Source: an uncultured bacterium (GTDB taxonomy: Bacteria; Fidelibacterota; Marinisomatia; Marinisomatales; JABMOV01). From it: a stretch of DNA of 64,000 nucleotides. The DNA lies in contig CAZZIU010000010.1 of the NCBI GenBank assembly GCA_964654545.1, forward strand, positions 14,037 to 78,036, written 5' to 3'. Under the pieces are notes generated by a model, which was not told the DNA's origin, did no database searches, and was given only the letters and a program-made list of their open reading frames with translations. A program made the position numbers and the translations under genes. Positions within the stretch are counted from its first letter, which is position 1. Each line of letters starts with the position of its first letter. Below, one piece after another: positions 1-64,000 of this stretch.

Positions 1-381
1 CCAACAACCGGAATGAACAACAGCGGGATAGCAGTTAAGCAGGCAATGGCATATTTCGCATTTCAAACAGAGGATATTGTTGTGGTTCTGGATGACGTGG
101 ATTTGCCTCTGGGAAAAATAAGGGTCAGGCCCAAAGGCGGAGATGGATGTCACAGAGGATTGGAATCGGTCATTTATCACATTGGAACCACAGGCTTTCC
201 ACGTTTTCGGTACGGGATTTCGACCGGTGAAAAGACACGACCGGCAGAACACTTTGTGTTAAAACCGTTTCGAAAATCCGATAAGCCGCTGGCAGCAGAA
301 ATGGTACATTCTACAGCAGATGCCGTTGAAAGCTTTCTTAAGCACGGGATTACATTTACTATGAACACCTACAACAGTTAA
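1..381 (+). CDS. pth: Peptidyl-tRNA hydrolase (5' truncated by window)
   Basis: Frame is open to base 1 (PTTGMNNSG); motifs VVLDDVDLPLGKIRVRPKGGDGCHRGLES and FPRFRYGI. Confidence 0.95.
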   Translation, partial: PTTGMNNSGIAVKQAMAYFAFQTEDIVVVLDDVDLPLGKIRVRPKGGDGCHRGLESVIYHIGTTGFPRFRYGISTGEKTRPAEHFVLKPFRKSDKPLAAEMVHSTADAVESFLKHGITFTMNTYNS

Positions 382-406
382 CCTGAAATAAGGGAGATAT
401 TTTATC

Positions 407-2545
407 ATGATTTCATTGGAATATTTCACAATCTTGGCGGGGATTTTGGCAATGATTTTTGCTTTTTGGAAAACCGGTTGGATTGATAAACAGGACCAAG
501 GAACGGACCGTATGGTCACCATTGGCAGACACATTGCCGAAGGCGCGATGGCTTTTCTAAAGGCAGAATACCGCGTATTGATCATATTTGTTGTGGTCGT
601 CGCAATCCTGCTGGCTTTCGGATATGCAAACAATAGTGAATCCAGCTCTCTGGTGGCGTTATCCTTTATAACCGGCGCTTTGGCTTCGGGCCTGGCTGGT
701 TTTCTGGGCATGCGCGTTGCTACCAAAGCGAATAATCGCACGACCCATGCGGCACGCACCGGATTAGCCCCGGCACTCAAAGTGGCTTTTACCGGCGGAT
801 CAGTAATGGGTCTCTCCGTTGTGGGTCTTGGCGTTTTAGGCCTTGGCGGATTATTCATCCTTTATCAAAATATTTTTCCTGGAGATTATCCGAGAATCAT
901 TACCGTGATTTCCGGTTTTTCGTTGGGCGCATCTTCCATTGCGTTGTTTGCCAGGGTAGGTGGCGGAATTTATACCAAGGCTGCAGACGTTGGTGCCGAT
1001 CTGGTAGGCAAGGTTGAAGCGGGGATTCCAGAAGACCACCCACTTAATCCTGCCACTATTGCTGACAATGTCGGTGACAATGTTGGAGATGTTGCTGGTA
1101 TGGGTGCCGATTTGTTCGAATCCTACGTGGGGTCCATTGTCGGATCCATGATATTGGGCGCCAGTGTTATGGTCTCGGGAATGTTTGATTTAAATTTTGT
1201 TATGGTACCCATGCTGATTGCAGCAGCGGGAATCATTGTTTCTATTTTAGGAACTTTTATGGTTTCCGTGAAAGAGGGTGGCAATCCACAAAAAGCCCTT
1301 AATCGGGGAGAGTTTGGTTCCTCGATCATTATGGTGTTGGTCATATATTTAATTATAACCAAGATGTTGCCAGAAACCTTTTCTTTAGGCGGGTTGGAAT
1401 ACAGTCGTCTTGGTGTTTTCTGGGCGACAACCATAGGTCTGTTTGCCGGATTGGGCATTGGTTTTGTTACTGAACATTATACTGGAACACATACCGGCCC
1501 TACCAATTCAATCGCCCGCCAATCTCTCACTGGGCCGGCCACCAACATAATTGCCGGATTGGGGGTTGGGATGCAATCGACAGCGATTCCAACTATTATT
1601 ATAGCCGCTGGTATTATGGGCGCCTACTATTTTGCCGGATTATATGGTATTGCCGTGGCAGCGCTTGGCATGCTTGCCAATACGGGAATTCAGCTGGCTG
1701 TGGATGCCTATGGCCCCATATCTGATAACGCCGGCGGGATTGCAGAGATGGCAGAATTACCCAAAGAAGTGCGTGGCCGCACGGATAAGCTTGACGCCGT
1801 TGGGAATACCACCGCGGCAATCGGTAAAGGGTTTGCCATTGGATCAGCCGCGCTTACAGCGCTGGCCTTGTTTGCATCCTACATGGTTCAAACCGGGATT
1901 ACAACCATTGACATAGCAAATCCGAATGTCATGGCCGGATTGTTCGTGGGGGGCATGTTGCCATTTCTGTTTTCGTCACTTGCCATGAATGCTGTTGGCC
2001 GGGCTGCTATGAGCATGATCGAGGAAGTACGCCGACAGTTTAAAACCATTCCAGAATTGACGGCTGCCCTAAAGGTGATGAACAAATATTCTGACAACGA
2101 TAAATGGTCTGATGAGGATCGTAAAATTTTTAAAGCTGCAGATGGCAAAGCCGAATATGGAAAATGTGTTGAGATTTCTACTACATCTGCCGTACGGGAA
2201 ATGGTTGTACCCGGTTTACTGGCAATTCTCACACCTGTAATTGTTGGATTTGTTTTTGGCGCACAAACCCTTGGCGGTTTGTTGGCAGGCGTTACGGTTG
2301 CAGGAGTATTAATGGCTATTTTCCAATCTAATGCCGGTGGCGCCTGGGACAATGCCAAGAAAATGATTGAGGAAGGCATTGAATTAAATGGTGAGAAGTA
2401 CGGAAAAGGTTCCAATGCCCATAAAGCAGCCGTTGTTGGCGATACTGTGGGTGATCCATTTAAAGACACCTCTGGACCTTCACTAAATATTTTAATCAAA
2501 CTTATGTCGGTAGTATCACTGGTGATAGCACCATTGATTGCCTAA
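407..2545 (+). CDS. hppA: Membrane-bound pyrophosphatase, K+-dependent, probably Na+-translocating
   Basis: Motifs [40 protein letters not shown] marks the K+-dependent type. ADLFESY Glu with no Glu in TM5 (GASSIA) fits Na+-PPases. Confidence 0.95.
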
Positions 2546-2560
2546 GGTTAAGGAGAGAGA

Positions 2561-3070
2561 ATGAGATACTACGAAACACTATACATTATTAACCCTAATT
2601 ACGAGCAAGAACGACTCGGTAAGATTATCGAGGAAGTAGGTGGAGAATTAAGTCGCCGTGATGGACTTACCATCGTTAATCATCGGATATGGGGTAAAAA
2701 ACGGTTGGCGTATCCAATCCAAAAGCACAAATATGGAACCTACATTCTATTGCAGTTTGAAACGAAAGACGTGGCTGTTCTTGGCGAATTTGATACTTTT
2801 TTAAAATTAAATCGAGGGATTATCCGTCATCAGGTCGTTCGTTTGGATAATAGACCTGAAGTGATTGAAGACGAAAACCTACAAGAATTGTTGGAGGATG
2901 AAGAATCAGGCGGGAAAACGGATACTGTTGAAAAGGAAGATAATGATAGTCAGCCCACTGAAACGGAAGAATCTGAAATAACTGAAGATTCGAAAGATAT
3001 GGATGAGTCTAACGAAGAAAAGCCTTCCAAAGACGATGAGCCTGATGAAGAAAAAAAGGAGCAGGAGTAG
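2561..3070 (+). CDS. rpsF: 30S ribosomal protein S6 with long acidic C-terminal extension
   Basis: MRYYETLYII and WGKKRLAYPIQK; last ~70 aa are D/E-rich. Confidence 0.95.
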   Translation: MRYYETLYIINPNYEQERLGKIIEEVGGELSRRDGLTIVNHRIWGKKRLAYPIQKHKYGTYILLQFETKDVAVLGEFDTFLKLNRGIIRHQVVRLDNRPEVIEDENLQELLEDEESGGKTDTVEKEDNDSQPTETEESEITEDSKDMDESNEEKPSKDDEPDEEKKEQE

Positions 3071-3073
3071 ACC

Positions 3074-3304
3074 ATGGCATTTGTAAGCAAAAAGAAATTC
3101 TGTTATTTCAAGGAAAATGGAATAACTGAAATAGACTATAAGGATGTAAAGCTTTTGCGTCGGTTTATCACCGAGCAGGGTAAAATTATGCCCCGGCGGG
3201 TGACGGGTACCAGTGCAAAAATGCACAGGAAGCTTGTACATGCAATTAAACGTGCTCGCAACATTGCATTAATGCCCTATACCAACAGCAGTATGGATAG
3301 CTAA
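3074..3304 (+). CDS. rpsR: 30S ribosomal protein S18
   Basis: [26 protein letters not shown] and [13 protein letters not shown]. Confidence 0.97.
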
Positions 3305-3324
3305 TAGAACGAAAGGATACAAAC

Positions 3325-3768
3325 ATGGATGTAATTTTACTACAGGATGTTGATACTCTGGGATCTGCTGGAGACATTGTAAATGTAAAACCGGGCTATG
3401 CGCGAAATTTTCTTATTCCCAATGGATTGGCCCTACGCTCTTCCAAACAAAACGTTGCTGTAGCTGAAGAGAAAAAACGCAACATGGAAGCACGAAAAAG
3501 CCGTGTTGTAAAAGCACAAAAAGATTTGGCTGATAAATTGGCGAAGATTGAAATCACAATTGAGGTACAAGTCGGGGAAGAAGAACGGCTATTTGGATCG
3601 GTTTCAACATTGGATATTCACAATGCTCTTTTAGAGAAGGGAATTGATGTAGATCGTCACGATATTCTGCTGGAAGAACCTATAAAATCGTTGGGTATTT
3701 ATCATATCCCCATTAAAATCTCTGTAGATATGAATCCAGATATTAAACTTTATGTGATCAAGGCTTGA
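3325..3768 (+). CDS. rplI: 50S ribosomal protein L9
   Basis: LGSAGDIVNVKPGYARNFLIP, RLFGSV, PIKSLG. Confidence 0.97.
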   Translation: MDVILLQDVDTLGSAGDIVNVKPGYARNFLIPNGLALRSSKQNVAVAEEKKRNMEARKSRVVKAQKDLADKLAKIEITIEVQVGEEERLFGSVSTLDIHNALLEKGIDVDRHDILLEEPIKSLGIYHIPIKISVDMNPDIKLYVIKA

Positions 3769-3789
3769 TCGCATAAACCTCCTCCTCCC

Positions 3790-3828
3790 AACCCCCGCTG
3801 GTTAACCCTTTTAACGGCGGGGGTTTTT
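3790..3828 (+). terminator. Intrinsic terminator after rplI
   Basis: AACCCCCGC...GCGGGGGTT stem with inner GTTAA/TTAAC pairing, then a T run. Confidence 0.8.
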
Positions 3829-3872
3829 ACTCTCAATACCATTTTTTATTTGGGTATTCCCACATAACTTTT

Positions 3873-6104
3873 ATGAGTATGTTCGCCGAAATTGCATTTC
3901 CAATATCCAGCTATCAAACGTTTACATATAGCATACCAGATGAAATGCAGGTACTGATGGATATTGGTGTCCGAGTTAAAGCACCCCTTGGTAAACGCAT
4001 CGCTCAGGGTGTTGTCGTTTCCATAAGCACCAACTCCTCCTATGCTGGAACGATAAAACCAATCAAATCTCTGGTGGATAGCCAGCGCATTTTGGATCAG
4101 CATTTATGGAAATTGATTCAATGGATTAGTAAATACTACCTTACTCCCATTGGTCAGGTTGCAAGAACCATCTTGCCAAATAAGCTCTCCACTAATTATG
4201 AGCCACGCGGACAATGGATGGTCGAAGCAATTTCCACCGTACCCGATTGGTCAATTCTTCGTAATGCACCGACACAATCCTTGATGTTTAAAACAATCCT
4301 TGAATTCAAGGAACCGGTACCTGTAGCAAAATTGGGAAATCTGGCCAGCAGTCCCCTTACAGCTTGCCGGGCACTGTCAGACAAAAAACTTGTGAAAATC
4401 TGGCAGAAAATTATTCCACCAGATACAACCGGATTCACGTTTAAAGCGCTACACAAAACACTCCGGTTTTCGGAATCACAGAAGCAGGTGCTGGACAAAC
4501 TTTATAATGCGTTAAAGACAAATACGTTTGCACCATACCTGTTGCACGGTGTAACGGGAAGCGGAAAGACTGAAATATATATTTCAACCGCGCAGCAGGC
4601 ACTCAAGCAAGGGAAATCGGTCATAGTGTTATTACCGGAAATTGCACTTACACCACAAATAGGAGGTCGTTTCAGATCCGCATTTGGGGATCGGGTTGGA
4701 CTGTGGCACTCAAAGATGAGCCCGGCTCTTCGTGCATGGACATGGAAACGAATATGTTCTGGCGACTTCCAGGTAATTGTTGGAGCCCGAAGTGCAATTT
4801 TTGCCCCAATGAAAAATCTTGGATTGATTATTGTTGACGAGGAACAGGAAAGCACATATAAGCAAGATGCACCAGCTCCGCGATACCACGCCAGGGATGT
4901 GGCACTCGTTAGGGCCCAATTCCAAAACGCTATTATCATCCTTGCAAGTGCAACCCCAAGCCTTGAGAGTTTTTACAACCAGACACAGCAAAAAATTTCC
5001 TACCTGAATCTACCTGACCGCTACGGAGGAGCGGTTTATCCATATGTCCATCTGGTAGACATGAAAAAAGAGCAGGAAGAATCAGGAAAAGGCGGACAGA
5101 TTTTTAGCGGATTGCTTCTGGAAAAAATTGAGGATCGGCTGCATAAAGAGGAACAGATTATCATTTTGCATAATCGTCGTGGCTATGCACCTGTTATGCA
5201 CTGTTTTTCCTGTGGCGATGTGGTAATGTGTCCGCATTGTAAAATTGCACTAACCTACCATAAAACACATCGGGGTCTGCAGTGTCATTTTTGTGGTTAC
5301 CACACGGTTCATTTACCACAAGATTGTCCAACTTGTCATAGTGATCGATTGCAATTATCAGGTTTGGGAACACAAAGAATTGAGGAATTGCTTGATCGAT
5401 CTTTTCCGGAAGCAAAGATTGTACGCCTGGATCAGGATACGGCGACTTCAGTTCAAAACGTTACGAAGTTGCTTGAGAAATTTGCGGAGGGTGATGGAGA
5501 CATTTTACTGGGTACCCAAATGATAGCCAAAGGTCTGGATTTCGAAAAGGTCACGCTTGCCGGTATTGTGAATGCCGATACCGGATTGTATTTGCCGGAC
5601 TTTAGAGCATCGGAACGGATCTTCCAGCTGATTTATCAGACCGCCGGAAGAACAGGACGCAGGTCCATTCAGGGAGAGGTTGTAATTCAGAGTTACAACC
5701 CAGAAAATCCAGTTATAAAGCATGCTGCACAACTCCATGTAAAAAACTATTATAACATCGCTTTAAGCGATAGACAGGAACTAAATTATCCGCCGTTTAG
5801 TTGGATGGTTAAATTAGAATTTTCTGGCAATCGACAGGAAAAAGTAATATCAGCCGCTGAGGAGATCAGAAAAGCGCTTAACATCAAAAGAAAAGGATTG
5901 GATGTTTTAGGTCCGGCCAATTGTTATAGAGAAAAATTGCGAAACAAATACAGAATGCAAATTGTAATCAAATCCTCCAAGAAAACAGATCCTAATGGTT
6001 CCTATTTGCGGTCCGTAGTTGAAAAAATGATCCCAGATATTAGTCGCGCGAAAAACAGCGGTGTAGCTATCGCAATAGATGTGGATCCAGTTAGCCTGCT
6101 CTGA
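3873..6104 (+). CDS. priA: Primosomal protein N' (helicase)
   Basis: LHGVTGSGKTE, IVDEEQE, ASATPSLES, two CxxC pairs of zinc knuckles, LLGTQMIAKGLDF. Confidence 0.96.
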   Translation: MSMFAEIAFPISSYQTFTYSIPDEMQVLMDIGVRVKAPLGKRIAQGVVVSISTNSSYAGTIKPIKSLVDSQRILDQHLWKLIQWISKYYLTPIGQVARTILPNKLSTNYEPRGQWMVEAISTVPDWSILRNAPTQSLMFKTILEFKEPVPVAKLGNLASSPLTACRALSDKKLVKIWQKIIPPDTTGFTFKALHKTLRFSESQKQVLDKLYNALKTNTFAPYLLHGVTGSGKTEIYISTAQQALKQGKSVIVLLPEIALTPQIGGRFRSAFGDRVGLWHSKMSPALRAWTWKRICSGDFQVIVGARSAIFAPMKNLGLIIVDEEQESTYKQDAPAPRYHARDVALVRAQFQNAIIILASATPSLESFYNQTQQKISYLNLPDRYGGAVYPYVHLVDMKKEQEESGKGGQIFSGLLLEKIEDRLHKEEQIIILHNRRGYAPVMHCFSCGDVVMCPHCKIALTYHKTHRGLQCHFCGYHTVHLPQDCPTCHSDRLQLSGLGTQRIEELLDRSFPEAKIVRLDQDTATSVQNVTKLLEKFAEGDGDILLGTQMIAKGLDFEKVTLAGIVNADTGLYLPDFRASERIFQLIYQTAGRTGRRSIQGEVVIQSYNPENPVIKHAAQLHVKNYYNIALSDRQELNYPPFSWMVKLEFSGNRQEKVISAAEEIRKALNIKRKGLDVLGPANCYREKLRNKYRMQIVIKSSKKTDPNGSYLRSVVEKMIPDISRAKNSGVAIAIDVDPVSLL

Positions 6105-7012
6105 TGAAAAAAATATATTATATTATGATGGTCGCGTTATCCGGCGGGTTGTCAGGGCAGACAACCTATGGAGGGTTAACATCATGGTATCACGCCAATA
6201 CGTTGGCGATGGTTGGTGCTGGATCAGCAATTAGTGGAGATGCCAGCGACCAAATGAATCCGGCGTCAATTAACCCCGATTCACGCAAGTTCACATTCGG
6301 ATTTTTGGCATATCCTGCCGGAATTCGAACAAGCCAGATCAGTTTTACATTTCCAACCCGCTCAGGAGTAACCATGTTCTCAGCCCGGAATGTGAATTAT
6401 GGTGTGTTCGACGGGTTTGATTCACAGGGGTTATCAACAGGTACATACACAGGGTCAGATGTCTTATTATCGGCCGCCTATAATACATACCTGGTTCGTC
6501 CAAGCTTGAAGGCCGGGTTAACAGCTGGTTATTTTACCAGTCGATTAGATACATATTCGTCCTCCTTGACAATCTTTACACCTGGGGTGTTGTATTCCTA
6601 TTCACCTTTTGATATTACTATCGGCTTAAGTTTTCAAAACATGGGAGCAGTCCTGGACGGTTATACCTCTGTAGAAGAAGCATTGCCGGAAACCTATGTT
6701 CTGGGAATCGCCAAAAAACTTGCGCATCTACCTATGGTTCTATGCTCGGATATTGGCGTGTTAAAACATTCGCAGGAATACTGGGTGCGCCTGGCTGGTA
6801 TAATAACGCTCACCCAAAACTTGCAGCTTCGTTGGGGGACCTCCACCCAAAAAATCGATCAGTCTACCCAAATTGATTTGATTAATGATTATCTGGGAAG
6901 TACGGGATTTGGGGTTTCGATCAAGCTAGAGAGCGTAGATATAGACTTTGGATCCTATATGTTCGGTTCTGGTGGCTGGATTTACGGTCTCGGATGTGAA
7001 GTCCGGTTTTAA
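6104..7012 (+). CDS. Outer-membrane beta-barrel, PorQ/PorV-like
   Basis: Signal peptide, NPAS motif, amphipathic strands, QNMG...GIAKKLAHLP segment recalling T9SS PorQ, terminal Phe. Confidence 0.55.
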   Translation: MKKIYYIMMVALSGGLSGQTTYGGLTSWYHANTLAMVGAGSAISGDASDQMNPASINPDSRKFTFGFLAYPAGIRTSQISFTFPTRSGVTMFSARNVNYGVFDGFDSQGLSTGTYTGSDVLLSAAYNTYLVRPSLKAGLTAGYFTSRLDTYSSSLTIFTPGVLYSYSPFDITIGLSFQNMGAVLDGYTSVEEALPETYVLGIAKKLAHLPMVLCSDIGVLKHSQEYWVRLAGIITLTQNLQLRWGTSTQKIDQSTQIDLINDYLGSTGFGVSIKLESVDIDFGSYMFGSGGWIYGLGCEVRF

Positions 7013-7020
7013 ATTCCGGG

Positions 7021-9783
7021 GTGAGTTTAAAAACATTTATCCTGATTGTACTGCTGGGTACAGCCTTTCCCAATAGTGGCACGAATCAATTCCTTGATTT
7101 GTCTTATAACCTTGATATCAAAATTGATGTTTCCGATGGGAACCACCAGATTTCCGGACTCGACAGGGTGTCCGTTACCAACCATTGGGACCAACCCATA
7201 GGTGAACTCTATTTTCACCTGACACCCAACAGCGGGGATAACGCGGGTAACCTAGTGATTGAATCATCACACGCCACGCGAGAAATCCGGATAAGCGGTG
7301 AAGACTCTCCCAGTATGCAGATTGGCCTTTTTCCCGCGTTGAAGCCGGGCGAACAAATTATAATAGACCTTACATTTACAACCACATTGCAAAAAAAGGG
7401 AGGGCCTGAGCTACCATTCGTTTACGAACAGAATGATTATACCATTCTACTATCACAACATTTCTACCCAATTCTGGAATGTTTCCATGAGGATGGGTGG
7501 CACATTGAGCATCATGGCCACGACTATGGACATCCAAAGGAACCTGGGGCATATGAAGTCACCATAAGAACACCAAATCAATATTCGGTTATTACTGCAA
7601 CAAACCCTGCGGATATGGCGTCACTGCCATTACATGAAACGCGCTACACATTTGCTATAAATCAAGCGACGGATTTTGCTTTTGTTGCCACTACAACAAC
7701 CAAAGAGATAAAAGGAACTATCGCCGGCGCAGATATAACATTTTATCCGTCTGATACAAAAAGCGAGGCTACAAACCTTTCCAAAATGTTAAACTCCATT
7801 TTACCAATTTATAGTAGTTGGTTTGGGAGTCTACCACAAAATAAAATGGTTTTTATAGCATTCCCGGGATTACCTGCGCGCGCATTGTCCTGGCACAACA
7901 TGATCGTTTATCATCCAGATCTTATTGATAGCCACACGCTGGGTCATGAATTGGCACGTCAGTGGCTGGGCTTTTTGGTCTATGCGGCTAATCCTAATGA
8001 AGTCTGGTTAAACGAATCACTATCAGAATATTACGTCTGGCGTTATGAGAAATATTTGGAAGAACAAAATAAAAGTGTGGTCAAAAGACACTCCAATGTG
8101 TTCCAACAATTATTCTATAATTACCGCTCTTTTAATCCAGATGAGTGGATGCGATTTGTTTTGGAAACCATGGGAGACCGCGTTGATTATCCCAAATATC
8201 AACCGGGTAAAAACACGCATTGGGAGAGTAGCAGCCATCTGTATTCTCAATATGTGGTAGGCAGTCATGCCCTGCAACTTCTGGAGCACAAGGTTGGCGC
8301 AAATAAAACACTCGACATTGTAAGCACGTATATACAGGACTATGCCGGAAAAGCAGCAACGACCGAAGATTTTATCAGGATTGTTAAAGAAAAATGTGGA
8401 CCAGAAACTGCCCAGAATTTTCGCCTTGCATTGACCACAAATATTCGTCCCGATATTCAGATTCGGAATGTGTCGATGGAAGAACCGTATCCGCACAAAT
8501 GGGAGACGCGCGTCACAACTAAATACGAAGGAGAATGGGTTCTCCCGGTGGATGCGTTAGCCATTACCCAAAAAGGAGACAGTCTAACCCAAAAGCAGTT
8601 AATACTCTCTGAGAACAATGTAATTCTATTCCAATCCACTGAGCCAATTAAAACCATATTAATTGATCCCGAAAACAGAATTTATGATGCAAATCGGTTT
8701 AACAATCGCTGGCCACGAAGACTAATTTTTCGACCCCTGATTGGGAAGCCATCCTGGGATGTGTATTCAGTTTCATACCGACCAAGACTGTATAGAGACT
8801 GGCTTCATAACTGGAGGTTTGGCATAAGAATTACAGGTGGACTTGGTTTAAACCTCATGCCAATTATGCCAGCGCTTTTCCAAAACAGTTTTAACCTGGA
8901 TTTAACCTTTTCAACTGGCATGCCAACGCACAATTGGGGTACAAGGTTTACTTATCGCACACCGCTTTCTTCGATCCACCTTACCTACTGGGATGTCACC
9001 GCGGATTATGCTTATCCACGAAACCGCCAAGTATTATCGCTAATTAATTATATTGGGGAACCTAGCTATTACCTTACCTCAGGAAGGTCAATATACAATA
9101 GATTGGTCACTCAGGTCAGGAGAATTGAATACACGGATACCCTTTCTAGCGGCTGGTGGGAGGAGGGAATTCAGTACTGGATAAGTGAAGAATTCCAACG
9201 GTTTTATTACACAGGTGATAAGCGTTATATGATCCAGGTCTTTGGGCTGGTCGGGCATTCCATGCAATCGAAGGACGCTTTTAACCGTTCGCGCATAATG
9301 ATAGCAGCTGATGGCGAGCAACATCTATGGGATTGGCTGATTGCCAGGGGACATTTGGAATCAGGTTTCACCTGGGATTCAAGACCTGAAGACGTTCTAA
9401 GGTATCGATTACAATATTTGCCTCGGATTTGGAAAGAACGTGAAAACTTTGTTCCCCTTTATCGTGGGTTTGTTGATAAGCCAAACAAATGGTGGAATAC
9501 GGTAGCCGGCGCCGGGGTCAGTTTTGGTTATGAAACGGAGGCCTTTGCGTGGCCAATGTTGTATATGGACATGGCTTTTGTTTCCACGGAAACAGGCAGT
9601 GCCATTGAAAGGTTAAAGGCGCTTTCCTTCTCGTCAAATGCTTATGTGGCTGCTGGTTTGGGGGTTGAATCCCAGTCCATGGTAGAGTTGGGCGTCTATT
9701 TTCCGCTATGGTTATCCAGTCCGCCTTTGGGTGAGCCCAACTGGTATCCACGGGTGATTTTCCAGTGGGGATTCTATTTTTAG
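7021..9783 (+). CDS. M1-family aminopeptidase-like protein (degenerate HExxR) fused to a probable C-terminal beta-barrel
   Basis: GTG start, signal peptide, HELARQW-x-WLNE with canonical 18-residue spacing, aromatic strand-rich C-terminus ending FQWGFYF. Confidence 0.75.
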   Translation: MSLKTFILIVLLGTAFPNSGTNQFLDLSYNLDIKIDVSDGNHQISGLDRVSVTNHWDQPIGELYFHLTPNSGDNAGNLVIESSHATREIRISGEDSPSMQIGLFPALKPGEQIIIDLTFTTTLQKKGGPELPFVYEQNDYTILLSQHFYPILECFHEDGWHIEHHGHDYGHPKEPGAYEVTIRTPNQYSVITATNPADMASLPLHETRYTFAINQATDFAFVATTTTKEIKGTIAGADITFYPSDTKSEATNLSKMLNSILPIYSSWFGSLPQNKMVFIAFPGLPARALSWHNMIVYHPDLIDSHTLGHELARQWLGFLVYAANPNEVWLNESLSEYYVWRYEKYLEEQNKSVVKRHSNVFQQLFYNYRSFNPDEWMRFVLETMGDRVDYPKYQPGKNTHWESSSHLYSQYVVGSHALQLLEHKVGANKTLDIVSTYIQDYAGKAATTEDFIRIVKEKCGPETAQNFRLALTTNIRPDIQIRNVSMEEPYPHKWETRVTTKYEGEWVLPVDALAITQKGDSLTQKQLILSENNVILFQSTEPIKTILIDPENRIYDANRFNNRWPRRLIFRPLIGKPSWDVYSVSYRPRLYRDWLHNWRFGIRITGGLGLNLMPIMPALFQNSFNLDLTFSTGMPTHNWGTRFTYRTPLSSIHLTYWDVTADYAYPRNRQVLSLINYIGEPSYYLTSGRSIYNRLVTQVRRIEYTDTLSSGWWEEGIQYWISEEFQRFYYTGDKRYMIQVFGLVGHSMQSKDAFNRSRIMIAADGEQHLWDWLIARGHLESGFTWDSRPEDVLRYRLQYLPRIWKERENFVPLYRGFVDKPNKWWNTVAGAGVSFGYETEAFAWPMLYMDMAFVSTETGSAIERLKALSFSSNAYVAAGLGVESQSMVELGVYFPLWLSSPPLGEPNWYPRVIFQWGFYF

Positions 9784-9881
9784 AGCAGCCTTTAGAATAT
9801 ATTTCCACCATCACCGACCTTAAACAATCCATCTTGATAAAGAGACCTTCTGCCGCTATTAATAGTCTGTATAGAACATAA

Positions 9882-9935
9882 AATACAATAATATATTAAG
9901 ATAATTATTATAAAATACTAAAATATTATTGTATT
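9882..9935. promoter_or_regulatory. 13-bp inverted repeat in the AT-rich region upstream of the Lrp gene (candidate operator)
   Basis: AATACAATAATAT (9882-9894) and ATATTATTGTATT (9923-9935) are exact reverse complements. Confidence 0.4.
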
Positions 9936-9963
9936 ATATATCAATAGATTAATAATATCTTGT

Positions 9964-10422
9964 ATGTTTGATTCAAAAGATTTACACATCATATCTCTGC
10001 TACAGGAAAATGCCAGAATGACGGCAAGTGAGATTGCTCATATTGTGGACTTATCTGTTCCGGCAACGGCTGAACGAATACGTAAACTAACCGAAACAAA
10101 AATCATTACATCTTTTAATGCCCAGGCAGATGCAAAAATTCTGGGCTTTGATCTTACTGCATTTATCTCGGTTGTTAGTGCGTCATCAGACCATTATCAG
10201 GAAATCATTGCAATGTCAACGACTGATAGACGAGTATTGGAATGCCACTCCATCACCGGTGAAGGCAGTCATTTATTGAAAGTACGGATTCGAAATTCTT
10301 CAGAGCTTGAAAAATGTTTGCGCGATATTCAATCCTGGCCGGGAGTAATTCGTACACAAACTATGATCGTATTATCAACATTTAAGGAAAGCTTATCTCT
10401 GGATTTACAGTCAACCAAATAA
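9964..10422 (+). CDS. Lrp/AsnC family transcriptional regulator
   Basis: HTH segment LQENARMTASEIAHIVDLSVPATAERIRKL and RAM domain ECHSITGEGSHLLKV. Confidence 0.93.
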   Translation: MFDSKDLHIISLLQENARMTASEIAHIVDLSVPATAERIRKLTETKIITSFNAQADAKILGFDLTAFISVVSASSDHYQEIIAMSTTDRRVLECHSITGEGSHLLKVRIRNSSELEKCLRDIQSWPGVIRTQTMIVLSTFKESLSLDLQSTK

Positions 10423-10438
10423 AGGAATAAGGTTTTAC

Positions 10439-11455
10439 ATGGCGAAAATAAAAGCGGAATACATTTGGATGGACGGTCACAGGCCAACCTCAAAATTGCG
10501 CACCAAAACAAAAGTGATTAGCGGGCCGGTGAAGAGTCTTGCGGACATTCCCGTCTGGGGATTTGACGGTTCAAGCACTATGCAGGCACAGGGAAACAAA
10601 AGCGACTGCATGTTGGTACCTGCGCGACACATTCAGGATCCAATACGGGGGGGTGACCATATTGCTGTACTATGTGAGGTTATGAACGCTGATGGTACCG
10701 TTCATGCGTCGAACACTCGTGCAAGGTTAAGAGAAGTTGCGGGAAAATATTCCAACTTTGAACCTTGGTTTGGAATTGAGCAGGAGTATACATTTTTTCA
10801 GGGAAGATCGCCTTTGGGTTGGCCGGATGGCGGTTATCCGGCACCACAGGGACCCTTTTATTGTGGTGTGGGTGCAGATGAAGTTTTTGGCCGACCTATT
10901 GTAGAGGAACATATGGATTTATCCGTCCGCTCTGGTATAGAAATATCAGGTGTAAATGCAGAAGTAATGCCAGGACAATGGGAATTTCAAATAGGTCCAT
11001 TGGGACCATTGGATGTCGCAGATGAAATATGGCTAGCAAGGTGGTTGTTGTATCGATTGGGCGAGGATTATGGTGTGAGCGCCACGTTACATCCCAAACC
11101 GGTGGCAGGTGACTGGAATGGAGCCGGAGCGCATACCAATTTCAGCACCAGGCAAATGCGCAGTGAAGGCGGATTTAAATACGTGGAAGAAGCATGTAAA
11201 AAATTGGGCAAAAAACACGAAGAACATATCGCTGTGTACGGCGCCCATAACGATGAGCGCCTCACGGGATTACATGAGACATGCTCAATCCATGAATTCC
11301 GCTATGGGATTAGCGACCGAGGTGCCTCCGTCAGAATTCCAATGGCAACTGTAAATGATGGAAAAGGGTATCTTGAAGATCGACGACCTGCAGCCAACAT
11401 GGATCCTTATAAGGTGTGTGCAATTATGATAGAGACAATCTGCGAGAAGAACTGA
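10439..11455 (+). CDS. glnII: Glutamine synthetase type II
   Basis: 338 aa; AEYIWMDG, WGFDGSST, WFGIEQEY, NAEVMPGQWEFQIGP, DWNGAGAHTNFST, YLEDRRPAANMDPY. Confidence 0.93.
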   Translation: MAKIKAEYIWMDGHRPTSKLRTKTKVISGPVKSLADIPVWGFDGSSTMQAQGNKSDCMLVPARHIQDPIRGGDHIAVLCEVMNADGTVHASNTRARLREVAGKYSNFEPWFGIEQEYTFFQGRSPLGWPDGGYPAPQGPFYCGVGADEVFGRPIVEEHMDLSVRSGIEISGVNAEVMPGQWEFQIGPLGPLDVADEIWLARWLLYRLGEDYGVSATLHPKPVAGDWNGAGAHTNFSTRQMRSEGGFKYVEEACKKLGKKHEEHIAVYGAHNDERLTGLHETCSIHEFRYGISDRGASVRIPMATVNDGKGYLEDRRPAANMDPYKVCAIMIETICEKN

Positions 11456-11477
11456 TTATGGCCGGCTAAGAAAACTG

Positions 11478-11505
11478 AAGCCTTGGAACATTTCCAGGGC
11501 TTTTT
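11478..11505 (+). terminator. Intrinsic terminator after glnII
   Basis: AAGCCTTGGAA / TTCCAGGGCTT stem followed by Ts. Confidence 0.7.
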
Positions 11506-11560
11506 CTTTATAGACAGATGCCAAACATGTAAGTTTATATGGCGAATCGAAACCTGAAAA

Positions 11561-12757
11561 ATGAAGAAACTGCTTCTACTAATATTTAGCACCATACTTC
11601 TTGCACAAAACGACTACCCCATTATCTTTATTCATGGCTTTATTGGCTGGGGACCGGAAGAAATGGGAGAGTATCATTATTGGGGAGGAACACAAGATAT
11701 ACTGGCTTCACTACGAGAACAAGGCTACACAGTTTATGCCGTTTCAGTGGGACCGGTTTCTTCCAACTGGGAGCGTGCGGCAGAAGCATTTTATCAGATA
11801 AAAGGGGGACAAGTCGATTATGGGAAGACACATGCGGAAAAATGGAATGTAATTCAAAAGCCATATGGGAAAAAATACACCGGGTTTTATCCCCAGTGGG
11901 ATGCGGATCATCCGGTACACATAATTGGTCACAGTATGGGCGGTCAAACAGCGAGGATGCTATTATATCAATTACAAAATATTTTTTACGACTCAACCTC
12001 TGCACAACCTGATTCAAGTGTATTATTGGGAGAAACCCACTCCCAGTGGATTGCTTCCATTACTTCCATTGCGACACCTCATGATGGTACCACACTTTCA
12101 AATATTGTCACCAGAACATTTCCATTTTTACAAAACTTCGTTGGACTGGCGGCAGTGGTAGGTAACAAATTCTACAATTTTGATTTGGAACAGTGGGGGT
12201 TTGATCGACAGCCGGATGAAACCTGGATGATGTATTATGAACGGATGCGAAACCATCCAGCGTGGGATACCAAAAACATTAGTGCCTGGGATTTAAGCAT
12301 TAACGGCGCCCGCGAATTAAATACCTTTCTTCAGGCATCTCCCGATGTTTATTATTTTTCAATAACTACCAGCGCGACTCATTTAGATACATCTACAGGT
12401 TTTCATGTACCGGACGATGGCCTGAATCTTATCCTGAAATCCCGCGCGAGGACAATCGGCAGAGAAGCCGCATACTGGGCCGACGGATCAACAACCGATT
12501 CAACCTGGTATGAAAACGATGGCGTTGTAAATACAATTTCACAACGCGGACCTACAACCGGGTTAAACGGACCCGATCCAATTGCCGAATATCAGAAAAA
12601 CCAACCACTCATACCTGGACAGTGGTACACCATGGGACCGCTAAAGATGGATCATTGGTATGTAATTGGGCATACTGTTTACAAAGAAGAAAATCAATTA
12701 GCAATTATGAAGTTATTCAGCGATCACGTAAAATTACTGAACAGTTTACCAAAATAA
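11561..12757 (+). CDS. Secreted lipase (Geobacillus/Staphylococcus lipase-like alpha/beta hydrolase)
   Basis: Signal peptide, PIIFIHGFIGWG, GHSMGG nucleophile, ATPHDGT, ENDGVVN, MDH. Confidence 0.88.
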   Translation: MKKLLLLIFSTILLAQNDYPIIFIHGFIGWGPEEMGEYHYWGGTQDILASLREQGYTVYAVSVGPVSSNWERAAEAFYQIKGGQVDYGKTHAEKWNVIQKPYGKKYTGFYPQWDADHPVHIIGHSMGGQTARMLLYQLQNIFYDSTSAQPDSSVLLGETHSQWIASITSIATPHDGTTLSNIVTRTFPFLQNFVGLAAVVGNKFYNFDLEQWGFDRQPDETWMMYYERMRNHPAWDTKNISAWDLSINGARELNTFLQASPDVYYFSITTSATHLDTSTGFHVPDDGLNLILKSRARTIGREAAYWADGSTTDSTWYENDGVVNTISQRGPTTGLNGPDPIAEYQKNQPLIPGQWYTMGPLKMDHWYVIGHTVYKEENQLAIMKLFSDHVKLLNSLPK

Positions 12758-12770
12758 TCAGGAGTCCAGT

Positions 12771-14753
12771 ATGGCAAAGAATAAAATAAAAATATCAGAT
12801 ATATATCGATTTAAACTGGTAAACGATCCCCAATCCTCTCCCGATGGAAAAAAGATATGTTTTACTGTGGAAACCATGCACAAAAAGGATAAGAAATATT
12901 ATACAAATCTTCATATATGTGATAGTACCGGACGCAATCATCGCGTACTTACTTATGGGAAATGCAGCGATCGAACACCCCGGTGGTCGCCGGACGGAAG
13001 TAAAATCGCGTTTATACGTAAAGAGAACTTCTGTGATCAAATTTGGTTAATGCCGATGGACGGGGGTGAGTCCATACCGCTCACGCATCTGAAAAGGGGA
13101 TCCGTTGGTGATATTGTTTGGTCTCCCGATGGTAAAAAAATCGCCTTCTTATACCATCCGCTGGGAAAAGAAAACAAAGTAAAAGATGACGGATCGATAG
13201 AAACACCAGCGTATCGACATATAAAAAGGCTCTGGTTTCGGTTGGATGATTATGGCTTTTTTGACAGTGAATACACACATCTATGGGTTGCCAATGCCAA
13301 AACGGGAAGAACCAAGCAGCTTGTTACAGGTAACTATAACGACAGTTTTCCAGCCTGGACGCCGGATAGCAAAGAAATCATATTTATTTCAAATCGATTT
13401 GAAGATTGGGAGCACCGTATTGAGGAAAATTGTCTTTACCGCGTGTCAGTAGCCGGAGGTGATGCAATGGAAATTCCATCCCCGGAAGGACCGAAGGAAG
13501 GATTATCTGTATCGCCGGATGGTCAGTGGTTGGCCTATTTAGGGCATCAAAAGCCCTATCACAGTTGGGGTGCAATTAATTTTGACTTAAATATAATTGG
13601 AATAAAAGGAAATGGACATAAATCCCTCGGTTCAGAGCTTGATCGAACAGCATACCCATTAACGCTGGGTGATATAACACCATCTTTTCTATTAACGTCA
13701 CCAGTTTGGTCCACGGATGGAAAGTACATCTATTATATTGTTGCTAGTGAAGGACGCCAAATGCTGATGGAGGCAGATATAAAAACTGATTTGGTAACAA
13801 CTATTACCAAAAGTGACGATGTTGTTGTTTCGGTTTCCTTTGATTCCGGGCGAAATGGTTTTGTATATCAAAATGCGAAAATCGACGCCCCCGATGAATT
13901 GGTTTTCCAGAACATTAAAACCGGCAAGCGAAAGCAAATTTCGAATCTGAACAAACGTTATATTAAAAGTCGTGATTTTAACCCACCTGAAGAAATATGG
14001 TTTAATAATAAAGAGCAAAAATTGCAGGGATGGCTGGCTAAACCGCCGGAATTTGACCCCACTATAAAATACCCTCTGATACTGAATATACACGGTGGAC
14101 CGCGCTGCCAATATGGTCGAACCTTTTTTCATGAAATGCTGGCGTTGGCAGCGAGCGGCTATGTGGTTTTATATACAAATCCAAGGGGAAGCCAGGGCTA
14201 CGGAAAAGAATTTGCCGATGCAATCACAGCCTGCTGGGCAGAACCGGCAATGAGCGATTTAATGGCCGCAGTTGACCATTGTTTATCGTTCGGTTACGTT
14301 GATCCCAAAAGATTGGGTGTAACGGGGGGCTCTTATGGCGGATACATGACTAACTGGATTGTAACACACAGCAACCGCTTTGCCGCCGCCGTTACGCAAC
14401 GAAGCGTCTCAGATTTGTCTTCAATGTTTGGGAATTCTGATATTGGGTGGGACATGCATTATGAGTTTGGTGGCACACCATGGACCAAGCGGGAAACGTA
14501 TCAAAAATGGTCTCCCATCACCTACATTGATAAATGCCACACACCTTTGTTGGTCATTCACAGCGAACAGGATCTCCGGTGCAACATTGAACAGGGTGAC
14601 CAAATGTATTTATCGTTAAAGTATCTAAAACGGGACACTGAATATGTTCGCTTTCCTGAGGAACCCCATGGTCTTTCAAGGCATGGACGTCCGGACAGAA
14701 GGGAAGAGCGGCTACGATTTATTATTGGATGGTTTGACAAGTATTTAAAGTAA
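12771..14753 (+). CDS. S9 family peptidase (acylaminoacyl/dipeptidyl aminopeptidase)
   Basis: PD40-like WSPDG repeats, IHGGP, GGSYGG, DLRC Asp, HGLSR His. Confidence 0.92.
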   Translation: MAKNKIKISDIYRFKLVNDPQSSPDGKKICFTVETMHKKDKKYYTNLHICDSTGRNHRVLTYGKCSDRTPRWSPDGSKIAFIRKENFCDQIWLMPMDGGESIPLTHLKRGSVGDIVWSPDGKKIAFLYHPLGKENKVKDDGSIETPAYRHIKRLWFRLDDYGFFDSEYTHLWVANAKTGRTKQLVTGNYNDSFPAWTPDSKEIIFISNRFEDWEHRIEENCLYRVSVAGGDAMEIPSPEGPKEGLSVSPDGQWLAYLGHQKPYHSWGAINFDLNIIGIKGNGHKSLGSELDRTAYPLTLGDITPSFLLTSPVWSTDGKYIYYIVASEGRQMLMEADIKTDLVTTITKSDDVVVSVSFDSGRNGFVYQNAKIDAPDELVFQNIKTGKRKQISNLNKRYIKSRDFNPPEEIWFNNKEQKLQGWLAKPPEFDPTIKYPLILNIHGGPRCQYGRTFFHEMLALAASGYVVLYTNPRGSQGYGKEFADAITACWAEPAMSDLMAAVDHCLSFGYVDPKRLGVTGGSYGGYMTNWIVTHSNRFAAAVTQRSVSDLSSMFGNSDIGWDMHYEFGGTPWTKRETYQKWSPITYIDKCHTPLLVIHSEQDLRCNIEQGDQMYLSLKYLKRDTEYVRFPEEPHGLSRHGRPDRREERLRFIIGWFDKYLK

Positions 14754-14774
14754 CGCAAGGACAAAGGAGAAATA

Positions 14775-15197
14775 ATGAGCCGGACTATTGAACAATTAAT
14801 TGCCGAATTAAATAAGGATTTGGAATGGGAATATGCGGCGGGGATCCAGTACATAAACCATGCCGCAGTCATGACAGGTCCGGAGTACGATAGTATTATT
14901 AAAGAGCTGGTTATACATTCTCAGGAAGAAATGGCCCACGCGGTGAGCATCGCGGAACAAATAGCCTTTTTGGGTGGAGATCCAACGGTGTCTGTTGAAA
15001 AAATTGAAACTGCTACAGACTCCATCACCATGCTGGAGCAGGATTTGAGGGGGGAACAGCACGCCATAGACAGCTATAAAGAACGTATTTGGCAAGCTGA
15101 GCAACTCAGAGAATATGGACTGAGACGAATCTTAGAAGATATTTTAATGCAAGAGGAAGAGCACAAAAGAGATATCATGACTGTACTGGGTCAATAA
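14775..15197 (+). CDS. Ferritin-like / bacterioferritin-family protein
   Basis: Di-iron ligands E..EExxH (EEMAH) and E..EExH (EEEHK) in a 140-aa four-helix pattern. Confidence 0.8.
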   Translation: MSRTIEQLIAELNKDLEWEYAAGIQYINHAAVMTGPEYDSIIKELVIHSQEEMAHAVSIAEQIAFLGGDPTVSVEKIETATDSITMLEQDLRGEQHAIDSYKERIWQAEQLREYGLRRILEDILMQEEEHKRDIMTVLGQ

Positions 15198-15260
15198 GCC
15201 CAAAACAAGGAATCGCGCCGCTCTCTTTTATGTTTAATAATATATTTGTAATATACAACT

Positions 15261-15686
15261 ATGGAATTGGGAGAACTTCTTAAAGCCTATCTACAGGATT
15301 TACAGGCGATTTTCAGAAGGCAAATTGCCTTTAATGGGATCACGCTGCCTCAGCTACTTATTCTTTCTTCAGTCCCGGATGCAGGTATCGATATGTCAGG
15401 GCTGGCCCTGCTTTCAGGGGTTGACAACAGTACCATGACCCGACTTGTTACGATCATGATAAAGAGAGGTTGGATTTATAAAGAGCAGAATGCTGAAGAC
15501 AGGAGATCGTATATCGTCAAGCTCACTGAAAAGGGTGAAGCTCTTCAGGAAAAAATTGAAATTCGAATTGACCGCTTTGGCGAATCAATTGCCAACCAAC
15601 TACCGTTGGATATGGTTGAAGAGACAAAAGAAACACTTTCAGCATTCCATTGGAGTCTGTCCAAACACATACTAAAGAAGCAATAA
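15261..15686 (+). CDS. MarR family regulator
   Basis: ITLPQLLIL, VDNSTMTRLV, EDRRSYIVKLTEKG. Confidence 0.9.
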   Translation: MELGELLKAYLQDLQAIFRRQIAFNGITLPQLLILSSVPDAGIDMSGLALLSGVDNSTMTRLVTIMIKRGWIYKEQNAEDRRSYIVKLTEKGEALQEKIEIRIDRFGESIANQLPLDMVEETKETLSAFHWSLSKHILKKQ

Positions 15687-16772
15687 TTGTATAATACAGG
15701 TAATAGATCGAATTTTGCTGATTCATTATTACAATGGTATAATCAAAACAAACGATCCCTTCCCTGGCGCAGAACAAATGAACCATACTTGGTTTGGATT
15801 TCGGAAATAATGCTGCAACAGACACAAGTCGATACCGTAATACCCTATTTTACCAAATGGATAGAAGCATTTCCCTCAGTAGAAATTGTTGCAAAGACCC
15901 CTTTTGACGATGTGGTAAAATACTGGGAAGGCTTGGGATACTACACACGCTGCAGAAATATTCATAAAACGGCACGTACAATCACAGAAAAATACGGCAG
16001 GCGTTTTCCGGAAAACTATGAAATTCTGATGAGCCTTCCGGGAATAGGCTCATATACTGCCAGCATGATACTAAGTATTTCCTTTGGCAAGCAAAAGCTA
16101 GCAATTGACAGCAATATAATGCGAATTGGGTATCGATTGGCTGGACTAAAGAAAATTTCACGCCAGAACCATAATCGTATGGCAAAGCGATTACAAGGCT
16201 ATCTTTCTGATAACAATCCCGGCGATTTTAATCAGGCATTAATGGATTTGGGTAGTGCGCTTTGTACATCAAAAGAGGCAACGTGCGATTTGTGCCCAAT
16301 CGGTGATTATTGTATAGCGGGAGTAAAAAAGAATCCATTATTGTACCCCGAAGTAAAAAAGAGGAAAAAACCACCGCATTATGATGTAGCTGCAGGAATT
16401 ATTTGGGTGGGGGATACATTTTATATTCAAAAAAGGTCTCATAACGGCCACTTGGGGGGGCTTTGGGAATTTCCAGGCGGAAAAATCAGAAAAAACGAAA
16501 CAGAAGAAGAGGCAGTAGTGCGGGAAATAGCCGAAGAATGTAATTTTTCAGTCGTTCCTGAAAAAAGAATTGGAACGATTAAACACGCATACAGTCATTT
16601 TTCTATTTCATTCACGGTTTACCACTGCACAGGAGTTTCTGAATTAATAAAACAGCAAAATGGGACTGGCCGATGGATCACAAAAGACGAAATTGACGAC
16701 TATACATTTCCCAAAGCAAACCATAAACTATTTGGAATGCTGGATAAACAAGATTGGAGTCGTGATGTTTAG
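15687..16772 (+). CDS. mutY: A/G-specific adenine glycosylase with C-terminal Nudix (MutT-like) domain
   Basis: TTG start; VWISEIMLQQTQV, WEGLGYY, LPGIGSYTA, Cx6Cx2Cx5C Fe-S motif, near-complete Nudix box. Confidence 0.93.
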   Translation: MYNTGNRSNFADSLLQWYNQNKRSLPWRRTNEPYLVWISEIMLQQTQVDTVIPYFTKWIEAFPSVEIVAKTPFDDVVKYWEGLGYYTRCRNIHKTARTITEKYGRRFPENYEILMSLPGIGSYTASMILSISFGKQKLAIDSNIMRIGYRLAGLKKISRQNHNRMAKRLQGYLSDNNPGDFNQALMDLGSALCTSKEATCDLCPIGDYCIAGVKKNPLLYPEVKKRKKPPHYDVAAGIIWVGDTFYIQKRSHNGHLGGLWEFPGGKIRKNETEEEAVVREIAEECNFSVVPEKRIGTIKHAYSHFSISFTVYHCTGVSELIKQQNGTGRWITKDEIDDYTFPKANHKLFGMLDKQDWSRDV

Positions 16773-17475
16773 GACACCGGTATCCATTTTAATATATTTT
16801 TTGGGAATTCTGGTATTTGTGCTATCGGCGTCGGTGTATTTATTTCTGGCACTGTTTATTAACCCAAAATCATTGCATCCAGTAGCGAGAATAATTTGCC
16901 GAACGTTTTTACTGGCATGCGGTCAATGGGTTACCTATTCAGGTGAAAGGCCACCATCGGCAGGGGGACCATATCTGTATATGTTTAATCATCAATCCAT
17001 GTTTGATGGGTTTCTTTTAGTAGGCTCATTTAATCATTATGTCACAGGCGTCGGAGCACAGAAACAATTTTCATGGTTTATCTGGGGTTGGATCGTAAAG
17101 CGATATGGGGTGATACCCATTAAAAGATCTCGACTGAATGAAGCAATTCATAGCCTGGACGCTATGGAGAAAATTATGAAGGAGGGGACATCATGCCTGA
17201 TTTCACCGGAAGGTACCCGAACTTTGACCGGTGAAATAGGACCGTTTAAAAAAGGGCCCTTTCATGTGGCAATGAACACCAAAGCCACCATTGTACCAAT
17301 CGGCATTGATGGTGCATTTCGGGCGAAATCAAAAAACAACTGGCGATTTTCACCGGGGAAAATTTCTGTAACATATGGCAAATTCATCACCTGGGAAGAT
17401 TATAAGGATCATTCTCTTGAAGAATTACGGAAGACAGTAAAAGAAAAGATTAGTAAATTAGCTGATAATGGATGA
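16765..17475 (+). CDS. plsC: 1-acyl-sn-glycerol-3-phosphate acyltransferase (LPLAT)
   Basis: NHQSMFD, SPEGTR, FKKGPF. Start moved to ATG 16765, which overlaps the mutY end. Confidence 0.85.
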   Translation: MFRTPVSILIYFLGILVFVLSASVYLFLALFINPKSLHPVARIICRTFLLACGQWVTYSGERPPSAGGPYLYMFNHQSMFDGFLLVGSFNHYVTGVGAQKQFSWFIWGWIVKRYGVIPIKRSRLNEAIHSLDAMEKIMKEGTSCLISPEGTRTLTGEIGPFKKGPFHVAMNTKATIVPIGIDGAFRAKSKNNWRFSPGKISVTYGKFITWEDYKDHSLEELRKTVKEKISKLADNG

Positions 17476-17533
17476 TGGCAATTTTAAACTTCAATCTTCA
17501 AGCAGTAATTAAGTCAGAGGACATTTTGTAAAA

Positions 17534-19051
17534 ATGCGTCTATCTGATATGGTTTGTGTTGTAACGGGTGCCGGAGGCGGCGTTGGAGGGGCACTGGTTA
17601 ATGCTCTTCAGAGTTCAAATGCAACGACTGTCGCGGTACATCGAGGCCGGTTCTCATCCATTATGGAGACTCGACCAAAGTTATTCACCGTAAAATGTGA
17701 TCTTACTGATGATGTTTCGGTACAAACGCTGGTTCAAAATATCACCGAATCAATTGGTCCGATTCATGTTTGGATCAATACTGCTGGTGGTTTTCATATG
17801 GGCGAAACGGTCGAGGAAGCACCATTAGATAGCTGGCGCAAAATGCTATCAATTAATTTTATAACAACCCTCAATTGCAGCCGTGCAGTACTGCCGGTGA
17901 TGAAAAAAAACAAATACGGCAGAATCATCAATTTTGGAAGCTTTCCCGGCGAAGAAGGAATGTCACAAGGAGCGCCTTATGCTGTTTCGAAGGCTGCCGT
18001 TCACACCCTGACAAAAACCATTTGGCAAGAAGGAAAAACCTTTGGTGTTAGCGCACATGCATTGTTGCCAACGACAATCGATACACCTGGGAATCGTGAA
18101 GCAATGCCCAACGAGGATTGGAGTAATTGGGTTACCACAAAAGATATTGCTGATAAAATTATTGAGATAATCACATCACCGGGCATTGATCGGGATCCTG
18201 GCCAAATCATCATTCCCCTGAGAGGGTCCACACAGCAAAGCGCATCAGCAAAACCAGCGGCGTTACTGGATATCTTTGGCTCATCAGCAAAAAGTGAGAC
18301 ACCGGAACCATCTGCAGAAACGGTCCGGGAAAAAAGTTCTCAGATTCCTGTCGTACCGGCAGACGAGGTTAAAAAACAATCCATTGACCTCGATACTTCG
18401 GATTGGCAACCCGTTAATTCAAAAGGCGATTCTGATACATTTGAGCAAGACACCCCGGGAGCAAAAGAGGTAACCACCGCGAATCTCATCGATAAGGTAC
18501 CAAGTGAAACACCTGATCTTGCAGAGGATGATACCAAACTGGAAGTAGACCTTGAAGAATGGGAGCCAAAAGAAAGCTCAGAGGAAACTTCCCAAGCGCA
18601 TGAAGACGTAGCTCAAGAGGAGGGCAGTACGGGAAAAAGCCTACAGGATATATTCAGAAAAACCGATGTGGCGGTTGATGCTGAAGGCAGTAAAATAAAT
18701 CCGGATATGGCTTCGTTCGAAATGGTCGAACACCTCAAAATTCGTCAGCAATATGATAAAGCACTTGCCATGTTAGCGATTATGGAAGAGAATGGCGCTG
18801 ATATTGATCGTATCAAGGATGAGCGGGACGAGATACAGGAATTGATTTATCCTTCCAAGGACGAAGACACGTCGGGAGAAAATGAAACGGAAGAAGAAAA
18901 CGATCAAGATACAGCTAAGAAGGAAGAGTCCACAGGGGAATCTGAGGAGGAAGAGGATTTGGATCTAGCCGGTTATCTGGACCGTATAGCCGAAGAAAAT
19001 AAAAAAGAAAAAAAAGAAGCCGACTCACCAGTAGATAAAAAAAAAGACTAA
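17534..19051 (+). CDS. SDR oxidoreductase with long acidic linker; probably the 5' part of a frameshifted gene running to 20013
   Basis: TGAGGGVG, NTAGG, NFGS, YAVSK in the first ~230 aa; D/E-rich remainder; ends just after an A9 tract. Confidence 0.8.
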   Translation: MRLSDMVCVVTGAGGGVGGALVNALQSSNATTVAVHRGRFSSIMETRPKLFTVKCDLTDDVSVQTLVQNITESIGPIHVWINTAGGFHMGETVEEAPLDSWRKMLSINFITTLNCSRAVLPVMKKNKYGRIINFGSFPGEEGMSQGAPYAVSKAAVHTLTKTIWQEGKTFGVSAHALLPTTIDTPGNREAMPNEDWSNWVTTKDIADKIIEIITSPGIDRDPGQIIIPLRGSTQQSASAKPAALLDIFGSSAKSETPEPSAETVREKSSQIPVVPADEVKKQSIDLDTSDWQPVNSKGDSDTFEQDTPGAKEVTTANLIDKVPSETPDLAEDDTKLEVDLEEWEPKESSEETSQAHEDVAQEEGSTGKSLQDIFRKTDVAVDAEGSKINPDMASFEMVEHLKIRQQYDKALAMLAIMEENGADIDRIKDERDEIQELIYPSKDEDTSGENETEEENDQDTAKKEESTGESEEEEDLDLAGYLDRIAEENKKEKKEADSPVDKKKD

Positions 19052-20013
19052 TCCCGTTTAGTATTCTTGCCGTTGCTTTAGCATCCATCCTAATCATTGT
19101 AATCTGGATTGTTTTTAGCAGAGAACCACCAACCGAAATTATTATTGACGATATTCCAACGTTTACAGTTTTAGATACTCTCCAAAGACCAGACACAATC
19201 CTTATGGATACAACACCACATTTCTCAATAATTCAAGATAGTATTCCCATAATCGATTCATCGCTAACCATGTTTGTAGAGGACACATTTTCAATGGGTG
19301 CCATTGCAATCGACACAGCTCCGGATACGCTTGTGGTTATGGCTGTGGAACCTCAACCAGAGGAAGAAACAAGTATTGATTCTATCCCACAACCGGAAGA
19401 TGTAATAGTTGAAACAACCACTACCGCGATTCATAATGTCCCGATAGTAAGATTAGAACAGGAACCCCCAGTAACAGAAACCAGACTGGATACAATTGTA
19501 AGTGATTCAGGAGATTTAATTGAGCCTCCAGTTGCTGAAGTCATGATCGACACGATCCCAGTACAATGGGTGAAGGATACCACAAAAATATATTCACCCC
19601 AGGATACTGTAGTAGTGGCAATCACGGACCCGGATACATTAATGGTACTACGCCAATACAACCTGGCAGCACAATATTGGAAATTGGAAAAACTTCAAAA
19701 CATGGATCATTTTACCATAGTGCTTATGTATGCCTGTTCAGGAGCAACCGTTGACAGTGCAAAAAACATTTTATCAAACCCGAATGACATGTTTATCCTG
19801 CCAAAAGATGTGGATAATCGCAGCTGTTATATTGTTTGCTGGGGAGATTTCGAAACCAGAAAACAGGCCGAAGAACGATTTACAATGGTACCCAACTGGT
19901 TCGCTCAAAACGGTCTGGTCCCGATGGTGCGACCCTTATTTAAAATTGATAGATTAACGCGTCTATCCCTAACACGCCTTATTATTGAAAACGATCATAT
20001 AAAGAGAGAATAA
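19039..20013 (+). CDS. Membrane anchor, D-[ST] stalk and DamX-like SPOR domain; reached by a -1 shift from the SDR ORF
   Basis: Frame is open from 19039 (KKRLIPFSILAVALASILIIVIWIVFSR) with no ATG/GTG/TTG before the hydrophobic helix; CYIVCWGDFETRKQAEE...VPNWF resembles DamX-type SPOR. Confidence 0.6.
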   Translation, partial: KKRLIPFSILAVALASILIIVIWIVFSREPPTEIIIDDIPTFTVLDTLQRPDTILMDTTPHFSIIQDSIPIIDSSLTMFVEDTFSMGAIAIDTAPDTLVVMAVEPQPEEETSIDSIPQPEDVIVETTTTAIHNVPIVRLEQEPPVTETRLDTIVSDSGDLIEPPVAEVMIDTIPVQWVKDTTKIYSPQDTVVVAITDPDTLMVLRQYNLAAQYWKLEKLQNMDHFTIVLMYACSGATVDSAKNILSNPNDMFILPKDVDNRSCYIVCWGDFETRKQAEERFTMVPNWFAQNGLVPMVRPLFKIDRLTRLSLTRLIIENDHIKRE

Positions 20014-20020
20014 CGAAAAT

Positions 20021-20569
20021 ATGACTAGTGTTTTAGTACCGTTAGCCAATGGATTTGAAGAAATAGAAGCAGTTACAATTATTGATATTTTACGCCGGGC
20101 AGGTGCCAATGTGGTTACTGCTTGTTTGGATGAAAATATGGTGCAAGGCTCCCACGGAATACAGATGTTGGCAGATACGACATTACAAGAGGCCGGGGTC
20201 GAATCCTGGGATTTGGTAGTATTACCAGGCGGAGGACCGGGTACGGAAAAACTGGCAACCGACGAACGCATTTTAGAACTACTGCGAAATTGTAAAAACG
20301 ACGGAACACATATTGGGGCAATTTGTGCAGCCCCATATGTCCTAGATAAGGCGGGTGTAATAGAGCATATTGGTATCACCTCACATCCTGCCTGGAAGGA
20401 AAAGATATCAACCGGAAAGCATCATGGCAACCGATTGCAGGTTGCTGGTAATATTATCACAAGTCAATCTGCAGGTACCGCAATGGAATTTGCCTTTAAA
20501 CTGGTAGAAATATTGTTTGGCAAGGAGAAAGCTGCCGCCGTAAATAGTGGCGTTTTGGCAAATATATAA
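20021..20569 (+). CDS. DJ-1/PfpI family protein (YajL/ThiJ-like)
   Basis: GFEEIEAVTIIDILRRAG, LPGG, GAICAAP, ITSQSAGTAMEFA. Confidence 0.92.
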   Translation: MTSVLVPLANGFEEIEAVTIIDILRRAGANVVTACLDENMVQGSHGIQMLADTTLQEAGVESWDLVVLPGGGPGTEKLATDERILELLRNCKNDGTHIGAICAAPYVLDKAGVIEHIGITSHPAWKEKISTGKHHGNRLQVAGNIITSQSAGTAMEFAFKLVEILFGKEKAAAVNSGVLANI

Positions 20570-20580
20570 AGTCATAAAAA

Positions 20581-21243
20581 ATGAAAAAGCTCTATTTGTT
20601 TGACATCGACGGGACATTGCTGTCCCCGGGTCCCGTTGCCAGAAAAATCATCAATGAAGTCATCGAATCAGCAACCGGGGATAATTCCGATTTGCAGATT
20701 GAGGATGTGGCAGGATTAACCGATATTGTCATTATTAGAAATGCTTTGCAAAAACATGGTTTTGCTGGAATTCTCTCACAGAAAATTGAAGAAGTATTAC
20801 AGACCTATTTGGTCCGGTTTGAAAAAGAATATGCAAAATCTGACATGGCCTTCACCTACGATGATGCAATTCAGTATCTGGATTATGTAGAACATCAGGG
20901 ACATGCCAAAGCATTGTTAACAGGAAATGTACGTAGGGGGGCTGAAATCAAACTGGGGAAATTTAATTTATTTGATAGATTTTCCTTTGGAGCATTCGGG
21001 GACGATGCCGAAGACCGACTGGGCTTACCTATGGTAGCAAGAGAGCGCGCCTGGGATATTCTTACGGAAGCCTATCGTTATGATAACATGGTTATTGTAG
21101 GTGACACCCCACATGATGCACGTGTTGCAGACCACTATGGTATGGAATCAATTATCGTATGCCGAAAACCGGAATGGAAAGAAGAAATCCTTCAGGCGGG
21201 GGCAACGACAGTCGTTGATTCATTAGAAATCTTAATCCATTAA
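20581..21243 (+). CDS. HAD-superfamily hydrolase
   Basis: FDIDGTL, LTGN, VGDTPHD. Confidence 0.88.
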   Translation: MKKLYLFDIDGTLLSPGPVARKIINEVIESATGDNSDLQIEDVAGLTDIVIIRNALQKHGFAGILSQKIEEVLQTYLVRFEKEYAKSDMAFTYDDAIQYLDYVEHQGHAKALLTGNVRRGAEIKLGKFNLFDRFSFGAFGDDAEDRLGLPMVARERAWDILTEAYRYDNMVIVGDTPHDARVADHYGMESIIVCRKPEWKEEILQAGATTVVDSLEILIH

Positions 21244-21256
21244 TAAAGAGGAAAAC

Positions 21257-21664
21257 ATGCTTTTTCTTACATTAAAATCAATTCACATTTTCATGATTGC
21301 GTCATGGTTTGGGTTGGTGGTCATTCTTGATGTCATTTGGCGAAAGGCAGAATATCTGCAAGATGACAGCATTCAAGCTCTAACCCTGTGGATGGTAAAA
21401 CGCCTGGAGTTTTTTATCGGACTGCTGGTGCTAACGACAGGATTGATATTGATAGGGTATGATCCATCATTTTTAACGTTCGGCTGGTTGCACGTAAAGC
21501 TGACAATATGGGTAATTGTTTTCGGTTTGGGCCATGTGGTTAGAAGCAAACTGGAGAAGGTTAGCAAAAAGGGAGCAACCGGACGGGCATATATTTATTT
21601 CAATTGGTTCATCCTTGCCGGCCTCATTGGGGCGATTGTGATGGTTGAGCTAAAGCCTTTTTAA
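21257..21664 (+). CDS. Four-helix membrane protein (HemJ/CopD-like, uncertain)
   Basis: KSIHIF..SWFG, WLHVKLT, ELKPF C-terminus, four hydrophobic segments. Confidence 0.5.
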   Translation: MLFLTLKSIHIFMIASWFGLVVILDVIWRKAEYLQDDSIQALTLWMVKRLEFFIGLLVLTTGLILIGYDPSFLTFGWLHVKLTIWVIVFGLGHVVRSKLEKVSKKGATGRAYIYFNWFILAGLIGAIVMVELKPF

Positions 21665-23124
21665 TTGTTGGCTCTGATACCAATGGATTCAAGGGCAGTG
21701 TGCCAGGATGCAATTTTACTGTCACGTTGTTCCGCTATCATTTTCGGATGAAAAATGATATCATTATCTACCGTTACTTCCGGATGTGACCCAGTATCAA
21801 TTCGGTATAAAATATTGTAGACGCCCACGGCGGTTCGGTCTTTCACCGCTGAATGTCCAATTGGACGTCGCAATATATCAGCAATAAACTGTAAAAGAGC
21901 AGGCCTTGCACCGCCACCACTGGCAGTGATTAAAGCGTTACAGTCGCTGTGCTCAGCTTTCATCGATTCAACAATATCATTCACGAGCAATCCAATCGAT
22001 TCCATGCCGGCGCGTACAATATCATTTTCATTAAAACGTTCCAATTTGTATAGTACCGTTTCAAATTGGTCGGTCCAATAAGGAGCCGCCAATCCAATGA
22101 AGCCAGGGATTAAAATACCATCAGTGTGGTGTTGTTCGGCGCGCTTATGCCAGACCATTTCATGATGAGAAATTCCCAGTTCATTTTCCAACCAGTAGAA
22201 AAGAGAGTTACAGGCGTTTATTGTTCCCTCCAGAATATAAGAACGTGTAGCGCTATCTGACGTTAAGACGCTTGCGAGAAGGGCTGGGTTATGGACCGGC
22301 TTCCCCCCCGTATTTAATTGCACAGAACCAGAGGTACCAAAATTCATAGCGAGTGAATTTGGTAGCCATCCACCCTGACCGATGAGGGCGGCTTGTTGAT
22401 CGCCGACAACACAACTCAGGGGAAACGATAAATCATCTATTGTGATAATTCCATATGGCCAATTTGTTGCTACAAGAGGAGGTAACACATCAGGGTTCAC
22501 CTGAAAAACATCTAAAAGCTCTGGAGACCATTGTGCCGTATCAATATCCATAAGAGTGGACCTGCCGGCAATTGATTCATCCACGTATGCGTGTTGAGTA
22601 AAACAGTGCGTTAAGTATGCGCTAAGGGGACCAAACCAAACGGTTCCAGCTTTCACTTTATCCTTGAGTGATAAATCATGGGAGATTAAATGAAGAAACT
22701 TTGGACCACCGAAATGGGCACTTAGTGGTACTCCCGTCACCGATCGGATCATACTGGAATCAGGCTTGAGGGCATCAACAATTTCTTTTGCCCTGCTATC
22801 CTGCCAATTTAATGCCGGTGACAGAGTCGCTTTGGATTTCTTATCCCAAAACAAAAACGTTGACCGCTGAACGGTGAACCCGCAATGCAGTATTGCACCA
22901 CCCCGATCAGTAACAAATCTTACTGCTTTTCTTAGCAGGCGGTAGCAGGATTGAAAAGTATCACGTGCATCGCTCTCAACATGAAATGGAGCCGGACGAC
23001 GAAGGGAATGTTTCTCGCGATGGGTAAATGCAATTGCACCAGTTTTTGTAATAACAAAAACTTTGGAGGAGGAGGTTCCAGAATCCAAAACAATATAAAA
23101 CTCGCTGGTCGCAGAAAATGTCAT
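21661..23124 (-). CDS. FGGY carbohydrate kinase, glycerol-kinase-like but divergent
   Basis: LDSGTSSSK, NWQDSR, VVGDQQAALIGQ, FGTSG, YILEG, GLAAPYW. Confidence 0.8.
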   Translation of the reverse strand: MTFSATSEFYIVLDSGTSSSKVFVITKTGAIAFTHREKHSLRRPAPFHVESDARDTFQSCYRLLRKAVRFVTDRGGAILHCGFTVQRSTFLFWDKKSKATLSPALNWQDSRAKEIVDALKPDSSMIRSVTGVPLSAHFGGPKFLHLISHDLSLKDKVKAGTVWFGPLSAYLTHCFTQHAYVDESIAGRSTLMDIDTAQWSPELLDVFQVNPDVLPPLVATNWPYGIITIDDLSFPLSCVVGDQQAALIGQGGWLPNSLAMNFGTSGSVQLNTGGKPVHNPALLASVLTSDSATRSYILEGTINACNSLFYWLENELGISHHEMVWHKRAEQHHTDGILIPGFIGLAAPYWTDQFETVLYKLERFNENDIVRAGMESIGLLVNDIVESMKAEHSDCNALITASGGGARPALLQFIADILRRPIGHSAVKDRTAVGVYNILYRIDTGSHPEVTVDNDIIFHPKMIAEQRDSKIASWHTALESIGIRANN

Positions 23125-23300
23125 GGTTGAAGTTTTAGGGTTTCACTATTTGGTACAAGTAAAATATTTCCTTTTGCAGAATGAAAGAAGCAATTTAGAT
23201 AAACTAAACTATATTCCGGCAGAAGGAATCTTCTTGATTTTCGTCGATAAATCAACCAATTTGCACCCAATCTGTTTTCACTAATTGGGAGAAATTCAGA

Positions 23301-23897
23301 ATGTCCAAGGAAATTAAATCAGGAATTGGCTACATCATTCCGGCAGGCGCTTTGGCCGGATATGTAATCGCATCGTTTTCCGGACTCTACCTGATAAGCA
23401 TTGTTTTCGCTGTTATTGGCATCCTGGGATGGTTCCTATACGCACTGGTCATGGATCTGAAACTTCCTGACACGATGGGAAATATGGTTATTGTTTTTGC
23501 TTTGTTGATTGGAATTGGAATATTCATGTCATATGGTATAGAGCAGGATATTTTTGGCGGATACATGTTTAAAGTGGATGGAACTATATTTTCACTATTG
23601 GTTGTTTTATTTGGTGTCATGGGGGGCATTTTATTTAACCGCAGCCGCAATGAAATACCAACAGACCTTTCTGCCGAAGACAAGGAATTGGTGAAAGCAG
23701 CTTTACAAACATCTGATGAAGGTGGGCCAGATCCCAAAATCATTGTGGTAAAACAGGAATCAGCGGCAAGCAATGAGGATGAGGATGAAGATGATTCCTA
23801 TCCGGGATACTACCCGCCGGAAGACTATTACTACGACGATGATGATGAGGAGTATGAAGACGAGGATGAATGGGAAGAAGAGGACGAAGAAGACTAA
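23301..23897 (+). CDS. Hypothetical four-TM membrane protein with Asp/Glu/Tyr-rich tail
   Basis: RBS GGAG upstream; four hydrophobic segments; extreme acidic C-terminus. Confidence 0.7.
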   Translation: MSKEIKSGIGYIIPAGALAGYVIASFSGLYLISIVFAVIGILGWFLYALVMDLKLPDTMGNMVIVFALLIGIGIFMSYGIEQDIFGGYMFKVDGTIFSLLVVLFGVMGGILFNRSRNEIPTDLSAEDKELVKAALQTSDEGGPDPKIIVVKQESAASNEDEDEDDSYPGYYPPEDYYYDDDDEEYEDEDEWEEEDEED

Positions 23898-23900
23898 CGT

Positions 23901-25004
23901 TCACACGTTAAACTTAAAGTAGATACAATCCCCATCTTTTACTTTGTATTCTTTTCCTTCTAGTTGAGCCAACCCCGCCTCCTTTACAGCCTGTTCGCTG
24001 CCCAACCGTATCAAATCATTATATTTAATCACTTCTGCTTTTATAAATCCACGCTGAAAGTCCGTATGAATCTCCCCTGCTGCCTCAGGTGCTGTTGCCC
24101 CCATCTTTATTGTCCAGGCTCGAACTTCTTTTGGTCCTCCCGTGAAAAATGTTTCGAGGCCAAGCAATTTAAATCCGGCATGAATCAGTTTATCCAACCC
24201 CGGTTCCGGCATGTGGTATTCATCTAAAAACAATTGCTTGTCTTCACCATCCAGTAATGCAATTTCCTGCTCTAATTTCCCGCAAAGTCGAATGGCCAAA
24301 TTATTTTCCGCTGCCGAGAAATTGAATAACCGCTGCACCAAATCATTTCGTTGGGTGCTCTGAATTTCAATTTCATCCACATTGGCAACGTACAATATTG
24401 GTTTACGTGTCATAAGAAACATAGATCGAACAATCGCGAGCTCTTCAGGTGTTGTCAGCTGAAAAGAACGAGCCATTTTTCCTGCATCCAGATGGTGAAT
24501 GAGCGCTTCCGTAATGGCGACTTCCTGCTTGGATTTTTTGTCACCGGTTTTTGCCTGTTTACTTTGGCGGTTAAAGCGCCTGTTTAATGTTTCCAGATCA
24601 GCAAGCAATAATTCGGTTTCAATAAGTTCAGCATCACGAATAGGATCCACTGACCCTTCCACATGGGTGATATTTTCATCTTCAAAACAGCGAATAACAT
24701 GAACAATCGCACCAACCTGCCGTATCTGTCCTAAAAATTGGTTGCCCAGACCTTCACCTTTACTGGCTCCACGAACCAGGCCAGCAATATCCGTAAACTC
24801 AACTGTTGCAGGGGTGACTTTTTCAGGATTAAAAATAGTCCTTAGTTCTTCGAGCCTGGGATCGGGTAATGGAACAATTCCCACATGCGGTTCGATTGTG
24901 CAGAATGGGTAATTTTCTGCTGGGACGGAAGAGGCTGTTAAGGCATTAAATATCGTAGATTTACCGACATTGGGAAGCCCAATGATTCCACATCGAAGCG
25001 CCAT
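23901..25004 (-). CDS. ychF: Redox-regulated ATPase YchF
   Basis: GLPNVGKST, NYPFCTIEP, DIAGLVRGASKGEGLGNQFL, IHTDFQRGFIKAE. Confidence 0.98.
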   Translation of the reverse strand: MALRCGIIGLPNVGKSTIFNALTASSVPAENYPFCTIEPHVGIVPLPDPRLEELRTIFNPEKVTPATVEFTDIAGLVRGASKGEGLGNQFLGQIRQVGAIVHVIRCFEDENITHVEGSVDPIRDAELIETELLLADLETLNRRFNRQSKQAKTGDKKSKQEVAITEALIHHLDAGKMARSFQLTTPEELAIVRSMFLMTRKPILYVANVDEIEIQSTQRNDLVQRLFNFSAAENNLAIRLCGKLEQEIALLDGEDKQLFLDEYHMPEPGLDKLIHAGFKLLGLETFFTGGPKEVRAWTIKMGATAPEAAGEIHTDFQRGFIKAEVIKYNDLIRLGSEQAVKEAGLAQLEGKEYKVKDGDCIYFKFNV

Positions 25005-25019
25005 ATTGTTGAATTCCTG

Positions 25020-25562
25020 TTAAAATGTATCCAGTGCCGGATCGCTGCCAAAGTCGTAGGTAAGATTATCAAATAATCCAACCTGAAGATTTTTTGCAAA
25101 ATATATTACTTTGTTCTTCACACGTAATTCTGCGTCACCCCAGGCCATATAGACCGGCTTGGTGATTAATTTTTTTATATCGATGATATAATTAATTTTA
25201 TCGTGGTATGGACGAACTTGTCCCTTAAATTTTAAATCCTGAACGCCAAGTGCTCTTCCGCGGCCCTCACCGCCAACCCAGGATAAAAAGAAACCAATTA
25301 ATTGCCAGAACCCATCAAGACCAAGACAGCCGGGCATGACTGGATCGCCCTTAAAATGGCAATGAAAGAACCAATTGGATGATTCAATATCCATTTCTGC
25401 CCGGATTTGCCCCTTATCATATTTTCCGCCCTTATCGGAAATATGAAGAATGCGATCAATCATGAGCATCGGCGGCTTGGGAAGTTTTCCATTTTTCATC
25501 CCGAAAAACAATCCTTCGGCGACTTTCAAGAGCTCTTCTTTTGTGAATGAGGATTTTTTCAT
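25020..25562 (-). CDS. fabA: 3-hydroxydecanoyl-ACP dehydratase/isomerase
   Basis: LPKPPMLMIDRI, WFFHCHFKGDPVMPGCLGLD (His/Asp dyad of FabA, not the Glu of FabZ), GRGRALGV, KFKGQV. Confidence 0.9.
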   Translation of the reverse strand: MKKSSFTKEELLKVAEGLFFGMKNGKLPKPPMLMIDRILHISDKGGKYDKGQIRAEMDIESSNWFFHCHFKGDPVMPGCLGLDGFWQLIGFFLSWVGGEGRGRALGVQDLKFKGQVRPYHDKINYIIDIKKLITKPVYMAWGDAELRVKNKVIYFAKNLQVGLFDNLTYDFGSDPALDTF

Positions 25563-25756
25563 TATTTATTCAATTTTATGTTAGAGAGTGTAGGCGAGAG
25601 TACGGATTTTTTCAAGTAGAGAACAGAAAAATTTACCGCATAATCAACAATATTTATGTAGGTTTGTAAGTTTATTATGGGAATCAAAAAGGAATTCTGA
25701 ATTGGGAAATATTAGCACCGACATACTCACATTCTAAAAATATAGAAACAGCCAAG

Positions 25757-27298
25757 ATGACAATTGTATATACTGCAGAAAAAATAAAGGGCCACAATGG
25801 GTCCAATGCAATCTTGTGTGAGAATGGAAAAATCACCGCAATTGGAAGGAGAGGGGATTTTTCAAATCACAAAACGGTTGAGCTGCGAGGATCAATATAC
25901 CCCGGGTTTATCGATTCTCATTTACATTTGCTGGGCCTGGGATGGTCGATGGAAGCATTGGATTTGCGAGGAATGAAATCCCCTGAAGAAATTGCAGCAA
26001 AAGTACAAAAAGCGACAGAATCGGCTGCGCACGGTCAGTGGATTGAGGGTCGTGGCTGGGATCAAAATTTATGGAAGGGCATCCATTTTCCAACGAGAGA
26101 GAAGCTGGACAAAGTTGCACCCTACAATCCAGTCTATTTACGACGAATTGATGGACATGCTGGCTGGACAAATACACTGGGATTGAAATTCGCCGGTATC
26201 ACAGAAATGACACCTGATCCAGAGGGTGGAAATATTCTAAAAGATAAAAAGGGAAACCCAACCGGGATATTAATTGATAAAGCAGAGGAATTGGTGCTTG
26301 AAGTAATTCCCGAACCGGATGCTGCCAGCAAAAGAAGACAGATTCAAAAAGCCATTGTCTATCTGAATTCATTGGGAATTACTGCGGTTCATGACGCAGG
26401 CACGAATAGTAAAACGATAGATATTTTAGCAGAGCTGGAGATGCAGGAAAAGTTGACTCTGCGAGTATCTGTTATGCTAGAGAACAATAATGCAACTTTA
26501 AGTCAGTATGTGAAAAAGGGACCAGTCGCGACAGAGTTTATTAGGATCCAAGCGGTAAAAATATATTTGGATGGTGCCATGGGAAGTCGTGGAGCTGCAA
26601 TGCTGGTACCCTATTCAGATGATCACTCAAATTCCGGATTGCTCCTGGATTCAAAGGAAAACGTATTGACAAAAGTAAAAGAATATAATAGTGCTGGTTT
26701 TCAGGTATGTATACACGCAATTGGTGACCGAGCCAATCGCATGGCTTTGGATATATATGAAAGGGTTGGATTAAAACAAAGGCGAAACCGTATTGAGCAT
26801 GCCCAAAATATTGATCCGTTCGATATTCCAAGATTCGCTAATTTTGGAGTAATTCCCGCGATGCAACCTACCCATTGTACCAGTGATATGGGGTGGATTC
26901 ATAAACGCCTAGGTACTGGCCGTCTGGAGAATGCCTATCCATGGAAAGCACTTCTTAACAGCGGATCCATTATTGCGGGCGGGTCGGACGCTCCCATTGA
27001 ATCACCCAATCCGTTGCAAGGTATTTATGCAGCCGTAACCCGTCAGGATCAAAATGGGTATCCAGAAAAAGGCTGGTTGGCACAACATTGTGTATCCATC
27101 GACGAAGCAGTAAAAATGTATACCGAATGGGCAGCAACCGGCGCAGGAATGGAAGACATTCAGGGTAAAATTGCGCCAGGCTACTATGCGGATTTCACAG
27201 TATTGAGTAGCGAATTTGATACTAATCATCCTCAATCCATAATTAACACAGAGGTGTTAGCTACAATCGTAAATGGAAAAATTGTGCATAAAGCATGA
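25757..27298 (+). CDS. Amidohydrolase 3 family (YtcJ-like)
   Basis: PGFIDSHLH, DGHAGWTN, CIHAIGDRAN, RIEHAQ, GSDAP. Confidence 0.9.
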   Translation: MTIVYTAEKIKGHNGSNAILCENGKITAIGRRGDFSNHKTVELRGSIYPGFIDSHLHLLGLGWSMEALDLRGMKSPEEIAAKVQKATESAAHGQWIEGRGWDQNLWKGIHFPTREKLDKVAPYNPVYLRRIDGHAGWTNTLGLKFAGITEMTPDPEGGNILKDKKGNPTGILIDKAEELVLEVIPEPDAASKRRQIQKAIVYLNSLGITAVHDAGTNSKTIDILAELEMQEKLTLRVSVMLENNNATLSQYVKKGPVATEFIRIQAVKIYLDGAMGSRGAAMLVPYSDDHSNSGLLLDSKENVLTKVKEYNSAGFQVCIHAIGDRANRMALDIYERVGLKQRRNRIEHAQNIDPFDIPRFANFGVIPAMQPTHCTSDMGWIHKRLGTGRLENAYPWKALLNSGSIIAGGSDAPIESPNPLQGIYAAVTRQDQNGYPEKGWLAQHCVSIDEAVKMYTEWAATGAGMEDIQGKIAPGYYADFTVLSSEFDTNHPQSIINTEVLATIVNGKIVHKA

Positions 27299-28044
27299 AA
27301 CCAATCACTCAGAACCAACTTAAGCTGATACGATCGCTTCATCAAAAAAAATTCAGGGATTTACATCGCAAATATATCCTGGAGGGTAGCAGACTGATTG
27401 CAGAAGCAGTCAACGCGGGAGCTGTACTGCAGGGGGTGTTTATACGCCAAGGGGATGTACCAACACACGCGACTCTTTTGGATGAGATTTCATTATCCGG
27501 TACGCCTCTCTATGAAGCGTCAGAAAAGCAGATTGGCGATATCTCGGACACCACCACACCGTCAGGTATTATGGCTGTTTGTTCAATAGAAAATGGGCAG
27601 GTGTCCTGTGATGGGAACTGGCTCTATTTTGACGGTTTGCGAGATCCGGGGAATGCCGGGACGTTAATGAGGACCGCTGCATGGTTTGGGTGCAAAAATG
27701 TCTGCTTTTCTGCTAACAGTGTGGATCCATATAACCCGAAAACGGTCCGCTCTGGAATGGGAGCCCATTTCTATCTTAATATTGTAATTGATGCCAACAT
27801 TACGTCCCTGTCAAAAGATGCAACCCTCCTGGGAGCCGGATTAAACGGATTGCCAGTAAATGAAACAAAAATAAATGATCCCTGGGTCGTTGCCATTGGA
27901 AGTGAGGCCCATGGATTGTCGGATAAAATTTTACAGTCGGTACATCAAATAGTTACCATATCGGGTAAAGGGCAGGGCGAGTCGCTAAATGCCGCCATTG
28001 CAGGGAGTATAATATTGTATACCTTACAGAAAAATGATTTATAG
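27295..28044 (+). CDS. TrmH/SpoU family RNA methyltransferase
   Basis: RDPGNAGTLMRTAAWFG, DPYNPKTVRSGMGA, IGSEAHG, ESLNAAIA. Confidence 0.92.
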   Translation: MKPITQNQLKLIRSLHQKKFRDLHRKYILEGSRLIAEAVNAGAVLQGVFIRQGDVPTHATLLDEISLSGTPLYEASEKQIGDISDTTTPSGIMAVCSIENGQVSCDGNWLYFDGLRDPGNAGTLMRTAAWFGCKNVCFSANSVDPYNPKTVRSGMGAHFYLNIVIDANITSLSKDATLLGAGLNGLPVNETKINDPWVVAIGSEAHGLSDKILQSVHQIVTISGKGQGESLNAAIAGSIILYTLQKNDL

Positions 28045-28836
28045 ATGAATTACCTGAGCAGCAGGAATTGACGCACCCAAAAACCGGCTGGCGACAGATT
28101 CAAACCGGGCAGGCAGATCCGTAACGTAGCATTTAAAATTGCCTTGATCTCCATCAGACCCCAAACGTTTATTAGTCAATAAACGGGTGGTGCTGGCGGC
28201 AACTTCGGAAGCTGAATCCACCAATACGGTGCCATTCTTAACAAAGGATTGGAGGGCAGGTTTCAGCAATGGATAATGCGTACATCCCAGAACCAAGGTA
28301 TCAATGGAAGAGGCATCAATGGGTTGTATGTATTCTTTAATAATTTGCTCAACGATTGGGCCATCCAGCCAACCTTCTTCCACGAGCGGCACAAAAAGAG
28401 GGCAAGGTCTGGCAGAAATCACCAAATCAGGTCGAGCATATAGCAACCCGTTTTGATACGCATTGGAGGCGATTGTGGCTATCGTTCCAATCACACCCAC
28501 ATGGCCATTTTTTGTAGATTTTAGTGCCGCCGAGACACCCGGTTTGATCACGCCAAGTATTGGAACGTCAAACTGCGCATGTAAATATTTTAATGCCAGC
28601 GCCGATGCAGTATTACACGCCACGACGATAAGTTTCGCATCTTGGCTGAGTAAGAATTCTGTTATTTGTCGCGAATATTCCTGAACGGTCTCTGCGCTTT
28701 TATTTCCATAAGGAACCCGGGCAGTGTCTCCCACATAAACGATTGATTCTCCGGGAAGTGCCTCACGAATGGCACGAACCACTGTTAATCCACCGAGTCC
28801 TGAGTCGAAAATACCTATGGGGCGGAAATCGGGCAT
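28039..28836 (-). CDS. murI: Glutamate racemase
   Basis: GIFDSGLGGLTV, VACNTAS, LGCTHYP. Confidence 0.97.
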   Translation of the reverse strand: MPDFRPIGIFDSGLGGLTVVRAIREALPGESIVYVGDTARVPYGNKSAETVQEYSRQITEFLLSQDAKLIVVACNTASALALKYLHAQFDVPILGVIKPGVSAALKSTKNGHVGVIGTIATIASNAYQNGLLYARPDLVISARPCPLFVPLVEEGWLDGPIVEQIIKEYIQPIDASSIDTLVLGCTHYPLLKPALQSFVKNGTVLVDSASEVAASTTRLLTNKRLGSDGDQGNFKCYVTDLPARFESVASRFLGASIPAAQVIHL

Positions 28837-30320
28837 TATCCTTCGGCCAAAACCTGTTCCCGGGTATCTTTAAAATTGATAATTGCGGTGTAAATGCTTT
28901 CTGCAATTTTTTGACGGTGTGACGATTTTTTCAGGTTTCGCTCTTCCGTTGGATTCGAGAGAAACCCTGCTTCAACCAAAACGTTCGGCATGCTGGCGCC
29001 AATCAAGACATAAAACCCGGCCTGCTTTACACCGCGGTTTTTTGAATCAACTCTTTTATCCAGCTCAGTTTGGATGATTGCAGCAAGATCTTCGCTTTCT
29101 TTCATAAACATGGATTGCGCCATGGTGGCCATTATGAGATTTGCGCCTGAAAGTTCTGCGTAAGGATCTTCATTGCGATCCTCAAGTCGAATAACCCCAT
29201 TTTCCCTTGATGCCACTTCGATTGCATCATCCGTTTTTCCGGGTCGAAGAAGATACGTTTCAAAACCCTTGGCATTGCGATTTGGGTTGGAATTCACGTG
29301 GACTGACAGAAAGATTTTACCATTGCTCTCATTCGCAATTTTAGTTCGTTTCCAAAGCGGGATAAACACATCTTCATCCCGTGTATATACCACTTTAATA
29401 TTGGTGTTTTTTTCCAGCAATAAGCCAAGCCGTTTTGTGATATCCAACGTAACATCTTTTTCCTTGGTCCCATACTTACCAACCGTGCCGCCATCTTTTC
29501 CACCATGCCCCGCATCGAGGACGATAGTATCCAATCGCCAGCGATCTTTAACGTCCTTGATACGGTTCGCGCTTTTAGATAATGGCGTGCGTAACGTAAT
29601 AACAAGTTCACTTGGATCTGAATTCTGATAAAATTCATGGCCTTCAATCTCTGATCGTAACTGAAAAGCCAATTGGACAGATTCGTCCATTTGATCTGCA
29701 GAAATCCGACGGACAACCCCACGGGTTGTGGAACGTTTCACTGCTATTGTGTCAACAAAGCCACCCTTCACGGTGACATAAAACCAGCCGTTATTATGTT
29801 TAAATGTGCTGATATTTCTTTCGTCGAACACCTCACGAGTTTGAATCCGAAGGATCGTCCCATTCGCTTTTTCATCAATGTCAATACCCGTAATGTTAAA
29901 TGTCAGGAGGTCAATATCAAGAATATGTCTGTCACCATCATAAACAATCCCTGGCATTATGGTATTGCGAATGATATGGAAAAATGCTTCGGCTGGTAAA
30001 AAAATGTCGTCTTTTTGTAATATTGATGGCACGGGCATTTGATAAACCTGCTCCCCGACCATGACAAAGCTGGTACCGGCAGAGAGCTTAATGCGGTGTT
30101 CTCCCACATACAGCACCATTTTTTGTCGATCAGCATTGTAGTACGGTTTGTGGGCTGTGATAATATCGGAAAATCCGCGTGCAGAAATATAGGTACTCGA
30201 TACCCCGGCAAGCGTATGGAGTTCAGTTGTTGATTGATCCAACCGATTTATCACCTGAACGGGAGAGGCCATGACGGCTCCCGTAATAAGAAGAAATAGA
30301 ATTGCTAATCGCTTTATCAT
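28836..30320 (-). CDS. N-acetylmuramoyl-L-alanine amidase (Amidase_3) with N-terminal AMIN-like domains
   Basis: VLDAGHGGKDGG, FLSVHVNS, VLVEAGFLSN. Start placed at MIKRLAILF (30320) from the signal peptide. Confidence 0.9.
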   Translation of the reverse strand: MIKRLAILFLLITGAVMASPVQVINRLDQSTTELHTLAGVSSTYISARGFSDIITAHKPYYNADRQKMVLYVGEHRIKLSAGTSFVMVGEQVYQMPVPSILQKDDIFLPAEAFFHIIRNTIMPGIVYDGDRHILDIDLLTFNITGIDIDEKANGTILRIQTREVFDERNISTFKHNNGWFYVTVKGGFVDTIAVKRSTTRGVVRRISADQMDESVQLAFQLRSEIEGHEFYQNSDPSELVITLRTPLSKSANRIKDVKDRWRLDTIVLDAGHGGKDGGTVGKYGTKEKDVTLDITKRLGLLLEKNTNIKVVYTRDEDVFIPLWKRTKIANESNGKIFLSVHVNSNPNRNAKGFETYLLRPGKTDDAIEVASRENGVIRLEDRNEDPYAELSGANLIMATMAQSMFMKESEDLAAIIQTELDKRVDSKNRGVKQAGFYVLIGASMPNVLVEAGFLSNPTEERNLKKSSHRQKIAESIYTAIINFKDTREQVLAEG

Positions 30321-30529
30321 GAGGGTGAAAATAGACGGTGCGGAGCAACCCCCGCAATGATTTTCCTGCCTTGGTTTTACATCTTTAAAATTCATCAGTA
30401 ATTCTAAAATTTACCTTTGATAGACACAATGGTGTAGTTTATTAAAACAAAAAACCGATAAATTTTGAGAAGAGATTTCTCAATTATTCCAACTGTATAA
30501 TCAAAAAGCCATAAACATCGGGGGACAGA

Positions 30530-31603
30530 ATGAATACGGTTTTTCGTCTGCTCTTAAGCGCCTTGCTAGTCTTTTCAGCGTGTAGCAAAAATTCGAAAGA
30601 TATTAAGCAAACCGCGACCACGAACCAAGGATCAGCTGTGGAGATAAATTCGGCAATGCTAGCAGTTTTTGCGGCTGTACCACAGGAATACACATCTGAA
30701 AATAATCCTCTTACGCAGGAAAAAAGTGATCTAGGTAGGATGTTGTATTATGACAATCGTCTTTCCAAGAATCACGATATCTCCTGTAACACATGTCACA
30801 ATCTGGCAACCTACGGTGTTGATAATAAACCAACATCACCGGGACACGATGGACAAATGGGTGTTCGTAATTCCCCAACGGTCTACAATGCAGCGGGACA
30901 TTTTGTGCAATTTTGGGATGGCCGTGAACCAGATGTAGAAGCACAGGCAAAAGGACCCATTTTGAATCCAATTGAGATGCGCATGCCAGATGCGGACTAT
31001 GTGGTAACCGTTCTAAAATCGATTCCAGGGTATGATTCTTATTTCAAAGCAGCCTTTCCAGGTGATCCCAATCCGATTAACTATGACAATGTTGGATGGG
31101 CGATCGGTGCCTTTGAAAGAAAACTGGTCACAGAATCACGCTGGGATCAATTTCTGAAGGGAAACAATCAGGCATTATCGAATGAGGAAAAAGAAGGATT
31201 CAACAATTATGTGAAAGCTGGATGTACAGCCTGTCATTCCGGTCAATTGCTAGGCGGAACCATGTTCCAGAAGCTTGGCATTATAAAACCATGGCCGGGA
31301 GTTACAGATAAGGGACGAGCAGATATCACCAATATAGAAACGGACAAGTATATTTTTAAAGTTCCCAGCCTAAGAGATGTTGCAAAAACATATCCCTATC
31401 TCCATGATGGATCGTTAAGTGATCTAAATCAGGTTGTAAAAATGATGGCAGAATATCAAATGGGTCAAAGGTTGTCTGATAATGATGTGGAATCAATTGT
31501 AACATTTCTAAATGTGTTAACCGGAGAGCTTCCCACTGAATATATTGCAGAGCCCAATCTACCACCCAGCGGACCAACGACACCAGCACCTGATCCAAGC
31601 TAG
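30530..31603 (+). CDS. Di-heme cytochrome c peroxidase (CcpA/MauG family), lipoprotein
   Basis: LVFSAC lipobox-like, CNTCH, CTACH, QFWDGR, FKVPSLR. Confidence 0.92.
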   Translation: MNTVFRLLLSALLVFSACSKNSKDIKQTATTNQGSAVEINSAMLAVFAAVPQEYTSENNPLTQEKSDLGRMLYYDNRLSKNHDISCNTCHNLATYGVDNKPTSPGHDGQMGVRNSPTVYNAAGHFVQFWDGREPDVEAQAKGPILNPIEMRMPDADYVVTVLKSIPGYDSYFKAAFPGDPNPINYDNVGWAIGAFERKLVTESRWDQFLKGNNQALSNEEKEGFNNYVKAGCTACHSGQLLGGTMFQKLGIIKPWPGVTDKGRADITNIETDKYIFKVPSLRDVAKTYPYLHDGSLSDLNQVVKMMAEYQMGQRLSDNDVESIVTFLNVLTGELPTEYIAEPNLPPSGPTTPAPDPS

Positions 31604-31625
31604 AATATTCGAATAGAAGATTAGT

Positions 31626-31661
31626 AAACAAGTGGCGTGAAATTTAACGCGCCACTTGTTT
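31626..31661. terminator. Bidirectional intrinsic terminator
   Basis: AAACAAGTGGCG / CGCCACTTGTTT 12-bp stem between convergent genes. Confidence 0.8.
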
Positions 31662-33427
31662 TATCCTGTGGATAAAAGAAGACCAAAGTATGATTTTTCT
31701 ACCTGTTGAAATGTTGGATCCCAAGTGTACCGAATTCTAAAACCAATTTCACCGCCAAGTGGGAATTTTATCCGGTATCCAAGTGCTGTGGAGATACCTG
31801 AAGTCGAAACCATCAGCGACCGCATTTCTCCCGGAAGATTGATATCCCAAAAGTAAAGACGTGATGCAAAAGACTGCACCTTAGAATGAATTAGTGAAAT
31901 TTTTAATGTTTGTTTTTGCCGAATCTCGCCACTCCATGAAATTTCTCCTCCTCGACCATGAGAATAGTCATCGGTTTCTCTAGCGTGGGTTTCCATTATA
32001 TTAATTTTTAGGATCTGATGCGTAGACGGTTGGAAATAAAACGCACATGCAACAGCGCTTTTTGTAGCAGGAGATGTCATAATCTGTTCACCATAATTAA
32101 TATCAGGGTAGAATTTATTTTCTGATTTCCACTGACTTCGAACCCACCATTTTTCTTTTTTATATAGCCAGCGCAAACCAAGATCTCTGCCGCTTACGGA
32201 ATATAGTTGTTGTCTTGGAGTGTTCAATTCCCGAAAAATATCTATAAACCCATATACCTTATTATTTCTAAACGTGACAAGAATACCCTGGAAAATTCCG
32301 AATTCATTTCGGTTGATTGATTTCCATTCGGAAAAGGGATTTTGTCGGCTACCAGGAAAAGGTTTGTTAAGTGAGCGCCCCACAATAACCATCCGAACAA
32401 GCTTGGATTTAAATGAGATGCCCCCTAGCAGATTGCCATCCAAAAGGGGATTTAGCTCCCCAAAAAATGTTACGCCACGAAAAGTATGACTACCAAACAG
32501 GGACATCCTTTTAAAATGTTCCGAAGACGAAGAATTGGAATATTGGGATGAAACAAACACGGCCCCGACCCTTCCAGAGGTGTAGGAAACCAATGACTGC
32601 ACAAACATCAAATTTTCGTGAGAAGAGCCTTCTTGCCAACGTGTCTGACGCACAGAGTAACCGTCTTCATCAAAGTATCCGTTTACAGTCCGATAAGAGT
32701 AGCCTATACATATCGTTATCGGATCAAGGGATCGTTGTATCGCTGCTCCGCGAAGCGACCAGGAATTTGTAGTCGATCGAAATGGGATTATTCGAAATTG
32801 TGAAGTGTTCCCGGATAAAACAGTTTCGAATCCTTTGCCAGAAGCAACGCTACGCCAAAAGGTCAACCCATACCCTGTTAGCACCTGATAGTCACCCAAA
32901 AACAAGGATTGTTTGGTATTGGATTTCACCCAGAAAATAGACGGAATCTTGTAACCTGATAGCGAGTTTGGATCACGATAGAAAGTAGCACCATAGGCAA
33001 GATCAGCTGCTTGCCAACTATAGTTTCCACTATACGCATACTTAACACTTTGTATAGCCTTAAAGCTAAATCGAGAAGGGGATTCGGCTGCGTTTTGCAA
33101 ATAGTATTGAGCCAAATACTGTAACAGCACAGGAGATGCTGGATTCAGATATGAATCAATGGTATTAAATGAAATAGTATGCATTAAATAATCCCGGGAT
33201 TCTTCATCACAAAAGGAAAGCGTAGTCACTATCTGACGAAATTGATCAACCGCTTTATTCGGTAAAAAGATAAGCTGATTAATCAACTGGATGTCTTCAT
33301 CAGGTATTCCACTTTCCGAATCAACGCCCAGATCCGTTAAAAAATCTGTATCCACCTGGGGATAACTAAAAGTGTAAATCCCGATTAAAAGAAATAGTAA
33401 TCGTTGGAGATACGCTCGATAAATCAT
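31661..33427 (-). CDS. Hypothetical outer-membrane barrel, resembling the barrel part of FCB ComEA/helix-hairpin-helix OM proteins
   Basis: Signal peptide, LGDYQVLTGYGLTFW and LRGAA motifs, amphipathic strands; no clear HhH seen. Confidence 0.45.
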   Translation of the reverse strand: MIYRAYLQRLLFLLIGIYTFSYPQVDTDFLTDLGVDSESGIPDEDIQLINQLIFLPNKAVDQFRQIVTTLSFCDEESRDYLMHTISFNTIDSYLNPASPVLLQYLAQYYLQNAAESPSRFSFKAIQSVKYAYSGNYSWQAADLAYGATFYRDPNSLSGYKIPSIFWVKSNTKQSLFLGDYQVLTGYGLTFWRSVASGKGFETVLSGNTSQFRIIPFRSTTNSWSLRGAAIQRSLDPITICIGYSYRTVNGYFDEDGYSVRQTRWQEGSSHENLMFVQSLVSYTSGRVGAVFVSSQYSNSSSSEHFKRMSLFGSHTFRGVTFFGELNPLLDGNLLGGISFKSKLVRMVIVGRSLNKPFPGSRQNPFSEWKSINRNEFGIFQGILVTFRNNKVYGFIDIFRELNTPRQQLYSVSGRDLGLRWLYKKEKWWVRSQWKSENKFYPDINYGEQIMTSPATKSAVACAFYFQPSTHQILKINIMETHARETDDYSHGRGGEISWSGEIRQKQTLKISLIHSKVQSFASRLYFWDINLPGEMRSLMVSTSGISTALGYRIKFPLGGEIGFRIRYTWDPTFQQVEKSYFGLLLSTG

Positions 33428-34169
33428 GATGGTAGTTCATTGAATAGGAGACAGTTATTTTTGAGATATCTAATGATATACCGATTTCCATTTGAGCTGG
33501 AGATGGTATAACGCCGGCATATAGAGCCAACCAGTTAAACGGATGAATGAAAGTTTTAAACGCAAATATTCTCTTTGACTCATAACCGGAAAGGTCGTGG
33601 ATCATTACGGCTGAACAGGAAATGATGTCAGCAGGTTGGTATCCAATCATTGCAACCAAATACTGGGGTAAAAATTCTTGGCCTGTACCAATTTTCGAAC
33701 GGTTGATATTCTGACTCTCCAGCGACCACCAAAGAAAACTGGAAGATTGAACCAAAAGTTTGAGGGACACTCCATAACTCTGGGTGTGGCCATAATTTGA
33801 TATGGCAATTTGGTAGAAATTAAATTGTGTAGCGAGATACATTCTTTTCCCAAAGGGCACATAACCAGAAAGCGCATAAACAGAAGTTTGGAATAACTTA
33901 TTTCCCAATTGCATATAAGAAAAATCGAAGCGCTTTTGTTTAATCGGTAAAACCGCGACAAGGGATGAATATGTTAACCCTGGAATTTGATATAGATTTG
34001 TATGAACAAGCCGTATAGAGGTCGGGTGCGAAGAGTAAAGGAATGGACTTTTTACGTAATTACGTCCGTATAAATATGAATAAATGGTCTCCAGTTCAAA
34101 GGCACCATAACAAAATTGGAAAAAAATTGCACCTGATAGAACAATAGGATATATAACTCTATTCGACAT
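33366..34169 (-). CDS. Hypothetical outer-membrane beta-barrel protein
   Basis: Signal peptide, aromatic amphipathic strands, terminal Phe. Confidence 0.5.
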   Translation of the reverse strand: MSNRVIYPIVLSGAIFFQFCYGAFELETIYSYLYGRNYVKSPFLYSSHPTSIRLVHTNLYQIPGLTYSSLVAVLPIKQKRFDFSYMQLGNKLFQTSVYALSGYVPFGKRMYLATQFNFYQIAISNYGHTQSYGVSLKLLVQSSSFLWWSLESQNINRSKIGTGQEFLPQYLVAMIGYQPADIISCSAVMIHDLSGYESKRIFAFKTFIHPFNWLALYAGVIPSPAQMEIGISLDISKITVSYSMNYHHDLSSVSPTITISFNRDLHF

Positions 34170-34240
34170 TCAACAATATAATTCAATTTAATTCGTTAGA
34201 ATTATAATTCAGTTTGAGAAGTAAAACAACTAGAAAATAA

Positions 34241-34265
34241 AAACGCCCCGAAGTACGGGGCGTTT
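34241..34265 (-). terminator. Intrinsic terminator after the small-protein pair
   Basis: AAACGCCCCG / CGGGGCGTTT perfect stem, followed on the minus strand by TTATTTT. Confidence 0.85.
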
Positions 34266-34286
34266 GGATGTATTAATAATTGACTT

Positions 34287-34502
34287 TTATCGTTTTTGAT
34301 ACCACATAGCAATAATCATCAATGCTAGAATTCCGGCAAGACCGCCTTCGCCAAATTGAGTCATTACACGGTTAATACCGGCAATAACACCAAAATAATC
34401 ATCAAACAGAATTCCAACAACAACCCCAACAACTATAAGGAGTTTGAAAAGTTCAACTATTTCACCTAACCATTTGTTAATCGTTGCCATTGCTTCCTTC
34501 AT
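34287..34502 (-). CDS. Small hydrophobic protein B (71 aa), paralog of 34532-34741
   Basis: GGAG RBS 7 nt before ATG 34502; aligns to its neighbour without gaps. Confidence 0.8.
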   Translation of the reverse strand: MKEAMATINKWLGEIVELFKLLIVVGVVVGILFDDYFGVIAGINRVMTQFGEGGLAGILALMIIAMWYQKR

Positions 34503-34531
34503 TTTAATCTCCAATCAATTAATGATGGGGA

Positions 34532-34741
34532 CTAACCCAGAAAAGAAACAAAGACCAACAATGCCAACAAACCGGCAAAACCACCGCTGAGGAAGGAGTT
34601 GATTAAATCAACTATTCCACTGATTGGATCAAAGCCAGTGACGAACAGAATATTGGCAAATACAAATAGCACAATGAGTCCTTTAAGCAGGCTTACAATA
34701 CTGCCAACTACACTCTGTATGGTTGCACTTACATCTGTCAT
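34532..34741 (-). CDS. Small hydrophobic protein A (69 aa)
   Basis: Strong AGGAGGT RBS; two hydrophobic/amphipathic helices with a GGxAGxLAL motif. Confidence 0.85.
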   Translation of the reverse strand: MTDVSATIQSVVGSIVSLLKGLIVLFVFANILFVTGFDPISGIVDLINSFLSGGFAGLLALLVFVSFLG

Positions 34742-34767
34742 AATTACCTCCTAGACTTAAACAAAAA

Positions 34768-34797
34768 TAAACGGGGGACACAATTGTCCCCCGTTTA
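34768..34797 (-). terminator. Perfect 13-bp hairpin plus U-tract directly upstream of the small-protein genes
   Basis: TAAACGGGGGACA-4 nt-TGTCCCCCGTTTA; followed by TTTTTGTTT on the minus strand. Confidence 0.75.
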
Positions 34798-34884
34798 ATG
34801 TTTTAGCATGTGTTTGTTTTGTGATTCAAGTCACGTTGAATTTAGTGAAAAAATAAAATATCTCAACAATTATTACTGATAATA

Positions 34885-36003
34885 TTATTTAATGGATTTA
34901 GAGGGTAAAATAGCTTCAATTTTGCCAATTACGGATACAGGGGTTATAGAATTAATACATTTATCACATAGGCGCCAGTCTTTGCGCTTATGATTACAGG
35001 TCACACGGGGAGCGATAAAATGCCCATGTGTTCCAATGGGTTTCGTGAGCGTTGGGTTTTGTGCTCCAAAAATAGCAAGTGCCGGAACTCCGAGAGCTGT
35101 AGCTAAATGAACTGCCATGGAGTCCAATCCAATAAGTAATTGTTTGGGTGACAACCACGTGGCGAACTCCAAAAGTGAACCACTAAAATATTCTATATCA
35201 TTGTATAGTGATTTAACATTATCAGTAAGGTTCTTTGTTTCGGGTAACTCTACAAGGGCAAGAGAATAACGATTGTGAATTTGGGCAATTAACTCTAACC
35301 AATGTTGTTGAGACCAGTATCGCAGTGGGTGAGAGGCACCAGGGTGAAGAACAATCTGATATTTATCAATTTTGCCTGTGGGGGGTCTGAGGGCTGGTAA
35401 TTGAAGCAACGGGGTAGCATCAGCAGGTGGAAGCCCAAAATTTTGTAATAAATTAATTGCTCGTTCTGCCTGATGCATTTCAAAGGGAAAAGAATACACA
35501 TGGGTTAAAAAATATTCACCACCCGTAGCTAAAAAGCCCAATCGATTGGTTGGTTTTATATACCGCAATACGGCTATATCACGAAAATCACCTTTAAATG
35601 AGATTCCTAAATCAAATGAAGATCTCCTTAAATAGCGAATGTTTTGGTAAAATTTTTTCCAGAGCGATATTGAACCGTGTTTATGAACCCAAGGAATGTC
35701 CACAGGTAGTATAGTATCGGCAAGTTGGGCAACATCGGCGAGGGCTGATACCGTCAGGTTAACGACCAGTGTTACTCTGGCGCGCGGGAAAGAGCTTCGA
35801 AGAGTTCTAAGTGCAGAAGTAATTAAAATCACATCACCAATACAGTGATATTCCAGAACAACAATATTTGATATTGAGCTATAATCAACGGGAAGATTTT
35901 TTTCAGTCTTTTTTCCCAGCTGCCAGAAAAAACCAACCAGGGCACTGAACAATCGAGAAATAATCACATTACGCGGTTTATAGACTTCTTGCCGAACAAT
36001 CAT
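34885..36003 (-). CDS. Glycosyltransferase family 9 (heptosyltransferase-like)
   Basis: HCIGDVIL, LHPGAS...RYW, GLDSMAVHLATALGVPALAIFG. Confidence 0.85.
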   Translation of the reverse strand: MIVRQEVYKPRNVIISRLFSALVGFFWQLGKKTEKNLPVDYSSISNIVVLEYHCIGDVILITSALRTLRSSFPRARVTLVVNLTVSALADVAQLADTILPVDIPWVHKHGSISLWKKFYQNIRYLRRSSFDLGISFKGDFRDIAVLRYIKPTNRLGFLATGGEYFLTHVYSFPFEMHQAERAINLLQNFGLPPADATPLLQLPALRPPTGKIDKYQIVLHPGASHPLRYWSQQHWLELIAQIHNRYSLALVELPETKNLTDNVKSLYNDIEYFSGSLLEFATWLSPKQLLIGLDSMAVHLATALGVPALAIFGAQNPTLTKPIGTHGHFIAPRVTCNHKRKDWRLCDKCINSITPVSVIGKIEAILPSKSIK

Positions 36004-37098
36004 TTATATGATTAACCCAATTCCCTCATAATAATCATATAGTCTTTTTGCTACGAAACGCACATCATGTTTTTCTTCTACCCACTGTTTCCCCTTTTTT
36101 CCAGCTGCAAGAATTTGATCGTGATTTGATACGAGTTCTTCCAATAACGATCTGAGGGTTTTTTCATTTGCGTTAACAAATGGATGATCTCCAAGTAAAC
36201 TCAACATTGCAGTCTGAATAGTGTTAACGGTACAAATCCCCATGGAAAGCGATTCGACAGAATTCATACCATATCCCCAACCACCACGGTCTCCAATCTG
36301 ATCGATAAATATGTCTGCCTTTTGCTTCCGTTTTAGGGCATCTGTGTGGGGTACATTTTCGATCAAATCAAACGCTATTTTCCCCTTTGATTCCAACTGG
36401 GTACAAACGTCGATTATTGCCTGAGTATTTTTATAGTACCGATTTGTGGGAGCATGTGCAACCCTAATTGGATTGTTCAATGTTTCTTTTTGCTGAAATT
36501 GAGTTGTATTGAAGGGTAAAAACAAATAGTGAATATTGGGATGCTTATTCAATAAATCGGGTTCATTCGTGAGGTTAAGAGAGCTAATTTGGTTAAGTTT
36601 TGGCATAACACCGCGAGTGCGCAAATCTTCACCATGATAGTGACAAATAATTTTAGCGCCACGGTTATGGGCTTCAACTGCAAACCGCTCGTCTTTGAAA
36701 AAATCCATTCCTGACTCAAAATGAATGACATCGAAATCGTACAAATTATACAATGTGATAGCGTTTTCAATTTTGGATTGCCCCAACCACTCCTTAAATC
36801 CGGAAAATGTAGAATAGAGTATTCCTTCCGGTTCCCAGACTGGTGGATATCCGGGTTTTTCCGCTTGGTATCCTAATTTGCCTCTATAAAACCTAAAAAC
36901 CTGATGGCGCAGTTTTGCTAATTTTGGTCTGGTAAAGTTGAAGGGAAGGTTAAGACAAATATCTTCCTCATAGTTCTTTGGTGATCGGAAAAATGTTACG
37001 GTACGACAATAATGTCCATTCTTTTCATGGGCTTTTTTCCAAAGCGTTAATGTGCCTACAGTGTTTTCTGGAGATATGTAGAGAATTTTCAACGCCAT
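36004..37098 (-). CDS. GT-B fold glycosyltransferase (family 4-like)
   Basis: HYHGEDLR, VAHAPTNRYYK, DIFIDQ...GYGMNSVESLSMG. Confidence 0.75.
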   Translation of the reverse strand: MALKILYISPENTVGTLTLWKKAHEKNGHYCRTVTFFRSPKNYEEDICLNLPFNFTRPKLAKLRHQVFRFYRGKLGYQAEKPGYPPVWEPEGILYSTFSGFKEWLGQSKIENAITLYNLYDFDVIHFESGMDFFKDERFAVEAHNRGAKIICHYHGEDLRTRGVMPKLNQISSLNLTNEPDLLNKHPNIHYLFLPFNTTQFQQKETLNNPIRVAHAPTNRYYKNTQAIIDVCTQLESKGKIAFDLIENVPHTDALKRKQKADIFIDQIGDRGGWGYGMNSVESLSMGICTVNTIQTAMLSLLGDHPFVNANEKTLRSLLEELVSNHDQILAAGKKGKQWVEEKHDVRFVAKRLYDYYEGIGLII

Positions 37099-37100
37099 TT

Positions 37101-38315
37101 TTAAAGCGGATACTCCAGTTTTTCCCAGGGAATCATAACGGATGAAAATCCCAATTCATCGGGAGGATTTGTAACGGTTGGAATTTCTGTATCGTTCATA
37201 AATAAACGGTAATCTTTGTTTTCTTCTACGTAAAAAGTAAGTCCCTGAAGATCTTTTGGGGATAGTGATTTTGATACAAACGGCAAATCAATTTTCTGCC
37301 CAATTGAAAGGATGATGGTAGAATCATTTTCAATAACGTCAAAAGATACATAGTCTGAGATTTCTTTATACTTTAACAAGCGAGATGTTGTTGCCATCAG
37401 TATTTTTTTCTCGTTAACCAATTCACGAAGATAATGCAAGTATGTTTCCAGCTTATTTGTTAAAGTCGAACAATTTTCATTTATATGGGTGTATAGAATC
37501 ATATAACCCTGGTTAGCGATTAATTTGTTCAGGATTGATGGGGTTAACTGTCTTTCCAATTCATTGAAATCAAGATTGTCTGTTCCGCCAAATGAATTTA
37601 TCCATCGTTGGAATTCCCATGCCGCATTGCCATCTCTGAAAGTAATTGGGGAAATGAGGTGATTATGATTATCAAAAATCGGCATAGAAGTATGCTGATA
37701 TTTTGTCCGTTTTAAAAGCCCCTGTAGAAACGACTTTCCCAGTATGGAAAGGGTTCGCCTTGCATCCTGCCCGATAATATGTGTTGATTTTCCAATCCAA
37801 AAATATTCACACCCCAAATTTTTTGTAATATCTATATGACAGGAGTCATGAGAAGGTAAATCGCCAAACATTTCAGGATAACCACCGACTTTTTGTGTGT
37901 TTAAGCCGATACCATGATTTGTCCAAACGGGTAATGAGATTGAGTGCTTTGCTAGTTCCTCACTTGCAAGTTCGGCATGTTTTCGCGAAAAACCACCACG
38001 ATCAAAATTGCCATACGAATGCAAAGAATCAATGTGGCCCGATTTCCAATGCTCTCGTATAATTGGTGCAAATGAAGATTGTTGGTGTCCACCAGGCTTA
38101 AAATATGATAATTGCTCGGTTCCCGATTCATTATAAAACCAAAAACTGTTTCCCAATTCTAAGTTTAAACCATTTCCATACACAGTAGATTTATGGGTAT
38201 TGAAAAAAGTCATCAATTCAATAAAACTGCTTTCAGAATCGGCGTTATCAATATCACTGGATATGGCAAGTGCGCACTGATAAGGGAAAGGGAACTTTCT
38301 TACTGTGACTTTCAC
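37101..38315 (-). CDS. Polysaccharide deacetylase-like (NodB-fold) protein
   Basis: GTG start; [25 protein letters not shown]; lies in the polysaccharide cluster. Confidence 0.55.
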
Positions 38316-38827
38316 TTTCTTTTTATAACAACAGCAGGATTCCCGACCGCGATACTGTTTTTTGGAATATCCTTTGTTACCACACTTCCAGCGCCCACCG
38401 AGCTATTTTCCCCAATGGTGACACCTGGAAGAATACAAGAATGGGCTCCGATTCTGACATTATTCTGTATTTCTATATTACCATTATGGCCTGAATGAGA
38501 TTTATCTGCATCAGAGATTGATGCGGAAAAAGACTCGGTAGTCATAAATACAAAGGGACCAATTAGCGTGCCGTCCTTAAGCTGTATATTGGAATTCTTT
38601 CCTGTGTATATATGCGTACCAAATCCGACGGAGCAATCGTTCCCAATGGCAATATTATTCGGATATTTTCCAAAACGAACAGTAGGGTGAATGTTGCAAT
38701 GTTTTCCTATAATACTTAGTTGTGTTATGGACCAAACATTGCCACTTAAAAAAGATCGAAAAAGTATTAGAATCTGCTTCCAGAAAAGCAGTCTAAAAAC
38801 AACTAATATCTTATTAAACTTATTCAT
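38312..38827 (-). CDS. Hexapeptide-repeat O-acyltransferase
   Basis: [30 protein letters not shown]...GNPA. Confidence 0.9.
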
Positions 38828-39728
38828 ATTGTTTAAACCAATGTGTTAAATCTTTCTCTATTAATCCCGATAATAATTCAATATCATTGCGAAAATAGTT
38901 AGCAAGTTCATTTTGAAATTCAAGGGACAAAGAAGCAGGTTTTGAGTCAGATGAAATTATCTTTCGGGTCATATTTGCAATTCCAAAACTGCTTTTGATT
39001 CCAATTTTTCTCTTTAGAAGGGCGAAATAATGAAGGATCGGTAATACTTTTGGAAAAGTTGATCGTCTGGTTTTATTATGGATTTTCATTTCAAAATCTT
39101 GCGATAAATCCAGATTTAGAAATTGTAAAACCTTTTCAAACTCATGCCGAGTGTTGCTAATAAATTGATCGAAGACAATAAAATGCACTTGGTTGCGTTT
39201 AATAATACCCAATAGTCGTGATACTTGTTCGCCCAATTTGCCAATTGAATGATAGAAAAGCAGTTTTGGGTCCGGACACGGTTTGGGTATTTTATTCCCC
39301 TTTTCCCGTTCAAAACCAAGCCGCCATGCTGCTTCAAAATCCGTTGTTGTTTCTCCGAATATATTTAATGCAACAAAATAGTAAGAATAGACGAACTCAA
39401 CGGGATTTCTAAGCATTATAATGAATTTACTGGTTGGATTAAATTTTAATATTTCGGGAATAGCTACGCTTGAAAACATATACAGGGTTGATGCTTCCCC
39501 TGCTATTTTGGCCTGTTTGCTATTGATCCTAAAGCAATGTAAATATTCATCGAAATCTTGGACTCTACCATTATGGATATCAGAACTAAAATAATGTGGT
39601 TCCTTGGGTACGGACATTACCACGTGAGGGTGTTGGGATAAATAGGTAGCAAGCGATGTTGTACCGCATTTGGGGGCACCAATAATAAAAAAAGAAGGGT
39701 GAATGGTTTGGCTATTTTCTATCATCAC
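38820..39728 (-). CDS. Sulfotransferase
   Basis: PAPS-binding [35 protein letters not shown]. Confidence 0.88.
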
Positions 39729-41154
39729 GGTTTTGAAAAATTATTGATTGTGCTCTCAGATCCAACACACCGGTTTTCAACAAACCTAGAGGGAAGAGAA
39801 AAGAAAGGATGATTTTTATTAAATAAGAATTATTAAAGATTAGAGAAGTGATATACGAGGCAATCAAAAAAACACCTATCGTTCCAACTTTTCCCCATTC
39901 AATTTTCATCGGATACAGTTTACGATTAATAATGAACATTGAACCAGCCATAATCCCAAAGGAACTACAGGTCGCTATAGCTGCACCGATTGCCCCATAA
40001 AGTGGAATTAGTAGAAGATTTAATCCAATATTTGAAATGGCTCCAATAACTCTTGTCCAGAGCGCATACCTGGGCTTGTTCTTTAAAAATATTCCAGGTG
40101 TCATCAAAATGTAAACACCATAAAATAAGTAACCAAGGGCAATCCAGGGTATCACATCAATCGACGAAAGAAAATCTTTGCCAAAAAAGGAATAGCCGAA
40201 AATCTCTAATTCAAGCAGAGGTTTCGTCCACAATATCATTAATAGCCAAAGGAGTCCCAAGCTTGAAAGAACATATGTTGCTGCTCTACTAAATGTCCCA
40301 TCTAAATTTCCATCGGTACCTTTACTAAGAAAAAATGGTTGCCAGCCCATATTAAACCCTGTTACTGCAAGCATCATTAACATGGCTATTTTATAACCGG
40401 CATTGTAAATACCAACAGTACTTAGATCTGTTAAATATTTCAGCAAATAACGATCTGCCACCTCCATGATCATTGCAAAAAGCCCGGCTGGTAAAAATGG
40501 CAATGCAAAGGATAAAATGTGCTTCCATTTGGCGAGCGATAGGGATTTGAAGTCGAACCTGTTTATGGTGAGTGGAACACTCACAATCAACATGGTGACA
40601 GATGCAATTAAATTACTATAAACAACAGCAGAGATACCCAACCCCATTTTGAGTATGAATAATAAATTGAATCCCATCGTTACCAAAACATTTACCAGGC
40701 TCAAAGTGATAAAAGTAATCGGTCGGTTCTCTGAGCGGAACACCAACATAGGGATAGACCAAATTGTGTCTAAAACAGTAATGATACCTAGCATTATAAT
40801 CAATTCAGGGAGTGCAGCTCCCAATATGATTGGTGCAAGAAAATCTTTTAATCCGATGCTGAGTGCAATAAACGGAATCCCCGTAATCACTAGCGATACC
40901 ATAATATTTGAAAAAATAGCTTTGCGCTCTGAAAAATCAGCTGGCACATAAAACTTGAGTAGTGCCGCGCCCAACCCATAACGCATAATCACATTCATAA
41001 AAGAAAGGAAGGTATAGAATAATGCAATAATACCATATTCTTTAGGTGAAAAATGATTGGTATAAAGCGGTAATAATAAGAAGGTAACAAGACGTGTGAG
41101 AATGTGTCCTAACCCATAGACAAGCGATTGTTTACCCAATGCGCGAATGGACAT
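39712..41154 (-). CDS. Wzx-like oligosaccharide flippase
   Basis: FLLLPLYT..FSPKEYG, VGIYNAGYKIA, LIPLYGAIGAAIAT; about 12-14 TM. Confidence 0.9.
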   Translation of the reverse strand: MSIRALGKQSLVYGLGHILTRLVTFLLLPLYTNHFSPKEYGIIALFYTFLSFMNVIMRYGLGAALLKFYVPADFSERKAIFSNIMVSLVITGIPFIALSIGLKDFLAPIILGAALPELIIMLGIITVLDTIWSIPMLVFRSENRPITFITLSLVNVLVTMGFNLLFILKMGLGISAVVYSNLIASVTMLIVSVPLTINRFDFKSLSLAKWKHILSFALPFLPAGLFAMIMEVADRYLLKYLTDLSTVGIYNAGYKIAMLMMLAVTGFNMGWQPFFLSKGTDGNLDGTFSRAATYVLSSLGLLWLLMILWTKPLLELEIFGYSFFGKDFLSSIDVIPWIALGYLFYGVYILMTPGIFLKNKPRYALWTRVIGAISNIGLNLLLIPLYGAIGAAIATCSSFGIMAGSMFIINRKLYPMKIEWGKVGTIGVFLIASYITSLIFNNSYLIKIILSFLFPLGLLKTGVLDLRAQSIIFQNRDDRK

Positions 41155-41170
41155 TAAAACACCATATTTA

Positions 41171-42145
41171 TTATAAACTAAGCTCTAGCGTATCGCGAAA
41201 CATACCGCTGGCACCAAAATTTTCCTTGAATCGCGCAAGCCCCATATTTGGATCTTCATTAACTGTAAATATCCCAAAATCAAAAACCAGGTAACCATTT
41301 TCAATTGCCCATTCAAAAATAGAATAAAATAATAGGTTCAACGCCCGCGATTCCTGATATGCTTCATCATGACTGATGTAAAAAGCCAGCACCACGTTAT
41401 CGGTAGCCATAAAATTTACTACCCCAGCAACCATTTTATTGTCGTAATAGGCGCCAAACAAATTAATTCTATCGGGAAACAGATCTTTTAATCGCAATAG
41501 TTCTTCAAGTGAGTGGGTTGGTTTTACACCGTGACGAATACTTAAATTTTTCTCCAGGATGTGATAAAACGTACTGTAATCGTCTGATTGACGAATGGTT
41601 ACCCCAAGTCGTTTTGCTTTTCTAACGGCCCGTCGGTGTGACGGCCTAAATTTCTCGAGATTTTGTTCGATAGACTTTTCTAAAAAGAGAATACTTGATA
41701 TTTCTCGCTTGGCATATTTAAAACCCTGCTTTACCAATGCAAAATCCATATAATTTGATAATCGTTTGTTGTATATCGTGGGAGGAAGCGTCAATTTGAT
41801 ACCACTAAAGCGTTGCTCATGGGCATAGTGTTTTAATGACGCGACCAGATCCAATGAATCGGCGAAGGATAAATGTTCGGGTACGATAAACGATCCGTAA
41901 GATGAACCAGGATGGGAGATGAGCCACGTTTGTCCTTCCACATTACGTTCCGCCGCTGGAAACAATGCCAAAACTTTACCTTTCTTACTGAAGGTGAGGC
42001 TGTGATCAGCAAATCGATTTGCGGGATGGTAAGATAAAAACCTGCGAGTATGAAACATGGTACCGTTATTCATGGACCATACAACGTCATCCCATTGCTG
42101 GAAGTCAACAGTAAATCGATTGCAATCTATTGTGGTTTTTGCCAT
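41171..42145 (-). CDS. GNAT/FemAB-like acyl(aminoacyl)transferase
   Basis: RRAVRKAKRLGV, FDFG, GLARFKENFGA. Confidence 0.8.
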   Translation of the reverse strand: MAKTTIDCNRFTVDFQQWDDVVWSMNNGTMFHTRRFLSYHPANRFADHSLTFSKKGKVLALFPAAERNVEGQTWLISHPGSSYGSFIVPEHLSFADSLDLVASLKHYAHEQRFSGIKLTLPPTIYNKRLSNYMDFALVKQGFKYAKREISSILFLEKSIEQNLEKFRPSHRRAVRKAKRLGVTIRQSDDYSTFYHILEKNLSIRHGVKPTHSLEELLRLKDLFPDRINLFGAYYDNKMVAGVVNFMATDNVVLAFYISHDEAYQESRALNLLFYSIFEWAIENGYLVFDFGIFTVNEDPNMGLARFKENFGASGMFRDTLELSL

Positions 42146-42262
42146 GATGATATTTCGGTGATGGTCAACATATGAAAGAAATTAGGGGAACAAAGTTCCC
42201 TGAGTAAAGAACAGAATCAGAACGTCAGTGGCCTCCTGTCATGGCTTTAAATTACAGAAACA

Positions 42263-43090
42263 CTAATGCAATAATTTGAGGTTGGATAAATAAGCGCAGT
42301 GATCCGAAGCCACAGAATCCTGTATCACTGATGTACTGATAATCCGCCAAGCCGATCCTGGGAAAACCATAATATAATCAATTTTCATTTGAGGGGTTTT
42401 TGAGGGAAAAGTGGGCTCAGGATGGGAACTGTCAAATGTGGGCTTCCAACGAGAAACCAGAATGTTAATCGGAGCGCTACCGGGCACGGCATTTAAATCA
42501 CCAGCCAATATTATAGGATACGTGGAAAGCGCAAACAAGTTATTTATGCGCTTTACCTGAGCTATTCTTTCTTTTTCATCCTTTTTATAATCCAAATGGG
42601 TACTGATAAAAGACACGGTATCCCCGTTGGAAAGAACCGTGGTGGCGTACAATGCAATACGTGGTTCATGGTTGGGCGCATGCGGAAGAGAAAGCACATT
42701 GCTAGCGAGAAGGGGGGTTTTGGATAAAATCCCATTCCCATACGCCCCATTGTCGTATGACATTGCCTTTCCAAACAGAGGGAGCATTTTCGTCCGCAAC
42801 CCTAATTCCTTTACCAGATCCATTCCGTGTGTACGATCTGTCAGAGAATCTACTTCCTGTAGCGCCACCAGGTCTGGATCGGCCTTGTTAATTACATCGG
42901 CAATTACATCCAGATTAAAATCACCGCGCATCGTTTCCCCATGATAAATATTATACGTCAGGACACGAATATTTGTGACAGATGTATCGGATACAGTTTG
43001 CGAAAAAACAATCGAAATAAAAAGGGGTAAAAGAAAGCATGCCCACAAACAGGATTGCAAAAAGGGATGGGGCTGTGCTTTTCTCAACAC
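42263..43090 (-). CDS. Endonuclease/exonuclease/phosphatase family protein
   Basis: VLTYNI, VALQEVD, THLD, AGDLNA, IDYI, SDH; signal peptide. Confidence 0.9.
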   Translation of the reverse strand: MLRKAQPHPFLQSCLWACFLLPLFISIVFSQTVSDTSVTNIRVLTYNIYHGETMRGDFNLDVIADVINKADPDLVALQEVDSLTDRTHGMDLVKELGLRTKMLPLFGKAMSYDNGAYGNGILSKTPLLASNVLSLPHAPNHEPRIALYATTVLSNGDTVSFISTHLDYKKDEKERIAQVKRINNLFALSTYPIILAGDLNAVPGSAPINILVSRWKPTFDSSHPEPTFPSKTPQMKIDYIMVFPGSAWRIISTSVIQDSVASDHCAYLSNLKLLH

Positions 43091-43125
43091 GGTTTTACAT
43101 ATTCAATTTCGTTGAAATATCGATT

Positions 43126-43704
43126 CTAGAGCTCCACATCAAGATTATATTTATGAAGTAACCCAGGCAAACCCATTATCGAAAATCGGGCATTGGTTAG
43201 ACGATTGTTTTCTGGATCAATTTGGAAGTTTTTAGCAGTCGTAAAGTCGGCATTTTCCAGGCTGGTATGATCAAATTGAACACGAGTTAAGTCACAAGTG
43301 TCAAAAAATAATCCTGATAAGTTTGCATTGGTAAAATCCGCATCGTGGAGCTCACAGCTCTTAAATTCGCAATCTGTCAAATCCAGACCCTCAAACACGG
43401 ACATATTTAATCGACAGTCATAAAAACGTAGCTTTATAATGAACGGGTGAATCTCTTTAAACGCCAAACCGAAGAGTTTGCAATTTTTAAACACGGCGTC
43501 CCTGAAAGCAGTGCCCGATATTTTAGCTGAACTCAAATCGCAATTACTAAATTGGCACCCTTCAAACGATGAATTTCTCAGATCCACATCAGTGAAAATG
43601 CAATGATTGAAAGTACAGTTATCGTATTCACCCTGGGCAAACAAATTCAGAGTATAATTATCGTTTTCAAATTCTTTATCAACGTGATATACTGATTCTG
43701 TCAT
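43126..43704 (-). CDS. Pentapeptide-repeat protein (Qnr/McbG/MfpA-like)
   Basis: Continuous [STAC][DNE][LF]xx repeats over ~170 aa. Confidence 0.85.
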   Translation of the reverse strand: MTESVYHVDKEFENDNYTLNLFAQGEYDNCTFNHCIFTDVDLRNSSFEGCQFSNCDLSSAKISGTAFRDAVFKNCKLFGLAFKEIHPFIIKLRFYDCRLNMSVFEGLDLTDCEFKSCELHDADFTNANLSGLFFDTCDLTRVQFDHTSLENADFTTAKNFQIDPENNRLTNARFSIMGLPGLLHKYNLDVEL

Positions 43705-43813
43705 AGTTGCTACCAGTGTTTATTGGGGAATTCGTGGGACACAATTTTTCTACTATTGAGCATTGTCCGTTATAATGTAAAAATATTTTGGCAGCAGGAA
43801 GCACATGAAACGA

Positions 43814-44611
43814 TTATGAATGATCTGCGAATCGCCAGAACGCCAGCGTACCCAAAAGTCCCAAAAGACTTGACAGGATTAAAATAATATAGCTGGCGAT
43901 TGTTAATTCCATTCCTTCCGTACCCGGAGGCATTCCAATAAGTCCTGGAATAGACCAAGGGAAATAGGGGCCGAGCCCTAATAAACCGGAAAAATTGGCC
44001 ATTATGAGCGTTAGAATTACAAAACCAAAAGGGACCAGATAGCCGCGACTATAGCAAGCAAAAAAAGCCACTGGTGTACATAGTGTAATATTTAATAAGG
44101 TCGTAATCGTAAAAATCACTACGTTTTGCGACAAAGCCTGCTTGGAAAATTCCGGCAGCTCCATTGAGAAACCAATAAGCAGACTAACAGCATAAAATAT
44201 AATCGATAGGAGAACAGACCACATTGCAACTACCACAAACTTTGCCATGACAATGTAATGTCTTGATATTGGCAAGACGATAATGTCCTTAAACGTGTTT
44301 TCGCTAAACTCACGGCCAAATATCCAACTTGTAACAAAACCAATTCCAACCGGACCAATTCCAGCAAGCCCCATCATCAGCAATTTAAAAAAGGAGGGCC
44401 AGCTTGCATCACCAAATTTCATCATTTCTGCTTTGTCGCCAATGATTCCCAATTTAGCAGAGATTTCCGGATGCATCTGCGCAAACATAATCAGGGACAT
44501 CATCCCGGGTACGACAATGAAAAAAATAACAGTACCCCAGAGAATTCTGGACTTCCATGCTTTTAAAATTTCTGCCCACAGCGCTACCAGGAAAATGTTG
44601 TATTTATTCAT
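43814..44611 (-). CDS. ABC-2 type permease (BcrB/lantibiotic-immunity-like)
   Basis: Six TM, FGREFSENTFK, YFPWS. Start moved to MNKYNIF, overlapping the ATPase stop. Confidence 0.82.
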   Translation of the reverse strand: MNKYNIFLVALWAEILKAWKSRILWGTVIFFIVVPGMMSLIMFAQMHPEISAKLGIIGDKAEMMKFGDASWPSFFKLLMMGLAGIGPVGIGFVTSWIFGREFSENTFKDIIVLPISRHYIVMAKFVVVAMWSVLLSIIFYAVSLLIGFSMELPEFSKQALSQNVVIFTITTLLNITLCTPVAFFACYSRGYLVPFGFVILTLIMANFSGLLGLGPYFPWSIPGLIGMPPGTEGMELTIASYIILILSSLLGLLGTLAFWRFADHS

Positions 44612-45521
44612 TATGCACCCCGATAGTACGGAGGAAATAGGATTCCAGATCTTCTTCCTCAACTTTTAATAATACAGGGGGACAATTTTCGTTTACCAAC
44701 ACCTGAGCGATAGAAGCCGGATTTGAAATTGCTTTATCATCGTAGACCTCCAGCTGCAATTCTCTGCTCTTTACAGGGTTATAACCGGACTGCACTAAAA
44801 TTTCATTTGCCCGATCATTGTCCGCTGTATCGATTAAAACCCGTTTTTTACATAGTGCTTTTAATTCTCCAGAATCAAATTCTTTCACAAGTCGGCCATG
44901 GTGGATAATTCCGATCCGCGTAGCAAAACGGGATACTTCACCCAATATGTGGCTTGAAATAAAAATTGTCACACCGTGGTTCTGTGCTAAATCCACCAGC
45001 ATTTCCCTAATTTCAAAAATCCCCGCTGGATCCAATCCGTTAGTGGGTTCATCCAGAATGAGAATATCAGGATTGTGCATTAAGGCTTTTGCTAGTCCCA
45101 GGCGTTGTTTGTTTCCATGCGATAAATTTTTCGCCTTTCGATTTACATATGGCTCAAGGCGCAATTTGGCTACAATGGTTTCGACTGTCCCACTTTTCGG
45201 GAGAAACCGAAGTCTGCGAAATAATTCCAAATTTTCCCGTATGGTTAAATCAGGATACGCGTATGGGATTTCGACGAGTGACCCAATTCGTTTTAATAAC
45301 GCAATGTCATTTGTAGTAATTTTTCCCCCACGGATAAATGCTGATCCGGACGAGGGTTTGATCATACCTAAAAGCATGCGAATTGTGGTAGTCTTACCAG
45401 CTCCGTTCAACCCAAGAAAACCATATATTTCTCCATCGCGAACATTAAGGGAAAGGTCGGATACGGCATGGACATCGCTAAATGTTTTAGAAATATTTTC
45501 AGTCCGAATCATATTTTCCAA
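44604..45521 (-). CDS. ABC transporter ATP-binding protein (BcrA-like)
   Basis: GLNGAGKTT, LSHGNKQRLGLA, ILDEPTNGLDP, ISSH. Confidence 0.93.
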   Translation of the reverse strand: MENMIRTENISKTFSDVHAVSDLSLNVRDGEIYGFLGLNGAGKTTTIRMLLGMIKPSSGSAFIRGGKITTNDIALLKRIGSLVEIPYAYPDLTIRENLELFRRLRFLPKSGTVETIVAKLRLEPYVNRKAKNLSHGNKQRLGLAKALMHNPDILILDEPTNGLDPAGIFEIREMLVDLAQNHGVTIFISSHILGEVSRFATRIGIIHHGRLVKEFDSGELKALCKKRVLIDTADNDRANEILVQSGYNPVKSRELQLEVYDDKAISNPASIAQVLVNENCPPVLLKVEEEDLESYFLRTIGVHNE

Positions 45522-45564
45522 TACAAGGCTCCGGGTATATATTTAAGGGGTTTCATCCTGTCAA

Positions 45565-45930
45565 TCAAGAAAAGGACTTCGGTAAATTGATAATTGTGCC
45601 GCCATTTTTCAACACTTCTTCTCGAACGATTATTTCAAGTTCCTTCAGTTCTCGCAGTATAGAATCTGGATGCTCATCATTTTTGTATTCCAATTCGGAT
45701 ACTATTTCAAAGGAAAAATTGTCTTCGCCTGATTCCATCCATGATTTTTGAAATTCCTTGTTCGGAAAACTTCCAAAATTGAGCTGAAATTTTTGACGAT
45801 TCCACAACGAGTTAATGTCCGTACTGCAACCAATAAAAACATGGTTGTTGGCAACATTACGGATTTGAAATACTCCTCGTACAGGTTTCATACGCAAATA
45901 TTCTTTTTTTAATTCTTTTTTAGTTTTCAT
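45565..45930 (-). CDS. Small GIY-YIG family protein (LuxR-associated-like subgroup)
   Basis: GVFQIRN...VFIG, NKEFQKSW..GEDNFSFEI. Confidence 0.75.
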   Translation of the reverse strand: MKTKKELKKEYLRMKPVRGVFQIRNVANNHVFIGCSTDINSLWNRQKFQLNFGSFPNKEFQKSWMESGEDNFSFEIVSELEYKNDEHPDSILRELKELEIIVREEVLKNGGTIINLPKSFS

Positions 45931-46195
45931 GGGTCACAGGTATTTGTGAAATTTTTCCGGACCACTTCATTTTCATATAAAGATCGCCTCGTTTTAGCTC
46001 ATCAAGCATTTGTGCCAAACGTTTCTGCTTGGTTTCTTCGCGCTTTGCTCTCGTTATCCAACCGATATAATCATTTTGTTGATATGGCGGTCGAGAATGG
46101 TAAGCTTTCATGAGATGGCCAGCCTCAAGTTTCTCTTTGACAAACGCAGGCATAGGATAAGTTGAGCGCTTCAGTGATCTAAATTTTTTCACCAT
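45920..46195 (-). CDS. YdeI/OmpD-associated (bacteriocin-protection) family protein
   Basis: YHSRPPYQQNDYIGWITRAKREETKQKRLAQMLDEL; start placed at MVKKF. Confidence 0.8.
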   Translation of the reverse strand: MVKKFRSLKRSTYPMPAFVKEKLEAGHLMKAYHSRPPYQQNDYIGWITRAKREETKQKRLAQMLDELKRGDLYMKMKWSGKISQIPVTHEN

Positions 46196-46310
46196 ATATT
46201 TTTCCGAAATAATGGATGGTGAAGTTAACTGCATTTTCTATAACGGGACGAATTGAATAAGACGGGTTTGTCTTACAAATGGAAACTTCCATTATATCTA
46301 TCTAATTTGA

Positions 46311-47955
<1,645 letters not shown>

Positions 47956-47959
<4 letters not shown>

Positions 47960-48531
47960 AAACCCAGCCGATAAAAGACTTCGTCTCCACCACCAAGCTT
48001 AGATTTACAAATTAATTCCACATTAGAAGGTTGTTTTTTAAAATCAAAATACAGTTCCGCCGTGATGGACTGTTTTGGAGCAATTATAGCCATATCCTGG
48101 TATTTCCCTTTAAAAGGATTTAGCTCTCCCTTATTTTCATTTTTGTCAGTGATTTTAGTCATCATCATCGCTGAGAAGTCAAAAGATTTTGAGCGTTGAT
48201 TTGTAATTTTTACTTTTACAGCCACCTGTTTATCCACAATCCGGGCAGAAAGAACATTGTATTTTATTTGATCGGCAAATTGATCCGTACCCACCGGTAA
48301 AGCAACTCTCGGATCCTCAAACGCCGATACCGGAATGTAGACATCGACGGTCGTTTTAATATACTGTTTGGATTTATCTAGCTTTGTTTTGGTTACGACA
48401 ATTCCTGCATCAAGATTTCCAATAGGTTTATCATTGGTGGGGTTAAGGTAAACGGGAGTGGACTCTATCAATTTGGTCGATTGTGAAAACAATAATCCGC
48501 ATGATAGCAGAATAAAGATTGCATAACGCAT
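47956..48531 (-). CDS. Secreted hypothetical protein; SH3-like N-half and DUF4352/Ig-like C-half (inferred)
   Basis: Signal peptide; beta-rich; VAVKVKITN...APKQSITAELYF; 5 nt downstream of motB. Confidence 0.5.
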
Positions 48532-48536
48532 ATGGA

Positions 48537-49259
48537 TTACCCTGTGAGTGTCTTGGTTTTGATAAAGGCGTCCAGATATATTTCAACCCGCCTGTTTTTC
48601 GCCCGAGCTTCCTGAAGGTCAATAGGGTTCATACCAACTTCGTTCATGGAGATTACAGGACGAAATTCACCGTATCCCATGGCGGAAAATTTTTCTTCAG
48701 GTATTTGCGAATATTCACTTAAAAGTTTAACAATATTCAGAGCTCTGGCTGTTGATAAATCCCAGTTGGATTCAAATCTTGCAGATGTGGGTAGAGCCAA
48801 ATCATCTGTATGCCCCTCACATCGAATCTCCACATTCAGATACCCACCCCGTTTTTTAATAGCGTCCAGCAAGTTGCGGTACCGCGGATCATCATCGACG
48901 TTTAGAACCTTTGACACACGGATAATGCTACCGATTTGGCGTAAGAGAGGGTGGACTATTTGACGGACATCCGCTTCCATGGAGCCGAATAATTCACCAC
49001 TTGCCATGGTAATCTTTACGCCCTTTGTGACGCGCTGCACTGACACGTAGGAAGATTCGATATCCTGTAGCTCTTCGTATGTTTCATCCAATAGCATATT
49101 GATGACACGGTCGATATGTTTTTCCGCGTCATTTAATATGACAAGTAAGAGAATAAAGAAGGTTAATAATAAAGTAACTAAATCAGCATAGGTGACAGCC
49201 CAAGCCGTGCTTTTGGCCTTCGCTTCCGAGACGGAAACGCCGTATTTTCTTCCAGCCAC
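48537..49259 (-). CDS. motB: Stator B subunit (MotB/PomB/MotS type) with OmpA-like peptidoglycan-binding domain
   Basis: GTG start; WAVTYADLVTLLLTFFILL, EGHTDD, SNWDLSTARA, GYGEFRP, NRRVEI. Confidence 0.88.
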   Translation of the reverse strand: MAGRKYGVSVSEAKAKSTAWAVTYADLVTLLLTFFILLLVILNDAEKHIDRVINMLLDETYEELQDIESSYVSVQRVTKGVKITMASGELFGSMEADVRQIVHPLLRQIGSIIRVSKVLNVDDDPRYRNLLDAIKKRGGYLNVEIRCEGHTDDLALPTSARFESNWDLSTARALNIVKLLSEYSQIPEEKFSAMGYGEFRPVISMNEVGMNPIDLQEARAKNRRVEIYLDAFIKTKTLTG

Positions 49260-49262
49260 GGA

Positions 49263-50081
49263 TTATTCTCTCTTGCGACGCATGCTGGCAGGAACGAAGG
49301 TCATTAATTTCTCGCGAATCAGAATCGGATGTTCTTTAGCATGAATGCTTATAATTCCTTCAACCATAATGGTTTTAAGCATTAATTCATCTTCAGATTT
49401 TCGCTTTAATTTTCCTCCAATAGGAAGAAAGACCAGGTTGGAAAACAATACGCCGTAGAAGGTGGTTACCAGTGCCAGACCCATACCGCCCAAAAGTTCG
49501 GCAAATTTTGCCGCCACGTCAAAGTCAATTGAATCGACAGAACCGCCATTTCCGCCGGAAAATTTATTCATCATGACGATCAAGCCCATCACAGTTCCCA
49601 GCATCCCAAATGCAGGTGCATAGGCGCCCATGTAAAAAAAGATTTCCTGGCCGATGTTATGCCGCCGTTCTATGTTGCTTAGTTCAAGATTGAGAAAAGT
49701 TCGCAGCCGGCCCGCATCCCGTTCATTTATTGCCAGTTCGATACCGCTGCGTAAAAATTTATTATCAATTTTTTCCAGATCCGCTTCCAGTGACATGATC
49801 CCCGATTTTCTGGCTTTTTCAGCCTTTTCAACAAGGGTGTCGATCTCTTTTGAATAACTGTGACTCTCGTAAATGAAAGCGTTTTTTAAAATACCAAAGA
49901 TACCAAGAACATTCCGCAGGGGGTAATTAACAATGGTTGCAGCCAATGTTCCACCAAATACTACCAGAATAGAGTTCAGGTTGAAAAACCAATAAAGATC
50001 ACCATGTCCTCGAATAACCCCAACCGCAATTATACCTAAACCTGCCAATAAACCTAGAGCGGTTCCAAAATCCATAACCAA
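49263..50081 (-). CDS. motA: Stator A subunit (MotA/PomA/MotP type)
   Basis: VFGGTLAAT, ARKSGIMSLE, YAPAFGMLGTVMGL, ALVTTFYG, EHPILIREKL. Confidence 0.88.
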   Translation of the reverse strand: MVMDFGTALGLLAGLGIIAVGVIRGHGDLYWFFNLNSILVVFGGTLAATIVNYPLRNVLGIFGILKNAFIYESHSYSKEIDTLVEKAEKARKSGIMSLEADLEKIDNKFLRSGIELAINERDAGRLRTFLNLELSNIERRHNIGQEIFFYMGAYAPAFGMLGTVMGLIVMMNKFSGGNGGSVDSIDFDVAAKFAELLGGMGLALVTTFYGVLFSNLVFLPIGGKLKRKSEDELMLKTIMVEGIISIHAKEHPILIREKLMTFVPASMRRKRE

Positions 50082-50156
50082 TCCCTCGCAATAATGTTAC
50101 CACGTAAATTAGGGTGATTAAAAACCGAACTTCAAGAACTCTTCATTGCGTTAAGT

Positions 50157-51425
50157 ATGGCAAAATTTACTACTTTGGATGATCGACTTACCTATCTCTA
50201 TGCTCTCGAAAGAAAAGGTATAAAGGTGGGTTTAAAGCATACTGAGGATTTGCTGGCTCGGTGCGGTAATCCACACCATGAATTTCCCAGTATTCATATT
50301 GCCGGCACCAACGGAAAAGGATCAACGGCGGCGGTAGTCCATGCGATTTTGGTAGAATCGGGCTACAAAGTAGGATTATATACGTCGCCCCATCTGGTTC
50401 AATTCAATGAGCGTGTTCGGATCAATGGTAAACCGATTTCAGATGAAGATATCGTTCAGTTTGTTGATCGATATAATCAGGATTTTGATGCGATAAATTC
50501 AACATTTTTTGAAACAACCACTGCACTCGCATTTTGGTATTTTGCGAAACAGAAAGTAGATGTCGCAGTGATTGAAACAGGCTTGGGCGGTCGTCTGGAT
50601 TCCACCAATGTACTTGTTCCTGAAATTACTGTAATTACGCCAATTGATTTAGACCATGGGCACATATTGGGCAATACAATACTGGAAATTGCTAAAGAAA
50701 AGGCAGGCATTATTAAACCTTCCATACCGCTGATACTCGCCCCACAACCCATCGCAGCAAAAGATGTAATTGAAAAGGTCGCGCATGAAAAAAATGCACG
50801 CTTGTACAATCCTGACCCACCTTACGATATTAAAATTTCTGCAATCGGCACCCAATTCAAATGGCATACCGATTTGTTTAATTTGCCTCTAATTGGTTTT
50901 CATCAGGCCACTAATACCGTTTTAGGAATGCAAACGGCAATGGTATTTGATAGTTCAATTTCCATTGACAAAATTCAGAGTGGACTAAGAAACATTCGTT
51001 GGCCAGGACGATTACAAATTGTTGGGGAAGACCCAATGTTTATGTACGATGTTGCACATAATGGACACGGGTTAAACAGTCTTCTGCAATCGCTAAAACA
51101 TTTTAGTAATAAAAGACCGGTTGGCATAATGGCGCTAAAAGAAGACAAGGAAATCTCTGGTATAGCATCTCTATTGAAGAATCAGTTTAGCACCCTGATG
51201 GTAACAACCGAACCCAACATGGGTTTAATGGAAACGAAAGAACTTAAACGCACATTGGAGAAACACAATGTTATTTGTGAGGAGTCAAAAAGCATCAGGG
51301 ATGCGGTGCGCAAAGCCAAAGATTTATTGGAAGAAAGCCAAATGGGATTAATTTTTGGCAGCCACTATATTGGAAAAGCAGTTTTTGAAGTATTTGATTT
51401 TTCCTTTGACACAGGAGCGATTTGA
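50157..51425 (+). CDS. folC: Folylpolyglutamate synthase/dihydrofolate synthase
   Basis: HIAGTNGKGST, YTSPHL, ETGLGGRLDSTNV, WPGRL, DVAHN. Confidence 0.96.
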   Translation: MAKFTTLDDRLTYLYALERKGIKVGLKHTEDLLARCGNPHHEFPSIHIAGTNGKGSTAAVVHAILVESGYKVGLYTSPHLVQFNERVRINGKPISDEDIVQFVDRYNQDFDAINSTFFETTTALAFWYFAKQKVDVAVIETGLGGRLDSTNVLVPEITVITPIDLDHGHILGNTILEIAKEKAGIIKPSIPLILAPQPIAAKDVIEKVAHEKNARLYNPDPPYDIKISAIGTQFKWHTDLFNLPLIGFHQATNTVLGMQTAMVFDSSISIDKIQSGLRNIRWPGRLQIVGEDPMFMYDVAHNGHGLNSLLQSLKHFSNKRPVGIMALKEDKEISGIASLLKNQFSTLMVTTEPNMGLMETKELKRTLEKHNVICEESKSIRDAVRKAKDLLEESQMGLIFGSHYIGKAVFEVFDFSFDTGAI

Positions 51426-51433
51426 TGTAATTT
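51406..51433 (+). promoter_or_regulatory. Possible sigma70 promoter for rho
   Basis: TTGACA, 16-nt spacer, TAATTT, ~90 nt upstream of rho. Confidence 0.35.
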
Positions 51434-51520
51434 AACTCTTCGGATATTTATTCTCATCGAAGGTTTTTTCGTTTAGTACGCAATCCCCCACAAGCATAAG
51501 TAAACCACAAGGTTTGTAAA

Positions 51521-52768
51521 ATGGATATTAATGAACTACAAGCCCAGAAAATCAAGGATTTAACTAAAGTTGCGCAGGAACTTGAAATCCAGGGTTTTTC
51601 AGGCCTTAACAAACAAGAACTAATTGTAAAAATTCTCCAGGCACATGCTGAGAAGCAAGGCTCCCTTTATGCCAGAGGCACATTGGAAGTATTAAATGAT
51701 GGCTATGGGTTTTTACGCAGCGCAGATTTTAATTATTTACCTGGACCGGACGATATTTATGTCAGTCCTTCTCAGATTAAGCGGTTTGGTCTGCGCACCG
51801 GGCATCGCGTCGCCGGTCAAATACGACCCCCAAAATCCAAAGAGCGATTTTACGCACTTTTAAAAGTTGATTTGGTGAATGAACGTCCTCCGGCGGATGT
51901 TAGACAAGCGATTTTATTTGAAAACCTAACCCCCGCTTTCCCGGAAGAAAAATTTAATCTGGAAGGCGATATGAAAAACATGTCCATGCGTATAATGGAT
52001 TTGTTTTCTCCTGTTGGAAAAGGCCAAAGAGCGCTTATTGTGGCTCAACCCAAAACGGGGAAAACGGTATTATTGCAGAAAATGGCAAATACCATTCGCC
52101 AGAATCATCCGGACACAAAAATGATGATTCTGTTGATTGATGAGCGTCCGGAAGAAGTAACGGACATGAAACGCAACGTAGACGCGGAAGTTGTCTCTTC
52201 AACATTTGATGAGGCCCCCGAACGCCATGTAGCCGTCGCCGACATGGTGCTACAAAGAGCAAAACGCATGGTGGAATATGGCGAAGATGTGGTGATTCTA
52301 TTGGATAGTATTACACGATTGGCACGCGCCCACAATGCCGTAATTCCTCATAGCGGTAAAATATTATCAGGTGGTGTTGATACCAATGCACTAAAGAAAC
52401 CAAAACAGTTTTTTGGAGCCGCTAGAAATATTGAGGAAGGTGGAAGCCTGACAATTATAGCCACTGCCCTTATTGACACCGGTAGTCGCATGGATGACGT
52501 AATTTTTGAAGAGTTTAAGGGCACCGGAAATCTCGAATTAGTTTTAGATCGTCGGCTAAGCGACAGAAGAATATATCCATCCTTCGATATAATACGGTCA
52601 GGAACACGGCGAGAAGAACTGTTGTTGTCCAAGAAAACGCTTGGAAGATTGTGGATCTTGCGGAAACTCCTCAACGAGATGAACGTAATTGAAGCAATGG
52701 AATTTTTACAAGAACGAATGAAGAGGACAAAATCTAACGAAGAATTTTTAGATAATATGAGTGGTTAA
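51521..52768 (+). CDS. rho: Transcription termination factor Rho
   Basis: [47 protein letters not shown]. Confidence 0.98.
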
Positions 52769-52813
52769 TACCACATCTTAGCAAGATAGTTAGCATATTA
52801 GTGAGGTATAGAA

Positions 52814-53764
52814 ATGGAAGATGAAAGAATAATAGTACCGTCTGTCACGGTCAAACTGGTTACGGATAAGCCAGTAAAGAAAACTCCCTACCAGGTAAAA
52901 GGAGTGTTCATGAAGCATTTTCCCGATGAAGAAATCGTACCAATGTTGGACGGCAGGTATCGGGAAAAATTTCTTTATCCGCGGGTTCAGGTGAAAATAT
53001 TAAATGAACAAATTTATATCCTGGGTTTGAATGAAGGCGTTGATCCAGTTTTATCATTAGTAGAAAAATTTGATTTTCTGGATTTTGGGAATATTACATT
53101 TCAGGTTCTTGGTGCCGATGTAGACAAATATGACAATCGCTTTCGCCCAACAAATCGGTTGATTCGTTACCGGTTTATAACACCCTGGGTAGCCCTGAAT
53201 CAGATCACCGGGAGCCGCTATCGGTTTTTGAATAATGCAGAACGAGCCGTTTTCCTCAATCGTTTACTTGGACAAAATATTGTATTCCTGGCGCGCGAGA
53301 TGGGAATGGATATTGAAAAGAAGATTTATACCAAAACGTCGCTCACGTCTCTTTTCCCAAAACCGGTGGATGAGCACAATTGGGGTGCTTTTACAGGTGA
53401 ATTCAGAACCAATTTTATATTGCCAAACTATATCGGTGTTGGAAACGGAATTACCCGTGGTTATGGTACAATCTATGGTTTATTCAATCCGGAAATGTTC
53501 CAATTCGATGAGGGTAATGTTGAGCCGGAAGAACTGGAAGATGCAGGCGTTGAAGAAATATCAAGCGATGACACTGAGTTGGAGGCGGTGGATGTAGCCG
53601 ATGTGCCTCAGCCGCGAAAACGGAGACCGGCAGAAAAAAAACCTGGTCGTGGACGTCGTAAAGTTCTATCAGAGGAATTTGATATTGAAGAGGATGAGGA
53701 AGAAATAGGCGAAGACGATCGTTTCAATCGGCCCGAGTTTCATAAAAAACAGCATGATCTGTAG
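52814..53764 (+). CDS. Stand-alone Cas6b-like RAMP protein with charged C-terminal tail
   Basis: YPRVQVK, YRFITPWVALN, FTGEFRTNFILPNYIGVGNGITRGYGTI (G-rich loop); ~90-aa acidic/basic tail. Confidence 0.8.
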   Translation: MEDERIIVPSVTVKLVTDKPVKKTPYQVKGVFMKHFPDEEIVPMLDGRYREKFLYPRVQVKILNEQIYILGLNEGVDPVLSLVEKFDFLDFGNITFQVLGADVDKYDNRFRPTNRLIRYRFITPWVALNQITGSRYRFLNNAERAVFLNRLLGQNIVFLAREMGMDIEKKIYTKTSLTSLFPKPVDEHNWGAFTGEFRTNFILPNYIGVGNGITRGYGTIYGLFNPEMFQFDEGNVEPEELEDAGVEEISSDDTELEAVDVADVPQPRKRRPAEKKPGRGRRKVLSEEFDIEEDEEEIGEDDRFNRPEFHKKQHDL

Positions 53765-53769
53765 ATTGC

Positions 53770-54966
53770 ATGTCATCCATTACATTAGCTGACAGAGTTC
53801 ACAAGGTAAAACCCTCCTTTACTCTGGAGATGGCAGGGAAAGCTGCCGCTCTGCGCGAGGCAGGGAAAGATGTGATCAATTTTAGTGTTGGTGAACCGGA
53901 CTTTAACACACCGGAGAATATCCGGCAGGCAGGTCATGATGCTATAGAAAATGGGTTTACCAAATACACCGCTGGCGCCGGTATGATGGAATTACGAAGA
54001 GCAATATGCGGTAAACTGAAACGTGAAAATGATATGGAATTTTCACCGTCACAGGTCCTTGTCTCCAACGGTGAAAAACAGAGTCTTTACTTGGCGTGCC
54101 AGGCCCTTTTTCAGGAGGGCGATGAAGTGATTGTGTTTTCACCCTACTGGGTTTCATTTCCTGAATTTGTAAGTTTGGCAGACGCAACACCAATCTTTGT
54201 AAATACAGTAGCGAAAAAGCAGTTTGAACCGGACTGGAATGACTTGGAAAATAAAATTACGAACCGGACGAAGGGTGTAATTTTTAATTCCCCGTCTAAC
54301 CCAACCGGCGGAGTATGGTCAAATGAAGCTGTTACCCAATTGCTGGCATTAGCATCAAAGCATAATTGGGTGGTGATTTCTGATGAATGTTATGAGCGGC
54401 TGGTATTTGACACGAAGTTTGTAAGCGCTGAAAAGTTAAACGCAGTTGGCGCAAATATTATCACCTGCATGAGTTTGTCAAAAACATATGCCATGACCGG
54501 CTGGCGGATCGGATATGCCGCCGGAGATGAAACGGTGATAAAGGCCATGACTAAAATTCAAGGACAGGCTACCTCCTGTGCCAATGCCATTGGACAAAAA
54601 GCGGCCATAGAAGCACTGAATGGCGATCAATCTGCTGTGGAAGAAATGCGGCAAACGTTTATGGAACGACGGGATTTAATTGTTGGTCTGTTAAATGACA
54701 TACCGGGTATTCACTGCGGATTACCCGGTGGAGCATTTTATGCCTTCCCGGATTTTACCGCATATATGGGAAAGACATATAATGAACGCCTCATAAAAGA
54801 TTCGTTCGGAATGTCAGATTATCTCCTGGAAATGGCGAAAGTGGTCACAGTCCCAGGCGATGGATTTGGTGCAAAGGGACACATTCGGTTTTCCTTTGCG
54901 ATCGGCAAACATCAAATACGCGATGGAATCCAGCGTGTAAAAAAAGTTTTAGAACAATTAGTATAG
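53770..54966 (+). CDS. PLP-dependent aminotransferase class I (aspartate aminotransferase-like)
   Basis: GEPDF, NSPSNPTG, SDECY, SLSKTYAMTGWRIGY. Confidence 0.93.
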   Translation: MSSITLADRVHKVKPSFTLEMAGKAAALREAGKDVINFSVGEPDFNTPENIRQAGHDAIENGFTKYTAGAGMMELRRAICGKLKRENDMEFSPSQVLVSNGEKQSLYLACQALFQEGDEVIVFSPYWVSFPEFVSLADATPIFVNTVAKKQFEPDWNDLENKITNRTKGVIFNSPSNPTGGVWSNEAVTQLLALASKHNWVVISDECYERLVFDTKFVSAEKLNAVGANIITCMSLSKTYAMTGWRIGYAAGDETVIKAMTKIQGQATSCANAIGQKAAIEALNGDQSAVEEMRQTFMERRDLIVGLLNDIPGIHCGLPGGAFYAFPDFTAYMGKTYNERLIKDSFGMSDYLLEMAKVVTVPGDGFGAKGHIRFSFAIGKHQIRDGIQRVKKVLEQLV

Positions 54967-54980
54967 AATAGGAGTAAAGG

Positions 54981-55181
54981 ATGAAACAAGATATCCATCC
55001 TGATTATCAACTTGGAACCGTGCATTGCGTTTGCGGGAATACATTTCAGGTGTACAGCACACTGGGCGACCAACGTGTTGAAATCTGCAACCAGTGCCAT
55101 CCCTTTTTTACCGGGAAACAAAAATTGATTGATACGGCCGGACGTATTGAACAATTCAAAAAGAAATACGGTAAAAAGTAA
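54981..55181 (+). CDS. rpmE: 50S ribosomal protein L31 (Zn-binding type)
   Basis: [29 protein letters not shown]. Confidence 0.97.
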
Positions 55182-55196
55182 CCCACCGCATTACAT

Positions 55197-55236
55197 GGCT
55201 TTCTTTTAACCCGTTGGGTGGGGGAAGCCTTTTTTT
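55197..55236 (+). terminator. GU-rich hairpin plus T7 between rpmE and the DUF1385 gene
   Basis: GGCTTT...GAAGCC stem with inner ACCC/GGGT; T7 ends at the next ATG. Confidence 0.55.
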
Positions 55237-56205
55237 ATGAAAAAAATCATACAACTACTGGTAGCAAAACCATCGATTCTTGTTGGCGGACAAGCTGTAA
55301 TCGAAGGTGTCATGATGCGCGTCCCCGGGGCATATGCAACGGCTGTGCGTACTCCTTCTGGTGAAATTCAGGTTGATCGGCATAAATTTGTGTCCAGGAC
55401 GGAGACATCAAGATTTTGGAAAAAACCGGTCCTGCGAGGGGTAATGGGGTTGTTTGAAGCCATGCGGATTGGCTTTCGCACACTACAATGGTCCGCGGAT
55501 ATCGCTATGCCGGAAGAAAAGGATTCTAATCCAAAAGGTTCAAACGTTGGAAATTTCTTCTCAACATTGTTTGCTGTGGGATTAGCCATCTCTTTGTTCA
55601 TGGTATTGCCGTATGTGCTAACAACCTATGTTTTTCATCTTGAAAAGGCAGCCCTTTCGTTTAACCTGGTCGCAGGAGGAATGCGTATAACCTTTTTTGT
55701 TATTTATCTTATGTTAATTTCCTTAATGAAAGATGTTAAGCGTCTGTTCAAAAATCATGGTGCGGAACACAAAGTGGTATACAATTTTGAATCAGGCAGA
55801 TCGATAACAGTAGAAAATGCCCAGAGCTTTCCAACACAACATCCGCGATGCGGAACCAGCTTTATGTTTATTGTCCTGATAATTGCAATTCTGGCATTCG
55901 CACTGGTGGATACTGTCGCTATTGCTTTGATAGGTCAATTGTCGATTCCTCTGAGATTGTTTATACATTTGCCCTTGATCCCTCTGGTTGCCGGAATATC
56001 CTATGAAGGAATTAAGATTACATCTAGACATGGTGATAAAGCGCTGTTTCGCGCGTTACGTGCACCAGGTCTATGGTTACAAAACATTACCACAAAACAG
56101 CCTGACGATGACATGGTTGAAGTTGCTATAACTGCGCTCCGTGAAGCTTTTGGTGAAAAAATAAACGAATACGAAGGTAAGTCCTTTACCGCTGAAGCTG
56201 TCTGA
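55237..56205 (+). CDS. DUF1385 (YqhQ-like) membrane protein
   Basis: [37 protein letters not shown]. Confidence 0.92.
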
Positions 56206-57272
56206 TGGAAGAAAAACTAAAACAAATTATCGAACGCTACACCAATCTAGCAGAAATGATGGCTGATCCCGTTATCCTCTCAGACCAAAATAAATTGCGT
56301 GAAACCGCACAAGAGCACAGCCATCTGGAACCCATTGTTCGGTGTGCAAAAAACTATCTGGATGTAACAAATCGTATTAATGAAGACAAATCGGTTTTGG
56401 ACGGAGATGATGCTGAATTAAAAGAACTGGTTCAAGAAGAAATCCCCGAGCTGGAAGAAGAACAACAATCGCTGGAAGAAGAATTAAAAGTTCTGATGCT
56501 ACCCAAAGACCCGAACGATGATAAAAATACAATAGTAGAAATCCGGGCCGGTACGGGTGGCGACGAAGCGGCCCTCTTTGCCGGAGATTTATTTCGAATG
56601 TATACCCGCTTTGCTGAGCGCTCTGGGTTGCAATCTGAAGTAATGGATATGAACGATACTGGTATCGGTGGGGTTAAAGAAGTAATATTTTCTGTAAAGG
56701 GCCGAGGTGTATATGGTTTGATGAAGTTTGAAAGCGGCGTTCACCGAGTGCAACGTGTGCCGAAGACAGAAGCAGGAGGCCGGGTACATACGTCCGCCGC
56801 AACAGTAGCGGTCTTGCCGGAGGCGGAAGAAGCGGATATCGAAATCAATGAAAACGATCTGAAAATTGATACGTATAGGTCCAGTGGTGCTGGTGGCCAG
56901 CATGTAAATAAAACAGAATCCGCAATTCGTATCACCCACCTCCCCACAGGATTGGTGGTAACCTGCCAGGATGAAAAATCACAGCATAAAAACCGCGCCG
57001 CCGCCATGAAAGTTTTGCGATCACGATTGCTTGCACAAGAACAGGAACGTCTAGCCTCAGAACGGGCTGAAGTGAGAAAACTACAGGTAAGCACGGGAGA
57101 TCGATCGGCCAAAATTCGTACCTATAATTTCCCCCAGGGGCGAGTGACTGATCATCGCATTAATCTCACACTCTATCAATTGGAAGCCATTTTGGATGGC
57201 GATTTGGCAGAAATAATTGAACGATTGCGTTTGGCGGACCAGCAGGAGCGACTGGCTGCTATAGGAGAATAA
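56205..57272 (+). CDS. prfA: Peptide chain release factor 1
   Basis: [11 protein letters not shown] (PxT) recognition loop, [23 protein letters not shown]. Confidence 0.98.
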
Positions 57273-57409
57273 TGCATTTCTAAGCGACCAATCGAAGATT
57301 CGTCTTGATATTATTTATACCCTATAATTCCCGGCCCTGTTAAATCAGAAATTTTCACTCTAATTCTTAATTATTAAAACAACAGAAACTCCTAAATTGA
57401 ATGGTTGTC

Positions 57410-58285
57410 ATGACCACCAACACAAAAACCTGGCGTATTATTGATATGATTAAATGGGCGACATCCTATTTAGGTGAACGGAATTTTATCCGTCCACGAC
57501 GAGATATTGAATGGTTATTGCAAGATGTGCTGCAGTGCTCACGTGTTGATTTGTATCTTCGTTTCGATGAACCATTGAGTCGCTCTCAGCTGGATACGTT
57601 GAGAATGCTTGTCAAACGGCGTATTACTAATGAACCGGTGCAGTATATTATTGGGAAGACCGATTTTTACGGATTAGAATTTGTAATAAACAATTCTGTA
57701 TTGATTCCCAGGCCAGAAACAGAGCGACTGGTTGATGTTGCATTGCATACATTATCTACTATGGCGCAACCTACTATTCTTGATATTGGTACCGGTTCAG
57801 GGTGCATAGCCATAGCCCTGGCCCATGAAATCCCAGAAGCGCAAATCACTGCCGTAGATATATCCGATGAGATATTAGCATTGGCTAAAACCAATGCGCA
57901 AAACCATAGCATTGAAAATGTATCGCTTATAAAAATGGATTTTTTGCATCAGGCTTCAGAAAATAGATTTGATATGATTGTGTGTAACCCGCCGTATGTG
58001 CCACTTGCAGAAATGAATTCTATCATGCCCGATGTCAGACACTTTGAACCTGAAATTTCATTAACAGATGGCAAGGATGGTTTAACCTTTTATCGGCGCC
58101 TTGCTGAAATTGGCCCAACCATCGTAAATCATGGTGGATGGATGATCATGGAGGTTGGCCTGGAAGACCACCCGGAAAAGGCAAAAGCCATTTTTAGTCG
58201 CCATCCATTTGGTGACATTGAACTCATACCCGACTACAATGGTGACCCCCGTGTTCTTAAAGTGAAGGTGACAAACAATGACTAA
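57410..58285 (+). CDS. prmC: Release factor glutamine methyltransferase
   Basis: EPVQYIIG, VLIPRPETE, LDIGTGSG, NPPY. Start uncertain (57401 or 57410). Confidence 0.95.
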   Translation: MTTNTKTWRIIDMIKWATSYLGERNFIRPRRDIEWLLQDVLQCSRVDLYLRFDEPLSRSQLDTLRMLVKRRITNEPVQYIIGKTDFYGLEFVINNSVLIPRPETERLVDVALHTLSTMAQPTILDIGTGSGCIAIALAHEIPEAQITAVDISDEILALAKTNAQNHSIENVSLIKMDFLHQASENRFDMIVCNPPYVPLAEMNSIMPDVRHFEPEISLTDGKDGLTFYRRLAEIGPTIVNHGGWMIMEVGLEDHPEKAKAIFSRHPFGDIELIPDYNGDPRVLKVKVTNND

Positions 58286-59111
58286 GCTGGTTGCGGCAAT
58301 ACGTTTACTGAGACCGCTCAATTGCTTCATCGGGTCTTTATCTGTTTTTGTTTCAGCAGCAATTACTCGGTCAATGGACCGCCAATCTGCATTGGTTATA
58401 GCAATGCTGGTTGTCTTTTTTTATAATGGCGGAGCCAATGCTATTAATGATTATTTTGACTACGAAATCGATAAAATTAATCGTCCTGATCGGCCACTAA
58501 GCTCTGGTCTTTTATCCAGGAGTACCGCGGTCTGGATTTCCTTTCTCACCTTTGGATGCGGAACGCTGTTGGTAATACAATTAAATCAAATTGCTGCCCT
58601 GATCGCCGTTTGCATTGCCATGCCAATTCTTTTAGGATACACAAGGTATTTAAAGACAAAACCCCTGATCGGAAATTTTGCGGTAGCGTTTATCCTGGGT
58701 CTGGTTTTTGTATTTGGTGGGGCAGTATTTGGGGCTATCGATCAAATGCTTGTCCCGGCCATTTTAGCATTTTTGCTTACCTTCCCACGAGAACTTATCA
58801 AAGATGTGGAAGATATAGACGGCGACAAAAAATTGGGACTGAAAACGTATCCGATCTCTGCAGGAATTTCATCAACGAAAATGGTGGTTAAAACCTGGTC
58901 AATAATCACGGGAATAGCAATGCTGATTCCTTCTTTACTGGGATATTATAACAACTGGTATTTTTGGTTTGTCCTCATAGGGATTGAAATTCCATTGGTT
59001 TATATTTTAACCACATTTTCAGGAAATATAGATAGGGCTGGAAGGTTTTCAAAATTATTAAAAATGAGTACGATTGCTGGTGTATGTGCAGTGTATTTTG
59101 GAACAATATAA
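58278..59111 (+). CDS. UbiA prenyltransferase, DGGGP-synthase-like subfamily
   Basis: LLRPLNC, NDYFDYEIDKINRPDRPL, RELIKDVEDIDGD...KTYPI. Confidence 0.75.
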   Translation: MTKLVAAIRLLRPLNCFIGSLSVFVSAAITRSMDRQSALVIAMLVVFFYNGGANAINDYFDYEIDKINRPDRPLSSGLLSRSTAVWISFLTFGCGTLLVIQLNQIAALIAVCIAMPILLGYTRYLKTKPLIGNFAVAFILGLVFVFGGAVFGAIDQMLVPAILAFLLTFPRELIKDVEDIDGDKKLGLKTYPISAGISSTKMVVKTWSIITGIAMLIPSLLGYYNNWYFWFVLIGIEIPLVYILTTFSGNIDRAGRFSKLLKMSTIAGVCAVYFGTI

Positions 59112-59184
59112 AGGCAGACAACCATCTGTTAATTCTGCGATCTTCAGTATCGTTGTTACTAACTATTCAGGTTTTGGAGCAATT

Positions 59185-60624
59185 ATGAAACCAATTATTA
59201 TTCTGACAATATTGATTTCTTTTATTCTACCTCAGGATGCCCAGGATGATCTAACGCTGGAGCGATATCCGATTTTAGTTCTTCCGGCAGATGAGGGCGA
59301 CGATCCGGAATCAATGGCGTCTAAACTGACACAAATTGTTGGGAGTCAGGCTACCGAATTGAATCGTTTTGATGTTATTGACCGATCAAAGCTGGAGAGC
59401 ATTTTAAACGAGCAATCGCTGCAAATGACAGGAATTATAAGCGACGAAGACATTGTTGAAGCGGGTAAAGTTGCAGCCGCAAGAGAGGCCTTGCTTGTAC
59501 GAGTCCTTAATTTTAATCAAAAAGGTGTTCCACCAGAGGATGAAGAAGAAGAGGACGACAAGGATCGTAAGGAAGCAAGAAAAGCAGGTTTATTGGGAGT
59601 AATCGCAAAAGCGATTGTTGATGCTGCAATTGACAAATCCCTTGAGGATGTGGAACGCTACCCAAACAACATTCAGACTGTTATTCAAGCCGAGGTAAGG
59701 AAAATCGATATTGAGACCGGTCAGTCTGTGGCCTCGTTTCCTGTGTCCGTAACCTATACAGGTGGAAATAAGGGGAAATCGTTAACTGATGCCCTGCAAC
59801 TGGCCACGGTTCAGATATCCTCAGAATTGAGAAGATTGTACCTTTTGACCAGCGAAATACTTGACGTGAAGGGTGATGAAATTATGCTCCTGCTAGGAAA
59901 AGACCTTGGATTAAGAAGCGGTATGCGATTTGAAATTATTACACCCGAGATTCAAAAGACCGTCCACGGGAGGGAAATTACAATACCGGGTCGCAGTGTG
60001 GGACTCGTTGAGGTAGAAGATGTGAGTGGCGATGCCAGTCGTGGTAAAATTTTGCGTGACTGGGATGAGTTAGAGCCGGGCTATCGCGCAGTTGAAACCC
60101 TCATGCCCGTTTTTGGCATGGGTATATCATTGATGATGGCTCCAACGATTACAAGTTATCAATTGGAATTTCAACCAACACCATATCCCTTTGAGCGGTT
60201 TTTAATCACCGGGTTATTCAATCTCGGAACCATAGTTGACAGTTATGATCACACCGATTTTCAATTTGGACTTGGAGTAAAATTGGGCTGGAATATTGTT
60301 TATCATTCAAAACGATCCATACATACCGGCGTTTCTTTGCCCATGTATTTCGCCTCACGCTCTGACGATGAATCGCACACAGCAATACTACCGATATTCG
60401 CCCCGAGTCTGAATGGCGGGCTCGCCATACAAATGAACAAAAACCGTGATTTCATCTTTGAGTGTAAATACGTCTTTACATCTGCAACAGGAAGCTGGAA
60501 ATATTCAAAGGATAATGATGACGGCGATACGGATACTTTTGAAGCAGAATGGGATGGAGCTGCCCCGGAAATAGATCCAGACGGATTATATTTCTCACTG
60601 GGGATGCGTTTCTTGACTTTGTAG
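59185..60624 (+). CDS. Envelope protein: CsgG/LpoB-like domain, FlgT-C-like domain and small barrel
   Basis: GGAG RBS then signal peptide at 59185; FDVIDRSKLESILNEQ; LLLGKDLGLRSGMRFEI...VGLVEV. Confidence 0.55.
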   Translation: MKPIIILTILISFILPQDAQDDLTLERYPILVLPADEGDDPESMASKLTQIVGSQATELNRFDVIDRSKLESILNEQSLQMTGIISDEDIVEAGKVAAAREALLVRVLNFNQKGVPPEDEEEEDDKDRKEARKAGLLGVIAKAIVDAAIDKSLEDVERYPNNIQTVIQAEVRKIDIETGQSVASFPVSVTYTGGNKGKSLTDALQLATVQISSELRRLYLLTSEILDVKGDEIMLLLGKDLGLRSGMRFEIITPEIQKTVHGREITIPGRSVGLVEVEDVSGDASRGKILRDWDELEPGYRAVETLMPVFGMGISLMMAPTITSYQLEFQPTPYPFERFLITGLFNLGTIVDSYDHTDFQFGLGVKLGWNIVYHSKRSIHTGVSLPMYFASRSDDESHTAILPIFAPSLNGGLAIQMNKNRDFIFECKYVFTSATGSWKYSKDNDDGDTDTFEAEWDGAAPEIDPDGLYFSLGMRFLTL

Positions 60625-61578
60625 ATGGCCCATAATAGTCAACAATCCTGTAAAAATTGCGGCAACCCACTTACGGGATTGTACTGTTCGCATTGCGGAC
60701 AAAAAAGTACGGAAAAAAATGTTAGTCTGAAAATAATGCTGGAGGACGTGATTGGTGATGTTTTTTCCGTTGACTCTAAAATCATCCGTAGCCTTAAGCC
60801 CCTGTTATTTAAACCGGGATCGCTATCACTGGATTACACAATAGGGAAAAGAGATTCCTATGTAAAGCCGTTTCGTTTATACCTGTTTTCCAGTCTGCTG
60901 TTTTTCTTTTTTACCTTTTTAAATTCGGGATCTAATAATGGTAACGGCGATGGCTCGGCATCAGCGCTAGACAGTCTGGCAACCCTGTATCCCGTTGACA
61001 CATTAAACCCCAATGGAAATTTGGTGATTCATCTCCGAGATGGAGGGATTGGTCTTTCTTATTTTCTGCCTGATAGCACAAATCCACCATCGTCCTTAAT
61101 GGATACATCAGAATCGTTTATTGACAAACAATTTTCACACATGACATACGGTGAATTAAAGGCCAAAGAAGGTCGACTAGGCGCTAATTTTAGAGAGTCC
61201 GTTCCCAATGTATTATTTTTTCTTGTACCTGTTTTTGCCTTATTATTTAAACTGCTCCACATACGACAAAAAAAATTCTATGTGGGACACCTGATCTTTG
61301 TTTTTCATCTTCACGCATTTTTCTTTATTCTACTACTAATTCTCTCCCTAATTAATTTTCTTATTGGACTAGTATTTACTTCAGCACTACTGGAAATAAT
61401 TTTGTCTATCATTGCGTTTATAATATTCGTTGTTTATTTGTTTTTGGCCATGAGAAAAGTCTATGGACAGAAGGCATGGATCACAGCAATCAAACTGATT
61501 ACAATTATATTCCTTTATATTACTATCATTTTAATTAGTTTGATCTTGTTTGTCTTTATCTCTATTTGGCTGCTCTGA
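60625..61578 (+). CDS. DUF3667 domain membrane protein
   Basis: CKNCG..L.GLYCSHCGQ, KPG.L..DY..GKR..YVKPFRLY, H..FVFH. Confidence 0.85.
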   Translation: MAHNSQQSCKNCGNPLTGLYCSHCGQKSTEKNVSLKIMLEDVIGDVFSVDSKIIRSLKPLLFKPGSLSLDYTIGKRDSYVKPFRLYLFSSLLFFFFTFLNSGSNNGNGDGSASALDSLATLYPVDTLNPNGNLVIHLRDGGIGLSYFLPDSTNPPSSLMDTSESFIDKQFSHMTYGELKAKEGRLGANFRESVPNVLFFLVPVFALLFKLLHIRQKKFYVGHLIFVFHLHAFFFILLLILSLINFLIGLVFTSALLEIILSIIAFIIFVVYLFLAMRKVYGQKAWITAIKLITIIFLYITIILISLILFVFISIWLL

Positions 61579-61697
61579 TTTTCATTGAGAGAAAATACAT
61601 ATTGCATATTTGACAGTTTATGATCATTTATTGAACGCAAAATGATTGTACCACAAGGCAGGCTTTCAATTAAAATATACGGAAATTTGCTATCGGG

Positions 61698-62915
61698 TTA
61701 TTCTTTAAATATATCCTTTACCTGTGCCACCTTTCCATCAGCAGCCGGATTTGGCGTAAGTCCCAGTATTTTAGCAATGATTCCATAGACCTGAATATTT
61801 TCCATGGATTCTCTTTCATACCCACCTTTGAAGGCAGGTCCATCCGCGATAAAAAGTGCCTGCATACTCTGCAAACGGTTGTCGAAACCATGCGTAGCGC
61901 CACTTGTCATATATGTAATGTGCTCCGGGTCATTTTTTCTACTGTACTCAAGAATGCTCCAGCCTTCATCTGCAATCAGTAGTATTTGTTTTATCCGATA
62001 ATGATTTTTAAAATGGTAAACATCAGGGATATCTTTTTTCAAATAGGCTTTCAAGTGCGGTGTTGTTTTGAGATCCTCAACCAATTGATTGGCCCTCTGA
62101 TCTGAAATATTGTATAGAAAAGAAAAGGGCCCACTCCGTTCCTGGGTTACGCCGGACAAATCAACATATTTTGATAGGTCAATGACTCGATCGGGGGATA
62201 AATCGGTCATTCCATGATCGCTGACAGCGATAATATTTAATCGGTCGTAAATCTCCAATTCCTTCATTGTTGCCACAATAGTACCGAACAGGGAATCCAA
62301 CGCCACAATTTTTTTCCTGGTTTCCGGCGCCGTCACACCAAATTGATGACTGGTTTCATCCGGTTCATGGAAATAGAGCGTAATGAGCCGTGGGCGACGT
62401 TTTTCAGGCAATGAAAACCAGGCCGCTACAGAATCAATGCGGTCATAGAAGGGCATAAAATGATCATACTTTTTCCAAATCGAGGGTTGAACACCCCCAA
62501 TTGGCGCCTCTGTACCAACCCAAAACATGGACGCGGATTTTACACCTTGTTTCTCAGCTGTAACCCATATTGGCTCACCACCGTAGAAACGCGGATCTTC
62601 TACCTTGGTACGATCGCTAAGCTGGTATATATCATCCAAGACAGAATCATAGAAATAATTATCTATAAGACCATGGTTTTCTATGTACATGCCTGTGGCA
62701 AGGGTATAGTGGTTGGGAAACGTTTTGGTGACAAAAACCGGCGTCAATTTATTTACGTGAACACCGTTTTTAATTGCCTCGTCAAAATGTGGTGTATCAT
62801 ACCAATCAATATAGTCCGCTCGGAAACCATCAAACGAAACAAGTAACACATAAGAATCATCTGACTTTGAAAAACAGAGCCCGATGAGCAAGGCAGTGAA
62901 AAATATTTTTTTCAT
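61698..62915 (-). CDS. Ectonucleotide pyrophosphatase/phosphodiesterase (alkaline phosphatase superfamily)
   Basis: LVSFDGFR, TKTFPNHYTLATG, EPD..H, VSDHGM, HGFDN; start placed at MKKIFF. Confidence 0.92.
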   Translation of the reverse strand: MKKIFFTALLIGLCFSKSDDSYVLLVSFDGFRADYIDWYDTPHFDEAIKNGVHVNKLTPVFVTKTFPNHYTLATGMYIENHGLIDNYFYDSVLDDIYQLSDRTKVEDPRFYGGEPIWVTAEKQGVKSASMFWVGTEAPIGGVQPSIWKKYDHFMPFYDRIDSVAAWFSLPEKRRPRLITLYFHEPDETSHQFGVTAPETRKKIVALDSLFGTIVATMKELEIYDRLNIIAVSDHGMTDLSPDRVIDLSKYVDLSGVTQERSGPFSFLYNISDQRANQLVEDLKTTPHLKAYLKKDIPDVYHFKNHYRIKQILLIADEGWSILEYSRKNDPEHITYMTSGATHGFDNRLQSMQALFIADGPAFKGGYERESMENIQVYGIIAKILGLTPNPAADGKVAQVKDIFKE

Positions 62916-62931
62916 TATTGTTTGCCTGTCT

Positions 62932-63891
62932 TTAAAAGGCGTATGGAACAAACTGGAGAATTGTTCTGGGATGTTCGTCAGAAATCAAGAGAAAACCAAG
63001 ACTATCAACCCTTACAATTCCTTCCCAGTTATGAGATTGTTCTTCGGGTTTAGTCAAATAGATAGGTGGTGTATCCGTTAAGGTAAAGAAGTTGCCATCG
63101 TACTTCATTTCTATCAATCGCTCTACATCGCTTTTGCGTGTAACGTTGCCGAAGGGATTCGCGATAAAATCGTTTGCAGGTTTTAAGATGAAATAATCTC
63201 CATGCCACAGATAATTTATTACCCAAAAACATTGGTCAGCTGTAGGCTGAGTTGCATCGGTAATTCGAAACTCTATTGAAGGGAAAGGCATTTTGTCTAC
63301 TACTTGTAAATCCGGTGATACAATGGGCACCCACGCATCCGGGTTCACTTTTGCGCCATTGGCTTCGTAAAGAGGAATTAGCTGATCGTTGGTATAGAGC
63401 AAGGATTCAAAAGCCATATTGTTAATTATTTCCGGTGTATCTATTTCCAATAAAGGACTGCTATGCAACGTAATTCCTTCTGCAAGTGATGGAACAGACG
63501 CGCGGACAAAAACGCCCTTCAATCCCTTCCTGGTTTCTACCTCAATGGATAAGTAGGCCAGCGTATCCACAAAGACGATGGCTTCAAATCCCTCAAATCC
63601 TGGTATGTATCGAGTGAAGTCGTCACCGCTAAACGGTATGCGGATTGGAAGGACACTATGATCTTCAGAGGTAATCGCTTTTAAGAGTTCGCTTTTGGCC
63701 AGAGCCGGTAGATACCCATTGGGATATTGTGGCAAAAGAACAACATAATCCGCAAACCAGGCCAACCCGGAATATTCGTTTTGTGCATCATTGTAGGGAT
63801 CTGGTAATTGCAGTTCAATGGGTTGTTCGGCATGGAGACCAACCACGATTTGAAGAAATAGGAAAATGTGAATTAATGAAGAAGATTTCAA
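62932..63891 (-). CDS. Secreted hypothetical protein, probable beta-propeller
   Basis: EYSGLA, GFEAI, FESL, NWEGI repeats. TTG 63891 gives a signal peptide; the frame stays open to the window end. Confidence 0.5.
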   Translation of the reverse strand: MKSSSLIHIFLFLQIVVGLHAEQPIELQLPDPYNDAQNEYSGLAWFADYVVLLPQYPNGYLPALAKSELLKAITSEDHSVLPIRIPFSGDDFTRYIPGFEGFEAIVFVDTLAYLSIEVETRKGLKGVFVRASVPSLAEGITLHSSPLLEIDTPEIINNMAFESLLYTNDQLIPLYEANGAKVNPDAWVPIVSPDLQVVDKMPFPSIEFRITDATQPTADQCFWVINYLWHGDYFILKPANDFIANPFGNVTRKSDVERLIEMKYDGNFFTLTDTPPIYLTKPEEQSHNWEGIVRVDSLGFLLISDEHPRTILQFVPYAF

Positions 63892-64000
63892 TACTGATCC
63901 TGTAAATTTCCTTGATGAGTTTAGGGCAGTCAGAGAAAAAGGGAAATGCATATTTGCAGAATAAGCGGATGGCCATGGTGCAAAATCAATTGCAGGCAAG

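Follow-up and report, generated by a model that had tools for sequence, protein, structure and literature searches.

A gene of the Marinimicrobia (Fidelibacterota), an abundant but uncultured ocean phylum, probably gives two proteins by slippage on a conserved run of one T followed by nine to eleven A's (T + A9-11): a soluble SDR protein and an isoform of the same enzyme anchored in the membrane. The gene lies within a stretch of DNA of 64 kb, which we call the window, and it is split there into two ORFs that are out of frame with one another. Comparison between lineages indicates that this split is real and old.

Results

The locus and its reading frames

The two frames meet at a run of exactly nine A's (19037-19045), preceded by T19036, and the 0-frame ORF ends right after the run as ...SPVDKKKD* (Table 1). 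T19036 and A19037-38 form a TAA, and since this ends the -1 frame directly before its open part, nothing enters the frame from that side. From 19039 (KKRLIPFSILAVALASILIIVIWIVFSREPP...) the -1 frame is open through the stop at 20011-20013, and across its first part, which has no canonical start, the 0 and +1 frames are crowded with stops. The earliest ATG, GTG or TTG in the -1 frame is the ATG at 19204, 56 codons in and past the TM helix, and the addition of one A to the run gives an uninterrupted product of 826 aa. On all these points, the DKKKD* terminus after A9, the open -1 frame, the lack of a standard start ahead of the helix and the 826-aa product, the first-pass annotation had read the locus correctly. 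Standard decoding yields the 505-aa SDR-linker protein as the short soluble isoform, and an independent ENA contig carries an identical copy of it; the 269-aa ORF that begins at ATG 19204 is unlikely to stand for a protein made in its own right. Directly 3' of the run, the window has the near-cognate codons CTA ATC, and a TAATC overlaps the stop.

The run is the only A/T run of at least nine in the window, where runs of eight occur five times and runs of seven 28 times. At the composition of the window an A9 is not rare, and its significance lies in the comparison between lineages, not in the run itself. Moreover, since lysine is encoded by AAA in 76% of cases here, the uninterrupted run over the KKK patch (a figure of about 0.035 for 12 codons) is weak evidence of selection at the nucleotide level.

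Table 1. Features of the split SDR-SPOR-like locus; positions are those of the window.
Feature	Position	Strand	Description	Basis
Upstream ORF, 0 frame	17534..19051	+	505 aa: classical SDR domain, long acidic linker, tail DKKKD*	ORF list
SDR catalytic domain	17552..18112	+	aa 7-193; TGAGGGVG, NTAGG, YAVSK	Pfam adh_short, E 1.2e-37
Conserved cytoplasmic helical motif in linker, KINPDMASFEMVEHLKIRQQYDKALAMLAIMEENGADIDRIKDERDEIQELIY	18692..18850	+	Nearly identical among split orthologs	
Putative recoding site, T + A9	19036..19045	+		Sequence; T + A9-A11 in six lineages; fused L019
-1-frame segment without canonical start	19039..19203	+	KKR, TM helix, beginning of stalk	
0-frame stop, TAA	19049..19051	+	One codon past the run	
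Predicted single-pass TM helix, FSILAVALASILIIVIWIV	19057..19113	+	Preceded by KKKR on the cytoplasmic side	
Predicted periplasmic stalk	19117..19626	+	Weakly conserved, D/T/P/I-rich ('DTIP', 'PDTL'), variable in length	Alignment
Mechanically called ORF	19204..20013	+	269 aa, ATG 19204; without TM helix	
C-terminal SPOR-like domain	19627..20010	+	N-terminal helices, C-terminal helix, invariant Cys pair	

Conservation of the split junction

The split arrangement is found in 15 independent contigs that represent six diverged Marinimicrobia lineages; word-indexed homolog searches returned a handful of relatives, and scans of genome and metagenome contigs gave L011 as the only new locus. All 15 junctions consist of a T and nine (the window, L001 and L002-L006), ten (L022 and L023) or eleven A's (L007-L011 and L013), with a 0-frame stop nearby and a TM helix that the -1 frame encodes. 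Taken by lineage, the run is T + A9, A9, A11, A11, A10 and A10, and its length is constant within each. Divergence between the lineages reaches 57% identity in the SDR domain, and the frame relation is always -1. The 0-frame stop lies no more than one to two codons past the run in five of the six lineages and nine codons past it in L022, and a KK(K/R/N) positive-inside patch is retained in the -1 frame in all of them. At the nucleotide level, T + A(9 or more) is all that is conserved at the junction. The truncated L014 contig breaks off in a run of at least 12 A's and is ambiguous; the L004 contig begins 6 nt ahead of the run.

Selection and fused orthologs

Over the last 125 codons of the downstream ORF, pN is 0.11-0.23 and pS 0.71-0.83, with synonymous sites saturated, a pattern which indicates that the ORF is under strong purifying selection and that it is translated. 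In the start-less segment, close strain pairs show 0-8 differences (synonymous/non-synonymous count) and are too similar for a test of selection. Two other lineages have syntenic orthologs of equal domain order in a single ORF, P0130/L019 (946 aa) and P0131/L020 (738 aa), and the junction of the fused L019 reads GAA ATA AAA AAA AAG AAG TCT, that is, an in-frame T + A9 at the homologous KKKK. These deeper orthologs are simple fusions, which makes the full-length protein the ancestral functional unit, and the comparison indicates that a single ancestral gene, which encoded a bitopic inner-membrane protein, underlies both ORFs. The first-pass annotation had set simple fusion of the orthologs against a split at a conserved A-run; both occur, the split at T + A9-11 in close and fairly distant orthologs and the fusion in deeper ones.

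The SDR domain and its neighbourhood

The translation of the N-terminal domain carries the Rossmann, NNAG-like and YxxxK motifs of a classical SDR in addition to the adh_short match. Its best NCBIfam score, 125 bits, falls below the cut-offs of 288-352 for the FabG (3-oxoacyl-ACP reductase) equivalog, so that no equivalog is assigned, and its relatives in the PDB are generic SDRs. Matches to an HMM of the helical linker motif are restricted to the subgroup with SDR heads, fused orthologs included, and the SDR-TM-SPOR-like gene always adjoins PlsC. We found no relevant literature on an SDR-SPOR fusion. The fusion had been singled out as unusual, but the architecture recurs as a family and is not an isolated case.

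The TM helix and the SPOR-like domain

The predicted TM helix is the top 19-residue hydropathy window (Kyte-Doolittle mean 2.98), and although sequence identity is low, the split orthologs of all six lineages and the fused orthologs have a helix at the equivalent place. The C-terminal domain has a SPOR-like fold, with a beta-alpha-beta-beta-alpha-beta core at about 19711-19935. An AF2 model based on 47 aligned sequences, a depth reached by exhaustive HMM search, has a pLDDT of 90.5 and a pTM of 0.80, as compared with a pLDDT of 43 for an alignment of five. The top Foldseek matches to this model are the SPOR domains of DamX (2LFV, prob 1.00), CwlC (1X60, 0.99), DedD (6ZTG) and RlpA (6I09), with a TMt of 0.64 for 6ZTG and for 6I09/6I05. 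2LFV is also the best match of the family profile, over the whole domain (E 2.8e-4); a profile of five close orthologs gave only noise against PDB sequences. The overall architecture is that of SPOR proteins, namely a C-terminal, predicted extracytoplasmic domain joined by a low-complexity linker to an N-terminal TM anchor, and in 148 proteins the median distance from the end of the domain to the C-terminus is 2 residues.

Profile and fold thus bear out the DamX-like character that the first-pass annotation gave to this domain, but its membership of SPOR as defined in Pfam does not hold: PF05036 gives no match to the window protein at E up to 1, and the downstream protein as a whole has no Pfam or NCBIfam match. 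Pfam SPOR is matched by only 5 of 89 remote family members (E up to 0.01), and the second domain copy of P0129 matches it with 21.6 bits (GA 21). A hallmark of SPOR domains is a highly conserved Gln in beta1, which forms hydrogen bonds with NAM/NAG (RlpA Q270, DamX Q351; PMC6895207); the aligned residue of the window domain is Val (FTIVLM), and in the wider family the position is Gln in 66 of 154 domains. With E. coli DamX (and DedD, FtsN and RlpA) the long form would share a cytoplasmic N-terminal part, a single TM helix, a low-complexity linker and the C-terminal SPOR fold. It differs from them in that its cytoplasmic part is an SDR enzyme, and in the invariant Cys pair and the extra N- and C-terminal helices that are specific to this family. 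The SPOR-like domain with the Cys pair gave 389 matches, mostly unannotated and often behind DUF4388 heads.

Discussion

A model for the expression of the two isoforms

In this clade of Marinimicrobia, the genomic frame is permanently one base off at the T + A9-11 run that encodes the lysine patch. Ordinary decoding gives the soluble 505-aa protein, which stops one codon past the run. A fraction of the transcripts most likely gains an extra A through slippage of RNA polymerase on the run, with a possible contribution of -1 ribosomal shifting at A_AAA_AAA. In the shifted messages, reading would continue through ...VDKKKRLIPF... to the TM helix and the SPOR-like domain, to form an anchored isoform of 826 aa in which the cytoplasmic SDR domain is followed by the acidic linker with its helical motif, KKK(R), the TM helix, the periplasmic stalk and the SPOR-like domain. 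Slippage on a single gene would in this way supply both free and envelope-tethered enzyme, and the run would determine their proportions. The junction has features usual for slippage sites: there is an A-run of at least nine, the downstream frame is under selection and has no conserved start, and both run and frame are conserved. The split and its conservation, the selection, the fused ancestry and the SPOR-like fold are observed, whereas the slippage and its efficiency, its precedence over ribosomal shifting and the role of the tethered enzyme are inferred. The split at T + A9-11 in 15 contigs also supports the recoded gene with two isoforms that the first-pass annotation had proposed; that the long form sits at the septum, by binding denuded peptidoglycan as SPOR domains do, is no more than a possibility.

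Nine A or T residues are the usual threshold for slippage in bacteria (PMC1088944), and several known systems resemble the one considered here. The closest is tssM of Citrobacter rodentium and Yersinia pseudotuberculosis (Gueguen et al. 2014, PMC4256274). Here too a poly-A run (A11 in C. rodentium tssM1) precedes a premature stop in the gene for an inner-membrane protein, added A's restore a C-terminal periplasmic domain, and two length variants are formed, both of which are required, with neither an SD-like nor a hairpin stimulator of programmed frameshifting (PMC4256274). However, TssM is a component of the membrane complex of the T6SS and not an SDR-SPOR-like protein, and the mechanism has been demonstrated for tssM, whereas in our case it is deduced from sequence. 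Moreover, truncated TssM is still embedded in the membrane, whereas the short form described here has no TM helix, so that the two isoforms would differ in compartment. In dnaX (slippage on A9 in Thermus, -1 frameshifting on A_AAA_AAG in E. coli), a run or heptamer is likewise found with a close stop in the alternative frame, and two lengths are made; in T. thermophilus the A9 leads to about 50% of the alternative product (PMC1088944). In dnaX, however, it is the long product that comes from standard decoding and the short one from recoding, which is the reverse of the situation here, and the E. coli gene has an SD-like element and a stem-loop, neither of which is conserved at our junctions. 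In mxiE of Shigella flexneri there are also two overlapping ORFs, and one non-templated nucleotide at a homopolymer, that is, slippage, is required for the longer, functional protein (PMC1088944); unlike the present case, the run is of T's and near the 5' end, the gene encodes a transcription activator, and no change of cellular compartment is involved.

Alternative explanations

The long isoform might instead arise mainly from -1 programmed ribosomal frameshifting on A_AAA_AAA (A_AAA_AAG in L007), which we consider unlikely, although the gene would be a recoded one in this case also. A canonical heptamer of the form X_XXY_YYZ is present in the 0 frame in all lineages (A_AAA_AAA within GAT AAA AAA AAA in the window), and in L007 and L011 it is A_AAA_AAG followed by TAA, the motif of E. 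coli dnaX. Measurable -1 shifting in E. coli has been reported on AAA-AAA alone (PMC1851650), and a 0-frame stop one to two codons downstream may help. Stimulators, however, are lacking or confined to some lineages. RNAalifold gives 0 pairs over the six junctions, the folds of single sequences do not stand out (z -1.3 to +1.9), no Rfam frameshift element is found at the junction, and no hairpin or pseudoknot is conserved downstream. An SD-like GAGGA is found 3-4 nt upstream in the A11 lineages only, and is missing in the window (ccagtagat), L002, L022 and L023. Slippage with the gain of one A is favoured over stimulated -1 frameshifting because neither an RNA structure nor an SD-like element is conserved next to the run. 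Moreover, a heptamer would suffice for a ribosomal shift, yet all six lineages retain at least nine A's, the slippage threshold (PMC1088944). In any event, since slippage and a -1 shift yield the same protein, the apportioning between them is a matter of judgement.

It is much less probable that the gene has undergone true fission and that the downstream protein initiates at a non-canonical or lineage-specific start, possibly by termination-reinitiation. The candidates are ATC, ATT or CTG codons, or a GTG or ATG in or near the TM helix: the CTA ATC after the run and the TAATC overlapping the stop in the window, an ATG at the N-terminal edge of the helix in L023 (the first canonical start there), a GTG inside the helix in L002, and a TTG inside it, near its end, in L022 (again the first canonical start). 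In these three lineages independent initiation is conceivable. However, L007 and L013 have only ATA and ATT in the helix, and the first ATG, GTG or TTG of four lineages lies at codon 56, 15 (mid-TM), 94 and 64, so that no start, canonical or near-cognate, is position-conserved before or in the TM helix across the six lineages. The downstream ORF therefore has no conserved start of its own to set against the recoding proposed in the first-pass annotation. Initiation inside the helix would also drop the positive-inside patch that all lineages keep, and a break that falls exactly on the slippery run in all lineages is not what fission predicts. As the TAATC overlap (19049-19053) is conserved in no other lineage, termination-reinitiation there was rejected. 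There is no terminator between the two ORFs, and promoter-like sites occur at chance level.

Phase variation at the DNA level, in which replication slippage in the tract would switch the anchored isoform ON or OFF in subpopulations, had also been suggested, and is a shade more improbable than fission. The homopolymer does lie at a domain boundary, and the L014 and L004 assemblies break at the tract, which could reflect heterogeneity of the reads. However, none of the 15 complete junctions, which come from many samples, is in frame, whereas ON lengths would be expected in some assemblies; the suggestion is unsupported for this reason. A homopolymer error of sequencing or assembly, named in the first-pass annotation as the main alternative, or a recently inactivated pseudogene, is scarcely credible even though homopolymers are error-prone under some sequencing chemistries, since the same out-of-frame arrangement in 15 independent contigs, from different studies and six lineages, excludes error, purifying selection over saturated synonymous divergence in an open downstream ORF speaks against decay, and the rest of the window is filled with densely packed, long uninterrupted ORFs.

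Significance of the split gene

The slippage on T + A9-11 proposed here would add a new and well-conserved example to a known kind of recoding. The protein family is uncharacterised, and the arrangement is kept across deep divergence in the Marinimicrobia. To our knowledge, only a few cellular, non-mobile bacterial genes have conserved recoding, among them dnaX, prfB, mxiE and tssM. The outcome would also be new, as the shift would decide on the presence of a membrane anchor together with a putative periplasmic cell-wall-binding module. All gene callers and public annotations examined divide the locus into two genes, with arbitrary downstream starts that differ among orthologs and fall inside the TM helix, at its edge or far past it.

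Tentatively, the split may be an evolved isoform switch and not a defect that is put up with, with a ratio that is heritable and possibly condition-dependent, and with both forms needed as for TssM. With such a switch, it is conceivable, if speculative, that the SDR enzyme is tethered across the membrane to a putative peptidoglycan-binding, SPOR-like domain, and perhaps also, at a similarly tentative level, that the domain with the Cys pair is a new branch of SPOR with an altered ligand specificity. If true, this would be the first recoding to determine if a metabolic enzyme stays soluble or is anchored at the envelope or division site. The analysis delineates an unannotated SPOR-like family, and the SDR-TM-SPOR architecture would link a cytoplasmic redox enzyme to the cell envelope.

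The A9 junction and its conservation

The SDR gene carries what sequence comparison indicates to be a real, conserved poly-A recoding arrangement in a cellular gene. In the window, the base before the run of exactly nine A's, T19036, makes a TAA stop in the −1 frame with the first two A's. Past this stop the −1 frame stays open, with its earliest ATG, GTG or TTG 56 codons in, 3' of a hydrophobic helix (best 19-residue Kyte-Doolittle mean, 2.98), and many stops lie in the 0 and +1 frames 3' of A9; a single added A gives an uninterrupted 826-aa product. A/T runs of length 7, 8 and 9 occur 28, 5 and 1 times in the 64-kb window, so that A9, its sole A/T run of at least nine, is not improbable in itself. 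The remainder of the window holds long unbroken ORFs, densely packed. Three of the six A-runs of at least eight in the window fall within the SDR ORF alone, and the −1-frame TAA at A9 would also stop any frame shifted at the A8 run just upstream.

Features of the window and of related contigs
Feature	Contig	Position	Remark
MutY, maximal ORF	window	15687-16772
PlsC-like acyltransferase, maximal ORF	window	16660-17475
SDR ORF (+)	window	17534-19051	505 aa, ...SPVDKKKD* (ORF listing)
A8 run	window	17903-17910	in frame in SDR ORF (MKKNK)
Linker helical motif	window	18692-18850	INPDMASFEMVEHLKIRQQYDKALAMLAIMEENGA...ERDEIQELIY
A8 run	window	19008-19015	in frame in SDR ORF (EKKE)
A9 run	window	19037-19045
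Downstream ORF, −1 frame	window	19039-20013	KKRLIPFSILAVALASILIIVIWIVFSREPP...; stop 20011-20013
First −1-frame start	window	19204	ATG
No convincing ORF	L017	5709-6188	480 nt, between SDR and DJ-1
Phage-integrase-like gene	L017	6910-8268 (region)	next after DJ-1
Assembly break	L014	4624-4635	contig end
Assembly break	L004	1-20	contig start

A homopolymer sequencing error, the main alternative named in the first-pass annotation, is excluded by the same out-of-frame layout in 15 contigs of six lineages. An independent ENA contig encodes the identical 505-aa protein with the same A9 and frame layout, and has several SNPs downstream. Syntenic loci, gathered by homolog searches and contig look-ups, share the order ferritin-like, MarR, MutY, PlsC acyltransferase, SDR, X, DJ-1/PfpI, HAD, UPF0093, FGGY kinase; their hosts are Candidatus Neomarinimicrobiota, now Fidelibacterota (also called SAR406 or Marinimicrobia). 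At each of the 15 complete junctions the −1 frame carries the downstream ORF. A TAA, made of the T before the run and the run's own first two A's, shuts this frame, which past it encodes 2-3 basic residues and then the TM helix. Between lineages, identity drops as low as 57% for the SDR domain and 52-53% for the C-terminal domain.

Junctions of the six split lineages and one fused ortholog
Contigs	Number	Junction	Position of T before the run
window, L001	2	GAT A9 GAC TAA	19036
L002-L006	5	CTT A9 GAC TAA	3956 (L002)
L007-L011	5	GAT A11 G TAA	5680 (L007)
L013	1	GAT A11 T TAA	4632
L022	1	AGT A10 ..., stop 9 codons further on	3887
L023	1	GGT A10 GC TAG	433
L019 (fused, P0130)		GAA ATA AAA AAA AAG AAG TCT TTT	4970

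In four lineages the −1 frame has its first canonical start at codon 56, 15 (mid-helix), 94 and 64; in L023 this start is an ATG on the N-terminal edge of the TM helix, and in L022 a TTG close to the helix end. Because its position varies, the initiation site is not conserved, and the starts assigned by gene callers to the downstream gene (308, 238, 250, 218 and 276 aa) are thus arbitrary. Over its last 125 codons, pS among four closer lineages is 0.71-0.83 (saturated) and pN 0.11-0.23, and the last 30 residues are almost identical. Judged from these comparisons, the downstream ORF must be translated and would be functional. Since it is translated, begins with the TM helix, lacks its own start and is closed to upstream entry in its own frame, it would be reachable solely from the SDR frame.

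A T precedes the run throughout, in the fused ortholog as in the six split lineages, although its codon differs (GAT, CTT, GAT, GAT, AGT, GGT and ATA), and it makes a −1-frame TAA in every case. The run is a breakpoint in two independent assemblies: L014 ends inside it with at least 12 A's, where its close relative L013 has A11 and then T, and L004 begins 6 nt upstream. A mixture of tract lengths among the reads, or a T-to-A substitution, could explain such breaks. L014 and L016 (GCA_011682625.1) are labelled 'Simkaniaceae bacterium' (Chlamydiota) at NCBI; because their gene order and ~75-80% protein identity match the Marinimicrobia loci, the bin or label is probably wrong for these contigs.

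Fused orthologs and ancestry

Searched exhaustively by HMM, the C-terminal domain matched 389 proteins (E up to 0.001). Among the best matches are long single-ORF proteins, such as P0130 (946 aa) and P0131 (738 aa), that join SDR, acidic linker (F-x-M-V-x-H-L-K-x-R...A-L-x-x-L), basic patch, TM helix, stalk and C-terminal domain; these two occupy the same syntenic slot, after PlsC. At the P0130 junction, T is followed by an A9 that is in frame and encodes IKKKK right before the TM helix; the junction of P0131 (L020) has no A-run. The ancestral state is a single ORF: the positive-inside lysine patch became the A-run, with one clade fixed one base short.

More remote homologs of the SDR stand alone, at 220-240 aa. 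One Marinimicrobia lineage (L017) has a stand-alone SDR (235 aa) after PlsC, without TM or SPOR part; the 480 nt that follow may be a remnant of their loss. A sister group (P0123-P0129) has a degenerate SDR-like N-terminus with an eroded GxGG motif and carries two tandem C-terminal SPOR-like domains, as in P0129 and P0123, the second copy in P0129 barely reaching the Pfam SPOR threshold.

Proposed route to the long product

As the main route we favour RNA-polymerase slippage on the A-run, with one A added (also −2 or +4), because no nucleotide feature other than T plus at least nine A's is conserved across the six junctions, stimulators were not found and A9 and A11 runs have precedents. RNAalifold predicted no conserved base pairs over the six junctions, the downstream 80-nt folds are unremarkable (z-scores −1.3 to +1.9), an SD-like GAGGA is confined to the A11 lineages, and Rfam gave no match. 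No terminator was found between the two ORFs, and promoter-like sites are at chance level. As 76% of Lys codons here are AAA, the uninterrupted run is itself weak evidence of nucleotide-level selection. In many bacteria, selection against slippage-prone runs emerges at nine A/T; the A9 of T. thermophilus dnaX gives ~50% alternative product, and the mxiE long product requires a one-nucleotide insertion (PMC1088944). The junction resembles C. rodentium tssM1, where A11 precedes a premature stop without PRF stimulators, mRNAs carry A10-A15 and both length variants are needed (PMC4256274). The main rival, alone or as a contributor, is a −1 ribosomal shift on A_AAA_AAA/G, perhaps aided by the adjoining 0-frame stop; slippage and shift would yield the same junction, ...VDKKKRLIPF....

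The SDR enzyme and the SPOR-like domain

The N-terminal part is a classical SDR with cofactor and catalytic motifs intact, FabG-like yet far under every equivalog threshold (NCBIfam), and its closest solved relatives are generic. The PlsC neighbour is invariant and, as the sole pointer, hints at a role in lipid metabolism. The maximal MutY and PlsC ORFs overlap by 113 nt; because the called genes of relatives overlap by just 8 nt, PlsC probably starts near 16765 (MFRTPVS...). The linker holds a ~50-aa helical motif, near-invariant in split lineages, recognisable in all SDR-head relatives but not where the head is DUF4388; it resembles one TPR-like hairpin and may serve in protein interaction.

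The C-terminal domain has no match in Pfam, NCBIfam or with a shallow profile. A 47-sequence family profile matches the E. coli DamX SPOR structure 2LFV across the entire domain (E 2.8e-4). The AF2 model from that alignment (pLDDT 90.5, pTM 0.80) places two helices N-terminal and one helix C-terminal of a beta-alpha-beta-beta-alpha-beta core. A Foldseek search of the PDB puts DamX SPOR at the top (prob 1.00), followed by CwlC, DedD and RlpA SPOR. On this profile match and model ranking, the DamX-like assignment of the first-pass annotation holds as a predicted remote SPOR-fold relative, with differences. The beta1 Gln, the only highly conserved SPOR residue, contacts NAM/NAG (PMC6895207), whereas the window protein has Val; across the wider family, 66 of 154 domains have Gln there. 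A Cys pair is invariant in the family (beta1 'AC', beta3 'xC[YF]xxCWG') and plausibly forms a periplasmic disulfide, which would parallel the essential disulfide of FtsN SPOR (10.1101/2022.07.01.498525). The Cys-pair domain also sits at the very C-terminus in a large family, the 389 hits, most of them unannotated: of 89 sampled members (P0132-P0220), 44 have DUF4388 (PF14332) in place of SDR as the N-terminal cytoplasmic part, and just 5 match Pfam SPOR (E up to 0.01).

The split holds up, and the interpretation given in the first-pass annotation is supported. Most likely, one gene yields soluble and envelope-anchored isoforms of an SDR enzyme. The locus belongs to an uncharacterised SDR-TM-SPOR-like family of Marinimicrobia and would be a new case of cellular poly-A recoding, one that is conserved unusually well.

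Follow-up and report, generated by a model that had tools for sequence, protein, structure and literature searches.

The genes studied here lie in a 64-kb stretch of DNA (the window) from a Marinimicrobia (Fidelibacterota/SAR406) bacterium. Three of them, motA1, motB1 and a third gene termed X, are closely packed between ftsB and folC (Table 1). The sequence-only reading had described this arrangement, and it was confirmed by the coordinates, by the gaps read from the sequence (3 nt between motA and motB and 5 nt between motB and X) and by profile matches to FtsB/DivIC on one side and FolC on the other. The junction of motB and X is an overlap of 1-4 nt in relatives. At its 3' end, X extends 4 nt into the convergent ftsB gene, over the stop codon of the latter. 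The likely true start of motA1 is the ATG at 50075, which gives the 270-aa form found in the database. When the operon region was scanned with the sigma-70 consensus nothing rose over the shuffled background and no promoter was assigned; a terminator scan also gave nothing over the shuffled background. A search for RNA evidence of co-transcription found the sequence in one run only, which was a DNA run.

Table 1. Features of the motA1-motB1-X locus and its flanks (positions in the window)
Feature	Position	Strand	Description
eno (enolase)	46332..47615	+	upstream of and overlapping ftsB; ORF translation; Pfam Enolase_N/C in relatives
ftsB (DivIC family)	47612..47959	+	convergent with X; Pfam DivIC E 1e-20
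X	47956..48531	-	191 aa; Sec-secreted, periplasmic
motB1	48537..49259	-	240 aa, GTG start; B subunit
motA1	49263..50081	-	272 aa from TTG; A subunit, flagellar-type 5:2 stator
motA1-folC intergenic region	50082..50156	.	75 nt, divergent; presumed operon promoter region

The presence of further motor genes in the window was tested with Pfam on 30 further ORFs and on the Pfam lists of collinear relatives (38-58 kb). Neither gave a flagellar or chemotaxis domain, and phmmer gave no match to FliG, the FliF-like protein, MotA2 or MotB2. For a few ORFs at about 36-42 kb and 61.7-64 kb, the assessment was made from the ORF list only. The screens agree with the earlier statement that the window has no flagellar or chemotaxis gene. 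A sodium-translocating pyrophosphatase had also been proposed in the window; the pyrophosphatase at 407-2545 is real, and its sodium label is ambiguous, as it passes both the 'sodium-translocating' and the H+ V-PPase cutoffs of NCBIfam.

The stator identity of MotA1 and MotB1 was examined by profile searches and by sequence searches of the PDB. MotA1, with four TM helices and a torque domain on the cytoplasmic side, matched Pfam PF01618 (MotA_ExbB) with an E value of 2.5e-23. Its best NCBIfam matches were MotP, MotA and PomA with 199-176 bits over full-length alignments, all below the equivalog cutoffs (394 bits against the best score of 199). The solved stators in the PDB were matched at 1e-32 to 4e-40, with the exception of C. 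jejuni MotA at 1.6e-15. MotB1 has one TM helix with Asp26 (in YADLVTLLLTFFILL) and a plug segment and ends in an OmpA-like domain for peptidoglycan binding; it matched the Pfam families MotB_plug (E 4e-11) and OmpA (E 9e-9). MotB of C. sporogenes and B. subtilis, MotS and PomB were its PDB matches, and its best MotB score in NCBIfam was 100 against an equivalog cutoff of 300. By these matches, which support the earlier call of a true motA-motB pair, MotA1B1 is a genuine flagellar-type stator operon. Since the scores stay below the curated cutoffs, it is classed as a divergent branch that is the equivalog of no named stator.

The closest known systems are PomAB of Vibrio and MotPS of Bacillus, which likewise combine an A subunit of four TM helices and a torque domain with a B subunit that carries the TM Asp, the plug and the OmpA-like domain. 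The Na+-site threonines, the Leu at the position of MotB V43 and the FliG-contact charges are also common to them and MotA1B1, and MotS is similar in size to MotB1. In contrast to PomAB and MotPS, MotA1B1 reaches only about half of the NCBIfam equivalog cutoffs and has an insertion of ~16 aa (GGNGGSVDSIDFDVAAKF) in the periplasmic TM3-TM4 loop of MotA1, which is typical of the Marinimicrobia family. It also differs in that its operon is tied to ftsB-eno, that its phylum is seemingly without flagella and that its third gene has no relationship to motX, motY or flgT.

The coupling ion was predicted from the residue pattern only. In PomA, three threonines form the Na+ site, and T158 and T185 are replaced by Ala in the compared H+ stators (PMC10374538). 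The equivalents of T158, T185 and T186 were found in all 76 MotA1 orthologs and in MotA2. As a caution for the Na+ prediction, C. sporogenes MotA shows these threonines too. The PomA-type threonines that had been recognised in the motifs GMLGT and LVTTFYG are therefore invariant across the family. In the B subunit, a Leu rather than a Val at the mid-TM position of E. coli MotB V43 is found in Na+-coupled stators (PMC3457975). MotB1 has Leu at this position, Asp26+11, as had also been read from the sequence, and the orthologs have Leu (56), Met (17) or Val (0). The pattern suggests that MotA1B1 is probably driven by Na+, and this would fit the marine sodium economy. A Met at the Asp+11 position occurs in a K+/Na+ stator.

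The residues that contact the rotor were then compared among the 76 MotA1 orthologs. The Arg equivalent to PomA R88 (R90 in E. coli) was present in 76, and the Lys and the Glu equivalent to K89 and E96 (the latter E98 in E. coli) in 75 each. The prolines P151 and P199 were kept in all 76, so that the PomA-equivalent positions R88, K89, E96, P151, T158, T185, T186 and P199 are each conserved in 75-76 of the 76 sequences. In this alignment the FliG-contacting residues of MotA1 are thus essentially invariant. Flagellar stators of the 'FIT' clade (TGI4 type) are marked by an enlarged cytoplasmic torque interface with four or more helices and by a TM3 without a break (PMC12505986). The AlphaFold monomer of MotA1 (mean pLDDT 63) is of low confidence outside the cytoplasmic domain; it predicts helices at 59-66, 74-91, 93-102 and 106-117, followed by a continuous helix at 121-172, all within a region of pLDDT 75-86.

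Ion-driven rotary units doing non-flagellar envelope work are represented by ExbBD, TolQR, AglRQS, GldLM and ZorAB, and a repurposing of this kind had been proposed earlier for the present operon. The generic 5:2 ion transporters have a condensed cytoplasmic domain, a kinked TM3 and a B subunit without the plug and the OmpA-like domain (PMC12505986). MotA1B1 differs from ExbBD, TolQR and AglRS in that both the plug and the OmpA domain are present in its B subunit, and its features are of the flagellar type. ExbB models of NCBIfam matched MotA1 with E values of 0.003-0.004 only, spanning TM3-TM4.

The gene order around motA1 was followed in 80 GTDB species genomes. The motA-motB-(X)/ftsB-eno block was found throughout the phylum; among 87 loci, 75 have ftsB next to motB or X, and phmmer matched eno in 75 as well. 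The other flank of the block varies and carries folC, dnaE-dtd or a rhomboid gene. In two loci (L081 and L086) an inversion has placed eno-ftsB-motA-motB all on one strand; the adjacency was kept and a murein amidase gene follows. This amidase was considered as a link to peptidoglycan or division and was downgraded, as its ortholog in the window lies 18 kb away and the 616-aa protein that intervenes has no homolog there.

A rotor-independent motor of the envelope or of cell division, of the Tol-Pal or ExbBD kind, would come close to the earlier proposal; its ion flow would power a periplasmic or peptidoglycan-linked task where the cell divides, and X would be the periplasmic output. Such a motor would explain why the motAB block stays with ftsB-eno while the other flank changes and why this adjacency survives the inversion next to an amidase. 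The family-specific loop insertion of MotA1 also points in this direction, as does the finding, described below, that the other stator pair and not MotA1B1 adjoins fliF-fliG. We nevertheless regard this explanation as unlikely. The invariant Arg/Lys/Glu patch of MotA1 has FliG as its sole known partner, and the cytoplasmic domain appears to be fully of the flagellar type, unlike that of ExbB and TolQ (PMC12505986). The neighbouring amidase is not a conserved feature, the putative output X is missing in a number of species, and synteny with housekeeping genes need not mean a common function.

The third gene encodes a small N-terminal beta domain (residues ~24-62) and a C-terminal Ig-like beta sandwich (~83-190) of the DUF4352 family. 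The Pfam model DUF4352 (PF11611) was matched with 32.3 bits (cutoff 25.9), and 8 of 11 homologs matched it as well. Twelve clusters of X homologs were found, and the two that are named by source are both from Marinimicrobia/Fidelibacterota. The X alignment has 39 invariant columns, and the Cys of the signal peptide is not conserved, which ruled out a lipoprotein. In the AlphaFold model (pLDDT 82.6) the N-terminal domain is small and four-stranded. Foldseek gave B. subtilis YjhA (3cfu, E 3.7e-5), CD630_09570, YcdA and YxkC as the top matches. Of the earlier SH3/Ig-like label, the Ig-like part was substantiated for the C-terminal half by DUF4352 and Foldseek. The SH3 part was dropped for lack of profile support: no SH3 family appeared at E<=1 in the 11 homologs, and the sandwich is what the 50 best Foldseek matches cover, with no SH3-domain entry among them. 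From the model, an SH3-like fold of the four-strand domain at 24-62 would still be conceivable.

Several known stators work with periplasmic proteins that are encoded with the B subunit or needed by it, namely MotX, MotY and FlgT of Vibrio, MotC of Sinorhizobium and FliL, and we propose such a role for X. X has no sequence or fold similarity to any of these proteins, and the Sel1 repeats of MotX, the OmpA-like C-domain of MotY and the FlgT fold were absent from it in Pfam and NCBIfam.

The linkage of X to motB was found in most species of the phylum. X directly follows motB in about 54 of ~74 species; ~50 have the short form, 4 have a long Ig-chain protein and ~18 have none. The earlier suggestion that the third gene is the effector did not hold: since ~18 of the ~74 species lack X and 4 have a long Ig-repeat protein in its stead, X is by its distribution an accessory that is dispensable in some clades, and no core effector. 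It is rather improbable that X is only a passenger in the slot between motB and ftsB with no functional tie to the stator. Such a passenger would be in line with the species that lack X or carry another architecture, with the nature of DUF4352 proteins as generic extracytoplasmic modules of unknown function and with the missing fold likeness to known stator accessories. On the other side, more than 50 species have X in the same place and orientation, with gaps between -4 and about +130 nt and an identity down to 43%. In the long variants, which occupy this slot too, it is precisely the C-terminal DUF4352 domain that is retained, and the invariant columns of the alignment also speak against a passenger.

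The question of a rotor was addressed in the other genomes of the phylum. Many members encode a second stator paralog, MotA2B2, beside a FliF-like protein of reduced form and a FliG with three domains, together with TPR proteins. This module was found in L044 and L088-L091 and in the divergent lineages L092-L094, which include a hydrothermal MAG. MotA1 and MotA2 are paralogs with 33% identity and have the motifs in common; the pair encoded beside fliF-fliG is MotA2B2. At seven fliF-fliG loci from distinct lineages, fliE, fliH, fliI, fliJ or other flagellar genes never flanked the pair, and no rod, hook, filament, export or switch genes were near it. The FliF-like protein had no sequence match to any solved FliF in the PDB. 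In the FliG protein the FliM-binding motif EHPQ..R reads EEPP..E while the charges of the torque helix are largely kept; judged by these residues, the FliM-binding motif is decayed.

FliG formed 1757 clusters, and the named ones among the deep clusters of ~310 aa are all from Marinimicrobia or the FCB group, except for single Nitrospinae and Woesearchaeota labels. We had considered the lone fliG matches in the ODZ MAG table as cross-hits of MgtE, as an archaeal MAG had one too. This was rejected because Marinimicrobia have true three-domain FliGs and a fliG contig of the Marinimicrobia type had been binned as Woesearchaeota. MgtE-like ORFs of ~456 aa gave only weak FliG matches. We infer that the host genome itself may have the fliF-fliG module, which would lie outside the window. 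The description of MotA1B1 as an orphan stator therefore stands for the window, which has no rotor gene, and not for the phylum, where the FliF-like/FliG pair is widespread and the FliG-contact charges of MotA1 are kept. From these data MotA1B1 is probably not a stator without a rotor.

A complete flagellum encoded elsewhere, with MotA1B1 as its ordinary (second) stator and X as an accessory of the MotX/MotY/MotC kind, seems very unlikely to us. It would suit the flagellar-type sequence with all its functional residues, and the genome was seen through 64 kb only. A mercury paper states that Marinimicrobia MAGs carry 'flagellar assembly' genes; this is a KEGG pathway call, for which motA, motB, fliF and fliG alone would suffice. 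In the accessible part of a published survey, however, fliM, fliNY and cheA/B/R were all zero in eight Marinisomatota MAGs of 53-93% completeness, and fliG was 1 in five of the eight (PMC10359470). The three of these MAGs listed there without fliG may reflect incompleteness. The only Marinimicrobia isolate is non-motile (PMC11652737). The lack of flagellar neighbours at fliF-fliG, the decayed FliM-binding motif and the divergence of the FliF-like protein from the solved FliF proteins also speak against a complete flagellum. No such system has come up so far in the loci of relatives within the phylum or in the accessible part of the survey. In the literature on flagella and motility in Marinimicrobia, SAR406 and Marinisomatota we found nothing that describes the stator operon or a FliF/FliG module; Hawley 2017 does not mention motility. 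Taken together, the phylum appears to be non-flagellated, where the absence of flhA, fliI, fliPQR and flg is read from local gene neighbourhoods and the published screen covers fliM, fliN and che only.

In a seemingly non-flagellated phylum, motAB-X might be a decaying and functionless relic of a lost flagellum. This is scarcely credible, as the ORFs are intact in 80 species, the functional residues are near-invariant at an overall identity of 54-93% and the MotA1 homologs form thousands of clusters in ocean metagenomes.

The explanation that we favour, tentatively and with a little less than even confidence, is a reduced FliF/FliG rotor, probably non-flagellar, that is driven by two stators, of which MotA1B1 is one; X would be a dispensable adaptor in the periplasm. 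MotA1 and MotB1 would form a PomA/MotP-like, ion-driven 5:2 rotary unit with a four-helix torque interface that is anchored to the peptidoglycan by the OmpA-like domain of MotB1, and X would be its periplasmic accessory. Ions, predicted to be Na+, would pass Asp26 and the Thr-Thr-Thr site, and the MotA1 pentamer would rotate around the MotB1 dimer. The Arg/Lys/Glu patch on the cytoplasmic side of MotA1 would push FliG, which has lost its FliM-binding motif and would sit on the reduced FliF-like membrane protein. Through its Ig-like domain, X may serve in a lineage-specific way to adapt or stabilise the MotB1 domain or the surrounding wall. Counterpoints to this explanation are that the FliF/FliG module is absent from the window, that three of the eight surveyed MAGs show no fliG, that the pair beside fliF-fliG is MotA2B2, and that MotA1B1 is tied to ftsB-eno, which may indicate another task.

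Two paralogous stator pairs in one genome are also known from the dual-stator motors MotAB/MotCD of Pseudomonas, MotAB/MotPS of B. subtilis and PomAB/MotAB of Shewanella, and, as there, one FliG ring would presumably be common to both pairs. Unlike in these motors, the rotor in Marinimicrobia is a FliF-like protein and a FliG without the FliM site, and genes for a C-ring, a rod or a filament are not apparent. Partial flagellar sets without swimming are found in Chlamydia (FliF, FlhA and FliI) and in the basal bodies of Buchnera, where the export apparatus is kept. In Marinimicrobia, by contrast, the torque pair is kept (the stators and FliG with the FliF-like protein) and the export gate apparently is not.

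Going further, Marinimicrobia may run an undescribed non-flagellar rotary machine, in which a FliF-like protein and a FliM-independent FliG are served by two flagellar-type sodium stators and rotation is used for an envelope, division or surface task, MotA1B1-X being phylum-wide and genetically coupled to the divisome gene ftsB. We hold this to be possible and on the unlikely side. Flagellar-type stators are regarded as specific to flagella, and a recent classification equates their clade with flagellar motility (PMC12505986). Here they would be kept under strong purifying selection by a phylum that is among the most abundant bacteria of the deep ocean and in which FliG on a FliF-like protein, the part of the rotor that receives the torque, would be all that is retained, apparently without switch complex and chemotaxis genes. 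If confirmed, this would be a natural minimal motor, of use in asking what a stator-FliG pair does without an axle, or, alternatively, the flagellar torque generator put to a new use outside flagella. For trait calling in metagenomes, matches to motA, motB, fliF and fliG in SAR406 can be taken for 'flagellar assembly' or 'motile'.

The stator genes motA1 and motB1 and the 191-aa secreted gene X were found as three packed reading frames between ftsB and folC, as the sequence-only reading had described. Gaps of 3 nt between the motA stop and the GTG of motB, and of 5 nt between the motB stop and the ATG of X, were read from the sequence. The 3' end of X and the stop of the convergent ftsB overlap by 4 nt, and a 75-nt spacer separates motA from the divergent folC upstream of the operon. 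Profile searches identified the flanking genes as DivIC/FtsB and FolC. No flagellar or chemotaxis domain turned up in the window in Pfam scans of 30 further ORFs, in the Pfam lists of collinear relatives or by phmmer with flagellar queries, a few ORFs at ~36-42 kb and 61.7-64 kb being assessed by ORF list alone. Among homologs with a source name, those of X and the top-scoring ones of MotA belonged to Candidatus Marinimicrobia (synonyms Neomarinimicrobiota, Fidelibacterota, SAR406 and Marinisomatota), with one 'FCB group' label besides. A JGI microbial-mat contig carries the window's sequence, and the sequencing run containing it was of DNA only. In this JGI assembly (L001) folC and eno are fragmented, whereas both are intact in the window (46332-51425), which resembles assembly frameshifts in the public contig.

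Coordinates of the stator operon, of two deep-branching loci and of the FliF/FliG modules
Feature	Locus	Position	Strand	Description
motA	window	49263-50081	minus	Pfam MotA_ExbB
motB	window	48537-49259	minus	GTG start; Pfam MotB_plug + OmpA
X	window	47956-48531	minus	191 aa, ATG start; Pfam DUF4352 above gathering score
periplasmic TM3-TM4 loop insertion, ~16 aa	window	49500-49570 (MotA residues ~173-192)		GG-rich, then FDVAxKFAELL helix
eno-ftsB-motA-motB	L081	8357-15691		followed by 616-aa secreted protein of no assigned family, Amidase_3 murein amidase
eno-ftsB-motA-motB	L086	8251-15304		followed by 621-aa secreted protein of no assigned family, Amidase_3 murein amidase
module	L044	1-3848
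module	L088	3990-10936
module	L090	3897-10936
module	L092	1195-9026
module	L094	2392-10930

MotA aligned end to end with flagellar stators of solved structure, namely MotA1 of Paenibacillus, MotA of C. sporogenes and B. subtilis, and PomA of Vibrio (1e-32 to 4e-40). Its top NCBIfam models were MotP, MotA and PomA, at about half the equivalog cutoffs, and ExbB models gave a marginal match only. The AlphaFold monomer is of low quality as a whole (pLDDT 63), but its better-modelled cytoplasmic domain (75-86) consists of four short helices with an uninterrupted TM3 after them, which would fit the 'TGI4' flagellar stator type defined in PMC12505986. Equivalents of PomA R88, K89 and E96 were retained in 75-76 of the 76 MotA1 orthologs, and MotB combines the transmembrane aspartate (Asp26) with a plug segment and an OmpA-like domain. 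The insertion in the TM3-TM4 loop is missing from PomA and the solved stators with alignments compared, whereas all MotA1 orthologs have it, X-less lineages included, making it a family trait.

The ion type was addressed by aligning the 76 orthologs to PomA, in a sequence that agrees with the published numbering. The Na+-site threonines (T158, T185 and T186), seen earlier in the window protein, were kept in 76/76; the proton stators in the comparison of Hu et al. (PMC10374538) have alanine in place of T158 and T185. According to PMC3457975, the mid-membrane position of MotB (Asp+11) is occupied by Val in H+ stators, by Leu in Na+ stators and by Met in one that uses K+/Na+. The Leu was verified in the window protein, and among the orthologs Leu was counted in 56, Met in 17 and Val in none. 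Because of the invariant threonines and the Leu or Met in MotB, Na+ coupling of MotA1B1 is well founded as a prediction. The probable Na+-PPase that had been listed in support (407-2545) held up as a membrane pyrophosphatase, with an ambiguous ion type by these profile models: it exceeded the NCBIfam cutoff for 'sodium-translocating pyrophosphatase' (1131 vs 1059) and that for H+ V-PPase too, and therefore carries little weight for the ion question.

X carries a Sec signal peptide whose Cys is not conserved among homologs, so it is not a lipoprotein. In its AlphaFold model (pLDDT 82.6), residues 24-62 form a small domain of four strands and residues 83-190 a beta sandwich, whose closest structural neighbours YjhA, CD630_09570, YcdA and YxkC are uncharacterised Bacillus/Clostridium extracytoplasmic proteins of DUF4352 type. 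The earlier SH3 label gained no profile support, with no SH3 match even at E<=1. About 50 species have X as a protein of 190-238 aa, and in 4 species its place is taken by a much longer protein (689-865 aa) built of Big_9, cadherin-like and PKD Ig repeats, with the DUF4352 domain of X at its C-terminus. X is absent in about 18 species, where motB directly abuts ftsB. The proposed linkage to motAB is thus conserved yet not universal, and X is therefore an accessory gene. It would act as a dispensable periplasmic adaptor; that it is a mere passenger beside the stator genes we regard as improbable.

The MotA family comprised >4,400 clusters at E<1e-20. The scan with one genome per GTDB species gave 80 loci, of which the phylum-named records were all Marinimicrobia and many were labelled 'uncultured bacterium' alone. 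When the window proteins were compared by phmmer with the ORFs of 87 loci, 85 loci had MotA, 81 had MotB, and 75 had FtsB, as many as had Eno; the motA-motB-(X) block facing a convergent ftsB-eno therefore occurs across the phylum. The upstream flank of motAB differs among relatives (folC, dnaE-dtd or rhomboid). In the deep-branching loci L081 and L086 the genes lie on one strand; the ftsB-motAB adjacency therefore outlasts a rearrangement. The murein amidase of these two loci was considered as a sign of a peptidoglycan or division link and not relied on, because its window ortholog (28836-30395, adjoining murI) lies 18 kb from motAB.

The phylum has a single cultured representative, which is non-motile (PMC11652737). 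In a table of 962 MAGs scored for fliG, fliM, fliN and cheA/B/R, the eight readable Marinisomatota rows (53-93% complete) all had fliM=0, fliN=0 and che=0 and were called non-motile, and five of them had fliG=1 (PMC10359470). This lone fliG is real, since L044, a relative's locus, encodes a three-domain FliG (N, M and C). The 'orphan' status of the stator stood as regards a phylum apparently without a flagellum, but probably not as regards a rotor, as other loci of the phylum have a FliF-like protein and FliG. A 1.2-kb contig with a Marinimicrobia-type fliG (P0436, HJO01973.1) was assigned by binning to a Woesearchaeota archaeon; a binning error of this kind may also lie behind the fliG=1 of a Woesearchaeales MAG in the ODZ table.

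In L044, the stretch 6-10 kb upstream of motA1B1 contains another motA, truncated at the edge of the locus, another motB, a gene for a FliF-like protein with a YscJ_FliF_C domain, and the gene for the 311-aa FliG. This FliG type had 1,757 clusters at E<=1e-10; among further ~310-aa FliG clusters (37-46% identity) the named ones were Marinimicrobia/FCB-group, save one Nitrospinae and one Woesearchaeota label. Seven loci, drawn from lineages of pelagic and of hydrothermal origin, share the order CarboxypepD_reg or uncharacterised ~330-aa protein, 1-3 TPR proteins, MotA2, MotB2, FliF-like, FliG, with no other flagellar genes within 10 kb. The module was not found in the window by phmmer with flagellar queries. 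MotA1 and MotA2 are 33% identical, have the rotor-contact and pore motifs in common, and MotA2 contains the TM3-TM4 insertion in shorter form. Aligned with T. maritima FliG, the FliM-binding EHPQ..R is changed to EEPP..E and the torque-helix charges are largely retained, which fits a FliG that still meets the stator and no longer FliM. Resemblance to FliF is limited to one short stretch of the FliF-like protein, which also contains two TM segments and a long coiled-coil region rich in charges, and which gave no sequence match to solved FliF structures. Its C-terminal tail ..TSTIVKEWLEQ resembles the FliG-binding helix of FliF. Many unnamed proteins of 600-700 aa (P0288, P0289, P0291, P0298 and others) carry, behind an N-terminal part of ~300-400 aa, a C-terminal half that resembles FliG at 27-31% identity; they may be fusions of the FliF-FliG type or belong to a different family with FliG domains.

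Our favoured, though tentative, reading makes MotA1B1 one of two stators, both of flagellar type and probably driven by Na+, that work on a reduced FliF/FliG rotor which has ceased to belong to a flagellum; the rotor would be that of the module observed in other loci of the phylum. The main rival, which we consider doubtful, is that MotA1B1 acts on an envelope or division task without such a rotor; it is favoured by the phylum-wide tie to ftsB and by the fact that MotA2B2, not MotA1B1, adjoins fliF-fliG. An ordinary flagellum encoded elsewhere is very unlikely, given the zeros for fliM, fliN and che in the readable survey rows, the fliF-fliG neighbourhoods without other flagellar genes and the decayed FliM site. 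A relic of a lost flagellum is contradicted by the conservation. The names MotA, MotB and FliG were already given to these proteins by automated annotation; a full-text literature search including key Marinimicrobia papers found no description or discussion of them or of the module. The window operon joins a new accessory gene to a stator of flagellar type in an apparently non-flagellated phylum, and the wider system of stator and FliF/FliG is the more novel lead.

Elsewhere in the window, a 316-aa gene beside rho (52814-53764) is conserved in the relatives L002 and L004, where the Pfam lists of its orthologs contain Cas6b_N/Cas6b_C. Two small minus-strand ORFs between an ABC transporter and eno (45565-46234) are missing from these relatives. 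One of them matches a GIY-YIG/group I intron endonuclease weakly and the other has an OmdA-domain ORF as its counterpart in L001; the pair may be a small mobile insertion.

Follow-up and report, generated by a model that had tools for sequence, protein, structure and literature searches.

Why does a gene for a relative of the CRISPR endoribonuclease Cas6b sit directly after rho, in a cluster of gene-expression genes? Cas genes are known from textbooks as defence genes that evolve fast and are shuffled horizontally, and the host phylum, Fidelibacterota (formerly Marinimicrobia/SAR406), is abundant in the ocean and has a single cultured member. We analysed the 64-kb stretch of DNA that carries the gene, hereafter the window, together with related loci. 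The cas6b-like ORF occupies 52814-53764 on the + strand, starts with ATG and encodes 316 amino acids followed by a stop codon. The original prediction placed it 45 nt after rho and 5 nt before an aminotransferase gene, co-oriented with rpmE, prfA and prmC. Both spacing and orientation are correct: the rho stop lies at 52768, the aminotransferase starts at 53770, and further along this strand come rpmE, a DUF1385 gene, prfA and prmC (Table 1). An Rfam scan of the window gave no matches. As set out below, the cas6b-like protein has the look of a former CRISPR component put to new use in core gene expression.

Table 1. Features of the rho locus and of the cas6b-like gene, in window positions.
Feature	Positions	Strand	Basis or remarks
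Putative rho promoter and leader	51400..51520	+	TTGACA-17-TAATTT pair inside the 3' end of folC
rho	51521..52768	+	415 aa, canonical length, without insertion domain; Pfam Rho_N, Rho_RNA_bind, ATP-synt_ab
Spacer between rho and the cas6b-like gene	52769..52813	+	45 nt; GAGGT Shine-Dalgarno-like element
Cas6b-fold domain, residues 1-225	52814..53488	+	Two ferredoxin-like/RRM halves; Pfam residues 11-99 and 113-220
P43-M44-L45, in the place of classical catalytic H38-N39-H40	52940..52948	+	Alignments
Retained glycine-rich loop, G208-V-G210-N-G-I-T-R-G216-Y-G218	53435..53467	+	Alignment with classical Cas6b
Charged disordered linker, residues 226-303	53489..53722	+	pLDDT <50 over most of it; ~40% K/E/D/R
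Extreme C-terminal motif FNRPEFHKKQHDL, residues 304-316	53723..53761	+	Ending common to long forms
Class I/II aminotransferase (aspC-like)	53770..54966	+	Pfam
rpmE (L31), 66 aa	54981..55181	+	
DUF1385, prfA, prmC (remainder of the co-oriented gene-expression cluster)	55237..58285	+	Pfam

Family membership and CRISPR context

The Methanococcus-type Cas6b motifs that the original prediction had recognized are present in the ORF (VKGVFMKHFPDEEIV; YPRVQVK; FITPWVALN; FTGEFRTNFILPNYIGVGNGITRGYGT). Pfam detects both halves of the family above the curated cutoffs, Cas6b_C (PF17262) at 88.6 bits (cutoff 39.4) and Cas6b_N (PF17955) at 40.7 bits (cutoff 25), a match far beyond chance. These are the only Pfam domains in the protein, and NCBIfam gives none. 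PADLOC profiles also match (Cas6, 2.3e-42; Cas6b, 1.6e-40), and the PDB entries found by phmmer and by Foldseek are Cas6 enzymes. Specifically, phmmer finds Methanococcus maripaludis Cas6b (4Z7K) at an E-value of 4.6e-27, and Foldseek aligns an AF2 model of the protein with 4Z7K_A at an E-value of 4.9e-17 (TM 0.80, rmsd 3.5 Å). The model was built from a more diverse alignment and has a pLDDT of 81-95 across the Cas6b-fold domain; an earlier model, with a mean pLDDT of 60, was discarded. Cas6/RAMP matches therefore exist by HMM and by structure alike, and by homology and fold the protein is a Cas6b descendant.

The gene stands outside any cas operon or array context, both in the window and at 80 related loci. 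The original prediction had seen neither an array nor another cas gene in 64 kb. Tandem Repeats Finder, a direct-repeat search and a k-mer scan confirm the absence of an array, and in a control Tandem Repeats Finder readily detects the array beside a classical Cas6. By PADLOC, there is no other RAMP or cas gene among the 59 other ORFs; its Cas3/DinG matches were rejected as cas genes, being hits of ~25 bits over ~60 aa to the P-loop of a 743-aa helicase (3873-6104). The flanks of the 80 related loci (~17 kb each, 1.25 Mb in total) hold no CRISPR array or cas gene, and at the loci of distant relatives the cas6b-like gene is again solitary, with no other RAMP or cas gene among the called neighbours. 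Two classical controls carrying the H-x-H pair, P0162 and a Runella Cas6, both lie inside cas operons (one III-A, one I-B with an array), the Runella gene beside a detectable array. Carriage by a phage or plasmid was considered and set aside, as there was no phage match and the plasmid matches were only to distant classical Cas6.

Linkage to rho and inheritance within Fidelibacterota

The cas6b-like gene lies directly after rho, on the same strand, at 80 of 80 species loci. The arrangement recurs in 7/7 distant relatives (13 loci; 28-40% identity), even though the remaining neighbours there are different genes (pyrBI/lspA; carotenoid synthase/ubiA-dnaE). These distant rho-linked forms were also used for a profile search, which returned 13 proteins; the gain was in taxonomy, with little added breadth. 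When the search was anchored on rho instead, all five Fidelibacterota-type metagenome loci with a readable downstream region (Rho 68-82% identical) carried the gene; in other lineages, 64/64 loci lacked it after rho. Adjacency to rho is fixed in all 99 gene-bearing loci examined across Fidelibacterota. Presence is thus uniform across the phylum and the position fixed, the opposite of the patchy distribution that the original prediction had named as evidence against itself.

The rest of the neighbourhood is less stable. Most of the 80 loci have aspC next to the gene and in the same orientation, but in ~10 it is inverted, displaced or absent, and it is missing from the gene's flank in distant lineages. 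Most marine lineages have the gene clustered with rpmE, prfA and prmC, and in other phyla rpmE can come straight after rho. Where the flanks have been reshuffled (L081-83, L087-89), rho stays while rpmE, prfA, prmC and aspC go. Of the rho-cas6-aspC-rpmE synteny, the rho part holds throughout (80/80, 7/7, 5/5); aspC, rpmE, prfA and prmC are dispensable. The strongest support from gene order is that rho and the cas6b-like gene stay together when their flanks are rearranged.

We note that the 80 loci are not independent of one another, adjacency within one phylum being a single evolutionary event.

Across 94 loci the distance from rho to the cas6b-like gene is 52 nt at the median; most loci fall within 12-67 nt, and the shortest spacers, of 12-13 nt, belong to the most divergent lineages. 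No terminator-like site was seen in the 45-nt spacer of the window. As rho is the sole invariant neighbour, the spacing is 12-67 nt in most loci and the window shows no terminator, the protein would be made in step with Rho and would work with it. Upstream, the TTGACA-17-TAATTT pair is followed by a hairpin plus T-run and then by a CCCCC tract. A reading of 51400..51520 as rho promoter and leader, based on conserved columns in a 21-locus alignment, on the sequence and on per-lineage folds, is a lead only. Hairpins occur in the rho leader in most lineages, with differing sequences, and the spacer shows only GAGGT; no RNA motif shared across lineages was found in either.

The proteins at these loci, which lack the classical catalytic histidines, form one clade of 20 representatives with an NJ bootstrap of 252/300 (84%; capped Poisson distances, 300 bootstraps), and all named members are Fidelibacterota/Marinimicrobia. 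The rho-linked clade is monophyletic and of single origin. Median identity is 71% for the cas6b-like domain, compared with 69% for prfA, 66% for aspC, 49% for prmC and 48% for folC; for rho it is 79% (78 species loci). The domain has a pN of 0.025-0.055, with pS saturated even against the nearest genomes, and we give these two values in place of dN/dS because of that saturation. Sequence conservation is thus at the level of housekeeping genes, whereas the classical Cas6b controls are variable and embedded in operons.

The active site, the glycine-rich loop and the C-terminal tail

Cas6b enzymes of type I-B/III systems process crRNA by cutting the CRISPR repeat 8 nt upstream of the spacer. Cleavage by M. 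maripaludis Cas6b requires H38 and H40 (PMC3479195), which lie in the first helix region. Their places in the cas6b-like protein are taken by P43 and L45 or, in some alignments, fall in a gap. The two histidines are 95-96% conserved in 75 classical Cas6b representatives and occur in 0/20 of the rho-linked clade. Classical Cas6b has four more polar or basic residues that hardly vary (frequencies in the same 75 representatives; M. maripaludis numbering), and these too are replaced in the clade: R24 (99%) by K or another residue, N128 (100%) by T or another, K181 (95%) by D or another, and K/R206 (87%) by N. The Y47 equivalent is F or Y. Despite these losses the core of the fold is retained. Y55, K61, Y119 and N155 are conserved both in the clade and in classical Cas6b, and so are G208, G210, G216 and G218 of the glycine-rich loop, through which Cas6/RAMP proteins characteristically contact RNA. 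Within the clade this loop is near-invariant (85-95% per glycine); our assignment of RNA-contact residues is from conservation only. Substitutions at the corresponding glycines severely impair Haloferax Cas6b (PMC6546412).

The original prediction noted that Cas6 enzymes bind and cut CRISPR repeat RNA. For the protein described here, as the active-site residues are gone, the activity is better described as probably binding only. Loss of the histidines does not by itself imply inactivity, because Cas6 enzymes use varied sets of catalytic residues and some have atypical active sites (PMC6546412; PMC3652601). From the modelled fold and the retained glycine-rich loop, we infer that the protein has an RNA role.

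Neither the absence of the catalytic histidines nor the ~90 C-terminal residues beyond the Cas6b fold had been noticed in the original prediction. Long forms of the protein carry an extra charged, disordered tail of 94-140 aa past the Cas6b domain, rich in Lys/Arg and ending in a near-invariant ...FNxxE[YF]HKKQHxL motif. This motif ends 115 of 120 long-form representatives, with its N, E, H and H conserved at 97-100%, and it occurs nowhere else when the window is translated in six frames. H310 and H314, which are invariant in the alignment, are the only conserved histidines of the long forms and lie one helical turn apart. The linker before them has semi-conserved motifs, LExVxVxDVPxP (114/120 representatives) and KVLSEEFDIEE (102/120). 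AF2 models the C-terminal helix with low confidence and does not predict docking. Short forms have neither the tail nor its histidines and still keep the linkage to rho, so the tail is not essential to the ancestral function.

Candidate roles and comparison with known systems

Collectively, our data strongly support the original view that this RAMP protein has been domesticated for housekeeping and not for defence: its presence is fixed phylum-wide and of single origin, the H-x-H pair is lost, the sequence is as conserved as that of housekeeping genes, the surroundings are free of arrays and cas genes, and the classical controls sit inside cas operons. They are consistent with a model in which the protein would descend from the CRISPR endoribonuclease Cas6b and no longer belong to any CRISPR-Cas system, its gene being a core, vertically inherited Fidelibacterota gene that is probably co-transcribed with rho. 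The likeliest activity would be binding of specific RNA, with no cutting; the double-RRM fold and glycine-rich loop are kept, and the loss of H-x-H together with other classical invariant residues makes binding without cutting the most likely outcome. Through a functional or physical link to Rho, the protein may serve as an RNA-recognition adaptor or modulate where, or whether, Rho loads on transcripts, and the rho leader itself is one possible target. In long forms the charged tail and FNxxE[YF]HKKQHxL motif would be a likely docking element for Rho, RNA polymerase or the ribosome. We see about an even chance that the protein is, in these general terms, a domesticated, probably non-cleaving RNA binder that is made together with Rho and acts with it. 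More tentatively, and in a form that we consider possible but would not presume, one early capture in Fidelibacterota may have yielded a dedicated Rho specificity subunit, in which the Cas6b-derived domain reads particular RNA sequences or structures, much as Cas6 reads repeats, and recruits or blocks Rho, in long forms via the HKKQH peptide and charged tail. If so, Fidelibacterota would have sequence-addressed, factor-dependent termination.

Several other readings bear on what the protein does to RNA. It may still be an endoribonuclease that uses non-histidine residues, or in long forms the two HKKQH histidines folding back into the active site, and that acts on a housekeeping RNA and not on crRNA; rho operon mRNA or a stable RNA would be candidate substrates. 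The variety of catalytic residues and active sites known from Cas6 enzymes leaves room for this, as do the four residues (Y55 to N155) common to the clade and classical Cas6b and the spacing of H310 and H314. We nevertheless think it unlikely, as the equivalents of R24, N128, K181 and K/R206 are gone besides those of H38/H40, the Y47 equivalent alternates between F and Y, the short forms are rho-linked yet have no tail histidines, and the low-confidence C-terminal helix is not predicted to dock. It is also conceivable that RNA binding has been lost as well, leaving a protein-protein partner, scaffold or inhibitor, in effect a Rof/Psu-like Rho regulator on a Cas6 shell. Some of the replacements at R24, K181, K/R206 and N128 are indeed acidic or neutral, and endogenous Rho regulators such as Rof work via protein contact (PMC12360218). 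The near-invariant glycines of the loop and the Lys/Arg-rich tails speak against such a loss, which we regard as very improbable.

Others concern the company that the gene keeps. A housekeeping RNA-binding protein unrelated to Rho, working in ribosome or translation-factor biology or in mRNA stability, could owe its position to operon inertia, having been inserted ancestrally into a rho-rpmE-prfA cluster and then kept. This would agree with the clustering of rpmE, prfA and prmC with the gene in most marine lineages, with the linkage being one evolutionary event, and with the rho-rpmE adjacency in other phyla, which implies insertion into a pre-existing cluster. Reshuffled flanks, however, keep rho and lose rpmE, prfA, prmC and aspC, and the most divergent lineages have a spacer of just 12-13 nt, as one would expect if the two genes were functionally coupled; we hold this account to be quite unlikely. 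That the protein is a normal Cas6b of a CRISPR system, working for arrays and effectors elsewhere in the genome, is scarcely credible and already largely refuted. Cas6 genes can act in trans, and NCBI names some clade members 'CRISPR-associated endonuclease Cas6'; against this, the catalytic pair is gone in every member, the position after rho is fixed in 99/99 gene-bearing loci, conservation is at housekeeping level and not variable as in the classical controls, 1.25 Mb of flanks are free of arrays and cas genes, and the clade is monophyletic and vertically inherited. In these genomes, then, the NCBI name should not be taken as evidence of CRISPR-Cas.

A fixed, vertically inherited, rho-locked Cas6b descendant would be a clear case of an immune RNA-recognition module recruited to gene expression. 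If it partners Rho, it would be a new kind of termination cofactor and would suggest how sequence specificity can be attached to a general terminator; as a Rho specificity subunit, it would mark the first time that a solo Cas6 has been exapted for housekeeping, and would found a new class of Rho cofactors. It also opens transcription control in this phylum, of which one member has been cultured, to experimental tests, and it may offer a tool, as a predicted high-affinity RNA-binding scaffold that is naturally cleavage-dead. We found no prior description of a rho-linked Cas6b-like gene in the literature searched, which included reviews of exaptation; coverage was incomplete, and this is absence of evidence only.

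Among known systems, M. maripaludis Cas6b (4Z7K/4Z7L) is the nearest in structure, with the same two-domain ferredoxin/RRM fold (TM 0.80, 27% identity) and with YPxxQxK, TPWxxLN and the glycine-rich loop GxGxxxxxGxG in common. The rho-linked protein differs from it in lacking H38/H40, R24, N128, K181 and K/R206, in carrying the charged tail of 94-140 aa with its terminal motif, in evolving as slowly as housekeeping genes, and in its gene's place outside a cas operon, with no array nearby and fixed after rho. Foldseek also matches the Pyrococcus Cas6 homologues 3QJJ ('One RAMP protein binding different RNA substrates') and 3UFC ('Cas6-related gene'), which are distant (13-15% identity). We take both to be non-catalytic, that is, RNA-binding Cas6 folds without the canonical active site, from CRISPR-bearing archaea and bound to CRISPR repeats; the rho-linked family, unlike them, is bacterial and has no CRISPR context.

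To the Rho regulators NusG, Rof/YaeO, phage P4 Psu, Hfq and YihE the likeness is one of proposed role only, that of modulating Rho action; no homology to a known Rho regulator was found, the Pfam matches being only to Cas6b and the PDB matches to Cas6, with no shared sequence or fold. None of these factors is known to have its gene kept in a rho operon throughout a phylum. Rof and Hfq are themselves proteins of RNA-binding fold that contact Rho (PMC12360218, PMC11718236). In Bacteroides thetaiotaomicron, a disordered insertion in Rho tunes termination through condensates (PMC13269538, PMC10284900, PMC11347177). There too a charged disordered segment is tied to the Rho system, within the FCB group, but here Rho is canonical (415 aa) and the segment lies on the neighbouring Cas6b-like protein, so a functional analogy would be speculation. 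Finally, exapted Cas derivatives with roles outside adaptive immunity include type IV systems, CASTs, the Streptomyces I-E/STAND module and haloarchaeal HRAMP (PMC8730458). Those are multi-gene effector modules, mostly guide-RNA based and tied to mobile elements or defence; the gene described here retains no cas5, cas7, cas8 or large subunit beside it and is, unlike them, a solo Cas6 in a housekeeping operon.

Family, fold and absence of CRISPR context

The original prediction of a Cas6b-like protein encoded directly after rho is borne out by profile, sequence and structure comparisons. Pfam Cas6b_N matches residues 11-99 of the window protein (40.7 bits; cutoff 25) and Cas6b_C matches residues 113-220 (88.6 bits; cutoff 39.4), and PADLOC gives end-to-end matches to Cas6 (2.3e-42) and Cas6b (1.6e-40); no NCBIfam model matches it. 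Among PDB sequences, phmmer aligns residues 27-221 with the Cas6b of Methanococcus maripaludis (Mm; 4Z7K/4Z7L; E = 4.6e-27). An AlphaFold2 model built with 77 homologues has a pLDDT of 81-95 over residues 10-225, and Foldseek superimposes it on 4Z7K_A with E = 4.9e-17, TM 0.80 and an rmsd of 3.5 Å, the next ~27 matches being Cas6-family enzymes throughout. Current database names for proteins of this clade are 'hypothetical' or 'CRISPR-associated endonuclease Cas6'. The annotated coordinates also agree with the gene neighborhood first described, from rho to prmC.

Features of the window, with the median identity of orthologues in 80 species to the window copy
Feature	Coordinates	Strand	Median identity	Remark
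Helicase	3873-6104	+		743 aa
MotA/MotB-like pair	48537-50081	-		just upstream of folC
folC-like ligase	50157-51425		48%	
rho leader	51400-51520			
rho	51521-52768		79%	
cas6b-like ORF	52814-53764	+	71% (Cas6b-like domain)	316 aa; 45 nt after rho
Class I/II aminotransferase (aspC)	53770-54966		66%	starts 5 nt after cas6b-like ORF
rpmE	54981-55181			
DUF1385	55237-56205		64%	
prfA	56205-57272		69%	
prmC	57401-58285		49%	
ubiA			45%	

The reported lack of an array or other cas genes likewise held under wider searching. Across the 64 kb, Tandem Repeats Finder (TRF), a direct-repeat search and Rfam showed no array-like feature, and a k-mer scan (three or more copies at intervals of 40-110 nt) found no array in the window and 80 related loci, 1.25 Mb in total. 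In a positive control, TRF readily detected the array of 37-nt repeats that adjoins a classical Cas6 gene of a Runella plasmid. PADLOC found no Cas1, 2, 4, 5, 7 or 8 among the 59 other window ORFs; its weak Cas3, Cas3b and type IV DinG matches (~25 bits) fall on the helicase, where they span ~60 residues of the P-loop and reflect a similarity common to P-loop proteins rather than a cas gene. Of two control genes, P0162 (classical H-x-H) is the last gene in a cas10-csm2-5-csm6 operon, and the Runella Cas6 (LHNH) lies within a full I-B operon, adjoining its array. The type I-B locus of the Runella rosea plasmid (L175, 11941-14409) is complete, and the 37-nt repeats of its long array end in ATTGAAAC. 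No relative of the window protein occurs in 50,697 phage records, and plasmid relatives are limited to three distant (26-29%) classical Cas6 genes from Bacteroidota.

The same PADLOC scan returned single-member matches to PDC-S07 (3e-32), to a model of type II nicking endonucleases (6e-32), and to mad2/mad3/mad8, AriA and several methyltransferase models, some or all of which may be housekeeping look-alikes. The MotA/MotB-like pair matches the ZorB (Zorya) model, which reads as generic MotB similarity.

Active-site residues and the Fidelibacterota clade

In Mm Cas6b, H38 and H40 are catalytic and interchangeable; the double mutant loses most cleavage activity, and Y47A lowers activity (Richter et al., 2012; PMC3479195). 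The window protein has P43 and L45 (or a gap, depending on the alignment) at the histidine positions and F53 at that of Y47. From an exhaustive HMMER search, which gave 834 clusters of 50% identity at E <= 1e-3, we aligned full-length cluster representatives and compared 75 classical Cas6b proteins with 20 of the window's clade. Histidine occupies the two catalytic columns in 96% and 95% of the classical proteins but in 0/20 of the clade, whose alignments show no conserved histidine anywhere in the Cas6b domain. Mm R24 (99% of classical proteins), N128 (100%), K181 (95%) and K/R206 (87%) also lack counterparts in the clade, and G47 and F158 are clade-specific gains. Both groups share Y55, P56, Q59, K61, Y119, F121, P124, W125, L128, N129, N155, F193, G195, F197, N200 and P204, together with the glycine-rich loop (G208/G210/G216/G218), mutations of which cripple Haloferax Cas6b in vivo (PMC6546412). 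The window protein is a Cas6b fold stripped of the Cas6b active site.

The clade has a single origin. A neighbor-joining tree of 97 representatives unites the window protein, seven context-checked divergent relatives and 12 others, all histidine-less, in one clade of 20 (bootstrap 252/300; distance-based). Only two histidine-less sequences lie beyond it, one truncated and the other a degenerate classical form (P0189) that sits among classical Cas6b yet has LPQR instead of H-x-H, and may be an independent active-site loss. Every named clade member is annotated either as an FCB-group MAG or under one of the names Candidatus Marinimicrobia, Neomarinimicrobiota and Fidelibacterota. The phylum also called Marine Group A/SAR406/Marinimicrobia is validly named Fidelibacterota and has a single isolate, Fidelibacter multiformis (PMC11652737). 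Scanning one genome per GTDB species, we found relatives in 217 genomes, the best 80 of which are all Fidelibacterota. In comparisons with the three nearest genomes, synonymous sites have reached saturation (pS 0.80-0.86), and pN is 0.025-0.055 in the Cas6b domain and 0.12-0.24 in the tail. The gene is under strong purifying selection, stronger than that on several translation genes.

Linkage to rho and the C-terminal extension

The synteny proposed for checking, rho-cas6-aspC-rpmE, stood in its first link: 80/80 species loci have rho as the adjacent upstream gene, on the same strand, with folC before it in nearly all. Most of these loci have the aminotransferase co-oriented behind the cas6b-like gene; in about ten it is inverted, displaced or missing. 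Seven divergent clade members (P0137, P0145, P0147, P0155, P0156, P0160 and P0182; 219-264 aa, 28-40% identity to the window protein) also directly follow rho (7/7). Two divergent lineages share only rho and the cas6b-like gene with the window locus, one reading pyrBI - rho - cas6b-like - lspA and the other carotenoid synthase - rho - cas6b-like - ubiA - dnaE. The position after rho survives rearrangement of all surrounding genes; as linkage within one phylum is one ancestral event, it is this persistence, not the raw locus count, that carries weight.

Starting from Rho, the gene comes right after rho in 4/4 loci with Rho at least 75% identical and readable downstream sequence, and also in L099 (Rho 68% identical; Cas6b_C match 80.6 bits). 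It follows rho in 0/64 loci of other lineages, which have a 61-68% identical Rho and 900 nt or more of downstream sequence; there rho is followed by rpmE, an aminotransferase, mgsA, a HEPN/NTase pair, a glyoxalase or others. Since L111 (2128-3300), from a lineage without the gene, has a class I/II aminotransferase directly after rho, rho-aspC adjacency is independent of the Cas6b-like insertion. On a non-Fidelibacterota metagenome contig (L107, 3095-3818), rho directly precedes a minimal, toxin-antitoxin-like nucleotidyltransferase/HEPN pair. In a deep-branching Fidelibacterota locus (L081, 8933-12906), some nine small ORFs (90-160 aa), two of them with META domains, run co-oriented behind a short cas6b-like gene in place of the aspC-rpmE block, which lies ~7 kb further on.

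From rho stop to cas6b-like start the median distance is 52 nt (94 loci), shrinking to 12-13 nt in the lineages that diverge most; 55 nt or less is a common operon criterion (PMC11347177). Because the spacer is short and, in the window, holds no terminator-like site, the gene is probably co-transcribed with rho. In the rho leader, a conserved promoter-like pair (TTGACA-17-TAATTT) within the 3' end of folC precedes a hairpin (CTCTTCGG...CGAAGG) that comes with a T-run and a CCCCC tract. Hairpins with differing sequences occupy this position in other lineages, and the C-tract reappears. Rho autoregulation by an attenuator or through a rut element is one possible role of this region. Comparisons of the rho leader and the rho-cas6b spacer yielded no target RNA for the cas6b-like protein.

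Classical Cas6b and short clade members end soon after the glycine loop. Marine long forms (300-365 aa) carry a further 94-140 residues, ~40% K/E/D/R and predicted to be disordered (pLDDT mostly <50), with islands LExVxVxDVPxP (114/120 representatives) and KVLSEEFDIEE (102/120). The extreme C-terminus, ...FNxxE[YF]HKKQHxL, recurs in 115/120, its N, E and both H conserved at 97-100%, and has no second copy in the window's six-frame translation. As modeled, the extension has the anatomy of a disordered tail with short putative docking motifs.

Possible functions

Active-site loss, single origin, purifying selection and the lack of nearby CRISPR components back the earlier reading of a domesticated protein rather than a defence one, and an ordinary trans-acting Cas6b is essentially excluded. 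We are far more confident that the protein is domesticated and has no place in a CRISPR system than we are of the full mechanism we propose, to which we give even chances: co-transcribed with rho, it would bind RNA without cleaving it and work with Rho. Because the histidines and other active-site residues are missing, the clade's proteins probably do not cleave; as Cas6 catalysis can use varied residue sets (reviewed in PMC6546412), this is strongly suggested rather than demonstrated, and the same variety favors the rival of a still-active RNase using other residues. RNA binding is likely given the retained fold and glycine loop, the competing view here being a pure protein-protein regulator. 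Conserved gene order suggests work with Rho; the alternative on this point is an RNA-binding protein with a housekeeping function that has nothing to do with Rho.

Rho-linked or Fidelibacterota Cas6 is not mentioned in reviews of CRISPR exaptation and evolution (PMC8730458, PMC6452270, PMC3150331) and was not found by targeted full-text literature searches, nor does either feature in a survey of Rho diversity (PMC11347177) or a comprehensive 2025 Rho review listing protein regulators (PMC12360218). Within this limited coverage, the protein appears to be undescribed, and its non-CRISPR, housekeeping context unprecedented for a Cas6-family protein.

Follow-up and report, generated by a model that had tools for sequence, protein, structure and literature searches.

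The gene that directly follows rho in the stretch of DNA analysed here (64,000 nucleotides, hereafter the window) is best explained as encoding an exapted, probably non-cleaving RNA-binding protein that is derived from Cas6b and likely co-expressed with Rho. We give this reading, taken as a whole, a probability of roughly 0.55. A Cas6b that lacks the residues for cutting, has no array nearby and is fixed after rho gives the impression of an immune protein that has been turned to housekeeping tasks on RNA.

The Cas6b-like ORF occupies positions 52814-53764 and comprises 316 amino acids plus a stop codon; it and all other features given with window coordinates lie on the + strand. The start of 52925 given in the first-pass annotation is the codon of D38, and 53764 is the end of the stop codon. 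The Cas6b_N domain (aa 11-99, 52844..53110; Pfam PF17955, E 2.7e-10; AF2 pLDDT >93) represents the first ferredoxin-like/RAMP half and the Cas6b_C domain (aa 113-220, 53150..53473; Pfam PF17262, E 4.1e-25) the second, and both matches pass the curated gathering scores of Pfam. The protein was also matched by the PADLOC models for Cas6 (E 2e-42) and Cas6b (E 2e-40), and no NCBIfam model covers the family. With phmmer, the best solved relative was Cas6b of M. maripaludis (MmCas6b, 4Z7K; E 4.6e-27 over 195 residues at 26-28% identity). An AF2 model built from 18 close orthologues reached a pLDDT of 54.9 and was discarded, and it was replaced by a model from a 60-sequence alignment spanning 27-70% identity, for which the mean pLDDT was 87.1, the pTM 0.81 and the core blocks above 93. 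When this model was submitted to Foldseek, the top match was 4z7k_A (E 1.5e-17, target-normalised TM 0.80), and other Cas6 families came next. Two tandem ferredoxin-like (RAMP) domains, the arrangement by which a Cas6b is recognised, were found by Pfam, AF2 and Foldseek. As such, the ORF encodes a true Cas6b homologue by sequence and fold.

The first-pass annotation had set the DEEIVPML of this protein against a DEEIVHNH ascribed to MmCas6b, and the PDB chain 4z7k_B indeed reads DEEIVHNH. The features that it had placed were all present, namely DEEIVPML at residues 38-45 (52925-52948), LYPR at 54-57, the G-loop at 208-218 and H35. In the phmmer alignment, H38 and N39 of MmCas6b correspond to P43 and M44, H40 to a one-residue gap, and Y47 and Y49 to F53 and Y55, respectively; in the MAFFT alignment, H40 lies opposite L45. 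The segment VPML (aa 42-45, 52937..52948) is by these alignments the canonical Cas6b catalytic H-x-H site after helix 1 (Richter 2012), with both His missing. In MmCas6b, cleavage was drastically lost in the H38A/H40A double mutant, H38 and H40 backing each other up, and the K29A/K30A mutant showed no effect (Richter et al. 2012, PMC3479195). When 1.84 billion cluster representatives were searched exhaustively, 834 relatives were returned. The loss of the catalytic pair, which the first-pass annotation had read from this single gene, holds family-wide, with His at positions 41-47 in 0 of 246 members. Outside the rho-linked clade, [LF]H[NQH]H occupies the site in nearly all of the full-length representatives at 50% identity, and the His-less variants found in the window protein and intermediates read VPML, IPYI, VSFI, KPFL, IQFI, CSYI, ADMV, DDFI, GNLL and VEYS. 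The loss is neither chance nor a lesion of a single gene. The nearby H35 was considered as a substitute catalytic His and rejected because the position is Gln in 72% of members. Across the 246 members, the number of conserved His residues in the core is zero.

We compared the residues of 72 canonical representatives with those of 24 members of the rho-linked clade. Position 186, a Lys in 96% of canonical Cas6b, is D/E/P in the clade, and the G-loop Lys at position 211 (88%) is Asn. Tyr60 (88%) is replaced by V/F, Ser158 (89%) by Phe and Gly154 (83%) by Q/K/R. The structural signature residues Y55, P56, Q59, K61, Y119, F121, P124, W125, L128, N129 and N155 are kept, as are F193, G195, F197, N200, P204 and the loop glycines. 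The glycine-rich loop itself reads GVGNGITRGYG (aa 208-218, 53435..53467), and G208, G210, G216 and G218 were invariant in 60 diverse members. The earlier statement that the G-loop remains is accordingly correct for the glycines and the fold, with the loop Lys replaced by Asn211. Considering that the signature residues are kept and that polar or cationic ones are replaced, the fold and RNA-binding scaffold are retained around a remodelled canonical site. RNA binding is likewise suggested by the retained G-loop and aromatic signature residues, given that Cas6 proteins are RNA chaperones as much as enzymes (Reeks et al., PMC3652601). Compared with MmCas6b (4Z7K/4Z7L), a type I-B crRNA endonuclease, the protein shares the two-domain fold, the YP-x-x-Q-x-K, TPW-x-ALN and GxF-x-x-N motifs and the G-rich loop, whereas it lacks the equivalents of H38/H40 and of the canonical K186, K211, Y60 and S158. 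In further contrast with MmCas6b, its gene lies outside a cas operon, has no nearby array, is fixed after rho and encodes a motif-bearing tail of 88 residues. Canonical Cas6b enzymes, the crRNA endonucleases of CRISPR types I-B and III, cut the repeat RNA 8 nt upstream of the spacer.

The absence of the His pair does not by itself exclude catalysis. SsoCas6 (Sso1437) of Sulfolobus solfataricus, which like the window protein lacks the canonical catalytic histidine, is nevertheless active, with a cleavage rate of about 1 per min that depends on Lys25, Lys28, Lys51 and Arg231 (PMC3652601), and Cas6 catalysis tolerates many combinations of residues (review, PMC6546412). The protein could therefore still be an endoribonuclease that acts on a housekeeping RNA by non-His chemistry, with Lys/Arg/Tyr stabilising the transition state as in crenarchaeal Cas6, and with its position after rho reflecting co-regulation only. 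The conservation of K29/R29, R50, R57, K61 and Y55 across the rho-linked clade would fit such chemistry. However, the clade has also lost K186 and the G-loop Lys211, that is, conserved cationic residues of the Cas6b subfamily and the kind of residue that a His-free mechanism needs, whereas SsoCas6 belongs to a CRISPR system and cleaves CRISPR repeats through conserved Lys/Arg. Moreover, K29A/K30A was without effect in MmCas6b (PMC3479195), and no clade-invariant residue suited to acid/base catalysis has been gained in the core. We regard an active endoribonuclease as unlikely on these grounds. The additional loss of the cationic residues makes loss of cleavage more likely without proving it, and we consider it reasonably probable that the Cas6b-like protein cleaves RNA negligibly or not at all.

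The gene upstream is rho (415 aa, 51521..52768), with Rho_N, Rho_RNA_bind and ATPase domains assigned by Pfam and its place supported by synteny in the window and 95 further loci. The spacer to the Cas6b-like gene is 45 nt long (52769..52813), and inspection of its sequence showed an RBS-like GAGG 8 nt before the ATG. Downstream, the stop codon of the Cas6b-like gene is separated by 5 nt from a class I/II aminotransferase gene (53770..54966), which is found at this place in most loci but not in all. The gene order in the window is folC, rho, Cas6b-like, class I/II aminotransferase, rpmE, DUF1385, prfA, prmC and ubiA. No terminator-like site was found on the + strand between rho and the Cas6b-like gene. 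Together with the shared strand and the 45-nt gap, this makes co-transcription of the two genes likely. Over 86 loci, the spacer was mostly about 20-80 nt and ranged from an apparent overlap of a few nt to 137 nt, as estimated from the ends of tblastn alignments.

The arrangement extends well beyond the window. In all 95 other loci, which go down to 27% identity and include the cultured Fidelibacter multiformis, rho lies directly upstream on the same strand, and the pair is never split. Among them are 80 of 80 loci from species-representative genomes, all of them Marinimicrobia/Neomarinimicrobiota/Fidelibacterota MAGs or SAGs, in which core identity was 61-96%, and the ten distant His-less representatives at 27-40% identity all follow rho directly. 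When a metagenome scan was started from Rho instead, each of the five Fidelibacterota-type rho loci with room downstream carried the Cas6b-like gene. The linkage is clade-specific: about 60 further rho loci, with a Rho of 61-68% identity and presumably from other phyla, did not have the gene within 1-2.5 kb. Several of these loci read rho-rpmE-(DUF1385)-prfA, or folC-rho. The rho-rpmE-prfA loci make the Fidelibacterota order look like a common housekeeping cluster into which the Cas6b-like gene and the aminotransferase gene were inserted after rho. The outer flanks of the pair vary, with folC, pyrBI or other genes upstream and aminotransferase, lspA, ubiA or methyltransferase genes downstream. 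Several of the distant representatives have entirely different outer neighbours. Three of these loci (L082, L083 and L086) read rho, Cas6b-like and lspA with either pyrBI or an opposite-strand DUF805 gene upstream of rho, L088 reads rho, Cas6b-like, ubiA and dnaE, and in L087 the Cas6b-like gene is followed by a methyltransferase gene. We also listed the substitutions in Rho that are specific to the clade but set them aside as evidence, since they are confounded by phylogeny and enriched in no domain. The guess in the first-pass annotation that the protein is connected with Rho thereby gains strong but indirect support from gene order, and the link to Rho may be called a well-supported association at the level of the genomes.

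By source name, the members belong to Candidatus Marinimicrobia/Neomarinimicrobiota/Fidelibacterota (SAR406), with one MAG labelled Lentisphaeria. A neighbour-joining (NJ) tree with midpoint rooting groups the rho-linked sequences to one side of its root, which is consistent with one origin. Two rho-linked sequences, P0147 and P0210, adjoin the canonical clade outside the main rho-linked cluster, so that strict monophyly of the rho-linked clade is not established by this tree. Selection on the protein was judged from substitution rates. Because dS is saturated, we give only dN, which is 0.025-0.06 for the core, and rough upper bounds on omega of roughly 0.01-0.02. Compared with the locus L001, identity is 96% for the core and 95% for Rho. 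The Cas6b-like core is under very strong purifying selection, and within the marine clade it is as conserved as Rho. Between classes of Fidelibacterota, the Cas6b-like protein retains 27-35% identity versus 68-80% for Rho, and this faster divergence counts against a tight, rigid and ancient interface with Rho.

These comparisons bear on whether the adjacency has any meaning for function. Within a single phylum, neighbouring genes may be passed on together even when their functions are not linked, and the data trace to an apparent single ancestral insertion, which counts against a coupling to Rho. The position after rho could then be a frozen accident, in which a Cas6b gene stayed at its site of insertion while its product decayed to a generic RNA chaperone or a structural protein with no part in termination. 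The apparent single origin of the clade in the NJ tree would agree with this, as would the much faster divergence of the protein than of Rho between classes and the lineage-specific tail. On the other hand, the genes on both outer flanks were replaced several times, yet the pair stayed together in 96 loci, the spacer has remained short over its whole estimated range, and the core is constrained to the same degree as Rho within the marine clade. A frozen accident seems to us rather improbable for these reasons. Functional coupling of the Cas6b-like protein to Rho is itself a tentative proposal, to which we would give slightly less than an even chance.

Finally, the surroundings of the gene were searched for signs of CRISPR immunity. 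The 64-kb window proved free of tandem and CRISPR-like arrays, and none was found at any rho-linked locus in 1.48 Mb scanned, which covered the window, about 95 loci and their flanks. A cas operon around the Cas6b-like gene was not found either, the neighbours being rho, aminotransferase, rpmE and prfA genes. As a control, the closest His-bearing relative checked (P0162, LHQH, 32% identity) is encoded by the last gene of a type III-A cas10-csm2-csm3-csm4-csm5-csm6 operon, and the 15-repeat array directly after it (locus L090), the sole array in the 1.48 Mb, served as a positive control for the scan. Another His-less Cas6b-like protein, P0189, is not rho-linked and groups with canonical sequences in the NJ tree. 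It is very improbable that the Cas6b-like protein is an ordinary orphan Cas6b serving a CRISPR-Cas system elsewhere in the genome, as automatic annotation implies: the strong Cas6/Cas6b model matches, the name 'CRISPR-associated endonuclease Cas6' that NCBI gives to several family members and the separate PF01881 Cas6 gene that lies two genes downstream of the Cas6b-like gene in L086 would suit such a role, but the catalytic pair is missing in 246 of 246 members, no array lies in the window or any flank, the His-bearing control belongs to a genuine csm locus that has its array, and fixation after rho in 96 of 96 loci across a phylum at an omega of about 0.01-0.02 is unlike the patchy, horizontally moving and fast-evolving cas genes. 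A housekeeping role of the Cas6b-like protein outside CRISPR is highly probable.

The core is followed by a charged tail of 88 residues (aa 229-316, 53498..53761) containing 30 D/E and 14 K/R, and a tail of 80-130 residues is present in 184 of 246 members. Tail length is bimodal, since 61 of the 246 members have fewer than 40 residues, which points to a later addition of the tail in marine lineages. As these 61 short-tailed or tailless members are also rho-linked, the link to rho cannot rest on the tail. Averaged over the family, the tail is a polyampholyte with 21.7% acidic and 21.8% basic residues, and that of the window protein is net acidic (-16). Its dN is 5-6 times that of the core, which still represents constraint. 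Conservation among the 184 tailed members defines a first motif, N-P-x-x-[FL]-x-F-[DN]-E, at aa 225-233. A second motif, E-x-I-x-E-x-D...L-x-x-[VI]-x-[VI]-x-[DE]-V-P-x-P (aa 247-267, 53552..53614), was defined by conservation and AF2. It is followed by the basic patch RKRRPAEKKPGRGRRK (aa 268-283, 53615..53662), in which the K/R-rich character is conserved and the sequence is not. Directly after this patch, the third motif reads VLSEEFDIEE (aa 284-293, 53663..53692; consensus V-L-S-E-E-F-[ED]-I-E-E). The protein ends with the C-terminal motif RFNRPEFHKKQHDL (aa 303-316, 53720..53761; consensus [FY]-N-S-[EP]-E-[YF]-H-K-K-Q-H-x-L). In tailed members, N305, H310 and H314 of this motif are 97-99% conserved, and these are the sole conserved His residues of the family.

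In the AF2 model, aa 251-270 form a short strand and turn, with pLDDT of 92 for 251-260 and 87 for 261-270 and a predicted beta-strand at 257-259, whereas the remainder of the tail is modelled with low confidence and shows a weak helix at the C-terminus. The high pLDDT of this segment suggests that it packs onto the core in the model. The first-pass annotation had described the tail as disordered and charged. Its account of a charged tail arranged around a basic patch stands, whereas plain disorder does not, in view of the four conserved motifs and the pLDDT of about 90 for aa 251-270. The tail motifs were absent from all other proteins encoded in the window and 86 loci, and a PDB sequence search with the tail gave just an insignificant match to the XRCC4 tail (E 0.59). 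Charged tails of the scaffold type with short docking motifs are known from the C-terminal half of RNase E and from the acidic tails of Hfq and SSB. The Cas6b-like tail resembles them by analogy, as a low-complexity charged region with short, highly conserved segments, but it has no sequence similarity to them, and the 'RNase E-like scaffold' of the earlier proposal would be an analogy only.

We propose that the gene descends from a cas6b that was released from CRISPR immunity and now serves the phylum Fidelibacterota (Marinimicrobia/SAR406) as a core housekeeping gene. The protein would be made from one transcript together with Rho, and it would bind a specific cellular RNA or class of transcripts, either without cutting it or cutting very slowly. 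It would share a process with Rho, in which the marking or holding of certain RNAs could direct Rho-dependent termination to them or prevent it there. Alternatively, its role might be to regulate the rho operon. The most economical model would make it either an RNA-specific adaptor for, or antagonist of, Rho or an autoregulator of that operon, and a physical link to Rho may be part of this model. In the marine clade, the tail would then have been gained, with its four conserved short motifs split by charged linkers, for docking of a partner or for autoinhibition, and one of the motifs probably folds back and adds a strand to the core, as the AF2 model suggests. The strictly conserved C-terminal FNxxE[YF]HKKQHxL would most likely be a docking peptide, for Rho, RNA polymerase, the ribosome or an RNase, or an autoregulatory element. 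A bolder version of the proposal makes the domesticated Cas protein a dedicated, phylum-wide partner of Rho, a 'reader' specific for RNA sequence or structure that tells Rho where, or where not, to act, with the marine C-terminal E-x-H-x-x-x-H peptide docking on Rho or refolding into the gutted active site and so supplying His in a regulated way. This version is speculative, and the odds are well against it.

Candidate RNA targets were sought in the window and in the leaders of rho, and none was found, which counts against the proposed reading. An Rfam search of the 64-kb window gave no match, and its dispersed and inverted repeats formed no meaningful family. The rho leader contains a conserved GTAAnTT element and variable weak hairpins with a median MFE of -6.8 kcal/mol, and no convincing conserved structure was found there.

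Cas6 paralogues without catalytic activity occur in Pyrococcus, where these Cas6nc proteins still bind CRISPR repeat RNA and are encoded in CRISPR-bearing archaea. One of them, PfuCas6nc, has been termed 'non-catalytic' (PMC3652601). Structures of these paralogues (PfuCas6nc, PDB 3UFC; 3QJJ) were among the Foldseek matches, at ranks 8-9 and 14, and they have in common with the window protein a Cas6 fold in which catalytic residues are missing. Unlike the Pyrococcus proteins, the rho-linked clade is bacterial, falls in the Cas6b subfamily, extends over a phylum and goes with rho rather than with CRISPR. Protein regulators of Rho include the KOW domain of NusG, Rof/YaeO, Psu of phage P4 and Hfq. 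If the proposed connection with Rho is right, the Cas6b-like protein would be another small modulator of Rho, RNA-binding like Hfq, but it has no relation in sequence or fold to any of these regulators. We know of no Rho factor that is Cas-derived or that is encoded directly after rho across a phylum. A published description of a rho-linked Cas6 clade was not found in the literature searched, including a review of Cas exaptation (PMC8730458), and this absence is no proof of novelty. According to that review, re-used Cas proteins mostly remain in defence or in mobile elements (PMC8730458).

If the reading as an exapted Cas6b is true, a Cas6 that has become a core gene beside rho throughout an ocean phylum of global abundance would clearly exemplify how basic gene expression can recruit an RNA-binding module from immunity. 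Rho-dependent termination would then also seem to be subject to an unknown layer of control in a lineage that has barely been studied experimentally. For genome annotation, the label 'CRISPR-associated endonuclease Cas6', as assigned by annotation pipelines and defence-finders, probably over-counts CRISPR components in SAR406 genomes. The family also reaches into culture. The cluster represented by P0155 includes WP_400166801.1, a short-tailed member from Fidelibacter multiformis IA91, and F. multiformis is the cultured type species of Fidelibacterota (PMC11652737), which makes the question open to experiment.

The rho-rpmE-(DUF1385)-prfA gene order of the window, in which the rpmE-(DUF1385)-prfA part occupies positions 54981-57272, was also found in four loci that were reached from Rho and lack the Cas6b-like gene (L102, L103, L111 and L112). 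Because these Cas6b-like-free lineages, whose Rho proteins are only 64-66% identical, have the same arrangement, rho-rpmE-(DUF1385)-prfA appears to be an old housekeeping cluster that gained the Cas6b-like gene and the aminotransferase gene by insertion. In several loci of marine lineages (L006-L009, L021, L070, L072, L073, L075 and L078), the pair of rho and the Cas6b-like gene was intact, but the aminotransferase gene downstream of it was missing or replaced. Where it was replaced, other genes stood in its place and a distant aminotransferase was encoded on the opposite strand.

When Rho (window 51521-52768) was compared with about 74 other Rho proteins, ten otherwise conserved positions were altered in all lineages carrying the Cas6b-like gene, a pattern that is confounded by phylogeny and lacks statistical enrichment. 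Numbered according to the E. coli Rho sequence, the substitutions are K7Q, D95H, G107K, F111Y, P179Q, K257G, R299Q, I358F and two more. Three of the ten sites, positions 95, 107 and 111, belong to the OB fold that binds RNA at the N-terminus; the E. coli stretch ERYF (108-111) reads ERFY in the window Rho.

The spacer between folC and rho (window 51426-51520) was compared in the window and in the 80 species-representative loci with the rho pair (L001-L080). Directly 3' of the folC stop lies an almost invariant ATTTA-n-GTAAnTT element, possibly the -7 box of an FCB-type promoter. Next comes a hairpin that varies in sequence and has a T-run, and after it a C-rich tract, which in the window is CAATCCCCCACAAG. 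The hairpins are weak, with a median MFE of -6.8 kcal/mol. Read as a set, these sequence elements could constitute a rho leader or attenuator.

Although the C-terminal tail of the Cas6b-like protein was supposed to be disordered, its residues 247-267 (window 53552-53614) were modeled by AlphaFold as a short strand with a pLDDT of about 90, and thus this segment probably packs against the Cas6b core, with the RNA groove and the dimer face as candidate docking sites.

Two further Cas6-type genes were seen. P0189, a Cas6b-like protein of 222 aa (L091:4080-4748; GCA_043803325.1, contig JAZDKH010000453.1), has 'LLPQR' instead of the His pair and is not adjacent to rho; a gene for a YgjP/SprT-like metallopeptidase comes next after its own, and a bacterial gasdermin is encoded about 1.7 kb downstream. 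P0189 may be an independent case of Cas6b being redeployed, in this instance in defence. At L086 (GCA_023144555.1), and in this locus alone, the gene for a 258-aa Cas6 of a different family, PF01881 (L086:4770-5546), lies two genes downstream in the series rho, Cas6b-like gene, lspA. It probably marks where a genuine CRISPR-Cas locus begins that happens to neighbour the rho pair. A large gene after this Cas6 is truncated at the contig end.
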